A stretch of DNA of 64,000 bases from Octopus bimaculoides. Lineage: Eukaryota. Under the pieces are notes generated by a model. That model did no database searches, had not been told where the DNA came from, and saw nothing but the letters and a program-made list of their open reading frames with translations. Where the stretch lies: the NCBI RefSeq assembly GCF_001194135.2, contig NC_068999.1, positions 1,602,821-1,666,820 of the forward strand. The letters are read 5' to 3'. Shown here in pieces: positions 1 to 64,000 of the stretch; position 1 is the first letter of the stretch; each line of letters opens with the position of its first letter. The translations under genes and the position numbers were made by a program.

Positions 1-598
1 AGGCATTTCTCGATATATTAAGAATATTATTTTGTGACTATTGTTGTTATTATTTTTATTATTAATGTTTTGTAAATCACTGAGACAAAGAAACTTAACT
101 GAAGGAAAATTCCGAACATGAGACGTAGAATGAAATGTTTACCTGTTTGCAGTAGCTGTCTGTGACTTCGAAATTTTGCTGAAAAATGCGCATCAACCCA
201 TGTTTCATAAGCGCTGCCCAACACAATATTTAGTTCGCCATACAAGATAATGCATACTCCGATAGACAAACTTCACACAAGACATCTTTCACATCTCAGG
301 ACAAACTCCGCCAGATATTAAACACTTCACCAAACGATCTAATCAGCACCGGACAATGCACATTGAACCTGGCGTTCCAGCTATGATCTACCTATCGTTT
401 TGTATATTAGGGAATATGCTTTCATCTAAATTATTCCATTTTTTAAGTTGGTAGCATGCGGATGAATTTCTATCAGGTCAAACGAACGCCTAGAAGAGTC
501 CTCATTTAATATTGTACATGATTGTTCTGTGCATGCAGTAATGTATTGCCGTTTTCTCTTCTTAACTGCAACTTCATCCTAACATTTCGCTCCTGCAG

Positions 599-705
599 GG
601 ACCTCGGAACAAAACTAATCAATATTATCACTTGCTTAGTAACTGTTGGCCATTTTAATATTGTGATGTTCCTATTCTACTCACATACATTCCTTGTGTG
701 TATAT
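599..705 (+). CDS. Candidate coding exon (xDLGTKLINIITCLVTVGHFNIVMFLFYSHTFLVCI; alternative donor after 638 gives GPRNKTNQYYHLL)
   Basis: Branch-like CCTAAC and pyrimidine tract before CAG (AG 597-598); GTGAGT donor at 706. Ends in phase 1, compatible with exon 4236. No homology recognised. Confidence 0.22.
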
Positions 706-974
706 GTGAGTAAGAGAGAGAGAGAGAGAAATTCTGTGTATGTAAACCTACGTAACAAAAATAAGCAAGCGTGGAAAACTTGAAGTATTTATTCGTAGCC
801 TGAAACAAAAATTAAAAGAACAACTTTAATAGATTTGCGATCGGTCTCATTAGAGTTGTCTGCGTCACTTAAACAATCCCAGAGAAACAGACCACCAATC
901 TGATTATATACTCAGCAAAAATCCAGTAGTTTAACATACACACACGTATTTGTATGTGTATGTACATGGATATA

Positions 975-1006
<32 letters not shown>

Positions 1007-2196
1007 NNNNNNNNNNNNNNNNNNNNNNNNNNNNNNNNNNNNNNNNNNNNNNNNNNNNNNNNNNNNNNNNNNNNNNNNNNNNNNNNNNNNNNNNNNNNNN
1101 NNNNNNNNNNNNNNNNNNNNNNNNNNNNNNNNNNNNNNNNNNNNNNNNNNNNNNNNNNNNNNNNNNNNNNNNNNNNNNNNNNNNNNNNNNNNNNNNNNNN
1201 NNNNNNNNNNNNNNNNNNNNNNNNNNNNNNNNNNNNNNNNNNNNNNNNNNNNNNNNNNNNNNNNNNNNNNNNNNNNNNNNNNNNNNNNNNNNNNNNNNNN
1301 NNNNNNNNNNNNNNNNNNNNNNNNNNNNNNNNNNNNNNNNNNNNNNNNNNNNNNNNNNNNNNNNNNNNNNNNNNNNNNNNNNNNNNNNNNNNNNNNNNNN
1401 NNNNNNNNNNNNNNNNNNNNATATATATATATATATATATATATATAGCATACGTATACAAGCATATATGTACGTATATATACATGTGTATTTGTATATG
1501 TGGTGGGAGAGATGTATATCTTCAGTGCTGCCAAGCGATATGAAATCTGCGCTAACACCATTAATGCACTGGCCTGTGTAACCCAATACAAAACTGTCAT
1601 ATTCTTTATGTTGTTATGCAAACTAAAGAAGTCATTAAATTCACAAATAATTTTTTTTTTTTTTAATTTATAAGAAATAACAAGAATTATCAAAAAAAAA
1701 AAAAGAACACAATCGAAAAGCAATTTCAAAAACAATAGCTAAAACAAATATGTTGTAATTCTGAAAATAGAGTGGCAGAGATTGCAAAATTGAATACGAT
1801 AAGATATCCTGCGTTAGAATTTATGGCCAAAAACAATACTGGTCTTGAATACGGAATGGCTCATTACACAATTTATGGCACTAATTTGGACATTTTCTCA
1901 CTGTTATCTGAACGGTTTTTCACACAGCTTCTTACGAGAAGTTTACACACAGGCAAATATATACGCACACATATCCGTAACATGAACGCGTATAAACTTA
2001 TATATGGATGCATCCATGTATGTATATATGTGTATGTATCTATGGTTTAAATTTAGAAATGTTTCACCAATATACACAGAAAGTCTGCTTCCAAATCAGA
2101 AACGAGATTCTTTCACTGTAATTTACTTAGCGACACTGTGGCCATGTATAAATAATGTTTTGCTTCTGAAATGCATGTGTGCATATTATCTTGTGT

Positions 2197-2247
<51 letters not shown>

Positions 2248-2489
2248 CTTTGACAGGGAAATCAATTATTAAAGAAAGCAAAATACGTTTCCTAGTTATG
2301 TTTTATAGGTAATGTATGTTCTCCAAGCGACTGCAAGCGAGAAATGACTCATAACGCTGCGCCAGGGACATCTGCACACCCACCCACCACCATTAGCATT
2401 GACAAGCATTTAGTTTCTTGGTTTGTTTTCTGTCGCTGCTCATAACTTCAATGATGTTTAATTGCTCAGCAAAAACAAAATTCCAGTTT

Positions 2490-2790
2490 ATAGAATCCAC
2501 GTTATAGAGTAGAGGAAGTCTATTGCCAGTATACAAAGTAGAGACAATATAAGTCTACGCTTTATTAAACAGATAATGTAAATCTACGTTATATAACAGT
2601 GGTATAACTTCGATTCTAAGTTATAGCGCAGAGGCAATAATTTAGACCGAGAGAGTATAGTGACAATATAATTGTATGTCTTATCGTAGAGATAAAAGAA
2701 TTGCAGTTGATAGGAAGGGGTGATATATTTCCACGGAAACAGTGTAGAAAATATATAACTCCAAGTTGTATAGTGTAGCGCAAATATATT
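2490..2790. repeat. Highly decayed ~30-bp minisatellite
   Basis: Recurring units resembling AATCYACGTTATA..GTAGAGRCAATAT (e.g. aatccacgttatagagtagagg, aaatctacgttatataacag, aactccaagttgtatagtgtag). Confidence 0.35.
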
Positions 2791-2951
2791 CACAGAAAAG
2801 AATGTCTATTTTCTCCAGTTACCATAATTATGTAAATAATAAATTATAACTTATTGATTTCGTATTTCTTTACATTCTCCATAAATGTCAGTTTGTTTAG
2901 TAAAAGGATTTCTGCTGCAAATTTTCTACACTCGCTATAATTACAATTATG

Positions 2952-2989
<38 letters not shown>

Positions 2990-3446
2990 CCCTTGAAATT
3001 GTTCGTGTTGTTGTTGTTGTTGTTGTTGCTGGTGGCGGTAGTGGCGCTGATGATGGTGATGGGGATACACTGCTGCTGCTGCTGCTGCTGCAACTGGTTG
3101 TCATTGTATTTGTTGCACTTGCTTTCTTGATGTTCTTTATAGGTTTTGGTTACATATTCCACTGTGAAACTTATTCATCCAACTTTTGTTTCCAACTCAA
3201 ACCCATTCTAACACAAGCGCATTCACGCACACACGATAACTACTCACACACACCCAAATACGCACACAAGCAGCACAAATGCACACACACACACGTAAAG
3301 CATTATAAAGTGATTTGCATGAGGGTATATTTAAATGCACATAACCAGCCATACGTTTATACATATATACAGCTCTATACATATATTTATATATGTATAC
3401 ATGCATATATATATATACGTGTATATATACATACATACATATATAA

Positions 3447-3477
<31 letters not shown>

Positions 3478-3600
3478 TACATGTGTATCTATATGAGTTC
3501 AGCAAAAGTTTAGAATCTGATAAATATCGTACTTAAGTTGAAGCACCAGAATTTAGTATGGTATTATCCATACAATTTCAAAATAAGGTGATTATAATCA

Positions 3601-3945
3601 AAATAAGCAACAATGATATCCAGAGATGATGCAGTACGATCGTTTCATGCAAGTCCATTTAATTGAACAATGCAACCATTATATCAGTTTAAATGCAAAG
3701 CAATCATCAGCTGCACAAAGACATAGAATTTAATTAACTGAAAAAACTGATGGACACATTAGTATAATTTTGCCTAAAATCTCCCAAAATTTAAGGCGAT
3801 AGACAAAGAATATGCCGCCTTTCCTTTCCGTGCAGCTGAAGATTGTTCTGCATTTAAATTGATGTAATGGTTGCATTGTTCAATTAAATGGAGTTGCGCG
3901 AATCGATCGTACTACATTACCTCTGGATATCCCTGTTGCTTATTT
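3601..3945. repeat. Long inverted repeat (116-bp arms, 113-bp spacer); foldback/MITE-like
   Basis: 3601-3716 is the reverse complement of 3830-3945 with 14 mismatches and no gaps (~88%), counted by hand. Confidence 0.9.
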
Positions 3946-3998
3946 ATATATATATATACATACATACATATATACATACATACATACATACGTACATG

Positions 3999-4126
<128 letters not shown>

Positions 4127-4235
4127 AGAACTTTCAGCAGATATTCATAGACATATAAAGAAGGAGAGAGTGTCTGAAAGAGGGGAGAGGGAGAGAGGTG
4201 AACGGTAGTTCTTCTGCAAGCGATTTTCATTTCAG

Positions 4236-4279
4236 ATAAATGGCTGCAAATGAAATTATTACATCGTAACAGAGACAAG
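4236..4279 (+). CDS. Candidate coding exon (xKWLQMKLLHRNRDK)
   Basis: Acceptor cgattttcatttcag, donor AAG|gtagac; 44 nt, only one open frame (phase 1 to 0). Confidence 0.3.
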
Positions 4280-4647
4280 GTAGACATTGACATTACACAT
4301 ATAACGTTACGATAATTTTCGTTTCATTTCGCCGTATGATATAACAGTGTCTATGAAAACATTTGGTGGATGTTGTATATGTATAAATTATGTATATGTA
4401 TAAATATGTATATGCATAAATTAGTCTCATTGAATGCCCTGGTATACTGATACGGTAAGTAATACCCAAGCAGTTGGTGGTTTTATAACTAAAATTTCGT
4501 GAAATACGACAATATGAAGATAAGCTAAAATAATATCATAATAGTAAAACCACAAAACCGAATATAAATTAGCATCTGCGATTTCCTTTCCTGTATACTG
4601 CTTCAACGACGTGCAGACATGTTTGGGTGGTTAATATCTTCACTTCG

Positions 4648-5061
4648 TAAGGCGGCGAACTGGCAGAATCGTTAGCACGACGGGCGAAATGCTTAGCGGT
4701 ATTTCGTCTGCCGTTACGTTCTGAGTTGAAATTCTGCCGAGGTCGACTTTGCCTTTCATCCTTTCTGGGTCGAAAATTTAAGTACCAGTTACGCAGTGGG
4801 GTCGATGTAATCGACTTAATCCCTTTGTGTCCCCTATGTTTAGCCCCTTGTGGGCACTAAAGATATAAGAAACGTTAGCACGCCGGACGAAAAACTTGGT
4901 ATTTTGTCTGTCTTTACGTTCTGATTTCAAATTCTGCCGAGGTCGATTTGCCTTTCATCCTTTCGAGGTCGATAAATTAAGTACCAGTCGCGTACTGAGG
5001 TCGATCTAATCGACTGGCTCCCTCATCAAAAATTTCGTACCTTGTGCCTAGAGTAGAAAAG
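4648..5061 (+). mobile_element. Dimeric tRNA-derived SINE (family A), full length with TSD
   Basis: Two tandem monomers each with GTTCTGAGTT(C/G)AAATTC(C/T)GCCGAGGTCGA(C)TTTGCCTTTCATCCTTTC..GGTCGA body; 15-bp TSD aatat(c/a)ttcacttcg at 4633-4647 and 5062-5076; homologous copies at 41032 and 49371. Confidence 0.92.
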
Positions 5062-5076
5062 AATATATTCACTTCG

Positions 5077-5090
5077 CCACCAGATGGCTG
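5077..5090 (+). promoter_or_regulatory. CTCF-like motif CCACCAGATGGCTG
   Basis: Close match to the CTCF core CCASYAGRKGGCR; binding not shown. Confidence 0.4.
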
Positions 5091-5139
5091 AGAGTAACTT
5101 CTCAATAGGAACTGAGTCGAGTGCATGCTGGTCCTTTGA

Positions 5140-5220
5140 TTTGTCTCATCCAATGACGAAGCGGTTCGGCAAAAATAACGACAGAATAAGGTGAGGGTTG
5201 TTCGCTTTGTTCGAGTCTGC
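5140..5220 (+). mobile_element. SINE family B 3' tail fragment
   Basis: gcggttcggcaaaaataacgacagaataag...ttcg matches the tails of copies at 34160 and 53576. Confidence 0.55.
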
Positions 5221-5937
5221 TCTTTCAACCGATTTTCCGAAAGATTACCCATAATCCTCTCACTGAAATATCTAAAACCATAAAGCAATTTGGTTTATTA
5301 GAGCAATAAGTGAACATTAGCGTCGCAAATTTTGAGGCTTCACATCAGTCAAATACGGTCAACGTATTACCGGCGTCCGGGATGATGGAGAAGTTTCTGG
5401 CACCTGAGGCAAATAAAACATGATATATTGTTTAACACCAAGGTCTGCGACAAGATACTTTCGCCATTGGTACCCAGGAGGGTTTAACAATCGCATTCAT
5501 ATAACCATCATCGAAATAAGTCTGTGTGCATGTGTGTGTTCATCTATATGTGCGTGTATGCATGTAGTTGGGAATCAAACTACTCACTAAACAGTACAGC
5601 CAATCCTACGCCCACACGCATAGGCACTCTGTCATTTTAGTGACGACTATATTCTGCGTTTTGGTTTTAAATTGCGAATAGCCATTTGATAATAGCCATT
5701 TAATAATTTATGTGCGTGTGCGTGCGCGTGCGCGTGCGTGCGCTTTCCCGCGCGTATATATTTATATATGTACACGCATGATGCAGCAATGTTGAGCAAA
5801 AGTTATCGTTGTAGTCTTTTTTTATTTAACAACATAAATATGCTTCTATATCAAAAGTATTAACTGATACTAGAATTTAGTATTTCAATGGTTTTATATA
5901 TAACTTTGCATAAAGATATTTCATAATGTATATATAT

Positions 5938-5972
<35 letters not shown>

Positions 5973-6693
5973 NNNNNNNNNNNNNNNNNNNNNNNNNNNN
6001 NNNNNNNNNNNNNNNNNNNNNNNNNNNNNNNNNNNNNNNNNNNNNNNNNNNNNNNNNNNNNNNNNNNNNNNNNNNNNNNNNNNNNNNNNNNNNNNNNNNN
6101 NNNNNNNNNNNNNNNNNNNNNNNNNNNNNNNNNNNNNNNNCACACACACACGCTTTTAGCCTACGTGTGAATGTATGCAAATGGAATGGTAGTTTCAGGC
6201 GGTTGTCTTCTTTCACCTGTGACGTCTTCCTCACATTCCGCTATTTAAAATAACAATAAAACTGTCTTTGTAGCAAATATGTCTACCACAGATTGAACGT
6301 ACAAGGGAGAGAAGATGGCGGTGCTGAACAGGGTGGCGTATAATCATCTGTTGCTGCCTGCGCTGATAAAGAAACACATTAGATTTACACAAAAATAATC
6401 CCAATAAAACAAACAAACGCATGCGCGTGGATATGTGTGAGTACAAATCTGATATACGTATATAATAATATGAATATAAAATATACTGTTCAATCATGGG
6501 TGTGTATGCATAAATGTAGGGTATAGATTAATGCATACATAGATATGTGTATGGTCATAAATATGTACTTTTTTATGTGTTTGTATTTATGTATAACATG
6601 CATATAGATTTTCCTCCGTCTTCAGCGCATTTAATTCTATAGTAATCATCGTATTTTGAAAAACTGCTTAGCATGTATATGCATGCATATATT

Positions 6694-6728
<35 letters not shown>

Positions 6729-6732
6729 GAAA

Positions 6733-6788
<56 letters not shown>

Positions 6789-6858
6789 ATATATATATAT
6801 ACGTATATATGTATATATATGCGTGTGTGTGTGCATATACACATACATATATACAGGC

Positions 6859-6941
<83 letters not shown>

Positions 6942-7076
6942 TATATATGTATATATGCATATATGTATATATACATGCAGATATATATACATATAGACTC
7001 ATGTATACATACATACATACATGCATACATATATACACATGCTTACATACATACATATATACATGCATACATACAC

Positions 7077-7118
<42 letters not shown>

Positions 7119-7169
7119 GCGAAAGCATCTTTTCCGTAGCATTGCTTGTATCTAATTCATTGCGAACAG

Positions 7170-7241
7170 CAAGACAGGCAATCTCTGAGGCAATCATTGG
7201 CACCAGAAATGCTACACAGAAAACGGGCTTCCATAGAAATG
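7170..7241 (+). CDS. Candidate coding exon ([24 protein letters not shown])
   Basis: CTAAT branch-like site then aacag acceptor; ATG|gtaatg donor; exactly 72 nt, phase 0-0, non-repetitive composition. Confidence 0.35.
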
Positions 7242-7799
7242 GTAATGAATGTTTCAAGACAGAATTTTTTGCCTTGAGGAATAAATGTCAATTTATGAGA
7301 GATGAAGAATACAACTTGCCAACGCACAGCCTCCGCTTGCTTTTACAAATTCATGGCTTTCCTATTCGAAGATTTTCTCTGTAGTTTATTTAGGTATTTG
7401 GAATTTATTTGTGAGGTTTATTTTAGGCTTTTTGTTTGTTACTTTTTTTCTTTCTTTTCTTATAGCTTGTCACGTTTGTCTTTTAAAATTTTGTCTGTGT
7501 ATTTATTTAAGGTTATTCTTATGGATATTCGTAATACTATCGTTATCATTATGAAATGTCATCACCGCCATCACCGTCATCATCGTCAGCATCATCGTCG
7601 TCATCGTCGTCGTCGTCGTCGTCGTCATTCTCATCATCATCATCTTAATATGCATTTTTAAATGCAAGTATTAGTTACATCTAGGATAACACGCATGAAT
7701 TTATCCATAACTTTATAATTAGTATTATTTATTACTATTGTTATTGTTATTTATTATTTATTATTTATTATTATTGCTATTATTATTTATTATTTATTG

Positions 7800-7831
<32 letters not shown>

Positions 7832-7835
7832 GTTA

Positions 7836-8000
7836 AATGGCAGAAGTTCCGAAGTGCTAGCACCTCGGATGACATGCTTCGCATCATTTCTTCATGTTTT
7901 GCGGTTCGGAGTTCAAATTCCTCCGTGATCGATTTTATATATTATCCATGTGGAGTCAATAAAATAAGATTAAAAAAAGTTGAGCACTTGGGTTGTAAAC
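7836..8000 (+). mobile_element. Old degenerate SINE family A monomer
   Basis: ggcagaa...ctagcac...gagttcaaattcctccgtgatcgatttt...gtcaataaaataag aligns by eye to the 4648 copy. Confidence 0.65.
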
Positions 8001-8234
8001 CCTCTGTCATTTGGGGGTCGCCGAAGCACCACTTATCAATCTCTTGACGTGAAAAAATCGGTAAGTTTCCTTATTCTGGAACCTGTGTTTCCCACGAAGA
8101 TGAAACAGAATTTGAAGTCAAGATCAGGAAAAAGAACGCAATTTCAGTATTTCGTTGCCTTCGTCCAATATGGAGACCAAAATCCATCACTAAGAAGACA
8201 AATCTACAACAATACTCATTTATTATTTTACCAG

Positions 8235-8267
8235 CAGCCATCTACATCTACAAAACCTGACAAGTAG
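8235..8267 (+). CDS. Candidate terminal coding exon (QPSTSTKPDK*)
   Basis: Acceptor ttattattttaccag (NAGNAG), phase 0, TAG at 8265-8267; continues the frame of exon 7170. Confidence 0.25.
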   Translation, partial: QPSTSTKPDK

Positions 8268-9594
8268 CGAAGATCTCGCAACTGCTGGACGTGTCCTTGG
8301 CGGAGGTTTGAGCTCTCTGAGTGCTCTTGTTATTATCATTATTATTATTATCATTATTATTATTATCATTATTATTAATTTCCTAGTTTTTAGTATTAAT
8401 CTTGCTGTTGCACTTGTTGTCGTTGGAGTTTATGTTAATGCCGATGTTGCTGCTGATGGTGTTGATGATGGAATTTTACTAAAACCTGTTTACGTTGATA
8501 AGAAACCGATTTGAAATTAAATCACATAATGAAGATGACACGTCAGGTATAATGATATATACATACATTCATACCCACTTGCACACACATACATACATTC
8601 AAACATACATACATTCACACATATATACATACATACAGACAAGCATGCATACACACACATGCATACATACCTATATGTGTGTGTATGTGTGTGTTCTGCG
8701 TGTGCGTGTATATATGTTTGTGTGTGTGCGCGCACAGGTGTGTGTGCATATATGTGTGCATGTGTGTGTTCTGCGTGTGCATGCTTATATATTTATATGT
8801 GTGTCTGCCTATGTTTGAGATTGTGTATATGTGTGTGTGTGTGTATATGTGTCTGTATGTATGTGTATATATACGTTTGTATATATGTGAGTATATGTGT
8901 GTTCTACCTGTGCGTTTATGTATATGATGTATACGTGTGTGTGAGTTTTACGTGTGAGTGTATGTATATGTATATGTGTGTGTATATATGTGTTTGTGTG
9001 TGTGTGTGATTATGCAACGATCTAGACACGTACGCATGGTGCTGAACAGAAGTGGAAATCGTGCTTATATTTTCCTTTGAGTAAACACAATATGTTCGAT
9101 ATGTGCAAGAAAAAAATTTACGAGATAAGATATGTACTTTTACTCCCTATTAAAAAATGTATACAACCGCATATGCAAAACATGAATATATTCACAATTA
9201 TCAACAGACACATATAAAACACTACCTATACCTATATACACATGTGTGTGTATTTATACATGTCTGTATGTATATGGATACTTCTTTCTATGTGTGTGTG
9301 TGTATACATGTATATATATATATATCTGTAGCAATATGTTTATAATGTATGTCTGGTTTCCTGTATAGGGGGGTGTGTGTGTCAGTGTGTGTAAGTGTGT
9401 GATTGTGTGTGTGTTATGACAATATTTGTTTTGTTTATAGCGATACAATAAAACCAGACAGGTAACGCTGAGATTAAATTATCAGTAAATAAATAAAATA
9501 AAATAAAATTGAAGCAGAAATTGAAACCCAAGAAATAGCAAGATTTAGAGAGATTTCGAAAATAATCTCTCAATACACAGATATATGCGAAAAT

Positions 9595-9645
<51 letters not shown>

Positions 9646-11019
9646 NNNNNNNNNNNNNNNNNNNNNNNNNNNNNNNNNNNNNNNNNNNNNNNNNNNNNNN
9701 NNNNNNNNNNNNNNNNNNNNNNNNNNNNNNNNNNNNNNNNNNNNNNNNNNNNNNNNNNNNNNNNNNNNNNNNNNNNNNNNNNNNNNNNNNNNNNNNNNNN
9801 NNNNNNNNNNNNNNNNNNNNNNNNNNNNNNNNNNNNNNNNNNNNNNNNNNNNNNNNNNNNNNNNNNNNNNNNNNNNNNNNNNNNNNNNNNNNNNNNNNNN
9901 NNNNNNNNNNNNNNNNNNNNNNNNNNNNNNNNNNNNNNNNNNNNNNNNNNNNNNNNNNNNNNNNNNNNNNNNNNNNNNNNNNNNNNNNNNNNNNNNNNNN
10001 NNNNNNNNNNNNNNNNNNNNNNNNNNNNNNNNNNNNNNNNNNNNNNNNNNNNNNNNNNNNNNNNNNNNNNNNNNNNNNNNNNNNNNNNNNNNNNNNNNNN
10101 NNNNNNNNNNNNNNNNNNNNNNNNNNNNNNNNNNNNNNNNNNNNNNNNNNNNNNNNNNNNATATATATATATATATAATGGAGAGTGGTAAGGTACGGGC
10201 TTTCACAAAACATTGGTCGGCTCTCGATTGTATTACAAAAGAACTACCCAATGTGCCCCGCTGTGTAGCCTAGCCTAAAACCTCAAGGTTGAAAAGAGAC
10301 CATTTTATCCACACGGATTATTGGCATGGATTAAGGAAGGAAATAGTAATTATGAATGGTAGCGCTCATTAATTTTGTGAATAAGTTTGATTTGTAAGGC
10401 TGGGCTTTAAGGATGATCGAGAAAATGCTTTGAGGGAAACCCGTATATTTCTGACAGATATAATAAACTTTGAAGGGGATAATTCATTATGCCAATAAAT
10501 TTTATATCTATATTACTAACATCATTAGTAATTAGATGAGATATTTCAATGTGATTGTTTCACTTACCTAATTAGTCAACTTTTAATCTTTATTTAATTT
10601 ATTATAGTGAATTATTAGTGCGTAGAGGATTTCAGAATAATATTTATTTAAGTGATAACGAGCGCCGAATTTAAGAAGATGAGATCTGGGCTATGGGCGA
10701 ATTCTTTGCTTTCAGAAACCACTTAAATTTGGAATTGATTTTACCTAGAGCTGAAATGTATGCTTCTAAAAGATTTTCCCTTTTCATATACATATTATAA
10801 TTAATTTTGCCGAATCGCCTCTTAATTAGCATATTCAGAATACAATATCAGTACAGGGAGTGAGCGAATTAATTAATTATAGAGATAACTCAAACTGAAT
10901 TTGTATACTCAAGATTAATTGCCCTTTAGAAGAAATCCACATATTCATTGAGTATTTAAAAGTACGATTATGATTAGTAAGGTTTTTAAAGATTTAAGAG
11001 TCAAGAAATTTCCGTACAG

Positions 11020-11097
11020 ATATATGCATAATCATTCGACAACATTATCAGCCTATATTTGGAGAGTGAAAAAGAGAAGCATTTTCATCAGGTCCAG
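11020..11097 (+). CDS. Candidate exon (xYMHNHSTTLSAYIWRVKKRSIFIRS)
   Basis: tttccgtacag acceptor, strong CAG|gtaagc donor, 78 nt phase 2-2; alternative acceptors before 11052 and 11092. Confidence 0.2.
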
Positions 11098-11478
11098 GTA
11101 AGCACTTTAGAGAAGAGAAAATCCATATAACTGAATCTACAGTTTCTGCATTGTGGCTTTACAAAAGAACACGCACGTATGTACATACATATGTGAGGTA
11201 GAATGCAGGTGCATTGAGGTACCAGACCATGTTTATATAGTTTGTATCTATGTTTGGATATGTGGCTTTGTATGTACTTGTACGTATCTCTTTTTCTATC
11301 TATGTCTTCTGTAAACACAAAATTGCAATGATACAAATTGCCAGTCATTCGTAATTCCAGCTACTGTTATATATTGTCTTGCTAAGGAAAAAACGTATTC
11401 CGTTCAACAGCGGCTAACGAGGCAAAAAGTCAACGAAACATCAAGATAACCTACAGAGTAGTTTTTATTTATTTATGA

Positions 11479-11480
<2 letters not shown>

Positions 11481-11560
<80 letters not shown>
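11481..11560. repeat. Compound (TA)n(GA)n microsatellite
   Basis: Direct reading. Confidence 0.97.
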
Positions 11561-11562
<2 letters not shown>

Positions 11563-11579
11563 ATAGATTATCTTCTTCC

Positions 11580-11913
11580 TCACATTGGCTCCTGCCCTCA
11601 GCTCCTTTCACGTCTCCCATTTATTGATTACGCACATCTACACTGCATGGCCGTCTATACTTCAACACTTGCTCACCACCTCTATACATATACACCCACC
11701 ACACGATGACCGACACATAATTCATCTGTTCTGCTCATTTCCAGGCATGAACACACAACCACTTGTTCCTCTCTTTCGAGCTTCTCTGCTTAGAACAACA
11801 TTGTCATCTGGTTTCTAATCCAACTCATTGCCCGGTTTTTATTTTGCCCACTAAATATTTATCTGCTTCTCTCTTTTTTCTGATGAAGGACTAACTTCCG
11901 CAACGTTAGACAT
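11580..11913 (+). mobile_element. Probable PLE pseudo-LTR relic ending in a hammerhead-like core
   Basis: Pyrimidine-rich unique segment ending CTGATGA-A-GGA ctaact TCC-GCAA-CGTT (11880-11907); GAAA box mutated to GCAA. Confidence 0.4.
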
Positions 11914-12613
11914 AATCGCTGACCGTTGAAGAGTTAAGCTTATAGCGCATTTGTTAAATTTCGTTCTTCTCATAATGTCACGTTTACGTTCAATATATCT
12001 GTCCTATACGTATATATATATGTATGTGTGCTTTTATATTTGCGAATATGTATATGTATACATGGTTTTTGCGTGTGTGTAAATTGGGATGGAAAATAGG
12101 GGAAAAAAGTGTGGAAGGAAACAGAGAAAGTAAAAAGAAGAAAAGTAGAATGCTAAACAATGCTGACACTTATGTATACATTATTACAGAAAAAATCTTG
12201 TATGGAAGCACAAAGAAAAAAACTAAAAAAATTCAATCGGAAGAATACAGAAAAATAACTAAACAGGAAGTCATAAAAGACAAAAAGAGGTAGATTGAGG
12301 GGACAGGTAAACAATACGAGAGAGGAAAGAAGATAGGTGTAAAGCAAGGAGGGAAAGAGAAAGAGAGAGAAAGCAAGGATAGGAGTGATTATGTATATGT
12401 GTATATATATATATATATAAATGAGCGATTATTCATATATATATATATATATATATGAGTGATTATTCATATATGTATGTATATATATATATATATATAT
12501 ATATGGAGAGAGAGAGAGAGAGATAGAATACGAAGAAATTATTTTAGTAGTCATATATATCGGTTGAAGTTCGTTGCACACAAATGGTTTGGTTTCATCA
12601 TCTGACAGAAAAT

Positions 12614-12682
<69 letters not shown>
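12614..12682. repeat. (TAG)n microsatellite
   Basis: About 23 perfect units. Confidence 0.97.
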
Positions 12683-12684
<2 letters not shown>

Positions 12685-12954
12685 ATAGTTATTGTTGGTG
12701 GTGGAGTAACTATTTGCTTGTTTTTTTTAGTACTCTTTACTAGTGGTGTGTCAAGAACTTTTTTCTTTTCACAATTTGGGGAGATCTATTATGAAACGGA
12801 AGATGAAGGGAACAAGCAAACAAAAATCCAATTCTATATTTATATGCTCACACGTACATACACAGATACATAAATCAATACATATACAAATATACACACA
12901 CAAACACACATAGATGACGAGACAGACTGATAAAAAATGTGTGTGTGTGTATGA

Positions 12955-13005
<51 letters not shown>

Positions 13006-13402
13006 NNNNNNNNNNNNNNNNNNNNNNNNNNNNNNNNNNNNNNNNNNNNNNNNNNNNNNNNNNNNNNNNNNNNNNNNNNNNNNNNNNNNNNNNNNNNNNN
13101 NNNNNNNNNNNNNNNNNNNNNNNNNNNNNNNNNNNNNNNNNNNNNNNNNATATATATATGTAAATATATACATATGTACATATAAAGATATATAGAGATA
13201 TGTATGTACGTACGTATGGATGGATGGATGGATGGATGGACGGATGTATGGATGTGGTTTAGATAAACTGTTGGTGGTAGTCCTCTTACGGCCGTTTCAG
13301 AGGCACAGTAATCCATAAATTTTAAGGGTGTTTTTACTCCAAAAATTGGATATGCCACCTTCATCACAGCGAGTATATTTATCAGAATTCACATTTCGTA
13401 CA

Positions 13403-13515
13403 GTGTTGTAATGAAGTGTTTTGCTCAAGAATATAACGCATCACCTGGCCCAGGATTCGAAACCACGATCTTACGTTCACGACTTCATGCGACACCCTAA
13501 CCATTGCGCTACGAG
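13403..13515 (-). mobile_element. tRNA-headed CORE-like SINE 5' fragment (family C)
   Basis: Minus strand: GTAGCGCAATGGTTAGG (A box) ... GGTTTCGAATCC (B box) ... TTCTTGAGCAAAACACTTCA. Confidence 0.75.
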
Positions 13516-14441
13516 TATTCATTTGTATAACACATATAACTCAAGAAAAAAGTAAGCCCAATCACACAAGGATAGACACTCACACCCATAACAATAAAAG
13601 CTTACACACACACATACACACACACACATATAAACACACACACATACACACAAACACGCGCTCGCGCGCTCACACGCACACATGCCCCACTGAAGCAATA
13701 AATAAATGATACAGACATTCCCAAATTATTGAGAATGTGTATAATCCTGAACACTTACGCATCCATATTTACGTGTGTATTTTAGTGTATGAGTACGTGT
13801 GAATCAGTATGAATATATGGTCTATGTGTATATATATTTGATATTGCATGAATTTGCGTATGAAACTTTAAAAAGTGAAAAAGAAAACAACTCTGGGAAA
13901 TAACTATAAGCTTACATTTTTTGAAATCTTATGAGGATGTATTTGGAAAAAATAGTTTATTTTTCTTCTATTTTATAAATATAAAGGCAAAAATGTTCTG
14001 TTATATAATAGAATAATATTCTATTACCTTTAGAAAAGACTCCTTATATAATAGGATAATATCCACCTAAAATATTAGAATAGCATTAGTATTTAACACT
14101 GTTTTCATAATATTATAAGAATATTATTCGTACATCAGACGTTTTCAAAGAAATAAGTATTTATAATTTATTTAAACAGTGGCGTAATGAATGTCATATA
14201 CATACTATTATAAATTCATATTATTTCCCCTGTGAAATGCAGCCATAAAAAAATAGAATATAGCAGTAACTAATTGCAACATTCAATGAGAAAAGAGGTA
14301 GATAGAAATTTATTAATATCATATGTCTCAAGTATATGGGCGTTCATAAAGAAGCATGTACAACAATAGACATATATCTTGGTATATTCGATACCGTGTG
14401 CATGGTATACTCAAAATGATGTTCACTATATGTATGTAAAC

Positions 14442-14498
<57 letters not shown>

Positions 14499-14565
14499 GT
14501 ATTTGGATTTGCTTTGCAAGATTCTTTATGTGAGTTCGTGTGTTGAAGCATATTCTATTGTGTCC

Positions 14566-14696
14566 GGGGAGAGTCATTCTCTTTTAGTGCCTTATAATTT
14601 AACACACTCACCGGTAAAATTTCTGTTCATTTCCTTCTTTATTTTTACCTGTGAGTGTGTTAAATTATAAGGAATCAAAAGAGAATGACTCTTCCC
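14566..14696. repeat. Hairpin-forming inverted repeat (54-bp arms, 23-nt loop)
   Basis: 14566-14619 vs reverse complement of 14643-14696: 49/54 identical, no gaps. Confidence 0.92.
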
Positions 14697-14713
14697 AAAC
14701 AAAACAGTGTGCC

Positions 14714-14757
<44 letters not shown>

Positions 14758-15474
14758 CATACTGGGACTTCAAGCATTGTTTGGAGGTAATGAGTGACAT
14801 TGTATTTTTTGCAAGTGTTGCAGGAAATTGGTAAAGTGTGCGTGGATTTTCCGTCCAATACCGTTTCATTGTACATATTAAACAAGAGTCAAACGACTGC
14901 ATTTTTCAAATATATATGTGTAAGTTTACACAGATCCTATTATGAGTGAACGAAATATTTTAATACGAACAAATTCAATCTGAACATGAGTTATCTCCTC
15001 GTATCTGTTCATCATAACTCACAGCATACCACCAAACAACGTTTCAAACCCAGGAAAGTCTAATCAAAAATCATGTAGCATATTTAACATGGAGACAGAT
15101 TATTAAAATTCTTCAGCGGTACTTTTGACAATTGGGAATTTTTCGCATGAAATTAATGATAGAATTGTTAATCCACAAATAAAAAAAAATGTTTATTCAC
15201 CAAATGTGCTGTTGAGCATTCATTGTCTCAACAGCTCATCAATATCTTATTCACGTGCGTGTCTGTACGAATGAGTGTGTATGCATGTATACATATAAAT
15301 AAATGTATATAAACATATATGCGTGTGTGCGTGTGTGTGTGTGTCTGTGAGTGTATATGTGTGTACATATATATATGTAAATATATGTGTGTCCGTATAT
15401 AAATGCCTATAGCTTAATTATATATATATATGGACGCGTGTGTGTGTGTGTCTGTATGTTCGTGAGCATCAGTT

Positions 15475-15511
<37 letters not shown>

Positions 15512-16869
15512 AAACGTATGCGTGTTATGTTCCGCAAATATTTTAATTTAATATTAGAAAGTGGAATTCCTTTAAACAGTTAATTTCCGTTAGGAAGTAC
15601 AACAATGAAAAACGAATTATTTTATTTATTTATTTCTTCACTCATTTTTATATAATTAATTTGTTCTTCCCACAATTTAGCATTACTGCATTATTATTTT
15701 CATCATAAAATATTCATTACATATACATATACATACGTATGTATGTATGTATGTATGTATGTATGAATGAGTGTGTATGTGTGTTTGTGTATATATATGT
15801 GGGTGTGTGTCTATATGTATATGTGTGTATATATATACACACACATATACATATATGTATATTATATGTGTGTGTGTATATATATATAAAGTATGTATAT
15901 ATTTATATATATGTATGTGTATATACAATTAAATATGTGATTATATATATCTGTATATATATGTGTGTGTGTGTGTGAATGAATGTTTGTGTATGCAATT
16001 ATTTATACATGTATCATACGTATGAATGCATATATGAATGTATACATATGCACACACACACACACACATTTGTATATGGTTCAAATGTACAAAAGAAAAA
16101 AATAAGCTATTATATACAAATAGAATAACTACGTCTGCTCACACGTATTTAATATATATACCTGCGTGAGTATGTATAAATAGACTTACTCGTATCTATT
16201 TATACCACGTATATGTGTATGTGTGTGTGTCTGCATGGATATGTGTGTGTGTGTGTGTGATTGTGTGTGTGTGTGTATACATTAGATGTATAAGTTTAAT
16301 AGAATAGTTTTTATTTATTTGATACCATTTTCTCAATGAATTAGTCTTTCCTAAGATATAGCGAAATATCCAAAGGTGCAATAAAAGAACAAATAGGGAC
16401 CACTTCTACTGCACGTTTGAAGCTTGATTTTTCATGGAGGCCATAGATTGATGTTTATTATTCATATAAAGATTATGCAAGTCGCAATAAATTTTAACAT
16501 GTAGCAATCTACTTAATGTGGTTCATCTTGGTTGACCTATTTGCAATGACTACATCCGTTCTCGCTACAGATTTAGTTTTACGTTTAAATGTTCTTAAAA
16601 TTCATTCACGTTTTCCCTCTGTGGAAGGAACAAAGTTGCAATTTTTGCATAAATATTATAATGTACCATACTTTATTCAGGGTTAGAAAGATAATGAGGA
16701 ACATTATTATTACCTCCTCTTTCAAACTACCTGTTGGAGTTCAATAGACTTCTGTATGCTGATAACCAGTCAGTTGGTGTTGAGGGCAGGGATTTTTTAT
16801 ATCTAGTTCAAATGTACAAAAGACAAAAAGAAAAAAAAAATCACATGACAGAGACAGGTGAGGAAATGG

Positions 16870-16985
16870 CAGAGACGGTGTATTAATTTTGACGCTCATA
16901 AAAATTCGAAAACCCATTGACGTTTCGAGACTGCGCTCGTCAGCAGAAAGGAATGACGAAAGAAAACGGAGAGAGAAAACTAATG
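16870..16985 (-). mobile_element. Interspersed repeat with hammerhead-like core (same family as 54330)
   Basis: tttt(g/a)acgctc...cgtttcgag.ct.cgctc.tca.cagaaaggaa...gagagagaaaac shared with 54330-54420; minus strand CTGACGA gcgcagtctc GAAA CGTC. Confidence 0.6.
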
Positions 16986-17299
16986 TGCCTGGATTAACGG
17001 TTTCGTATGTCGAATAGACTGGAAGGAAGTGGTTGAATGGAAGGGTCATGTGTATGTGTTTGTGCATCAAGTTTATGCGACCATATTGAGTGTATTTATG
17101 CGTGGTTATGTAAATGAGCACGTGTGTGTGTTGGGATTAACGGAGGCAGAAACATGGTGGCTTTCTTTTCCAATGAAATGGATGTTTGAACAGGAGGGGA
17201 GTAACTGATTTGGGCCGTTGCTTTTAGAAAGCAAATGGCTTCAACAGATGCCGCAGGGAGTCTCGTACGGCATCTGTCAACAGGTCCGCCAATTTTCTA

Positions 17300-17415
17300 C
17301 CCAGGATTTACATGCTTATCAGCATAGAAAGGGAAATGTTGCGTGTGGTGGGATATGAGCCCAAAACACAAAATGTCGGATTAAATGCGGCGAAGCACTC
17401 TAACAAACACTCTAC
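17300..17415 (-). mobile_element. Degenerate SINE family A head
   Basis: Plus strand aagggaaatgttgcgtgtggtgggatatgagcccaaaacac...aaatgcggcgaagcac...taac..actctaccgcc is a decayed reverse complement of the family A 5' half. Confidence 0.5.
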
Positions 17416-19037
17416 CGCCTTTAATAGATAGCAGCCATTTTGAAATACTGAACTATAATGCATCACCCATCGCGAATCAACACAAAAATGTTTATATATC
17501 ACTGTGTGTGTGTATGTATGTATGTATGTATGTATGTATGTATGTATGTATGTATGCGTGCATGTGCGTGTATTTATTTATTTAAAGGAAACCGAGAAAT
17601 ATTCAAGACAATCTGCGGAAATATAAAAAAACTACCAAATGAAAGAACGGAAGAATTTTGTCTGACGGTTCAGCCTGGTTTGTGATTTGATATTGGAAGA
17701 TTTCAAGGCTTCTTTCTAAGTTGCAATATTTTAGAGACACATGAAAAGATATCTGTTCCGATCGATGCTGTATTATGTACGAAAGATCAAATGGTAAAGA
17801 AGAAGGATGGATATTTTTAATGGTATATTTATGATTTCATATCAAACAAACATTGAAATCGAGTCAATAGTTTTCTGAGAATATAGAAAGATGAGAAGAA
17901 ATGGAGAAAAAGACCCTGAAAAAAAAACGCGGAATAAAATTGAATACTTATATATAGAGAGAGAGAAAAATAAATGTGTGGGTGAATGAATGATTGTAAG
18001 TATTTACTTTTGTACATATGCGTGAGAACGTGTGTATGCGAGCATGTGTATATATATGCATATATGCAGATAGCTAAATATGTGTCTGTCTGTGTACGTA
18101 TATATATATCCATACATACATTCATATAAATATATATATNNNNNNNNNNNNNNNNNNNNNNNNNNNNNNNNNNNNNNNNNNNNNNNNNNNNNNNNNNNNN
18201 NNNNNNNNNNNNNNNNNNNNNNNNNNNNNNNNNNNNNNNNNNNNNNNNNNNNNNNNNNNNNNNNNNNNNNNNNNNNNNNNNNNNNNNNNNNNNNNNNNNN
18301 NNNNNNNNNNNNNNNNNNNNNNNNNNNNNNNNNNNNNNNNNNNNNNNNNNNNNNNNNNNNNNNNNNNNNNNNNNNNNNNNNNNNNNNNNNNNNNNNNNNN
18401 NNNNNNNNNNNNNNNNNNNNNNNNNNNNNNNNNNNNNNNNNNNNNNNNNNNNNNNNNNNNNNNNNNNNNNNNNNNNNNNNNNNNNNNNNNNNNNNNNNNN
18501 NNNNNNNNNNNNNNNNNNNNNNNNNNNNNNNNNNNNNNNNNNNNNNNNNNNNNNNNNNNNNNNNNNNNNNNNNNNNNNNNNNNNNNNNNNNNNNNNNNNN
18601 NNNNNNNNNNNNNNNNNNNNNNNNNNNNNNNNNNNNNNNNNNNNNNNNNNNNNNNNNNNNNNNNNNNNNNNNNNNNNNNNNNNNNNNNNNNNNNNNNNNN
18701 NNNNNNNNNNNNNNNNNNNNNNNNNNNNNNNNNNNNNNNNNNNNNNNNNNNNNNNNNNNNNNNNNNNNNNNNNNNNNNNNNNNNNNNNNNNNNNNNNNNN
18801 NNNNNNNNNNNNNNNNNNNNNNNNNNNNNNNNNNNNNNNNNNNNNNNNNNNNNNNNNNNNNNNNNNNNNNNNNNNNNNNNNNNNNNNNNNNNNNNNNNNN
18901 NNNNNNNNNNNNNNNNNNNNNNNNNNNNNNNNNNNNNNNNNNNNNNNNNNNNNNNNNNNNNNNNNNNNNNNNNNNNNNNNNNNNNNNNNNNNNNNNNNNN
19001 NNNNNNNNNNNNNNNNNNNNNNNNNNNNNNNNNNNNN

Positions 19038-19085
<48 letters not shown>

Positions 19086-19165
19086 TATGTGTGTGTTATG
19101 TAAAATGATATATCAAGGCCAAGGCAATGTGATATATCTAGGACATTTATAAAGAGAAGGGTAGT

Positions 19166-19540
19166 CTTACCAGCTGTTTCAGGGATATAAAAGGTATCTC
19201 ATCACCAGAGATGTTATGAGAGAGTTTCAATATAATGAATTAGGAGAGTTCATTATATAAGAAGTTAATTTGGAAAGGGTGAGATACAGAAAGTATAAAG
19301 GGAGACATGAGAATAAAAATGAAAATAATCTTGGATATTAAAATTGGTGTTCCATTATCCAAGGAACGTCTTGTGTAGAATAGGTAAAGAGGTTTTTTGT
19401 TCAGGATATGTAAGTTCCATTAGGAGTTTGTATTTTATTATTTCAAATGCATAGTGTGCAGATATTAATTCCTTCTGTCAACCGTATTTCGCTGGTGAGG
19501 CCTTGATAAGCACGTGGGTTTAACAACGATACCACGTATC
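19166..19540 (-). mobile_element. Decayed PLE 3' end (possible GIY-YIG C-terminus plus hammerhead-like pseudo-LTR)
   Basis: Minus strand, frameshifted KASPAKYG / CTLC / ILNKK remnants, then gTGATGA gata..tatc cct GAAA CAGCTG GTA with a palindromic stem III. Confidence 0.38.
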
Positions 19541-19574
19541 TCTAAAGCAATATTCTGAATTACGTATACTTTAT

Positions 19575-19905
19575 TTCCGACGAAGGGTTTTTAGTCGAAC
19601 AAATCGACCCCAGGACTGATTCTTTGTAAGCCCAGTACTTACTCTATCGGGTACTTTTACCGAACTACTACTTACGGAAACGTAAACACACCACCATCGG
19701 TTGTTAAGCGACGTTGGGAGACAAACAAATACACAAAGACACACACACATAAATATGTACATATACATTTATACACCAGGTTTCCTTTAGTTTCCGTTCA
19801 CCAAATCGACGCACAAGGCTTTGGTCGGCCCGAGCCTATTGTAGAAGACACTTGCTGAAGTTGCTTGCAGTGGGACTAAACCCGGAACCATGTGGCTGGG
19901 AAGCA
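19575..19905 (-). mobile_element. SINE family B (tRNA head + CORE-like box + internal microsatellite + tail)
   Basis: Reverse complement of the 34160/53576 copies: ggttccgggtttagtcccactgcaagcaacttcagcaagtgtcttctacaataggctcgggccgaccaaagccttg...ggggtcgatttgttcgact. Confidence 0.9.
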
Positions 19906-20615
19906 ATGTACCATGTGGTATATATTTGATTTATCTAGACTGTGAAATCCTATAAACGCCTGCTTTCGAAAAACAAAAGTCCCAAAGTCAGTCCCTTTGT
20001 CACTGTCTTACAAATGAAGTGAACTTCATTCTGGCCGGTTACAAACCTATGATCAACACATCTATATATTCACAAAATGTCATCCACAACACATAAATAG
20101 ATGAATGCTATACTTAGGACCCCCTGTGACATAATTCTATAAGTTATTTGCAAATTGACAAAATTGGACAAGACTCCATATACATCAAAGCTGATTAAGA
20201 TATCGTCTACAAATATACGTTCCATAATCACGTTGCTGAATGCTTCCTATATTTACACCTCGAGGCAGCGGAAAACTTCAGCGCATCATTGACATTACAG
20301 AAAGATTTACTTACAAATTTCCTTTCTAGCTACATATGGAAATCCATATGCGTATATGCTTACGTACATGTGTGTATTTATATATATATATATATATATA
20401 TATACATACATACATANNNNNNNNNNNNNNNNNNNNNNNNNNNNNNNNNNNNNNNNNNNNNNNNNNNNNNNNNNNNNNNNNNNNNNNNNNNNNNNNNNNN
20501 NNNNNNNNNNNNNNNNNNNNNNNNNNNNNNNNNNNNNNNNNNNNNNNNNNNNNNNNNNNNNNNNNNNNNNNNNNNNNNNNNNNNNNNNNNNNNNNNNNNN
20601 NNNNNNNNNNNNNNN

Positions 20616-20684
<69 letters not shown>

Positions 20685-21271
20685 CACACATATGTAGAAT
20701 TATATCGGATAATTAAATTCTTTACTGCATGGCGTCTTCTAGAGTTTTCGTCGACATCCACTTCTTTCGCTAACGAACATTAGAAACGGAACATAAATAA
20801 TCGGTCGTAAGCGTGAAAAGGAAACTGCACCATTTAAAATTAAATTTAACGACCGTAGATAAACGTAACAAAAACCATTCTGGCGCGAGTTTTGTTACTG
20901 TTTTGTTCTTTGTCATATTTTTCTAGTTATTTTATTTTATTAATACTTCTACATTTTTTTTTCAAAATCCCTTGGAGATATTGTATTTTCTCGAGCAGAA
21001 TAGGAAATCCCAGTTGATTGGTGTAATTAGATTACATTCGTTCCAAAGGAAGAAATTTGTATCAATTTCCAAGATTGATATTGTGTATGTGTGTACGTTT
21101 GTGTGTATGTCTATCTATACGTATGCATATACATATATTACAAATATGAAATATTGATTCATAGATAATAAATACACATATACATATATGAAAGTATACT
21201 TATTTTATCTACATGGCAACATATATATACATACATATATTTATGTGTATGTGCGTGTGTGCACGTGTATT

Positions 21272-21280
<9 letters not shown>

Positions 21281-21365
<85 letters not shown>
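21281..21365. repeat. (TG)n microsatellite
   Basis: About 42 units. Confidence 0.97.
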
Positions 21366-21368
<3 letters not shown>

Positions 21369-22116
21369 TCATATTTTCATACAAATCTCTCATTATGTTA
21401 CAAAGATTAGATTTCAAATTGGAGACACAAGAATCTTGCAATAGGACGCCTTCTATTCTGGAAGCACAATGGCGCATCCATCTTCCAATCTCAACTTCCT
21501 GTAACCATTGTTTTTCTTTTTTCCTCTTCCGCCTTACACAAAATTTCCTATATTTAATATCTGTGGAATGGAAGCAATTTTTTCACTCACCATTGCAGAA
21601 ACTATAACTCATTTTAGAAGCATTTACTTCGAATTCTACCAAGTAAAATTTCATATTCCTTATATTTAAATCTAACTTTTCACTATAAGTCCTTAATTAA
21701 TTTCCCTCAATAATAACTCACTGAGTTTCACCATAGTTCTCTATTGTTACCCAAATATTTCAATTATCCTACAAACCGATTCTGAAATATTGTAGCAGAG
21801 TATGTTGTAGAAAATAAATCGGGTTGTCCCCTCTAAATCCAGAGTAGTCATCTTGTCTCATTTTAAACATAGCAAATTAATTTAAAATTACTATTTCTGT
21901 TTCTATAAAATTTTGCTCAGGTATTTTATCTGTTAACTAACGATATATTCCAACCATTTCTTTATACAAAATTCCAGAAATTAGAGCGGTGGCGGATTGA
22001 AGCCCACGTTTTTGGTATTGTTAATTTAGGGAGCGTTTTAATAGGGAGCGTTTTAATAGGGCGCTAGAAAATACAGTGACCTTTAATCTACTTCTCTTTT
22101 GTTACTCTTCTTCTTC

Positions 22117-22117
<1 letters not shown>

Positions 22118-22196
<79 letters not shown>
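22118..22196. repeat. (ATT)n microsatellite
   Basis: About 26 units flanked by (CTT)n. Confidence 0.97.
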
Positions 22197-22197
<1 letters not shown>

Positions 22198-22214
22198 TTC
22201 GTCTTCTTCTTTTC

Positions 22215-22435
22215 CAGCATGTTGGCACCGTCGATCGCAGCAACGGGGTTTCCATCTTCAAGCTGGCTGAGCATTGTGTTGTTGAGCAAAACCCTTCTTT
22301 TTGCGTTGTTCCAGTTCACCCAGCTTTAAAAGAATAACCCTGCGACAGTTTGGCGTCCCGTTCAGGGAGAATGCTATCATCTCTGTCGTCATTTATGCGC
22401 CATAGAAACCGAATGCCCGCCCAATGAGTCTAAGT
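22215..22435 (+). mobile_element. Degenerate CORE-like SINE (family D)
   Basis: ttgtgttgttgagcaaaacc...ttccagttcacccagc then ccctgcgacagtttggcgtcccgttcaggg...cgccatagaaaccg; tail also at 36528 (-). Confidence 0.65.
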
Positions 22436-22902
22436 ACACGAAGCAATAAAGTCTGGGGGCTTAGATACAATTCATGTTATTTTATGTAGACTCTCGGTTA
22501 CAGATGGTATAATAAGAGGAGAATCTTCCCTGGCATTCGACTGTGAGATGTGGCAGTTAATGCTATGATAAACAATTTAAATACTAATACCACTTGTAAT
22601 GGTAGACATAACTTGCATACCGTCTTCATAAAACAATCTACTACCCTAATACCCGAACAGGACATATAGGATAATGTAGTCCTGGATACACTAAGCTTGA
22701 ATACAACAATTATGTGATGTAAACGGCTGAGCCTTCATTTTAATCATATGTTTTCTTAATCAGGCAAGATCTGAGCTTAAAGAACCAAATAGGAAAGTCA
22801 TGGATAGAAACTTTTTGCCTGGGGTTATACACAGCAACTATACATGGTGTTGTGGTTTGATGTTTGATATATTTTATAGTGTAGTACCTTGTGTTGCTTT
22901 AG

Positions 22903-22954
22903 GGGATGTTGTGTCACGTGCTGGTGTTTCGTGTTAGTGCAACGTTTAACACTG
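22903..22954 (+). CDS. Candidate exon (GMLCHVLVFRVSATFNT or GCCVTCWCFVLVQRLTL)
   Basis: Acceptor cttgtgttgctttag, donor CTG|gtaagc; 52 nt; no homology recognised. Confidence 0.18.
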
Positions 22955-24298
22955 GTAAGCAATCTATTGCATTGAATCAACATATAAAACATTTCCGAAC
23001 CTTCATCACCTTTAAACATTCAAATATTGATTAATAAACAAGTCTTGACATATAAGGAAAATATATTTAATGTGAATAACTTCAACCGAGCATTCATTTG
23101 GAGTTTGATTTGTCATCTCTTGATATGGTCAACAGTAAAGCCGGACAAGAATGGATTCGAACTTAGATGGCCAAATGTGTAACTGAATACTGCTAAATAA
23201 TTTGTCCATCTGTCTGCCTCTTCTGCTAACCACCTACTTTCAAATCCACCGCTACACAGATTCTGTCTGTCCGTCGCCATTCTACGAGTCATTATATCGA
23301 TTGTGCCAATCCATGGCCGTTTTGTTCGTCACACTAACAAATTCTAAATATGTCACCATATTTTCTGTCACGCAACAGATTCTGCTGATCTGCCACCATT
23401 TTACTAGACAGTCTATCGATTGTGTCAATCAGACGCCATTTTAGATCTAAATATGCTTTTAGAATATTTCCTTTCTCTTTATAGATGGCGATAACAGTCG
23501 TTAAACAAATATGTCCTCCACATACACTAAGCCATCACAGTCATTTAGCTATTGAATCATTTCTCTTTGTACCATGAAATGGGTTAGCAGCTTCTTCATG
23601 AAGCAGAAGTAAAAAAAAAATGTGCAACTAATTTGACACAGTGTTGGAATTGAACACTGGGTAAATAGAACGACCAAACTAAATACTGAATGATATCTTA
23701 TTTACCATTCCTGCAACCTCACTACTTTTGTCGTTTTTCAATATTGATATTATTATCGAATCAGCAATATTTTTTTATGGGAAAAGCTATTTCGAAAAAC
23801 AAATTAATTCATCGAAACTGAATTATTTATTTTAGCGCAAAAAAGAAAAAAGAAACAGCAACCAAATCGGAATCACTCACTCTGTGTTATCTATTTTTAT
23901 TTTCTAAATTGATTCCGAATTTTATATCTGCTTTTTTTTTTCTTTCTTTTGATAAACCACTGATTTTTTTATTTATCTTTTTATTGAATTCAATATTCAT
24001 ATATTTTATTTTAGATATATTTTTTTTTCTTCATCTGTTTTCATTTTAGAGTTACCATTTTTTATTACTTTCAAACGAAATCAAAGAAGTATATTAAGTA
24101 ATCTTTTAATTTCTTAATGTTTTTCTTTTTTTTTTTTTTGTATTTTTTGTTATTATGTTTTTAATAGAGTTATCTTTTTGTTTTGTTTGTAGTGTTTACT
24201 AGTTCAGACATAGATAGATAAATAGCAGGAAAAAATATTTGGCTACGCAAAGATTTTCAATATGAAAATACGTTATTTGTTTGTTTTCTTTTTCTCAA

Positions 24299-24505
24299 TC
24301 ATAAACGGAATATGTTCTTATTAGCAATTTTCGCGGCACTCAAACCCTGGTATTTCAATTCGTTTCCACTATATTCTTGTAAATAATGTCTCTTAGCTTC
24401 CTTCCAGACTTTATTGTAACTGTCATTTGGTCTCCTAGCGTCAAATATACGTTTATATATATTATTTTTTCGCCTCAGAATTAACACATCACCTGTCGTA
24501 TACAT
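24299..24505 (-). CDS. Unexplained 68-aa non-repetitive ORF (possible terminal exon)
   Basis: ...RPNDSYNKVWKEAKRHYLQEYSGNELKYQGLSAAKIANKNIFRL*; internal acceptor tatttgacgctag; no family recognised. Confidence 0.18.
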   Translation of the reverse strand: MYTTGDVLILRRKNNIYKRIFDARRPNDSYNKVWKEAKRHYLQEYSGNELKYQGLSAAKIANKNIFRL

Positions 24506-24577
24506 CTAATCTTTCTACTTCTACGAAATCTAACACCACCACAAACATCACCACCACTACATTTGTAACCAACATAT

Positions 24578-24624
<47 letters not shown>

Positions 24625-24945
24625 TCACTACTACCACTAATAATAATAATAATAGTAATAATAATAATAATAATAATACTATTGGAAATTAGAATCAGTT
24701 TGGTGGTTATTTATGGATTATTTTGTTGCTCATAATATTTTTAGAGAAGGTTGTTTTATTTGATTTTTTTATAGATTGGCACTTATATCAAGATTTGTTG
24801 ATGGTCATTGGTGAATAGCTTAATATTCAAGCACTTCAGACTGTAGAGTGCTGTGTACCTTTGTCCAATGGATAAAACGGATTGAACTGATGAGAGTAAT
24901 AACGCATATAAATACACATGCGTTCGCATATGCATACATACATAT

Positions 24946-24984
<39 letters not shown>

Positions 24985-25061
24985 CACACACATATATATA
25001 TATATATTTATACATATATACACTAGAAGATATAACCGATCTTGCTCGAGATTAAAGTGGC

Positions 25062-25328
25062 ATAGTTTTTATTGTTTCGCTCATGTAACTGCGGCCATGT
25101 TGTAGCACCGCCGCTGGTCGAACAAATCGACCACAGGATTTATTCTTTCTACTTATCTAGTAGTTATTCTAACGGTGTATTTTGCCGAACCGCTAAGTTA
25201 TGGGAACGTAAACATAGCAGCATTGCTTGTGAAACAATGATGGCGGTTTAGACAGACACACAGACACACACAAACAAGTATACACATATATACGACAGTC
25301 TTCTTTCAGTTTCCGTGTACGAAATCTA
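25062..25328 (-). mobile_element. SINE family B, 3' half (runs into gap)
   Basis: gcggccatgttgtagcaccgcc..gtcgaacaaatcgacc...ttgccgaaccgctaagttatgggaacgtaaac...ttctttcagtttccgt is the reverse complement of the family B tail. Confidence 0.88.
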
Positions 25329-25682
25329 NNNNNNNNNNATATATATATTGTCAGAACTTATCATATTTCTCCAGTCGTGACATCGTATTCACGAAGCTTA
25401 ACTAACCACTTATTTTGTCATGACAACGGAACTGACTTCAGAATTGACTTTTTCCGTGTGTACATTTTGTCCTTTGTATAACATCTTTTATACGCTACCA
25501 GATCTCAACTCAACCATTGGCACTGCCATGTCATCCATCGGATGACCTATGGGATAATTGGTAACCCCTCGTGTCGGTACTCATTACTGCAACACACAAT
25601 GCGGTATCTTATGGCACATGCGCACACACACGCATGCGCATATGTGTGTCTGTGTGTGTAAAACAAATATATGTATATCTAT

Positions 25683-25765
<83 letters not shown>

Positions 25766-26888
25766 TTTTTGAGGCTATTATACAGGAATAGAGAGGCGAA
25801 TATAATTCTCCGGAAACGAATTGTCACACTTGCTGCAACATAATATCTTTGGATTATTTTTTATTCTATTAAATCTTCCTTGTTTCTGTCAGACCATTCT
25901 AACCAAAGAAAAAGGCAATTTCAGGAATGCATTTGGGAAAACCACAAAGGAATTCACAACAAGCTTTGTCTGTTCATGTATAAATCATTGCTTCCTCCCC
26001 AACTCCTTTTTGTGTGTATATGTTTTGCAATGCAAACTATACGAGAGAGTAACTCTCCGATAAATGTGTGGCTTGCGGCTCATTTATGTATCCGCCATTG
26101 AGACCAAGTTCATTTTTCTATTTTTTTTATTTTCATTGTTTTTTTCTTCATTTATTTATATATTTATTTATTCATTTATGTACAAATCTTGCAACAGTTT
26201 CCTTTTTTCTGAGCATAACGAGAGCAGGATGGAACTGTAGCTGTCAATTTTGATCTAACTGAAAATGGTTCTCTGATCTATTACTTTAGTGAAATGGAAT
26301 CTTGCCACAGGAGCATATGTCTCCATAAACGAATAAAACGGACAGTTCAGTTAGCAACAAGGCCACAATTTTATAAAAGACACATTGACATTTAGAGAGT
26401 TTCTGGAAATTCTCGACTACTAATAATGTATTCCAATAAGGAATTACATAAGAGATTCTTACAATTCTATAAGGAATTGATGAAATCTAACACAATAGTA
26501 ACTTTGTCTCGAATGGATATGGTAAAAAATAATTTCACATGAAGTTAGGTCGTCCGATATAACTTTGAATATTTGGCATAGCGTCTTGTTCGTATATTCC
26601 TGCACAGTTTGAATATGTTAATGTTATAACGGAACTCGAATTCTTCCACGTCTGAGACAGTACTGCTGTTTTCACACATACATACACACACACACACATA
26701 TCAGCGTCTCAAATAATGACCACTCGATTAATTAAATATGAAAATTCTCATGGATCCATTGCAACGTCTGGCAGGCAGCCATCTTTCTAGAATTTCTGGC
26801 TTCTACATTAATATTTCTATTTCTGAGAACGTCGATATTCAAAATTTCAAGAGATGAATAAATGCATGTATGTATGTATGTATGTATG

Positions 26889-26937
<49 letters not shown>

Positions 26938-27187
26938 GTCTGTCTGTCTATGTATGTATGTATGTATTTATGTATGTATGTATGTATGTATGTATGTATG
27001 TATCTATCTATCTATATATATATATATATATATATATANNNNNNNNNNNNNNNNNNNNNNNNNNNNNNNNNNNNNNNNNNNNNNNNNNNNNNNNNNNNNN
27101 NNNNNNNNNNNNNNNNNNNNNNNNNNNNNNNNNNNNNNNNNNNNNNNNNNNNNNNNNNNNNNNNNNNNNNNNNNNNNNNNNNNNNNN

Positions 27188-27242
<55 letters not shown>

Positions 27243-28332
27243 CTTTTAACAGGACAACATACACACTAGAGAGGACAGTTAAAGAGCAAACCACGAATAA
27301 GTGTAATTTCAAAGGGAATGAAAAATAAAAACATTTCTATAGTTACCCCTAGACTGGAGTTTCTGAATTTATGTGTAAATAAATTAATTTGCCGTCTGTG
27401 CTTCTTCTGTAAGGGCGCTAAGATTAATGCATTTTATGCAGCACGCAGGATGCACGTGCTACAAACTTAGACATTCTAACTTTTCAAATCCACTGCGCAA
27501 CGCAGTTAAATTCAACAGCAAATAATAAAAAAAAATTTAGCTGCGTACAAAAAGAGCTTCGAAACTACGAAAATTTTACTGTGCAAATAATAAGGGTAGA
27601 AATTTTCGAGAAATTTTCTACCGGTGGAGAGCATGCATAACAAAGTCAATAGACAACTATTAAAGGTCACCTGATTTGAGTATATATACGTACACTATTT
27701 TATATGAAAAATTTGTGTGTGTGTTTGTGTTTATGTATGCATATATATACATATATATATATATNNNNNNNNNNAGCGTTCGACAGAATAATTAGTACGT
27801 ACAGCTCAAGACAGAATCTTAATATGCATTGCTTTCATTATATATTCTACAGTATCAGAAGAAGACACGTATTATGGAAATTAATCGTCATTTTCGCTTA
27901 CTTGTCAGCAATTTTCAAGTTCTTTTCGTGCTCTATTCTCTCTTTATTTCCTTGTACTCTTAGCTGTTGAGTCAGAATTGCCTAAGACCAGCTATGGTTA
28001 CAGATAGATATGATAATCATAAACATCTTCGAATTATCTTAAATTGATGTATATTTTATCTGGCTTCCTCTTCGTATAAATGTTACGGAATAAATTATCA
28101 ATGTTATATTTATTGATAACCAGCATATATTTCAATATAGTCCACTTTATTCCAAGATATTCCATTCTCAATCGTCCATTAACAGGAAGTTACATCCATA
28201 TATATNNNNNNNNNNNNNNNNNNNNNNNNNNNNNNNNNNNNNNNNNNNNNNNNNNNNNNNNNNNNNNNNNNNNNNNNNNNNNNNNNNNNNNNNNNNNNNN
28301 NNNNNNNNNNNNNNNNNNNNNNNNNNNNNNNN

Positions 28333-28366
<34 letters not shown>

Positions 28367-28789
28367 TTGGAAAAGGATGCGTGGCGTTCGATCATATAAT
28401 AATAGAAATAATATAGATATATGCATATATCCATACATATATGTACATGCCTACGTCTATATGTATACATACATGCATAAATGTGTACAGGACATCACAA
28501 AAAGCGTTAAACACAATGAGAAACGAAAACATAAAAACGTTTCTCTTCCTAAATCAGAATTTTTACCAATTGTAACCAAATATGCTGCCTAGTCTCTCTG
28601 GAGACGAAAATAATGATCTTATTACTTCCAATAATGATATATTTTATGTTTATATAATATTTTATGTCAATAAATTATACAAAATATAAACACAAGTAGA
28701 CAAAAGGAAACGCACACTCATTTGAGTAAAGGGTTTGTTTGATAACTTCCACCTCAGATTAAATTTCTGATTAATTTATTGAAAATCAA

Positions 28790-29080
28790 ACAGCAGGAAA
28801 AAGAAGAAGACTTTTAGCAATATTCGAACTCAGAATGTAAAACTTCGCAGCTGAAAACATTTTCTCCATTGATGCGTCCAACCAACCATAGCATTCCTCT
28901 CATTAATATTTATTCAATCCTGCCAATAGCGAAATGTCACAATTCATTGATAATCTTTCTCTGGTTTATTTTCACGACCTTAAATGGATGAAAGATTGAT
29001 CCGACTTCGGTAGGATTAGGAACCCGGAACGCACAGAGATGTGGCTAAATAACGCAACGTATTTTCTCCATCTTTGGTAT
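28790..29080 (-). mobile_element. Old SINE family A relic(s)
   Basis: attcgaactcagaatgtaaa and atggatgaaagattgatccgacttcggtaggattaggaacccggaacg match reverse-complemented family A. Confidence 0.5.
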
Positions 29081-29613
29081 TCCGCAACTGTTTTCAGTAA
29101 AAATAGTAATCACAGACTGATGCTACTCAGAGAGTTATAAAGATTATATGCATCAACACTGGAAACATTTTCTGACATAACTAGAATATAATCTATAAAA
29201 AAAAATCAACTAATGAGAGACAAAAGTATTTAAAAATATGATCAAAGGAAAATATAACGGAATATTTATTTGTATTGTTGATCAAACACAAAAGCGGTAA
29301 TAATTAGTGGACAGGTGTAGAAGCGTGTGACGAAATAGTTTGATATCAACAACTACAAGTTTGGCAGAAACATGAATATCACATATAAGAGCTTTTTTAT
29401 TAAGAAATCTAAATATTTGTTACTGGTTTGGTTTCGAGGAAATGGCTAAACGGATGCTCTTCACGGACACTGTCAAGAAAAAACAGAACAGTATGCAGGG
29501 TTCAAGAAGGGTGATGCTATGTATTGACACTAATGGGTGTGGTGGTGGGTGTTTGCTTGGGATGGGTATAGTATGAGGTAATTTGGTAAGGTAAACAAAT
29601 AATTCGATCATAC

Positions 29614-29770
29614 CTCAGCGCGAATGAGAGGTGACCAGCTAGATGCCGCTGCTAAAGTGCTGAATAGGGGAGGCGTGAGGAAATAATCAGCACATCTGTG
29701 GACAAGAGGCTGGAAGTATTTTTGAGAGATTTCATATTCGTCATAGACATGGCATTTCTGTGGATGAATT
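29614..29770 (-). CDS. Candidate exon (..KCHVYDEYEISQKYFQPLVHRCADYFLTPPLFSTLAAASSWSPLIRAE)
   Basis: Strong GAG|gtatga donor; acceptors giving exon starts at 29770 (weak) or 29695 (cctcttgtccacag); open frame, raised GC. Confidence 0.2.
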
Positions 29771-29818
29771 CTAAGATTTTGTATGTGTGTGTGTGTAGAG
29801 AGAGAGAAAGAGAGAGAT

Positions 29819-29871
<53 letters not shown>

Positions 29872-30710
29872 TAGGTAGACACATATAAACATACCTACCT
29901 ATATACATATATACATCCAAGTACACAAATACATATACTTTCCAGAAGTTTATCATTTAAGTATATATGAGCATGTTGAGATATGGAACGATATGCATGA
30001 GAATACATACATAAAACAAACCATTCAAATCTGCACATATACATACATACACACATACACGCATACATACATACACGCATACATACATACATACATACAT
30101 ACATACAGGCATACGTACATACGTAATACATACATAAAAGCAAAAATACCCTGTTGATGATGTTGAAATTCCAATGAAGGAGCCTTGGGTCTACGTTAGA
30201 ACCTGGCTCTTTCTCTATTGACAAGAAATCTTGAAACAAAAAAAAACTGAACAATGCCATGCATACATATATGCATACGTCCGTCCGTCCGTACGTACAT
30301 AGACAACCGCGGCATATCAGCAAAATTTCCAGAGTTGACAACCAGCAAAAATGGTAACGATAGAAGAAGGCTTGGCGACAATTCTGAAAGTTACAGAAAC
30401 ACAGTTTTTCAAAGACCGGAGAGTCTGATGCTTTGTTGCTCTTTTTTTAAATCAATGCTGCAATGATTCAAGACTTTGTAATACATTTCCATGAATTTTA
30501 TTGTATTTAAGAATTTTATTTTAGGTTCTATTTGCTTTTAATTATTTATTCCTCTATTTCTAATTTTATTTTGAATCCAAAGAAAATTTTGAAGAATGGA
30601 GAGGACGTTTGGCATGTTTTTTTTTTCTCTTTACACAATAAGAGCCAACTAGCGGGAGATCTGGAATGAAATGAGAGAAATGTATTAGAGCGTGGTGGGA
30701 AATGTGTTAA

Positions 30711-30744
<34 letters not shown>

Positions 30745-31386
30745 ATACACATTACTGTGTGTATGCATATATATATATATACATACATGCGCATGCATAT
30801 GTATTNNNNNNNNNNNNNNNNNNNNNNNNNNNNNNNNNNNNNNNNNNNNNNNNNNNNNNNNNNNNNNNNNNNNNNNNNNNNNNNNNNNNNNNNNNNNNNN
30901 NNNNNNNNNNNNNNNNNNNNNNNNNNNNNNNNNNNNNNNNNNNNNNNNNNNNNNNNNNNNNNNNNNNNNNNNNNNNNNNNNNNNNNNNNNNNNNNNNNNN
31001 NNNNNNNNNNNNNNNNNNNNNNNNNNNNNNNNNNNNNNNNNNNNNNNNNNNNNNNNNNNNNNNNNNNNNNNNNNNNNNNNNNNNNNNNNNNNNNNNNNNN
31101 NNNNNNNNNNNNNNNNNNNNNNNNNNNNNNNNNNNNNNNNNNNNNNNNNNNNNNNNNNNNNNNNNNNNNNNNNNNNNNNNNNNNNNNNNNNNNNNNNNNN
31201 NNNNNNNNNNNNNNNNNNNNATATATATATATATATATACGCATATGATACACACACATTTATATGTATGTGCGCGTGAGGCTGGATATGTACGTGTGTG
31301 CGTGCGTGTATTCATACGTAAAGGCAATGTTTATTTATTCATTTATATAAACATACATGTACTTGTATACACAGGAGCATAAGAAG

Positions 31387-31422
<36 letters not shown>

Positions 31423-31481
31423 AACATACGCATACCCACATATATTATGTGTATATATATGTGTGTGTGTGTGTGTATTCC

Positions 31482-31517
<36 letters not shown>

Positions 31518-31524
31518 CATACAC

Positions 31525-31563
<39 letters not shown>

Positions 31564-31567
31564 CATG

Positions 31568-31606
<39 letters not shown>

Positions 31607-31690
31607 ATGTGTGTGTGTGTGTGTATATATATATATGTATGTATGTATGTGTATATATATATATCAGAAGACATGCACATGCGCACATAG

Positions 31691-31832
31691 GACTCAATTA
31701 TTGCTACTGGAGGCGAATATTTCCGAATAGAATACGGAAAATTAGTAGATATTGTGAATACAAGAGTAGAAAACTTGAAGACCGGCAGCTTTCACTACGA
31801 TTACAAAAGACATGAGTGCGGGAAATTCTATG
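31691..31832 (+). CDS. Candidate coding exon ([47 protein letters not shown])
   Basis: 142-nt unique island between microsatellites; frame opens exactly after an AG (31689-31690) and ends at ATG|gtaaat; acceptor pyrimidine tract is weak. Confidence 0.3.
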
Positions 31833-34159
31833 GTAAATTATGTTATATTTTAGTCTTAATAAGAAAAGTTATAAAGGAAAGCGAAATATCCGATAGTTCT
31901 CACTCGTTGTCCCTCTATGCTATTGTGTGTGAGTGTGTGCCTGTGTGTGCGTGTGTCTATGTGTGCGTCGAATTGTATGTGTGTACGTGCAGACCTCTGT
32001 TATTGTGTGCACTCATATATATATANNNNNNNNNNNNNNNNNNNNNNNNNNNNNNNNNNNNNNNNNNNNNNNNNNNNNNNNNNNNNNNNNNNNNNNNNNN
32101 NNNNNNNNNNNNNNNNNNNNNNNNNNNNNNNNNNNNNNNNNNNNNNNNNNNNNNNNNNNNNNNNNNNNNNNNNNNNNNNNNNNNNNNNNNNNNNNNNNNN
32201 NNNNNNNNNNNNNNNNNNNNNNNNNNNNNNNNNNNNNNNNNNNNNNNNNNNNNNNNNNNNNNNNNNNNNNNNNNNNNNNNNNNNNNNNNNNNNNNNNNNN
32301 NNNNNNNNNNNNNNNNNNNNNNNNNNNNNNNNNNNNNNNNNNNNNNNNNNNNNNNNNNNNNNNNNNNNNNNNNNNNNNNNNNNNNNNNNNNNNNNNNNNN
32401 NNNNNNNNNNNNNNNNNNNNNNNNNNNNNNNNNNNNNNNNNNNNNNNNNNNNNNNNNNNNNNNNNNNNNNNNNNNNNNNNNNNNNNNNNNNNNNNNNNNN
32501 NNNNNNNNNNNNNNNNNNNNNNNNNNNNNNNNNNNNNNNNNNNNNNNNNNNNNNNNNNNNNNNNNNNNNNNNNNNNNNNNNNNNNNNNNNNNNNNNNNNN
32601 NNNNNNNNNNNNNNNNNNNNNNNNNNNNNNNNNNNNNNNNNNNNNNNNNNNNNNNNNNNNNNNNNNNNNNNNNNNNNNNNNNNNNNNNNNNNNNNNNNNN
32701 NNNNNNNNNNNNNNNNNNNNNNNNNNNNNNNNNNNNNNNNNNNNNNNNNNNNNNNNNNNNNNNNNNNNNNNNNNNNNNNNNNNNNNNNNNNNNNNNNNNN
32801 NNNNNNNNNNNNNNNNNNNNNNNNNNNNNNNNNNNNNNNNNNNNNNNNATATATACACTCACACACACACTACACTCATATTTGTATATATTGACATATA
32901 TGAATATATAAATATATACATATATAGTATATATATTTACACATGTATCTGTGTGTGTGTGTTTGTGGATGTGTGGATGTGGTCATATAACGCATACACA
33001 CGCGTAGATACACACAGATGTGTAATATAAATGCGTGTATGCGCATATAGTTGTATATAAATTATAAAGAGAGAATGAAGGAAACTGAGGTCGCTGTTGA
33101 GAGATGTATTTATATGTATATATATATTTATGTGCAGATATGTATATATGCATATATAAGCATACATGTGTCTATATATATATTTATATGTATATATATG
33201 TATTATATGTATATATATGTATGTATGTACATATATGTATGCGATTGTGTGTATATGGGTGTGTGTGTGTATTTATCAACTTCACTATCTTGACCGACCG
33301 TCTGTCCGGCCTGGTTTCGACACCACTGGTCAGTGTACGCCATCCATTCATCTCTATATACAAAGTGTATGTGCGTATTTGTACACACATATTTTATTTT
33401 ATGTTTGTGCAATGAATAAAACGCAGCCAGATTGTGTTATTCTGCTGATCTTCCATAATATCCACATATAACATATTCTGGTGAACAATGACACCTATTT
33501 ACCTTGAAATAAGCGAGCACCTGTTATTCTTCCGACTTTGGTATGCGGTTTGATTTTATATTTTGTACACCGTATCTTCTTCAATTATAATCTTCCGAGA
33601 GAAAATCATCCTCAATCAGTTTCTTTTCAAGTATGCGGCTCTTAGCTTATAAATTTTCTCTTACGATTTGAGAGATCTTGTCTGAAGCTCGAATCAATTC
33701 ACCGAAGAAAGAACCAATTCTGATTTTTGTCCGTTTTTCTCTTTTCTATTGTTCATTTTCCAATTATTTTAGCAAAATTCAAACATTAGCGAGTGTCACG
33801 GAAAGAAATATATATATAAAACACAAGTGCTAAAAAATATGTCAGTGAAACAAAATAAATACTGCCATTGACATTGGAAGTAATTGGAATGGAATTTCAA
33901 CGACTTTCTAAGGTTCTTCATCTCAGTGAGAGACGCTGTCGAATACCATCAAGATTTATTGAGATTTTTGGTGTCACGAAAGATTTCCATACTCGGATGT
34001 AAACATGCCAATGCAAGAATGTTAAACAACAGAACTACGTCCGAAGAATATATCATATTATGAACCAGCATGGCTGCAATTCTCAATCTGAAACTAGGAA
34101 ACCGATATTATGCATTGTCATATATAATATATGTATACATACATACATTCATACATACG

Positions 34160-34313
34160 TAAGTGGCTGTATGGTAAGAACCTTGCTTCCCAACATCATA
34201 GTTCCGGTTTCATGTCCACGGCGTGGCAACTTGGGCAAGTGTCGTTTACTACAGCCTCGGGCTGACCAAAGCCTTGTGAGCGGATTTGCTAGACGGAAAC
34301 TGACAGAGGCCTG

Positions 34314-34386
<73 letters not shown>

Positions 34387-34620
34387 GTACGTATCTATGT
34401 ATGCATGTATGTATATATGTATTTGTGTGTCTGTGTTTGTCACCACCTCCACCAACGCTTGACAACCAATTTTGGTGTAGCTACATTTCCATAACTTAGT
34501 GGTTCGGGAAAGAGAATAATAAAATATTCACCAGGCTTAAAAAGAATAAGTCAAGCGGTCAACTTCTTCGACTAAAAGATGGGGATCCAGCATGACCCCA
34601 GCCAAATTACGGTAACAAGT
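34160..34620 (+). mobile_element. SINE family B, full length
   Basis: gtggctgtatggtaag (A box) ...gttccggtttcatgtcc (B box)...ttgggcaagtgtc (CORE-like)...gaccaaagccttgtgag...(CA)n(TA)n...ttgacaacc...ccagcatg tail. Confidence 0.92.
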
Positions 34621-34621
34621 A

Positions 34622-34663
<42 letters not shown>

Positions 34664-34686
34664 CAAAATGAGCCCTACCAATATTT

Positions 34687-34855
34687 CAAAGGTCCAGTCT
34701 CTTATTACATTCTGTGTCACGCTGCATCTCCCTGTGATCTACGTTAAGTGTATGCATGTCCGTGGAGCACTCAGCCACTTTTATGTTCATTTTACGAATA
34801 GGTTGTTCCATTGATCGAATCAACTGCAACACTCATTGTCGCAACCGACGGTGAA
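34687..34855 (+). mobile_element. SINE family C 3' tail
   Basis: aaaggtccagtctc..ctgtgtcacgctgcatctccctg..ctacgttaag matches the reverse complement of the 52808 copy tail. Confidence 0.7.
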
Positions 34856-35419
34856 CCAGTTACAATATGAAATACAAAATATAATGTAGAACATGGAATA
34901 AGATCGAATATTCTATCACAGAGCACATATTTCTCTCGGTCGGTATTTCCTTCTGTCGTTCTTAACTTCTTTTCCATTTGCTTCGTGTGTTACTTATTTA
35001 TTTGTGTTGTTATTTATGATTCCAAGAAATCTGTCTCCCAGAGATGATGGAGCTAATGCGATGCAAAATATAAGAAGGTCAATTGATTAACAATACTTTA
35101 TTGCTTCTGGTTGGACCCAGAAGAATTATGACAAACAGGAAGAATAGAAGAGAATGAGAATATAAATGAAAAAACAATGACAAATATAAGACAAAAGCAA
35201 GAAGAAAAGCAACGACGTTGATGCCACAGAACACAATTTATCTTAGAATCGTGTCTTTGAATGTATTCGTTCGAATAGGTTTTAATAAAGACCATAATGT
35301 ATACGCAATGCATACTTAAAAGTAAATATGTGCAGTTATATATACGTAAGTCTGTATATACATATATGTATGTATGTACATATATACATATGAGTATATA
35401 TTCATACATACATATATAA

Positions 35420-35474
<55 letters not shown>

Positions 35475-36527
35475 NNNNNNNNNNNNNNNNNNNNNNNNNN
35501 NNNNNNNNNNNNNNNNNNNNNNNNNNNNNNNNNNNNNNNNNNNNNNNNNNNNNNNNNNNNNNNNNNNNNNNNNNNNNNNNNNNNNNNNNNNNNNNNNNNN
35601 NNNNNNNNNNNNNNNNNNNNNNNNNNNNNNNNNNNNNNNNNNNNNNNNNNNNNNNNNNNNNNNNNNNNNNNNNNNNNNNNNNNNNNNNNNNNNNNNNNNN
35701 NNNNNNNNNNNNNNNNNNNNNNNNNNNNNNNNNNNNNNNNNNNNNNNNNNNNNNNNNNNNNNNNNNNNNNNNNNNNNNNNNNNNNNNNNNNNNNNNNNNN
35801 NNNNNNNNNNNNNNNNNNNNNNNNNNNNNNNNNNNNNNNNNNNNNNNNNNNNNNNNNNNNNNNNNNNNNNNNNNNNNNNNNNNNNNNNNNNNNNNNNNNN
35901 NNNNNNNNNNNNNNNNNNNNNNNNNNNNNNNNNNNNNNNNATATATATATATATATACATTTATGGATGTACAGAGAGGGAAGAAAAAGAGAGAAAGAGA
36001 AGACAGATCTGTATAAGTAGGTGTCTATATAAGAATACATATCAGCATACGCACACAGGGTCATAACTATCGCGAGATATACGGCTGGCCATAATATATG
36101 ATATAATAAATTAAAACAGTAAACAGTTGATACAACATTTTATTCTCGTCGCTTCCATTATGTCAGTGTTTGACTGCAACAATATTTTACTTGGTTCATA
36201 CTAACAACATTACATTCCAAAAACATATAATTTAACACATTGCATATAACACAAGGAAACCAAACTCGCAGACAAGAGTTTTATTGGAGTTTATACACGT
36301 AATACAAGAGATAGCAGGAAATATGAAAACGAATCAACTTTCTGGTTTGGCGGGATTAGAGATTATCCGTGATATTTGAGATTAAACTAAGAGGAAAAAG
36401 CTGATTAGAAATATTCATTTATTTTTTATATATGTATTTCATTATTTTTATATTGTGGTGTCTTTTTGGTACTTAGTATGTTTCATTTGTCTACGTATAT
36501 AATAGATATATATATAAATCGAAATAG

Positions 36528-36590
36528 ATGCGCCCTTTTAAAGCCTAGCAAGGCTCATGGGCCAGGTTTCCCGGTTTCAATGGCGTATGT
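36528..36590 (-). mobile_element. SINE family D tail fragment
   Basis: tgcgcccttttaaagcctagcaaggctcatgggccaggtttcccggtttcaatggcg; reverse complement matches 22395-22435. Confidence 0.65.
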
Positions 36591-36645
36591 ATATTATATA
36601 TATAGAGACATACATATATATCTATATCTCTCTCTCTCTATACGA

Positions 36646-36712
<67 letters not shown>

Positions 36713-36719
36713 TCTATGA

Positions 36720-36835
36720 GTGACGTGATTCACCACAATTTCTACTCAGACACTTTCTCAACGTGCTGCACACTGTGATTGAACCGGAGCTGACGTCGTT
36801 GAGAAGCGAGCCTCTTAACTTCTCAGTCAGCCGTG
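36720..36835 (-). mobile_element. SINE family B 5' head fragment
   Basis: Minus strand ggctgactgagaagttaagaggctcgcttctcaac...ccggttcaatcacagtgtgcagcacgttgagaaagtgtc. Confidence 0.6.
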
Positions 36836-37394
36836 ATATACGTCTCAGACTGACAGCTGATAAAGTCTACTTCGAGAAACATGTGAAATCGAAAATATCA
36901 AATTGAACAAAACCCATGACTACTGAGTGCGGTTTCATATTTTCCATATTCCAAGAGGCCTTCGGTTAAATGATGTCATCACGGAAAAGGTTAATTAATT
37001 GTTATTTGCTCATTGCTTGGATGATGAACACAATACGATCCTAGTGCCAAGTGTTAATATTTTTCACTGAAATAGGGAGATAATTCATATTAATATTTGC
37101 AAGCCACGCTAGTATTACTTCTTCGTCTGCAGATATTTATCATGTCAGGAACACTGACAATAATTTCTTTTTTTAATATGAATTAATAACTGTGTCAGCA
37201 TTGAGACAATATCTCTATTGTAGAGTTGACATTTCAATTTCAATAATCACGCGATTTTAGTTATCACGGTCGCCGTTATTAGTGTCGGCGTAGTTTGTCT
37301 CGTTTTCCCAGATTCCGACGCGTTTCATATGACTCTGCACCGAACTTGTTGATGGGGTGAGGGGGTTATAGGGAACCTTTTACTTTTGTTTTTG

Positions 37395-37655
37395 ATGATG
37401 ATGATGATGATGACAACGACGACGAAGGCGACAGCGGTGATGGTGATGATCATGGTGTTCATGATGAAGGGTTGTGGTGATGATGATCTTAACTTGTATG
37501 TTAATTCATCATCATCATTATCGTCATCGTCGTCGTCATCATCATTATAATCATCATCATCATTATCGTCATCATCATTATAATCATCATCATCAACAAC
37601 AACGTCATCATCATTATCATCATTATAATCATCATCATCATCACTATCATCATTT
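37395..37655. repeat. Decayed (GAT)n then (CAT)n trinucleotide field
   Basis: Direct reading; source of the poly-His ORF at 37474. Confidence 0.9.
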
Positions 37656-38198
37656 GCAAATTAATATGAAAATTAAATCAATTTGCGTGTTTTTCGGAAA
37701 GAAAATGTGATTGTTGTCTGAAGGCAAGGGCCACCTCTGACCTGTTTCACACCGTTAAGATTCCTTCTTCATGTAAATGTGGCCTCTTCAGTAATCCTTT
37801 GAGTCATTTATTCTTAACTGCACGAAATTATCTCCCCATTCTAATAACTGCCGCTAGGTGTCTGTAAATTTTTCTCCCTTCCAAAAAATGAAAAAAAAAA
37901 AGAAAAAAAAAGGAAGAAAATTCAGAAATAAACGGAAATTTCAATTACGGATTTCTAGTCTTTATTTAATTTATTTATTATTTTTTTTTTTGCGTGCGTC
38001 ACATTCTCTCTTAACATATTTACAGTAATTTATATTTTTGGCCCGTTTGACTTATTTCACTGAAATTGTGNNNNNNNNNNNNNNNNNNNNNNNNNNNNNN
38101 NNNNNNNNNNNNNNNNNNNNNNNNNNNNNNNNNNNNNNNNNNNNNNNNNNNNNNNNNNNNNNNNNNNNNNNNNNNNNNNNNNNNNNNNNNNNNNNNNN

Positions 38199-38230
<32 letters not shown>

Positions 38231-38758
38231 GTGTGTTAGAATCTGCCATTAAGATTTCGACAGATGACAATTCCAATTTAGCAATCAGGCTACCATAGCT
38301 ATCATGTCGTCTATCGACGTCTGTTTCTTCTATTTTCCCTGACACGGCTGCTTTTGATATTTCTCTCTAAATTCTTCGTTATTCTTCTTGTTGTTAATGT
38401 TGTTGTAGGTTCTTTCGTTGTTGTAGTAGTTTGTGTTATTACTTGAGTTGTACCTTTGATTGTTTTCTTTTAAGTCCAATGAAAAATCCTTCATCTTGTC
38501 GTTTATCTTTTTTCCTCAGAGAAATTGTATGGTGCTGTTATTGTTGTTATTGTTGCTGTAAGGTGCTGCTGCTGCTTGCTGGCGCCGTCCTCGTTGTTGT
38601 TCTTCATATTCCTGCTGTTTTTGTTGTTAGCTTTATCGTTTTCATTTCGGAGCTGTCATGTAGTTTCCGTTGATTGTTATGTTTTATACGCTTTAGTCTC
38701 ACTCTAGTTGCAGTTATCGTTGTCATCGATTTCCTTATACTTATTGAGTTATTGATCA

Positions 38759-38885
38759 GAGCACGTGGTCTCATGGTTAGCGCTCTGCACGCGCTATTGC
38801 AAAATCGTGACTCGCATTCTGGGGCGGGCGTTGTGCTCTTGCGCAAAACCTTTCATGCCACGTTGCTGCTCACCAATGAACTATA
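38759..38885 (+). mobile_element. tRNA-headed CORE-like SINE 5' fragment (family C)
   Basis: gagcacgtggtctcatggttagcgc (A box)...ttgtgctcttgcgcaaaacctttcatgccacgttgctg. Confidence 0.7.
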
Positions 38886-39399
38886 AATTAGAAAAACTTC
38901 AAGGGGCCATTGATTAGTAAATCTTCAAGGGGGTGCTGCCCCGTTAAAAGGGAAAGTGATATCAGTCACTTATACACCATGGAAAGATGGCAGCTTGCCT
39001 TAAGAGTCTTAGGATTCGAGACAGTACTTACCTTACATTTCTTGTTATCGATATAGTTTTACAATATTTTTTTCTTTTAAAAAAGTGAACTTATATCATT
39101 GCTGCTCTGGTCTGTATGATGAGTTTTGGATTGCGAGAATCTTTACAGCATCAAAAAGGATGCCATCTGGTATTTCTTTCGGCTGGTTTTGTTCTGAGAA
39201 AAAAGCCTCTTTTCTTTCTAATGTCGATAAAATAAAGAATAGCTAAGTACTGGAGTCGATGTTAACGACATATACCCTCCCCTTACATACTGGAAAGTCC
39301 CAAAGAATCGTTACATTTTCGCCCTCAGTTACATCCACTGGGTGTTGCTTATACTATTTGTCAACGGTTTTTATTTCATAATGCCGACATAATAACCAA

Positions 39400-39469
39400 T
39401 GTAGATTTTGGACGAAATGCCGCAAGGCATTTTACCTAGCGTACTAACTATTCTGCCGGCTCGCCACTT

Positions 39470-39470
<1 letters not shown>
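39400..39470 (-). mobile_element. SINE family A head fragment
   Basis: ggacgaaatgccgcaaggcatttt...taactattctgccggctcgcc is the reverse complement of the family A 5' end. Confidence 0.7.
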
Positions 39471-39513
<43 letters not shown>

Positions 39514-39743
39514 TACAAGGTATATAATGATGATGACAATGATATCCACACTGGTATTTCATTTGGTATTTTCTTTCCCGATTTATAACATCCAACTAAA
39601 GTTTATTCTTTTGTTAACATCTTGTCAAATGTGTTTTTATCTTATTATTCCTTTCTAGCTCTCAGTGTTTTCGTATTCATTTATATTTTTATTCCTGCTG
39701 TTTTTATTCATTTATTTATTCATTTATGTCTGTGAATATTCAT

Positions 39744-39774
<31 letters not shown>

Positions 39775-40769
39775 TTCTTCGTGTTTGACATCGTCTCCGT
39801 TACAATCTCTTCAGCTTTGAATGTTTGTCCTATCTTTCGTTTATTCTCTGTTTTGATTTGTTAAATGCACACAGACGCACACATATACAGACACCCACAT
39901 TGTCACACTCACAGACACACACACACACACACACACACACACGTACGCACACGCATACTGACACACATACAGACGCACACAGAAACATACCCACGCACAC
40001 ACATAGATGCTTATATATATATANNNNNNNNNNNNNNNNNNNNNNNNNNNNNNNNNNNNNNNNNNNNNNNNNNNNNNNNNNNNNNNNNNNNNNNNNNNNN
40101 NNNNNNNNNNNNNNNNNNNNNNNNNNNNNNNNNNNNNNNNNNNNNNNNNNNNNNNNNNNNNNNNNNNNNNNNNNNNNNNNNNNNNNNNNNNNNNNNNNNN
40201 NNNNNNNNNNNNNNNNNNNNNNNNNNNNNNNNNNNNNNNNNNNNNNNNNNNNNNNNNNNNNNNNNNNNNNNNNNNNNNNNNNNNNNNNNNNNNNNNNNNN
40301 NNNNNNNNNNNNNNNNNNNNNNNNNNNNNNNNNNNNNNNNNNGTATGTATGTATATACATACATATACATGGCTCTGTGTGTTTGTGTGTTTGTGTTTGT
40401 GCGTGTCTTTCTTTAGAATGAAGAATGAAATGTTTTGGAGCGTGTATTTTATTTTCCCCTTCCGCACCAAATAGGCACTTTACACACATCTTCACCTAGA
40501 CGCATATATACCCGCATATATACACACATTCCCCTGTGCCACCCAGCCTCCATTCGCTGTCTATATAAACCGTCAATTTTGCAAATATCAACCAGAATGT
40601 TAAAATCGGGAATTGTCTTGTCTGATTCTTTTGAACGACTTGGTAATAATGTTATTACAGACTCTTTTTTTTTTTTGGTGTGGTTTATATTTTTGTTGTT
40701 GTTTTGTTTTGAGGATATAATTTTATTATTTTTTAACTATATATTATAACTGATTTTACATTAGTTTCA

Positions 40770-40930
40770 AATGTTGGCACAAGGTTAGTAAGTTCGAAGG
40801 AGGGAATACGTAGATTATACCGACCGCAGTGTTCAACTGGTAACTTAATCTGTCAACCCTGAAAGGATAAAAGGAAAAGTAGACATCGGTGGGATTCGAA
40901 CTCGGAACTTAGAAGGCCTGAATTGACTAG
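40770..40930 (-). mobile_element. Degenerate SINE family A monomer
   Basis: ttggcacaagg...gaccgcagtgttcaactggtaactt..gtcaaccctgaaaggataaaagg..attcgaactcggaac. Confidence 0.75.
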
Positions 40931-41031
40931 TCAATAAGTACAGGTCCTCCAACTGTGACTACCACATCTTATTCGCAAACTTACATATGTCTTTCGTTTC
41001 TAAGAATGTACTAGAATCGCATAACATATTC

Positions 41032-41237
41032 TTTTCTACTCTAGGCACAGGGCCCGAAATTTGGTGGGAGGAGGCCAATCGATTAGATCGACCCCAGCTG
41101 GTACTTAATTTATCGACCCCGAAAGGATGAAAGGCAAAATCGACCTCGGCGAAATTTGAACTCAGAATATAAAGACAGACGAAACGCCGTTAAGCATTTC
41201 GCCCGGCGTCCTAACGCTTCTGCCAGCTCGCCGCCTT
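41032..41237 (-). mobile_element. SINE family A monomer, full length with TSD
   Basis: Well-conserved copy; 16-bp TSD atcgca(t/c)aacatattc at 41016-41031 and 41238-41253. Confidence 0.93.
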
Positions 41238-42768
41238 ATCGCACAACATATTCATCGATAGATGGTGTCTTATAGAAAATTAGAGTGGTCTTTTATATTA
41301 GTTCTGTTGGATCGAAACTAGAGAGAATTCTAAGCTACCCAAACACCAAAACCGACATGTTGTATTATATAGTCTTAGAAACGGGAAAATGGTAGAATTA
41401 CAGGGAACTCTTTATATCCTCTGCGGTAAAACAATAATACATTTAATTCACAAAGAGCAATATCTTTTATGCTGAAAGGAAGAATTCTCGTGCTTAGGAT
41501 GCTTGTATTACTTCAGAGATGAAAAATAAGTAGTGTCTATTATACTTTTCCTTTGTGGTAAGTCTTTTTACAATTTTCTGTTTCCAAATATATCAGAATT
41601 GTTAAACACATCATAGCCTTCATCGATATTATTAAACTTATATCACACTTTGAAATATCTGCCTTAGATACAACGCTTAGATTTAAAGATAACACGATTC
41701 CAGATTGAATCTCTTAATTAATACGTCTGACTGATCAGAGTCAACCTATTCTTTAAGAAAGCAACATTAATTAACGTTATATTTAATTAACATTTCAATA
41801 CCAACGGATACAGTATTAAACAAAGTAAATATTATATATTTATTTTCGCATCAACCGTGGTGATAGTTATGTGGAATAGATAGGGTGGTAGATTATTAAA
41901 TTTTCCCACAGAGCCTGTATCAGATTGTCAGAGATTGTATTACATGTGTTAATCCATAGATCAAGAGTTCGAATTCCTTATAGATAGTTCAACAAAAGAT
42001 AAGGCAAATAAGTAGTTTCTTACAGTACCGTTATGAGATTGCGAGACTCATATGCGCTGATTTGTATGTCCCGAGTTCAAATGCATTGTGTTTCAAAGCG
42101 TATATTGATTGGTACCGCGATTTTCTACACACCGCATTTCCTTAAAGATGAGTAATGGATCTTGGATAATAATCGTAACTGACGAACGTTCGTAGGAAAC
42201 TCAACATAGGTATTCTTGTTATTGTTAATTTCTGTCTTCAAAAAACCAAATACCACTTGCCTGACTAATCTTTTACATGACAGCACAGTATGATGAAAGG
42301 GAAATTTGACTGTCCGAAAGGCTTTACAAGCAAGACTTCCGAAATAGTCATATTTTAACAGAATTCCACTCAGATCTAGATAACATAGAAAACCGAGGAG
42401 TCTTGATTATGTACTGGGGGGAAATGGAGAGAAGACAAAAAGAAATACATACATGGGAAATGAGAAGTAATAAAAGAGGGCAGTAAAATGGAATCGGGAA
42501 ATGATGCGGTCTACTTTCAATGATTTTGACAGTATCTGATCTATAAATACTTAAGCCACCATGGAAATTAACGAAAAACCATTTAAGGAACCGAAGAGAA
42601 GAGAGTTAAAGCGGATAGTATCAAAAGTCAACGTAGAACTCCATGCGTATTATTGCAGTGATTAAGCCTGACTTAAGGCTAAAAGAGAGGTGGTTTTGAA
42701 CTCCAATGGAAAACAAGTGCAGTTATGGTTTTATTGACAAGAATTTCGCTTTCCAATCACGTGGCTTC

Positions 42769-42770
<2 letters not shown>

Positions 42771-42849
<79 letters not shown>

Positions 42850-42852
42850 GTG
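42771..42852. repeat. (TG)n microsatellite
   Basis: Direct reading. Confidence 0.97.
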
Positions 42853-45800
42853 CGTGGATTTTTACGCTTGCGTTTATTCTCGTACCTCCTACGTTTGTGT
42901 TTATCTTCCTATTTACGTCCCTATAAATTTGTGATTCGGCAACTGTACAGAGAGATTAAATGACAAACTTCAAAATATGTTTGTGGAGGGGTGGAGGGCA
43001 TATTTTCGAATTAATTCTCCAAGTCGGTACTCCAGCATGGCAGCACCCTGATGATGAAGCAAGTAAAATATATATCAGGAAACATAACACATTAATTATA
43101 TTAATGTCCTAAATACACCGAAGTTCATATGTGATCTGGTTTCAATCAATAGAGAAATCTAAATTAGAAATTACAGCTCATAGACGTGGTATAGTCAAGG
43201 AAAATGGCAGACAGAATTTCGATTATATTTGGTGAATTTCTGAGTTCCTGTATAGCTTGTGTCGTGTTTGGTTTTCGTCACTAAATCTAGACCAAAGATT
43301 CGTTGTAATTTAGTCCAAAAACCAACTGAATCCGTCATTATGTACCAAAAAGTTTAATTTGTTGCACTCAGATCACAACATATAGTGAGTACACGCAACA
43401 CGCACACACAAAAGGAAAATATATAGTTTTATATGTGAGTAGGAATCATTGCAACAACTATCTATCAAGCCATTTGCCTACAACGCCTATATGTGTGTGT
43501 GCGTAGAAAGAGAGAGAGGGAGAGAGAGACAAACAGGCAGAGATACACTCACATCTATACGAAGATTGTTACATGGGGAAGGAGACAGCCGAGCATTAGG
43601 TTAGGTTCCAAATATATTCATTGAAGTCTTGTTTTAGAAACAAACATGAAGATTCCGAAGACATCAATAGTTAAAAATAACTGGAAAGCTCTAATTGATG
43701 TCAGACTAAAATGGACGGAGACACTTGTGTGATGCCTACATCATTAATAAATAGAATGGACGCGCATAATTGCTCCCACATTATACCGACATGCATAGAT
43801 GCACACATACATATATACATACATATATATATATGTATGTATATATACATACAAACTTACATATATATATATGTATGCATATGTATGCATATGTATGCAT
43901 ATATATATATATATATATATAGGCATATATACATAAATACATGCATACATATACACACACTTTGAGACGGATTTATATATAGATGAATATAAGTATGTTT
44001 GAATATATACATACACACACACACATATATATATACACACATACATACCAGCNNNNNNNNNNNNNNNNNNNNNNNNNNNNNNNNNNNNNNNNNNNNNNNN
44101 NNNNNNNNNNNNNNNNNNNNNNNNNNNNNNNNNNNNNNNNNNNNNNNNNNNNNNNNNNNNNNNNNNNNNNNNNNNNNNNNNNNNNNNNNNNNNNNNNNNN
44201 NNNNNNNNNNNNNNNNNNNNNNNNNNNNNNNNNNNNNNNNNNNNNNNNNNNNNNNNNNNNNNNNNNNNNNNNNNNNNNNNNNNNNNNNNNNNNNNNNNNN
44301 NNNNNNNNNNNNNNNNNNNNNNNNNNNNNNNNATATATATATATATATATATACTCGCATATACTGTATAATATGAAAGGATATAGTGTCTTTCATCTTT
44401 TATATCATCCAGATATTTACTGCGTGTATATACACACAGAGAGAATCGCACATATAAACATGTACACAAATATACACACGTACACGCACATTCCAAAGCA
44501 TATATTTCTCCAGTAAAATAATTATTGTATGTTTTCTTATCAATCATTTGTCAAAACTAAACTCTATTCTTCCATTATCAAATCTCTAATTGCCGGGAAT
44601 GGTCGAGTCGTTAAAACTGTAGACAAATTGTCCCTTTGTATATTAGAGTTGAAATTACCCGCAGGTGAAATTAGCTTTCATATTGCTACGATCGATACAT
44701 GCCTGCAGCTAACACCGTCCATTAAATCTACTATGTCGCCTCCTCCATTGACATAGCAAATTCGACTGATAGTGTGAGATGTAGCGCTGATTTAACACAT
44801 AATTATCTAAAGACGTTGTTCATACATCAGTGATTTCTTGTCTCTTTTCTGCTTTTTTTTTATGGTAACAATTATGGTCTCTTCATACCGTGGCCCAAAA
44901 TCTCTCGCCATGTCTGTTTATGAACCACCGAATCACTCGCTTCTCAATGTTCTTGTTGTAAATACTACACACTCAACACTATATCCGATCAATGCTCTTC
45001 AGAGTATCTGCCCCTTCAACATCCTTTTGTCTTCGTCAATTTCCGGAAGGTTCCGTATGCACTAGCTAAATGTTAACGTAAAGGAAGTCATTCTCATTGG
45101 TCATCGACGATCGGCGAAAACTTTTTATTTGGCTTTCATAAACCTACTCCATCAACGGGAATACGCGCCACTGTAAATTTTCAATAAAGAAGATGGGAGA
45201 AAATGTTTCTTGAGTTACCCAGAAGAGAAGTGAATGAACATATGAATAAATACATATTTATGTATATATATAGATAGATATATATACACACGTAATAAAT
45301 AGTTATGATGACATAACAACTAATGCCGTACGACGATCAACATACGTTCGCTATGTACAGTTTATCTACATTCGCCGTTGCTACATTCATACTGACCTCT
45401 GTCTTAACTATGATTCACAATTAATTTCAGATCAATCTGGGTGAAAAATACATTACTTTAACAAACTAAGGTGAGCAACGTGAAGTTCATGTATGTGTCC
45501 ATTGTGTACAGGTTTATATAATTGTATGTACTTCTGCCTGTACGTTATAGCTTCATACGTTCTTAAATCCGACATCTTCACAGGCATGTAATTAGAATAC
45601 ATGCTAACATAGAGAGATAAATTCATGAGTTGATGAGGTTGTAACAGGTTTATGATAATATACCACATAAAGAATGTAAAGAGGGATATATTAGTACTAC
45701 GTTAACTAACCAGTGATCCATTTCGTTTAGAATCACGTAATATTCTATTACACAGATTAACCAAACAGATCAGTTCCTCACGATCATCGTTATGGATCGG

Positions 45801-46302
45801 ATTTCGGATGAAAACCATTTAATCAGTGTTCCTAGATTTCCTGCTTCACTTGGCGCGCAAATTATATATGCACGCATGCCTATGTGTGTATATGTAGCGG
45901 GTATGCATGTATGTATGCATTTGTGTATTTATGCATATATATACGTATATATGTATATATGCATATATGCATGTGTGTATATACATATACATATATATGT
46001 GTATGTATATATGTATATATATATATATATCATACAGGTAAACAAAGAGATCGACAGACACATAGTCACACAGATAGATAGATAGATAGATAGATACATA
46101 CATACATACATACATACATACATACATACATAAAATGTATAAATGGCAGGGTAATATTGATGAGTTCCTATAATATAAGAGATCCTGTAATTTTGATGTG
46201 GATATTTTGTAACCCTTCCTGAATTATAATTATGTACCATTTCATATTTAATCGATTTCACACAATACATGTAATTATCTGTGCATATACACACACATAT
46301 AT

Positions 46303-46348
<46 letters not shown>

Positions 46349-49300
46349 GCGTGTGTACGGGTGTGCTTATTATATAGAAATGCGGGTGTATATGAATATT
46401 ATGAGTTTATTGTTGTGTTTTTACATGATTATATACGTATACCATTTCATCATCATCTTCAACATCATCATCGTAAGTATCAGACACCTTATCATCAATT
46501 TCATGTTAATCATCATTTTCTAGACTCATTTCAACATGTACCACACTTACACTCACACACCGCTACTCTCATCCATGTACATATACTTCAGTACAGCCTC
46601 ATTTCCTCGCTTCTCTTGCATAGATATACGTATATCTCATATACTTTTTTTTAACACCGACTGAATTCTATGCATTCCATACGGAATATACGGGACCCGA
46701 TGTAGAAATTTTTGCTTATATGTCTACATAGTGGATATATCTATGACTGTATCTGCATATTGAATGTAGTTGTCTATATAACCTATGGATTTATTTTCGC
46801 TGATAATTGCCTATTACATTTATTTTCTTTATAGCCTATACATCCTATAAATATTTATGCTAATCCATTTTTTTAATCTCCTATATACTTTTATTGCGAT
46901 AGTTGTCAGTTACATTTATCTTATATGTAGCTTCTTTATTTACGACGGCAGTTGCCTATTGCTTGTACTTTTGTATTTGGCCAATATATGTACTTATATT
47001 GACAATTATCCGTTGCATACAGTTTTGCTTACAGCATATACATTCAATTATGAATTAAAAGCCTGACACCTTTAGTAAATTCCATTTTTATAACCGATGC
47101 ATTTAACCCCCGCCGACTCAGTATAGCTTCAAATAGAAACCACAAATGAATACATCACGTTATTTTAAGCAACGGCAAAACAGACTACATATTGAATTCC
47201 TACAATAAATACATGGAATGATGGAATCTAAGAAAGTGTACTTTATTGCAGCCTCCATGAAGAAATAGCTACCACATGAATGTATACATCCTAATAAATA
47301 AATTTTTAAATATTTAGTTCATGAAGGTCGTTGGTGGTTCTTAACAGCCACGTTTACTAAACAGCTTAGGAAAGAGACTGAAGGCAGAAATAACGTAGCT
47401 ACACTACAATATAATGTATTCAATAAGCCATTATTTCCGAGAATACAGCAAAAATAATTTCAAAGACAAGAAACTTTTGCCAGTAGACAGTGTTTCTTTA
47501 TATTCAAAAGACTATATTTTTTGGTCAAACATCTCAACAGAAGAACAGAAGACATTAGAACAGGAAAATACAAGTTATGTCTAGGGTGAGCAAATAGTAA
47601 AGAGTAAATCACCAAAAGTGGAATAAATTGATTTTAATGAGTAAGAAATCTGACGTTTCGGAGGTGAACAATTCATCAGAGTGTCATAAGTTGTTTATAT
47701 TTGCTGGTAGATAATTAGATTAGAAGTTGATGAAGATGAAAAGAAATTTCTAATGAAATCTAGTAGAGTATATAAGTGGTAGGAGAGATTTTCTACATTG
47801 TTGCGCAACCTGCTAGAAACAGCAGCCTAACCTCCCTCGGTTTATTCTCTGTCGCTTTTAAAGAACACATTGCATAATACATACAAAGAAATACATATCC
47901 GTTTAAAACAGACAATCACAGATAAAATACTATGCTTCATAATTTTCTGTGATCATGGGCTGAATAACGTTTTCAACAACAGCAACATGAACCAAGCGAA
48001 TTTTGAACTAAGATCGCAGAGTAAGAAACCTAACGCTACCATTTCAATTTAGTCTGCTTCTCTATCGTTCCTTCTTTATGCTAAATCCTTAAAACTTCAC
48101 GTTTCCATTTTTCATTTCCACACAAATTGAAATATCATTATAACTAACAATATCGCACGATTACAAAATAAATCAAGAAGATTATGTGAGGATAAATGTG
48201 ACATTATGCTATGATAAATGCAGCATTGTTCTTGTATCATTACAACGCTTTCCAAAATAATCCTCTAAAACTAATAACGTTGCAACTAACTTCATATCGC
48301 TCTTTGATAAGAAAAAAAAAAGAAACAGCAGTAAATTTATTAGTCACGGAAACCAAAGCAACATTTTTAACCCTTTGCCATTACAATATGCCATTTATAT
48401 ATCATATTATAAATTATGTCTCAGTTATGCTGCAAAGGCGGATTTTTTTTCTAAAAATATGTTTTCAATACGATGCACGTATTTTTATTTCATTTTATCG
48501 AACAGGGTTCCATGTTAAAACTATTCCAATAATCGAAATTGAAAAGAAATGAGTGCGACAATGATATTTGAGTTTGGAAGTAAATTTATTTTATTTGTAT
48601 TTTTAAACGTATTGTGACAAAGTGGTGGAATATTCTTTCTTCCTCGATTTCATTGAGTGAATAACCTTAATGGTTTCAAGGGCAAAGTGACATTGGTATG
48701 GTTTGAACGTAGGTCGTAGATTGGTTCGTTTTTGTACTATGTCTGTCATTTTACCCACAGCTACGAGCGAATGAGCTTTTAAGCAATCATTTACCCAACT
48801 AGATTTAGCAGCCAAAATTGTCTCCAAACTTAAGAAGTGGAAATGACGCATTATATAATGTAGAGATACTTAGGCTGGAGAGATCGAGGCTTAGCTGGAG
48901 CTAAATTAAAACGAGACAACAATAAGAACAAGATCATCATCTAGGACAACCAAACAGTTTCTGTGTCTTCCATTGTGTATTTAGATGAAGATTGTATGAA
49001 AGAGAGCACTCGAGGCATTTCTCAGATTAAAGATATGTCGAGTCTGAATTTCTATATGTTTATATCTGTAAGGGAATGGAGAGACTGACCGCGGCCCGCA
49101 GTTTTGACGAGTCACATTGAAGAAGCGGATGAAATGAGATGTTTTGAGTGTGATAAAAATTATAAACTAAGAGAGAAAAGCCACCAGAAGTAAGAAGTTC
49201 CTAGGATCGATATAAGAAATGGATTCCTATTTAAATGAAAGCCCAAACTACTGTTGTAACTTCTATAGTTAGAAGATTGAGAAACAAGCAATTTGGAAAC

Positions 49301-49370
49301 TAGATTTATATTTATAGAATGTTGGTGAGTGAGTGTCAAACAGAAGTCTATTTCATATTGTGTATGTTTG

Positions 49371-49746
49371 CACGTCGGACGAAATGCTTAGCGGTATTTC
49401 GTCTGCTGTTACGTTCTGAGTTCAAATTCCACCGAGGTCGACTTTGCCTTTCATCCTTTAGGGGTCGATAAATTAAGTACCAGTTACGCACTGGGGTCGA
49501 TGTAATCGACTTAATCCCTTTGTCTGTCCTTGTTTGTCCCCTCTGTGTTTAGCCCCTTGTGGGCAATAAAGAAATAGGTATTTCGTCTGTCTTTACATTC
49601 TGAGTTCAAATTCCACCGAGGTAGACTTTGCCTTTCATCCTTTTGGGGTCGATAAGTTTAGTACCAGTTGCGTACTGGGGCCCATCTAATCAACTGCCTC
49701 CCTCCCCAAAAGTTTCGCGCCTTGTGCCTAGATTAGAAAAGAATAT
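49371..49746 (+). mobile_element. Dimeric SINE family A, 5'-truncated
   Basis: Same two-monomer structure and ...cttgtgcctaga(t/g)tagaaaagaatat end as the 4648 copy. Confidence 0.92.
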
Positions 49747-50594
49747 GTGTGTTTGGCTGGCTGCAACACCGATCCGCATGTAGAGCACTGCAATCTTGAT
49801 TGCTCATGAGTTTTGTAAATGGTCATTTATAGCTCAGTAGTGAAATATTGTCCGGCTTAAAACAGAAAGGTTAGTCCGGGGAATAATAAATGTTTGGTAA
49901 AGTTATATTTGACAGCGACCCTATTGTGATATTCTCTGCGAACGCCATCAAGATTCAACAAAGCAGTGAGAAATGTAGTAACCGAGGCAATATTTGAAAC
50001 GACGCGACGCGCACGAGCGGTATTTAAAAGCCCAGCAGAATCAGATTGCAAAGTACTATTATTTTCCAAGATTACAATTCAAATTAGATAGAATTTTTTT
50101 TTTTTTTTTTTCAAAGAAACTCCGTCCAAGTGTTTTCGAAATATTCTGCCTCCCCTTCCCCCTCTCTCACTGACTCGTACGTCTGCTTTGAGAAGACCCA
50201 CGTGACAGACACCCCCTCTCTATCTCTTTGTTTGTGAAAAATTGTTGCTACTCTCGTTCCACTTTCTGACTCGAACAGAAGCAATCCCATAATTCCTGAG
50301 TTAACCAGCTTACATGGTGGAATAACCTGGCGGGAAGTTTGAATTCTTTTTTTATTCAAAGCATCCGTTTGCACTATTATATTTTTGGAATATTCTGAAA
50401 ACAAAAATATTATGNNNNNNNNNNNNNNNNNNNNNNNNNNNNNNNNNNNNNNNNNNNNNNNNNNNNNNNNNNNNNNNNNNNNNNNNNNNNNNNNNNNNNN
50501 NNNNNNNNNNNNNNNNNNNNNNNNNNNNNNNNNNNNNNNNNNNNNNNNNTTGTGTGTTCGCGTGTGTTCTTATATAAAAGTAGCCTTTTTCGAA

Positions 50595-51612
50595 ATGAGT
50601 GTTATAAACAATATTTTGAGAAATAGTTTTTCGAAAAGAGACTTCGATGGAAAACAATTAATTATAAACGGTGAGAGACCAACACCGAATTTACCTAATT
50701 TGCAAAGCTACAACAAGAAATTCACGAAACAATTTCAGGTTAATTTGAATGAAAAGAAAAAAATGGTTAACTGGAAGTGCTACACTTAATAAATTATTCT
50801 GTTGGCTTTGTTTACTTTTTTGCTTAGAAAAGAATGTTTGGAATGATAAAGGCTATGATGCTTTAAATAATTTACATATGGCTATGCTAAAGCACTAGCG
50901 TTCTCAAAGGCGTATAAAATCTTTGATAGATCTTAAAATATTCGGGAATGTTCGCATAGACTTACAATTAGATGCTTGTAAAAATCAAAGTATACAACAT
51001 CATAAGGAGAAAGACGAAACAGATCCATTCTGCAACGATTGATCGATGTTATTTATTTTTTTAGGCCTCCGGGAATTATCGTTTTGGGGTCATTTTGAAT
51101 CTGAAGGCTCGTGGAAATTATAAATATGACCAAAAAATGGAAAGTCATCTAGATACAGCTTCTATCTTCAGCGGTCTCTCAAACACAATTCAAAATGACT
51201 TCATCGATGCAATTCATAAAGTTATGTTGAATGAGATGCAAAAGGAAAAAAACTGAGCAAGCTAAGTTTGTTTCTATTCCTGTTGATGAGACATCTGATG
51301 TCTCAGCATATTCACAACCGTCAACAGTTTTACGTTATGTTACAGAAGACTGTGTGACGAAAGAACGATTGATCGGTTTTAGTGATGTTAGTGCAGATCG
51401 CTCTGCAAATGCTTTATCTGAACATGTTTTTAAATGCATTGAGACGTGGCAGTGTGGAAAGAAATTGATTGCACAGAAATATGATGGTGCCGCTACAATT
51501 GCAGGACAATTAAATGGGTTACAGGCAAAAGTAAGACAGAATTATGAATGTACGATCTTTATTCATTGTTGTGCCCATATCCTAAATTTAGTTCTTTCAC
51601 AATCATGTTCTA
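50595..51612 (+). pseudogene. Decayed hAT-superfamily transposase (TTF-type Zn finger + DUF4371-like + N-part of DDE domain), 3'-truncated
   Basis: Across frameshifts and stops: MSVINNIL..RPTPNL..KWLTGSATLNKLFCWLCLLF..VWNDKGY..KH*RS..FGNVRID..ILQRLIDVIYFLGLRELSFWGH..SNTIQNDFIDAI..VDETSDVS..VLRYV..KERLIGF..AQKYDGAA..NGLQAKV..FIHCCAHILNLVL. DETSD, YDGA and CxxH motifs are typical of hAT. Confidence 0.92.
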
Positions 51613-51963
51613 TCCCATCCTGCGTTGTATTTGCGCTTGCACATCATAGATTCATCTATTTCTACGATGTGCCCAAGTCCACCAATTTGGTAGGGGTTAC
51701 GCAAACGATAATTGCTTGTAATGTCCCTCATGTACTGATACCATTGAACAACAGTAGATTTTGAAAGACCGACTTTTTAAAGGACTCTTTACCAAAAACA
51801 GGTGTATAATTTATTTACTTTGTTTAAAAGAAATTATTTACTTTGTTCAGAAAAACCCTCATACATGTTTTGTGCATGACGCGCACTCGCGCTAGGTAGT
51901 CGTAGGATCGACTAGTCACGACTCACTAGCGCGGATGCGCGAGTGCGCGCACCGGAACCACTC
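51606..51963 (-). mobile_element. Merlin (IS1016/ISXO2-like, DDE_Tnp_IS1595) DNA transposon 5' fragment
   Basis: Stop-free minus-strand frame 51776-51606: KVGLSKSTVVQWYQYMRDITSNYRLRNPYQIGGLGHIVEIDESMMCKRKYNAG, matching the Merlin signature TVVDW..CRD...IGG.G.IVEIDES...KRKYNRG. The GC-rich palindromic segment 51880-51963 is the likely 5' end; that boundary is inferred. Confidence 0.85.
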
Positions 51964-51998
51964 TTCTTGAATAGTACCTAAAACGGACTGGGTACATT

Positions 51999-52063
<65 letters not shown>

Positions 52064-52114
52064 TTTCAATAAAGTTAACACATTGTCTGTTTTTTATGTA
52101 TGTATGTATGTATA

Positions 52115-52400
52115 TAAAACGACCAGCGGGTGAAATAATTCAAAGTACTTCTAATTTACAATATTACAAAATAGTGAGAAAACGTCGAGCGATATTTACA
52201 ACATCCCAGCAGGATAAAGATGGGAAAGAACTTTTATTCTACAGTAATACAAAGCTGTGAGAAGTATATGGCGATATATAAAACTCCCAGCAGGTTAAAA
52301 TAGTAAAGTAGTTTTATTTTACAATAATACGAAACAGTGAGAAACCTAGAGCGATATCGAAAAACTATTAGCAACTTAAAACATTAAAAGTACACTTGGT
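52115..52400. repeat. ~81-bp degenerate minisatellite, about 3.5 copies
   Basis: Units start at 52157, 52240 and 52320: TACA(A/G)TA(A/T)TAC..A...GTGAGAA....(A/G)GCGATAT..A..AAC....AGCA...TAAA...AAAG; partial unit upstream. Confidence 0.8.
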
Positions 52401-52807
52401 CTATGATCAGCTGATTGTCTTCATTTGAATTTCTCATACGTAATAGAAAAGCATGAATGTCATAAAATCGTTATTGCTCTTCTCCTACGTTGAGACAAGT
52501 TTTGCAATCACTGAATATTGTACAAGCTTCAATATGACTTAGCTAATAACAAAAGCAAATGGCTTTCTTCCTGAATCGTAACCGTCTATAGATGCAGAGA
52601 TTTCCTACAATTTCAATCCGATTTCAGTAATTGCATTATTCTTGAGGGTGGGAGTCGCTTCAAAATAGTCTCTACTTCAGAGGTTAATCCCGTTGTGCTG
52701 TATCTTAGACATTCAAGTGTCTTCTAAAATAACCGAGATTCTACCAAGGCCTCGAGAGTTAAGTCTGTCAGACGGAAATCGATATACTCTATGTATTTAT
52801 TCATCCC

Positions 52808-53006
52808 CTTAACGTAAGGGGATTCAGCATGACACAGCATATGACAAGGCTGGCCCTTGTAAATTACAGGTATAACTCATTTTTGCCATCTGAGTAGACT
52901 GGACGAGCGTGAAATGAAGTATCTTGCTCAAGGGCACAACGTAGCGCCGGGTGTGAAACTCACAACCTTAGGATCATGAGCCGAATAACCTTACCACTGA
53001 GCCATG
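52808..53006 (-). mobile_element. SINE family C (tRNA head + CORE-like box + tail)
   Basis: Minus strand catggctcagtggtaagg (A box)...gttgtgagtttcacaccc (B box)...ttgtgcccttgagcaagatacttcatttcacg...aagggccagccttgtca. Confidence 0.88.
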
Positions 53007-53483
53007 AGCTTTCGGCCATAAAACAACATTTAGTAGGACCAACTACTGCTACTAAATCAACCTCTGCTACTATGGCAAGTAGCTTTCAACAGCAGTAAAT
53101 ATATTGGTATATAACAATGGCAGTAACTCTATCGATATGTAGTGCGGGAACATGTTTAACCCTCAGCCTTACCATCCGCCGGTGAAATAAGAAAATATTG
53201 ATTGCAGTCTATGTAATATCTGATATCGATTATCTAATGTTTATTAAACACTACGCACACACGGAAACACATGCATACGTATAGACATAGATACACACAT
53301 ACATAGATAAAAATATACAAAAAAAATACATGTAGATACACACACACACACACACACGCATACATATAGGGAGAAAGATGCACGCAGACACAGAGACGAT
53401 TTTTGAATTCGCCTTTGTATGGTTGTATGTACACACACAGATACACACACACAGATACACACACACAGACACGCATATATCTA

Positions 53484-53532
<49 letters not shown>

Positions 53533-53575
53533 GTGTGTGTGTGTGTGTATACAAAGAGAGAGCAATAGAGAGTTA

Positions 53576-53985
53576 GGTGCAGGCGTGGCTGCCTGGTAAG
53601 TATGGTTCCAGTTTCAGCCCGAGTGCGTAGCACCATGTCACCTCGGGTAACTCTTCTTCCATAGGCACCAGGCAGACCAAAGCCTTGTGAGTGGATTTGT
53701 TATACGGGAACTGGGAAAGCACATCTATTATAAATACATATACATGTGTGTGTATCTGTATGTGTGTGTCTGTAGATGTGTATGTATATTAGTCTTTGTG
53801 TTTGTGTCTGACTTCTTGCACAGTTTGACAACCTGTGTTGGTTTGTTTACGTCAGCCGTAACGTCGCGGTTCATCCAAAAGAGACCGCTACAATAAGTGC
53901 CAGCCTTAAAAAGAAAAAGTTAAATATTAGAGTCGATTTGTTCGACTGATCCTTCGAGGTCGCACCCCAGCATGGTTGAAGACTG
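53576..53985 (+). mobile_element. SINE family B, near full length
   Basis: ggcgtggctgcctggtaag...gaccaaagccttgtgagtggattt...(TG/TA)n...ttgacaacc...gcggttc...gtcgatttgttcgact...ccagcatgg. Confidence 0.88.
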
Positions 53986-54104
53986 TGAGGAAGAAGAGTA
54001 AAATGTGTGTTAAAAAATATTCCAGAGTGTAAAGATCTCCATACAAAGTAGTAACTGATAGCTAGATGTAGACAATAAACTTAATCTGAACATATGCAGA
54101 TTGC

Positions 54105-54136
<32 letters not shown>

Positions 54137-54329
54137 NNNNNNNNNNNNNNNNNNNNNNNNNNNNNNNNNNNNNNNNNNNNNNNNNNNNNNNNNNNNNNNN
54201 NNNNNNNNNNNNNNNNNNNNNNNNNNNNNNNNNNNNNNNNNNNNNNNNNNNNNNTATATATATAGTGAGAATTTACAAAAAAAATTAAAGGACGAAGACG
54301 GGTGTGTAAATAACAAACAGATGTTACTA

Positions 54330-54480
54330 GTTTAACGCTCGGGAAGTGAGAAAGTATTTTGCGTTTCGAGCCTACGCTCTTCAACAGAAAGGAACACAGA
54401 AATAAGCAGAGAGAGAAAACAGAAAAAGTTTTAGTGGCTAGCGATCTATCATGGCGAATGCCAGACAAAGGGGTTACACA
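54330..54480 (-). mobile_element. Interspersed repeat with hammerhead-like core (probable PLE pseudo-LTR derivative)
   Basis: Minus strand CTGTTGA-A-GAGC gtag GCTC-GAAA-CGC (54361-54387); homologous to 16870-16985. Confidence 0.6.
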
Positions 54481-56481
54481 GTATATATGTATGTTCGTAA
54501 GGAGGCAGTCAAGTACTTAAACACGTAGATAGGTAGATAGGTGAGTAGATAGGTTTTAGGTGGTTATGTCAATTTTATAGATTGATAGTTACTTAGTTAA
54601 TTGTGTAGGTATGTAGAGAAGTGAGAAGATAGGCAAGCTAATAGGTCGGTAGATATGTTTGGTAAGTAGGCATGTATGTAGATAGGTAGGAAGGTAGGTA
54701 GGTAGGTAGGTAGGTACATAGGTAGAACGGTCAGACACGCACATACGCACGCACAAAAGCACACATACACATAAGGAGAGAGAAACATGACTATATACAC
54801 ACACATTCCACACACAAGCTTATATGCATAGACGCACAACGAAGCAGAAGTACGCACACACAAACGCACACACATACATACAAACAAGGTCTTAAGCAGA
54901 CAAACGTGGCCTCCATAACGGACTAAGTAGAAAGTTGCAATTAAAGGATATTGAATAACAAAATCAAAATAAATTACTTATTGTTTAACCAAATTAAACA
55001 AACAATCGATAAGTTAGTTGGTATTTAACCAATATACTGATAACAGAGGAATGGAATGGAACCAGTGCGTGTGTTAATAATTATTGGCATTATGATTCTT
55101 CCTAGACACAACAAAATACATATCTATGCTTATGCGTATAAAACTCTTTCATATTGAAGAGTGTCGAATCTTTTTCATTAATGATTTTATTTTTGTATTT
55201 TCTCATTAGATGTGTAAAATTAGATTGAAATAATAAAGTTTCTAAATCCATTAATGTGTCTGGCCATTCTTATTTTCTAAATTAAATGTGGATGGTAGTG
55301 GCAATTTTATTGCCGTCGTTTATGTAGTAGGCAGCAAGTCTCATAGAAATGGTTTAGCTGATAAAATCGTTGTTGTTACTTTTAATATCAATTGTTCCTC
55401 GTGTTCTATTAGGGCGCACTCTCTAATAATTCATTTTGTTCTCTAATGTTCTATTAATAAAGCTTCACTAACAAATCGTTTAGACGGTGCTTTGCTAGGA
55501 TGTTGTCTTCAGTGGCGTCAGTAAGATACGATCTCGTTAGGGAACGGATGAATGTAATTATTCTGTTCATGCGTTTTTCAGTGATGTGAAATTTATCAGC
55601 TGAACTATTTCGAACGTATTAATAAGAATAGTTGTAATTTTCTCTACCGCTCAACCTGAAAGAATGTATGTGTTAGTTTTATTTGATCTTAAAGTTATTT
55701 GAGGTGAACCTCCTCGTGCTTCGTAATTTCAGTCGATGTAATGCTTACTCTGTACACAAAATCTCAGAGAGGCATAGACCTTCTAAGTGGGTAACGATGC
55801 TTTCTGAAGTTAAAAGTAGGATGTTGCGGTGTGCTGGCAGGACGTAAATCTCAACTTGCGGTGTGATAGATTTTATTCATATTATCATTTATATCAATTG
55901 CAGGGATCCCCTACCCACCCAAATATCACTTTATTACTTTTATCGACCATGTCTTTCTACATGGATGGCCATAATGCTGTAGCATTCTTCTTTGTTGCTT
56001 CTTTCCTTTCGAAATATATGTCATTAGAATATGGTCTTCTTATCGACGTGGAAGTCTTCCGGATCTGCACTTGTGATCACTTGGACACTACTCACACGCT
56101 TGCAAAGGCCCAATTTTTTCCATTAGAACCGTGACAATTCTGGCTCCTTGCGAGTTGTACTATACACTCATGTGTATGATTATGTATGTATATATATATA
56201 TATATATATATATAACTAGAAATAATATATAGGTCTAAATGCAGATCTAGATAGAGGGATAGATAGAGAGAGAGAGAAAGAGAAAGAGACAGAGAGACAG
56301 ATAGATACATACATGCATGTTATATAGCTGTATATCTTTCATATGTGTTGGTATGTGTAGTTTTGTGAATGTGTTGATGTGTGTGTGCGGGTGTCTCTGT
56401 TGTAGTCTTTCCTTTTCAGTTACTTCCATTTATCTCCTCTTGAAGCAAATTCAAAAATGTTTATCAAAAAACATAAAAGTG

Positions 56482-56565
<84 letters not shown>

Positions 56566-56575
56566 NNNNNNNNNN

Positions 56576-56618
<43 letters not shown>

Positions 56619-56809
56619 AATATACATATGTGTATATATATGTATATAGATAGATAGATAGATAGATATAGATATATACTTACTCTCAGGTAGCTACCTA
56701 TTGCTACAAGCAATAGGTAGCTTCAATAGAAAAGTAGCAAATATTTATTCGTGAGCACTGTGAATGCTGAATTACAAATCCTGCTGCTTTTTACCATTCT
56801 CATTGTTCA

Positions 56810-56861
<52 letters not shown>

Positions 56862-57081
56862 NNNNNNNNNNNNNNNNNNNNNNNNNNNNNNNNNNNNNNN
56901 NNNNNNNNNNNNNNNNNNNNNNNNNNNNNNNNNNNNNNNNNNNNNNNNNNNNNNNNNNNNNNNNNNNNNNNNNNNNNNNNNNNNNNNNNNNNNNNNNNNN
57001 NNNNNNNNNNNNNNNNNNNNNNNNNNNNNNNNNNNNNNNNNNNNNNNNNNNNNNNNNNNNNNNNNNNNNNNNNNNNNNNNN

Positions 57082-57133
<52 letters not shown>

Positions 57134-57245
57134 CACACACATATATAATTTATATATATACACACACATATCTACATGTATATATATATAAGGGCATAAC
57201 TATACAAGAATGCCTCATGTATGCATTTGTATTTATATGTACATT

Positions 57246-57307
<62 letters not shown>

Positions 57308-57589
57308 TACATAGATAAATGTACGTATAGGTAAACATATCGTATGTATATATATACGTGTACGTATGTTAGAATGTGTATACGTGTTTATGTGTGTATG
57401 TCCTCTTGTACGTTGATATATACGTCAATATATACATATATATCATATCAATGATTGCATACGTGTTTGTTGTCAGTGAAAGGCACAAATTTAATTACAT
57501 ACCTACCTGCATACATACATAAATATATTCATACGCACATACATACATATGTGTATATACATATATGATCATATATATATATGATCATA

Positions 57590-57639
<50 letters not shown>

Positions 57640-57849
57640 AATATATATACATGTGTATGTATGTGTATACAAGTCTATATACACATACTTACACTTATAT
57701 TTATACATATACATACGTACACACACACATACATATATATATATATATGTATGTATATATACTTATATATAAATATATATGTATATAACTATATTTTTAC
57801 ACATACATATCTACGCCTTTAACTAGTGGGAATTGATTATTATTGAATA

Positions 57850-57857
57850 AACACTAA

Positions 57858-57906
<49 letters not shown>

Positions 57907-58457
57907 AACGGTTAATGCTACTACTAATGGTACCAATGCTGTAATATTATACAACCATCATCATCATCATCATCAACATCATCATCATCATCATCCTCCT
58001 CCTTATCATCATCATCATCATTGTCATCTTCGTAGCAACACTGATTACGGCATAAACTAAACCGAGTTTAAAACTGAGCTTTTAAAAACACTCACGCATC
58101 TTTCATTGTTGTTGTTGCTTTCTTTTTGTATTTGTTTGCAATTACTGTTTTTTATATATTTGTTAATGTTGTTGTTTTTCTTGTTTTTCTTTTTTCCTAA
58201 ATCAATTAAGGATTCTCTGATGCATGTCTTTCAAATCAGAAATTCTTGAATCATACCAATTCAATTATTCTATTACAGTCCTCTAGATAACTATTCCATG
58301 TTGTTGTTGTTGTCGTTGTTGCAATTCTGAATGTTGTTGTTGCTTCTCTCTAATTCTGTTTATTCGTTTGTTTTTAGCTCTAACATTTTCATTATCATCA
58401 TTATTATTATTTTTATCATCATCCTCATCATCATCATCATCATCATCACAATCATCA

Positions 58458-58525
<68 letters not shown>

Positions 58526-58740
58526 TTATTGTTGTTGATTTTGTTGTAATAGTACTTGTTGATGGCGATCGTGTTGCTGCTACCGCTGTTTTTCTAATCA
58601 TTCTTCTTCTTCTTCTTCTTACTACTACTACTACAATTACTACAACTATATTTATTATTATCCTCGTCATCATTATCATTATTGATGTTGTTGTTCTTAT
58701 TTTATTTGTTGTTGTTGTTGTCGTTGTCCGCCTCGTAAAT
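57850..58740. repeat. Field of (ATT)n, (CAT)n, (GTT)n and (CTA)n trinucleotide repeats
   Basis: Direct reading; source of the poly-Ile ORF at 58331. Confidence 0.9.
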
Positions 58741-58974
58741 GCTTTCTATTAAATTCCTACACTTTTTCAAGTTGCTAAAATATAACTGGAAGGTTGCCTT
58801 GTAATTCGGTTGTTTTTCTTTTTCCTGCGTCTGTCTTCTTCTGCCTTTCAGTCTTTCTTTTCATTTATCCTTCACTGTTTTTTTCCCTTCTTTCTTTCTT
58901 TCTTCGTCTTTTATTTCTGCTTTTCTGATATCAACCCGCTTCCTACCTCCATCATCTGTCTTCATTTTGCTTTG

Positions 58975-58975
<1 letters not shown>

Positions 58976-59005
<30 letters not shown>

Positions 59006-59099
59006 CTTCTTCTTCTTCTTCTTCTTCTTCTTCTTCTTCTCTTTCTTCTTCTTCTTCTTCTTCTTCTTCTTCTTCTTCTTCTTCTTCTTCTTCTTCTTC
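58976..59099. repeat. (TTC)n/(GAA)n tract, ~41 units, one interruption
   Basis: Direct reading; pyrimidine-rich run continues to ~59160. Confidence 0.97.
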
Positions 59100-59930
59100 A
59101 CCTTCCTCCTCCTCTCACTCTACTCCCCTTTCTCTTTCTTTCTTTCTCCCTCCAACCCTTTCATTTTTTTCTGTTACAAATATTTTTTCAAATCCTTATA
59201 AAATAACGACAACAATAATATTAATAATATTGCAATTATTGTTGTTATTGTTCTACTCGTTTTCCTTCTTCTTCTTCTTCTTCTTATTATTATTATTATT
59301 TAGGGCAAATTATAAAAGAATCCTTCAGGTTGCCGTCCAGTCTAAGGATTCCATAGTAAATAGTTCTACGCTGTAACGTCTCCGTCCGTCATGACGTTAT
59401 TGAATACGTCATATTAATGCAATTTCCTAAATGTACATACACTCCCCCAACAAAATACTCACATACACACACATATATATATCTAACACACACACATATA
59501 TATGTAAATGTATGATCGTCATCCATATATGCTCAGGTGCATGGCCAGTTAAAAATACAAAACTTAGTACGTTTCAATTCCATGAGTCAATAAGTTCGCT
59601 TGCTTTCATACAATGTTCCTTAGATAAAGGAAAATTATATTTTCTTGTTATTGTTATGCAAATTAGTCTTGAGTTTTGATGTTATTGTTGCGCTGAGGTT
59701 ATGCAGTATATTTTCCCGATGCTACATACATCTTTGCACTTGTATGACTCACACAGCCTCACATAGACACATTGTTTCCCGCACAGCCTCGTTGAAATAA
59801 TACATGATGGTTGTGTTTTCTTATATTGCTCTCTCTTGTATAATGATTGGTCCTGTATTATGTGGGCTAGTATTTATGGTTGTGAAACCAATGTACATTA
59901 TCTCTGTAATTGTAAATCATACACCCCACG

Positions 59931-59995
<65 letters not shown>

Positions 59996-60503
59996 GTACA
60001 TGAATACACACATACGTATTCGGTGTGCCGGTTGAGAAGGCATTAAATCTAAACTCCCTGTGTAGCGTGCTACCATAGTACAATATGTCAAGTATTACAT
60101 ATCACTGTGAAGGAAGAAATTGCGGTTTTGCGAGTAGAAATTTCCTGAGAAAGTAGTGAGCAAAATATATTTTTACAAATATTTGTATTTGAAGTTTTAA
60201 AATAGGTGTTGTAATTGGTTACTAATTATACTAACGTTATGCAAGTTCGAAGAACAATGTTTGAGCAGAATTCTGTTGTGTTTTAACAGAAATCAAACAG
60301 CTCGCGATTACACATGTTCAATATAATGATTATCTTCAATGAGAAAAGAAACTGGTATGTACTAATATATTCGGGAAGTATTTGTTATTTAGAATAATTA
60401 CAACAAAAAGTTAGATTCAACTGCTTTGCGTTGTAAGTCTATTAACACATATGTGTATATACATTCTCAAGGACAAATACACCTGCATATGTGTGTTTGC
60501 GTG

Positions 60504-60556
<53 letters not shown>

Positions 60557-61175
60557 GGGAAAAGGTCTAAGACAGCATTTATGAGTACAAGAAATCAATT
60601 TTTCACGCAAATATGGGTGCCTAATTGATGTAAGACAGAACCAGTGTGAAATAAATGGTAACGATGGATATTTGAAGCATAAGAAGAATTTACTGGAGAG
60701 GAAGCTCAAATAGTTCCCGCAATCTATTAAAGCCACAAAGCATAGATTACCATTTATTTACCCGGACAAGTACCTCGAAAGATTGAAATTCTGCACCTCG
60801 TGATTCCAAAGCAACCTACGTATATATGCAATTATATTCCACATACATACATACGTACGTACGTACATACATGCATACGTACGTACGTGCATATATGCAT
60901 GCATATATGCATGTATATGTATATATGCATCATACAAATACATATATCTGTGTGTGTGTTTACGTATGTGTGTGTGCGTCCGTTGGTGTGTGCGTTCATT
61001 TGTGTTTGTGTGAGTATTTACGTCTGAATATAGATACATAAGATCGTACGTACATGTACACATACTTTGAAAGTGTGCAAGTTTCTCTACGTCTATTACC
61101 CACGCGACACAAGCATGTACATATATACACATACATATATACATACATACATATATATATAGATACATATATATA

Positions 61176-61230
<55 letters not shown>

Positions 61231-62368
61231 NNNNNNNNNNNNNNNNNNNNNNNNNNNNNNNNNNNNNNNNNNNNNNNNNNNNNNNNNNNNNNNNNNNNNN
61301 NNNNNNNNNNNNNNNNNNNNNNNNNNNNNNNNNNNNNNNNNNNNNNNNNNNNNNNNNNNNNNNNNNNNNNNNNNNNNNNNNNNNNNNNNNNNNNNNNNNN
61401 NNNNNNNNNNNNNNNNNNNNNNNNNNNNNNNNNNNNNNNNNNNNNNNNNNNNNNNNNNNNNNNNNNNNNNNNNNNNNNNNNNNNNNNNNNNNNNNNNNNN
61501 NNNNNNNNNNNNNNNNNNNNNNNNNNNNNNNNNNNNNNNNNNNNNNNNNNNNNNNNNNNNNNNNNNNNNNNNNNNNNNNNNNNNNNNNNNNNNNNNNNNN
61601 NNNNNNNNNNNNNNNNNNNNNNNNNNNNNNNNNNNNNNNNNNNNNNNNNNNNNNNNNNNNNNNNNNNNNNNNNNNNNNNNNNNNNNNNNNNNNNNNNNNN
61701 NNNNNNNNNNNNNNNNNNNNNNNNNNNNNNNNNNNNNNNNNNNNNNNNNNNNNNNNNNNNNNNNNNNNNNNNNNNNNNNNNNNNNNNNNNNNNNNNNNNN
61801 NNNNNNNNNNNNNNNNNNNNNNNNNNNNNNNNNNNNNNNNTATATATATATATATATAGAAGTAAAAATTTATCAAATGTATGTTTAGACTTTTAACTGT
61901 TCTTTCACTTGCGCTAAAATAAATTAGCGATATGCATACTGGTAATGTGACGATTGAACAACCAACTAAACTGTGGGATTTTAGTCACAAAATCACGCAC
62001 ACACATTTAATATAACATGAACGATATACATATACACACATATCTACATATGGACATATATACATATACAAACATATACATATATACATACATATATATA
62101 ATATATATATACATATACGCATATATACCTATATACTTACATACACAAACACCNNNNNNNNNNATATATCTGCTTGACAAGATACATAATATGATATCTG
62201 CGCTATCGTGATCGAGGGTCAACGTCTGTTGAAATTAATATATTTTCCTATATGATTCTGTTTTCTATATTTATTTCTATGCCATACGCTTATGGGTTAT
62301 TTGACTGTTATTTCTCGTAGGTCAAGTGACCGCTTAGTCGCTTTGTCATTGCTTCACTATTGAGCTTA

Positions 62369-62382
62369 CCGCTAGATGGCAC
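62369..62382 (+). promoter_or_regulatory. CTCF-like motif CCGCTAGATGGCAC
   Basis: Matches the CTCF core at all positions in non-repetitive sequence; binding not shown. Confidence 0.45.
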
Positions 62383-64000
62383 AGTTGAGGTTTTTGTGAG
62401 TTAATACGCTTTCACTTTGGTCATATTGCAGTAAATGGTAACGTCACCTACAAGACGAAAACACACACACACACACACACAGCACAGACCTTTCAGTCGA
62501 CATACCATTTCTTTAACGATTCTGCCAACTGTGGATCTTGGTATTTATTCCATAAGAAGTGGGAGATAATAAATTATAAACCATAATCCTTCGTTATTAC
62601 ATTAAAATAAAAATTTCTATAAATATGTTGCTTAGCAACGTGATTGCCGATCTCTCAAAAAACCTATTGATTAGTTCACATAGAAGCTATCTTGAATAGA
62701 TATCGAATGTCAGAGAACTTGATGGCTTTAAGTATATGTATATATATTTGTGTTGTGGTACGTATACATGTGTCGGTGTGTGTTTTGTATGTGTATATGT
62801 GTTTATGTCTCTATGTGTCTAGGTATGTATATATGTAGACATAATCTTCAACGATGTCTGTGTGTGTACGTATATCTTTGTAGAAAATGGTAAGAGTGCT
62901 TCTAAAAACCACTAGATTCATCTGTATATATACATGTGTGAGAACGAGCGAGATAGAGAGAGAGAGACAGACAGACTGAGGGTATTTATGTTGTCATTGT
63001 ATATATAGAACCTCCATTTGTACACTAACATCTCTCTGTACAAACAGAGATTTTGCTATATCAATATAGTGTTTGTTTACGTTATGGTAGAAGAACATAC
63101 AACTGCTCATCACCAGTCTATGCCAGATGCCCACATGTCTGACTATGTATCAGTCTAGGTTTCTATTTCTCACACTATATATGTATATTTATACACACAT
63201 ACATACACACACATATATATGCATATGTATTTAATACTTTTCGACTAAAGGGTGCATGTCGATCAGTGTGTTGAAGCGTTGAGTAAAGCGCTGGCACAGT
63301 TTGGGGCAACCTCGTGTCATCTGCAGCCGGGGAATATTTCCGTTGGTTCTACTTTAGGAAATCCGTATTATTAGCGGAGACAATAATAATTATTTCTTTG
63401 TATTTAGAATTAATCTTTATCTTGTACAACGGTCGTTTCGATCCATCCTGCAACGTGATCTTTAGAGAGACGCGACTTTATATTTAGATGCATCTGATGA
63501 AACCCACACTGCAAATTGATGAAACACAGCATGTCCCTCCAATAAGGGAGAGTACCATTGTGATTAGTTGAGCATAAAAAATGAAACGGCCTCTTTCCAA
63601 CGAATTTTTGTTAAAATGGCAAAAGCAGTTGACACAAATGATGCAGAAGTTATTTGGAAATTTAACTTTGATTGTTTCACCTGCTTTCATAAACGCAATA
63701 AACTAAAGTTGCGTACCAAAACCAAAGTAGGCGAGTATATAATTTAGTTCCACATCTCTTTATGTATAGTCTGTAGTCCAAGTTCTGTGTCATATTGCAA
63801 ATAAAACAGGCTGGTATATAATTTAGTCTCGATGTTATTTTATTCTGGTCTCTGTTATAAAGTCGCTGTCTTTTGGCAACGAGGAAAGTGGATCTTTGTG
63901 TATATTTATTATTGCGGGTATGTTTGTGTGTAGGTGTCCGGTAAGTGCGTGTACGTATAAGCGTTTTGTATATGAGTGTTTCTTTATATATATATATATA

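Follow-up and report, generated by a model that had tools for sequence, protein, structure and literature searches.

There is ample precedent, in wheat among others (PMC7156093), for genomic deletions that begin in one truncated transposon and end in a different one, with short repeats at the joint; such deletions arise by illegitimate recombination or microhomology-mediated end joining. Pack-TIR and Ds-like internally deleted elements (PMC8277862; PMC3814204), which form when gap filling involves template switching, are another closely comparable system. The two kinds of DNA transposon that meet at the locus described here are themselves familiar: hAT and Merlin families both figure in a recent repeat annotation of Octopus vulgaris (PMC13282606), and Merlins, the eukaryotic relatives of bacterial IS1595/IS1016, have been described with terminal inverted repeats (TIRs) of 24–462 bp that start with GG, and with target duplications of 8–9 bp (PMC8101967).

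The locus lies in a stretch of 64,000 nucleotides of Octopus bimaculoides DNA, the whole of which is called the window below. Like the wheat-type indels (PMC7156093), it has both breakpoints in transposon bodies, with a few shared bases and without filler; unlike them, its undeleted allele was unobserved. With the Pack-TIR and Ds-like elements (PMC8277862; PMC3814204) it shares microhomology at the switch point and a foreign segment at an internal breakpoint, but it lacks the second hAT end, which those elements retain.

The window is AT-rich (34% G+C), rich in microsatellites and interrupted by 22 runs of N. Microsatellites, (TA)n or (CA)n, border most of these gaps, and the gaps probably represent unassembled simple repeats rather than large missing segments. 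A dispersed SINE-like repeat of ~200 bp occurs three times in the window (4654–5023, 41081–41232 and 49366–49703) and is also found near hAT in L001 (7966–8196) and L004 (11401–11627), at 83–92% identity. Rfam and tRNA scans of 49000–54137 gave sub-threshold low-complexity matches only, and no tRNA. The features of the locus are collected in Table 1.

Table 1. Features at and around the hAT–Merlin joint (positions in the window)
Feature	Positions	Strand	Remarks
hAT 5′ subterminal region, terminal repeat degenerate or truncated	50033–50414	+	5′ ends of O. vulgaris L004 and L005 align here
Assembly gap within the hAT copy	50415–50549		135 N
hAT (DUF4371/ZMYM1-like) transposase pseudogene	50550–51611	+	~first 340 codons; Pfam DUF4371
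ORF across the joint, 177 aa	51231–51764	+	residues 1–127 hAT; 128–177 in-register antisense of Merlin
Breakpoint microhomology	51608–51611		TCT (51609–51611) is a hAT Ser codon and, on the opposite strand, the Merlin Arg codon AGA
Merlin/IS1595-type transposase fragment	51609–51785	-	~59 codons; end of the helix-turn-helix region and first catalytic Asp (EIDES)
Unassigned bases	51786–51801		16 bases
TIR-element terminal region	51802–51978	-	AT-rich subterminal repeats (tttatttactttgtttaaaa) and a long GC-rich inverted-repeat arm
Internal hairpin in the terminal-repeat arm	51880–51950		DNA fold -26.9 kcal/mol, z -3.1

To place the joint at base resolution, the window was compared with five other octopus hAT copies, one from O. 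bimaculoides (L001) and four from O. vulgaris (L004–L007). At the breakpoint, marked here by a stroke, these copies read ..TCATGCTCT/GCTATGAAAG.. and the window reads ..TCATGTTCT/ATCCCATCC..; the bases immediately around it are TGCTCT/GCTATG in the hAT copies. In a longer context, the five copies read ..TCACAATCATGCTCT/GCTATGAAAGAATGC.., still coding for ..SQSCSAMKECKIFF.., and the window reads ..TCACAATCATGTTCT/ATCCCATCCTGCG... All five carry on as hAT beyond the breakpoint, whereas the window departs after TCT, and every hAT DNA alignment with the window ends at 51611. On the Merlin side, relatives and gene models read ..KRKYNGGWDR/EDKNRFLVFV.., and the Merlin of the window stops at WDR. The initial annotation had followed Merlin as far as the KRKYN stretch. 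This stretch is indeed Merlin, but so is the WDR that comes after it (51617–51609), where Merlin overlaps hAT: TCT, the last hAT codon, reads on the opposite strand as the Arg codon AGA.

Since the hAT TCT and the Merlin WDR meet at the same bases, the two parents overlap by 3–4 bases (TCT/CTCT). Three of these (TCT) are observed, without filler; the fourth would be a C at 51608 in both parents, as the hAT consensus has it and as either Glu codon would give it in Merlin, which would bring the overlap to CTCT. Both breakpoints fall inside coding sequence, away from the element termini, and the joint is therefore not an insertion junction. Insertion of a Merlin into hAT at 51611 was accordingly ruled out: the joint cuts the Merlin ORF midway, and no terminus is present there. 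The comparison supports a tail-to-tail joint of hAT and Merlin, each of them 3′-truncated.

Transposases of the hAT superfamily have an RNase-H-like DDE core into which a further domain is inserted, here the DUF4371 region with its DETSD, YDGAA and CxxH motifs. The hAT partner contains DETSD, YDGAA and CCAHxLNL, and its C-terminal end reads ..LSQSCS. Frameshifts and stops break its frame before 51231. A pseudo-protein stitched across the frameshifts (50595–51611) matched Pfam DUF4371 at 36.2 bits (cutoff 32.1); residues 15–96 of the 177-aa ORF matched the same domain with an E-value of 5.7e-07 and 30.1 bits, slightly below the 32.1-bit cutoff. Of the two Pfam families that the initial annotation had named for the two strands, DUF4371 was thus recovered (in the stitched protein, at 36.2 bits), and DDE_Tnp_IS1595 was left unmatched by the Merlin piece alone. 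The proteins closest to the hAT part of the ORF are DUF4371/ZMYM1-like models from O. vulgaris and O. bimaculoides (78–88% identity). At the DNA level, the window copy is 90.4% identical to L001 over 50561–51611 and 85–88% identical to the O. vulgaris copies. Its last 52 bases are 96–98% identical to the five octopus copies, compared with 85–90% in the long alignments.

The window copy can be assigned in this way to an octopus hAT family of 3.68 kb, in the DUF4371/ZMYM1/ZBED5-FAM200-like group, with which it shares 85–90% DNA identity. It differs from the family in consisting of only the first ~44% of the element, with a degenerate 5′ repeat and frameshifts, and without the 3′ end. The copy ends at 51611; it lacks the third catalytic residue, whose place is past the breakpoint, and also the C-terminal dimerisation domain (PF05699). 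Similarity to the family begins near 50033, where the window reads CAGCAGAATCAG.. in place of the terminal repeat CAGGGGCGTGCACTCTCAG.. of the family. The window contains no exact copy of the family TIR, and no hAT 3′ sequence was found in its readable sequence. With the 5′ repeat degenerate and the 3′ end missing, the target duplication is unreadable. Two candidates for the missing end were discarded. The segment 52822–52876 matches L001 7131–7182, outside the hAT element; and a hAT 3′ end situated beyond the Merlin segment, which would make the locus a Ds-like element with filler, was rejected for want of any hAT 3′ similarity in the readable window. From its divergence of 10–15% and its frameshifts, the hAT piece is judged to be old, and the Merlin piece is old as well.

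The hAT family itself was defined from O. vulgaris copies. The element is 3,679 bp long (L004 5125–8803), has terminal repeats of 11 bp (CAGGGGCGTGC / GCACGCCACTG) and makes an 8-bp target duplication, which is a perfect ATACATAT in L006 and ATATATAT in L005. An early candidate for the terminal repeat, CAGGTATGCAAGG, was wrong. Two further loci, L002 and L003, were left out when the ends were defined: they are 99.6% identical over 10 kb and, being haplotigs and not independent copies, are uninformative on this point. The family combines DUF4371 with a C-terminal Dimer_Tnp_hAT domain; the latter (PF05699) was found in L006 at 9325–9558 (31.9 bits against a 21.4-bit cutoff) and also in the L002 and L003 gene calls.

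Several features of the individual copies were noted in passing. Microsatellites of the (TA)n type flank all four O. vulgaris copies (L004 5125–8803, L005 4846–7576, L006 6695–10535 and L007 from 9039), a pattern that suggests a preference of the family for TA repeats as targets. Among the copies with listed ORFs, those in L004 and L006 are pseudogenes. The copy in L007 is split by an LTR-type retroelement of ~5.9 kb (11838–17701), whose ORFs encode an intact protease-RT-integrase of 1080 aa and a gag-like protein of 291 aa (DUF7041).

The Merlin partner is encoded on the minus strand, where 51776–51609 reads KVGLSKSTVVQWYQYMRDITSNYRLRNPYQIGGLGHIVEIDESMMCKRKYNAGWDR in a frame open over 51603–51776. 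This peptide is 88% identical to O. bimaculoides models annotated as ‘ISXO2-like transposase’ and 58% identical (E 4e-19) to residues 103–155 of a 301-aa Merlin transposase (P0029). The fragment alone is too short for Pfam and had no match at E ≤ 10; its membership in Merlin therefore rests on its relatives. Those at 82–88% identity carry PF12762 (DDE_Tnp_IS1595), with E-values of 4e-19 in P0014, 2e-14 in P0017 and 4e-07 in P0012, and a profile of the family picks up 9131 relatives. Within the Merlin superfamily, the similarity covers the region from the helix-turn-helix to the first catalytic Asp. It ends at ~51785 (residue ~100 in full-length relatives), and no Merlin N-terminal similarity was found upstream of 51785, either with stops masked or in the other frames. 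The description of this partner as a transposase ‘half’ did not hold up: compared with a full Merlin, there are only ~59 codons, with the first catalytic Asp but without the second and third catalytic residues, without the first ~100 codons and without the other end of the element, and the target duplication is unreadable. No Merlin DNA of this family was found in any of the loci sampled, and look-ups for the DNA that encodes the models P0011 and P0012 gave no record.

Part of the damage to the fragment is common to its relatives. Eleven codons (RGRMPQEMWVF-G, including the conserved WVFGG motif) are missing in frame from the window fragment (51609–51640) and from most of the O. bimaculoides Merlin models among P0011–P0018; they are retained in P0014 and P0017. 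As the loss is common to most of these models, a crippled subfamily appears to have multiplied, presumably by mobilisation in trans. We also noted two predicted proteins, P0020 (1750 aa) and P0021 (1611 aa), with 9–10 consecutive Merlin transposase fragments each, which are probably gene models strung over clusters of Merlin copies.

Adjoining the fragment are 16 bases assigned to neither side (Table 1), where the Merlin copy may have undergone an internal deletion, and then a terminal region whose outer tip, on the minus strand and starting at 51978, reads 5′-GGTACTATTCAAGAAGAG. This region matches, at 87–97%, both arms of a ~215-bp miniature element (MITE) in O. vulgaris (L005 7190–7404); the similarity starts near 51802–51810 and stops exactly at the GG tip (51978). 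The GG start and the long inverted repeat fit the Merlin TIRs described previously (PMC8101967). On this ground, and from its adjacency to the transposase fragment, the terminal region is probably the 5′ end of the same Merlin copy, which would also have lost its first ~100 codons. To the right of 51978, 20 unrelated bases lead to (TA)31 and then to a tandem repeat (52111–52357) with an 83-bp unit in three copies (70% matches). The sequence to the left of hAT (49900–50030) was considered as the other Merlin-type half; it gave only chance matches of 7–10 bases.

How did the two elements come to be joined? The initial annotation had proposed a deletion between two convergent DNA transposons, a proposal supported by the clean joint, the 3–4 bases of microhomology and the position of both breakpoints inside ORFs. 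We consider it likely that the joint, in octopus DNA that is non-coding and rich in repeats, is the one-off scar of a microhomology-mediated deletion between two old insertions of convergent orientation. Repair by end joining is inferred, and so is the following order of events. A hAT (plus strand) and a Merlin (minus strand) would have inserted independently and in convergent orientation, nearby or one in the neighbourhood of the other, and both copies would then have decayed. A double-strand break would later have been repaired by end joining at the 3–4 bases of microhomology (TCT/CTCT). The resulting deletion would have taken half of the hAT and three-quarters of the Merlin ORF, in each case the 3′ part, along with anything between them, and its product would be hAT codon ~340 fused to the antisense of Merlin codon ~155. 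The loss of the first ~100 Merlin codons needs a further rearrangement, so that the history comprised more than one step. This deletion is deduced from a single haplotype, the pre-deletion state not having been seen.

The joint could in principle be an artefact, in which hAT reads were joined during assembly with Merlin reads from elsewhere. The draft assembly is heavily gapped (22 N runs in 64 kb), hAT and Merlin sequences are both multicopy repeats, and other assemblies have no record of either ORF at the joint. Against these points, the nearest gaps (50415–50549 and 54137–54254) are 1.06 kb and 2.5 kb away, the contig between them, which holds the joint, is gap-free, and 3–4 shared bases would be too few for a false join based on k-mers. 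The depth of the joint inside the contig and the shortness of the shared sequence make misassembly unlikely. In addition, the hAT of the window, which differs by 10% from its nearest relative, is a separate copy and not a collapsed consensus. Taken with the points in its favour, a misjoin strikes us as decidedly improbable.

A microhomology of 3–4 bases is also the expected trace of template switching, and a capture of the Pack-TIR kind, in the course of gap filling or of a gap repair that aborted, has to be weighed against the deletion. In such a course, with a break in or at the hAT under repair by copying, the strand being synthesised would leave hAT at ..CTCT, re-anneal by microhomology on a Merlin copy and copy on to the Merlin end. 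Microhomology of this length without filler is the signature reported for captures by animal TIR elements (PMC8277862), and one of the sampled hAT copies gives the idea some substance: in L005, 1,223 bp of hAT interior have been replaced by a MITE with the same GG terminus, without target duplication. Gap-filling products, however, retain both host ends, as L005 does, and in the readable sequence of the window no hAT 3′ part was found, either to the right of the Merlin segment or elsewhere; moreover, unrelated DNA and (TA)31 directly follow its Merlin-type terminus. We therefore regard template-switch capture as rather unlikely at this locus, and retain the microhomology-mediated deletion.

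In the L005 copy, the ~215-bp MITE (7190–7404; OX597818.1, O. vulgaris) has long inverted repeats starting GGTACTATTTAAGAAGAG and sits exactly where the 1,223 bp of hAT are missing, with 10 and 16 unmatched bases at its sides. Capture by gap filling could explain it, as could an insertion with a later deletion; the hAT copy of L005 resembles a genuine Pack-TIR/Ds-like element.

The ORF across the joint had been described in the initial annotation, and its main properties were confirmed: it reads hAT and then Merlin antisense without a stop, with the end of hAT at 51611, and a stretch of ~160 bases, 51603–51764, is open on both strands. It is the longest non-repetitive ORF of the window, in which no protein-coding host gene was recognised. 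Its last 50 codons are Merlin antisense, up to a stop that lies opposite the only TCA (Ser) codon of the fragment. This tail has no Pfam match and no homologue. No protein crossing the joint was found in a database of 5.8 billion proteins, the best coverage being at most 71% of the ORF and confined to the hAT part. Exact-product look-ups with the 177-aa ORF and with the 42-aa ORF of the minus strand showed neither to be on record in public assemblies.

Stops are often lacking from the antisense frame in register with a coding stretch, which accounts for the passage of the ORF across the joint. When the bases were shuffled, the tail stayed open in 5.8% of cases; when the Merlin peptide was re-coded synonymously at genome composition, it did so in 7.4%. 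A chance of about 6–7% is unremarkable in a genome with thousands of transposon junctions. The ORF looks like a chance by-product of the joint, with no sign of being a gene. An antisense ORF over a Merlin transposase, likewise judged to be a chance product, has been noted earlier (PMC8101967).

The initial annotation had also raised the prospect of a new chimeric non-autonomous element, should the composite be multicopy. No second copy of the joint or of either element was found in the window, and no second copy of the joint in the five sampled hAT loci. Patterns for the joint, for the GG terminal repeat and for the Merlin ORF had no match in metagenome and viral contigs, a result of little weight as such collections are unlikely to hold octopus DNA. 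The joint is likely to be single-copy. On one side the composite is bounded by the degenerate 5′ end of the hAT, on the other by a GG terminus of Merlin type; as these ends come from different superfamilies, neither transposase would have a matched pair to act on. With the hAT 3′ end missing, the hAT 5′ repeat degenerate and the only good terminus of Merlin type, the composite as read from its sequence should be unable to move. Across the window, the five hAT loci, the database proteins and the metagenome contigs, we thus found neither multiple sites with a shared joint nor matched ends, and the suggestion of a new chimeric element is unsupported.

A broader form of the same suggestion would see in the composite a fusion gene, a new chimeric non-autonomous element present in many copies, or a source of small RNAs against both families that arise by convergent transcription. 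The 177-aa ORF over the joint and the ~160 bases open on both strands speak for it, as does the multicopy state of both parent families in octopus (PMC13282606). It is opposed by the lack of any other copy of the joint in the window, the five hAT loci or the database proteins, by mismatched ends that offer no transposase a matched pair, by a hAT frame already broken upstream of the ATG of the ORF, and by an ORF tail without homologue or domain. We hold this reading to be highly improbable. The chance that the composite is not unique appears equally slight, be it as a low-copy chimeric repeat (produced by segmental duplication or by a mismatch-tolerant transposase) or as a convergently transcribed small-RNA locus against both families. 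If the composite were not unique, L005 would point to recurrent hAT–Merlin recombination in octopus genomes.

The parent families are of known kinds, and the joint, which we attribute to a microhomology-mediated deletion, is an ordinary product of transposon decay. Its significance beyond annotation is small: it offers a base-resolved case of transposon remains trimmed and fused by end joining at small homologies, in the setting of a large, repeat-rich cephalopod genome. Such fusions yield long meaningless ORFs, which gene predictors may call. For repeat curation in octopus, the useful outcomes are the ends of the 3.68-kb hAT family (CAGGGGCGTGC) with its 8-bp target duplication and apparent preference for (TA)n, a GG-tipped MITE that is probably the non-autonomous derivative of the Merlin family, and a Merlin subfamily with an in-frame loss of 11 codons.
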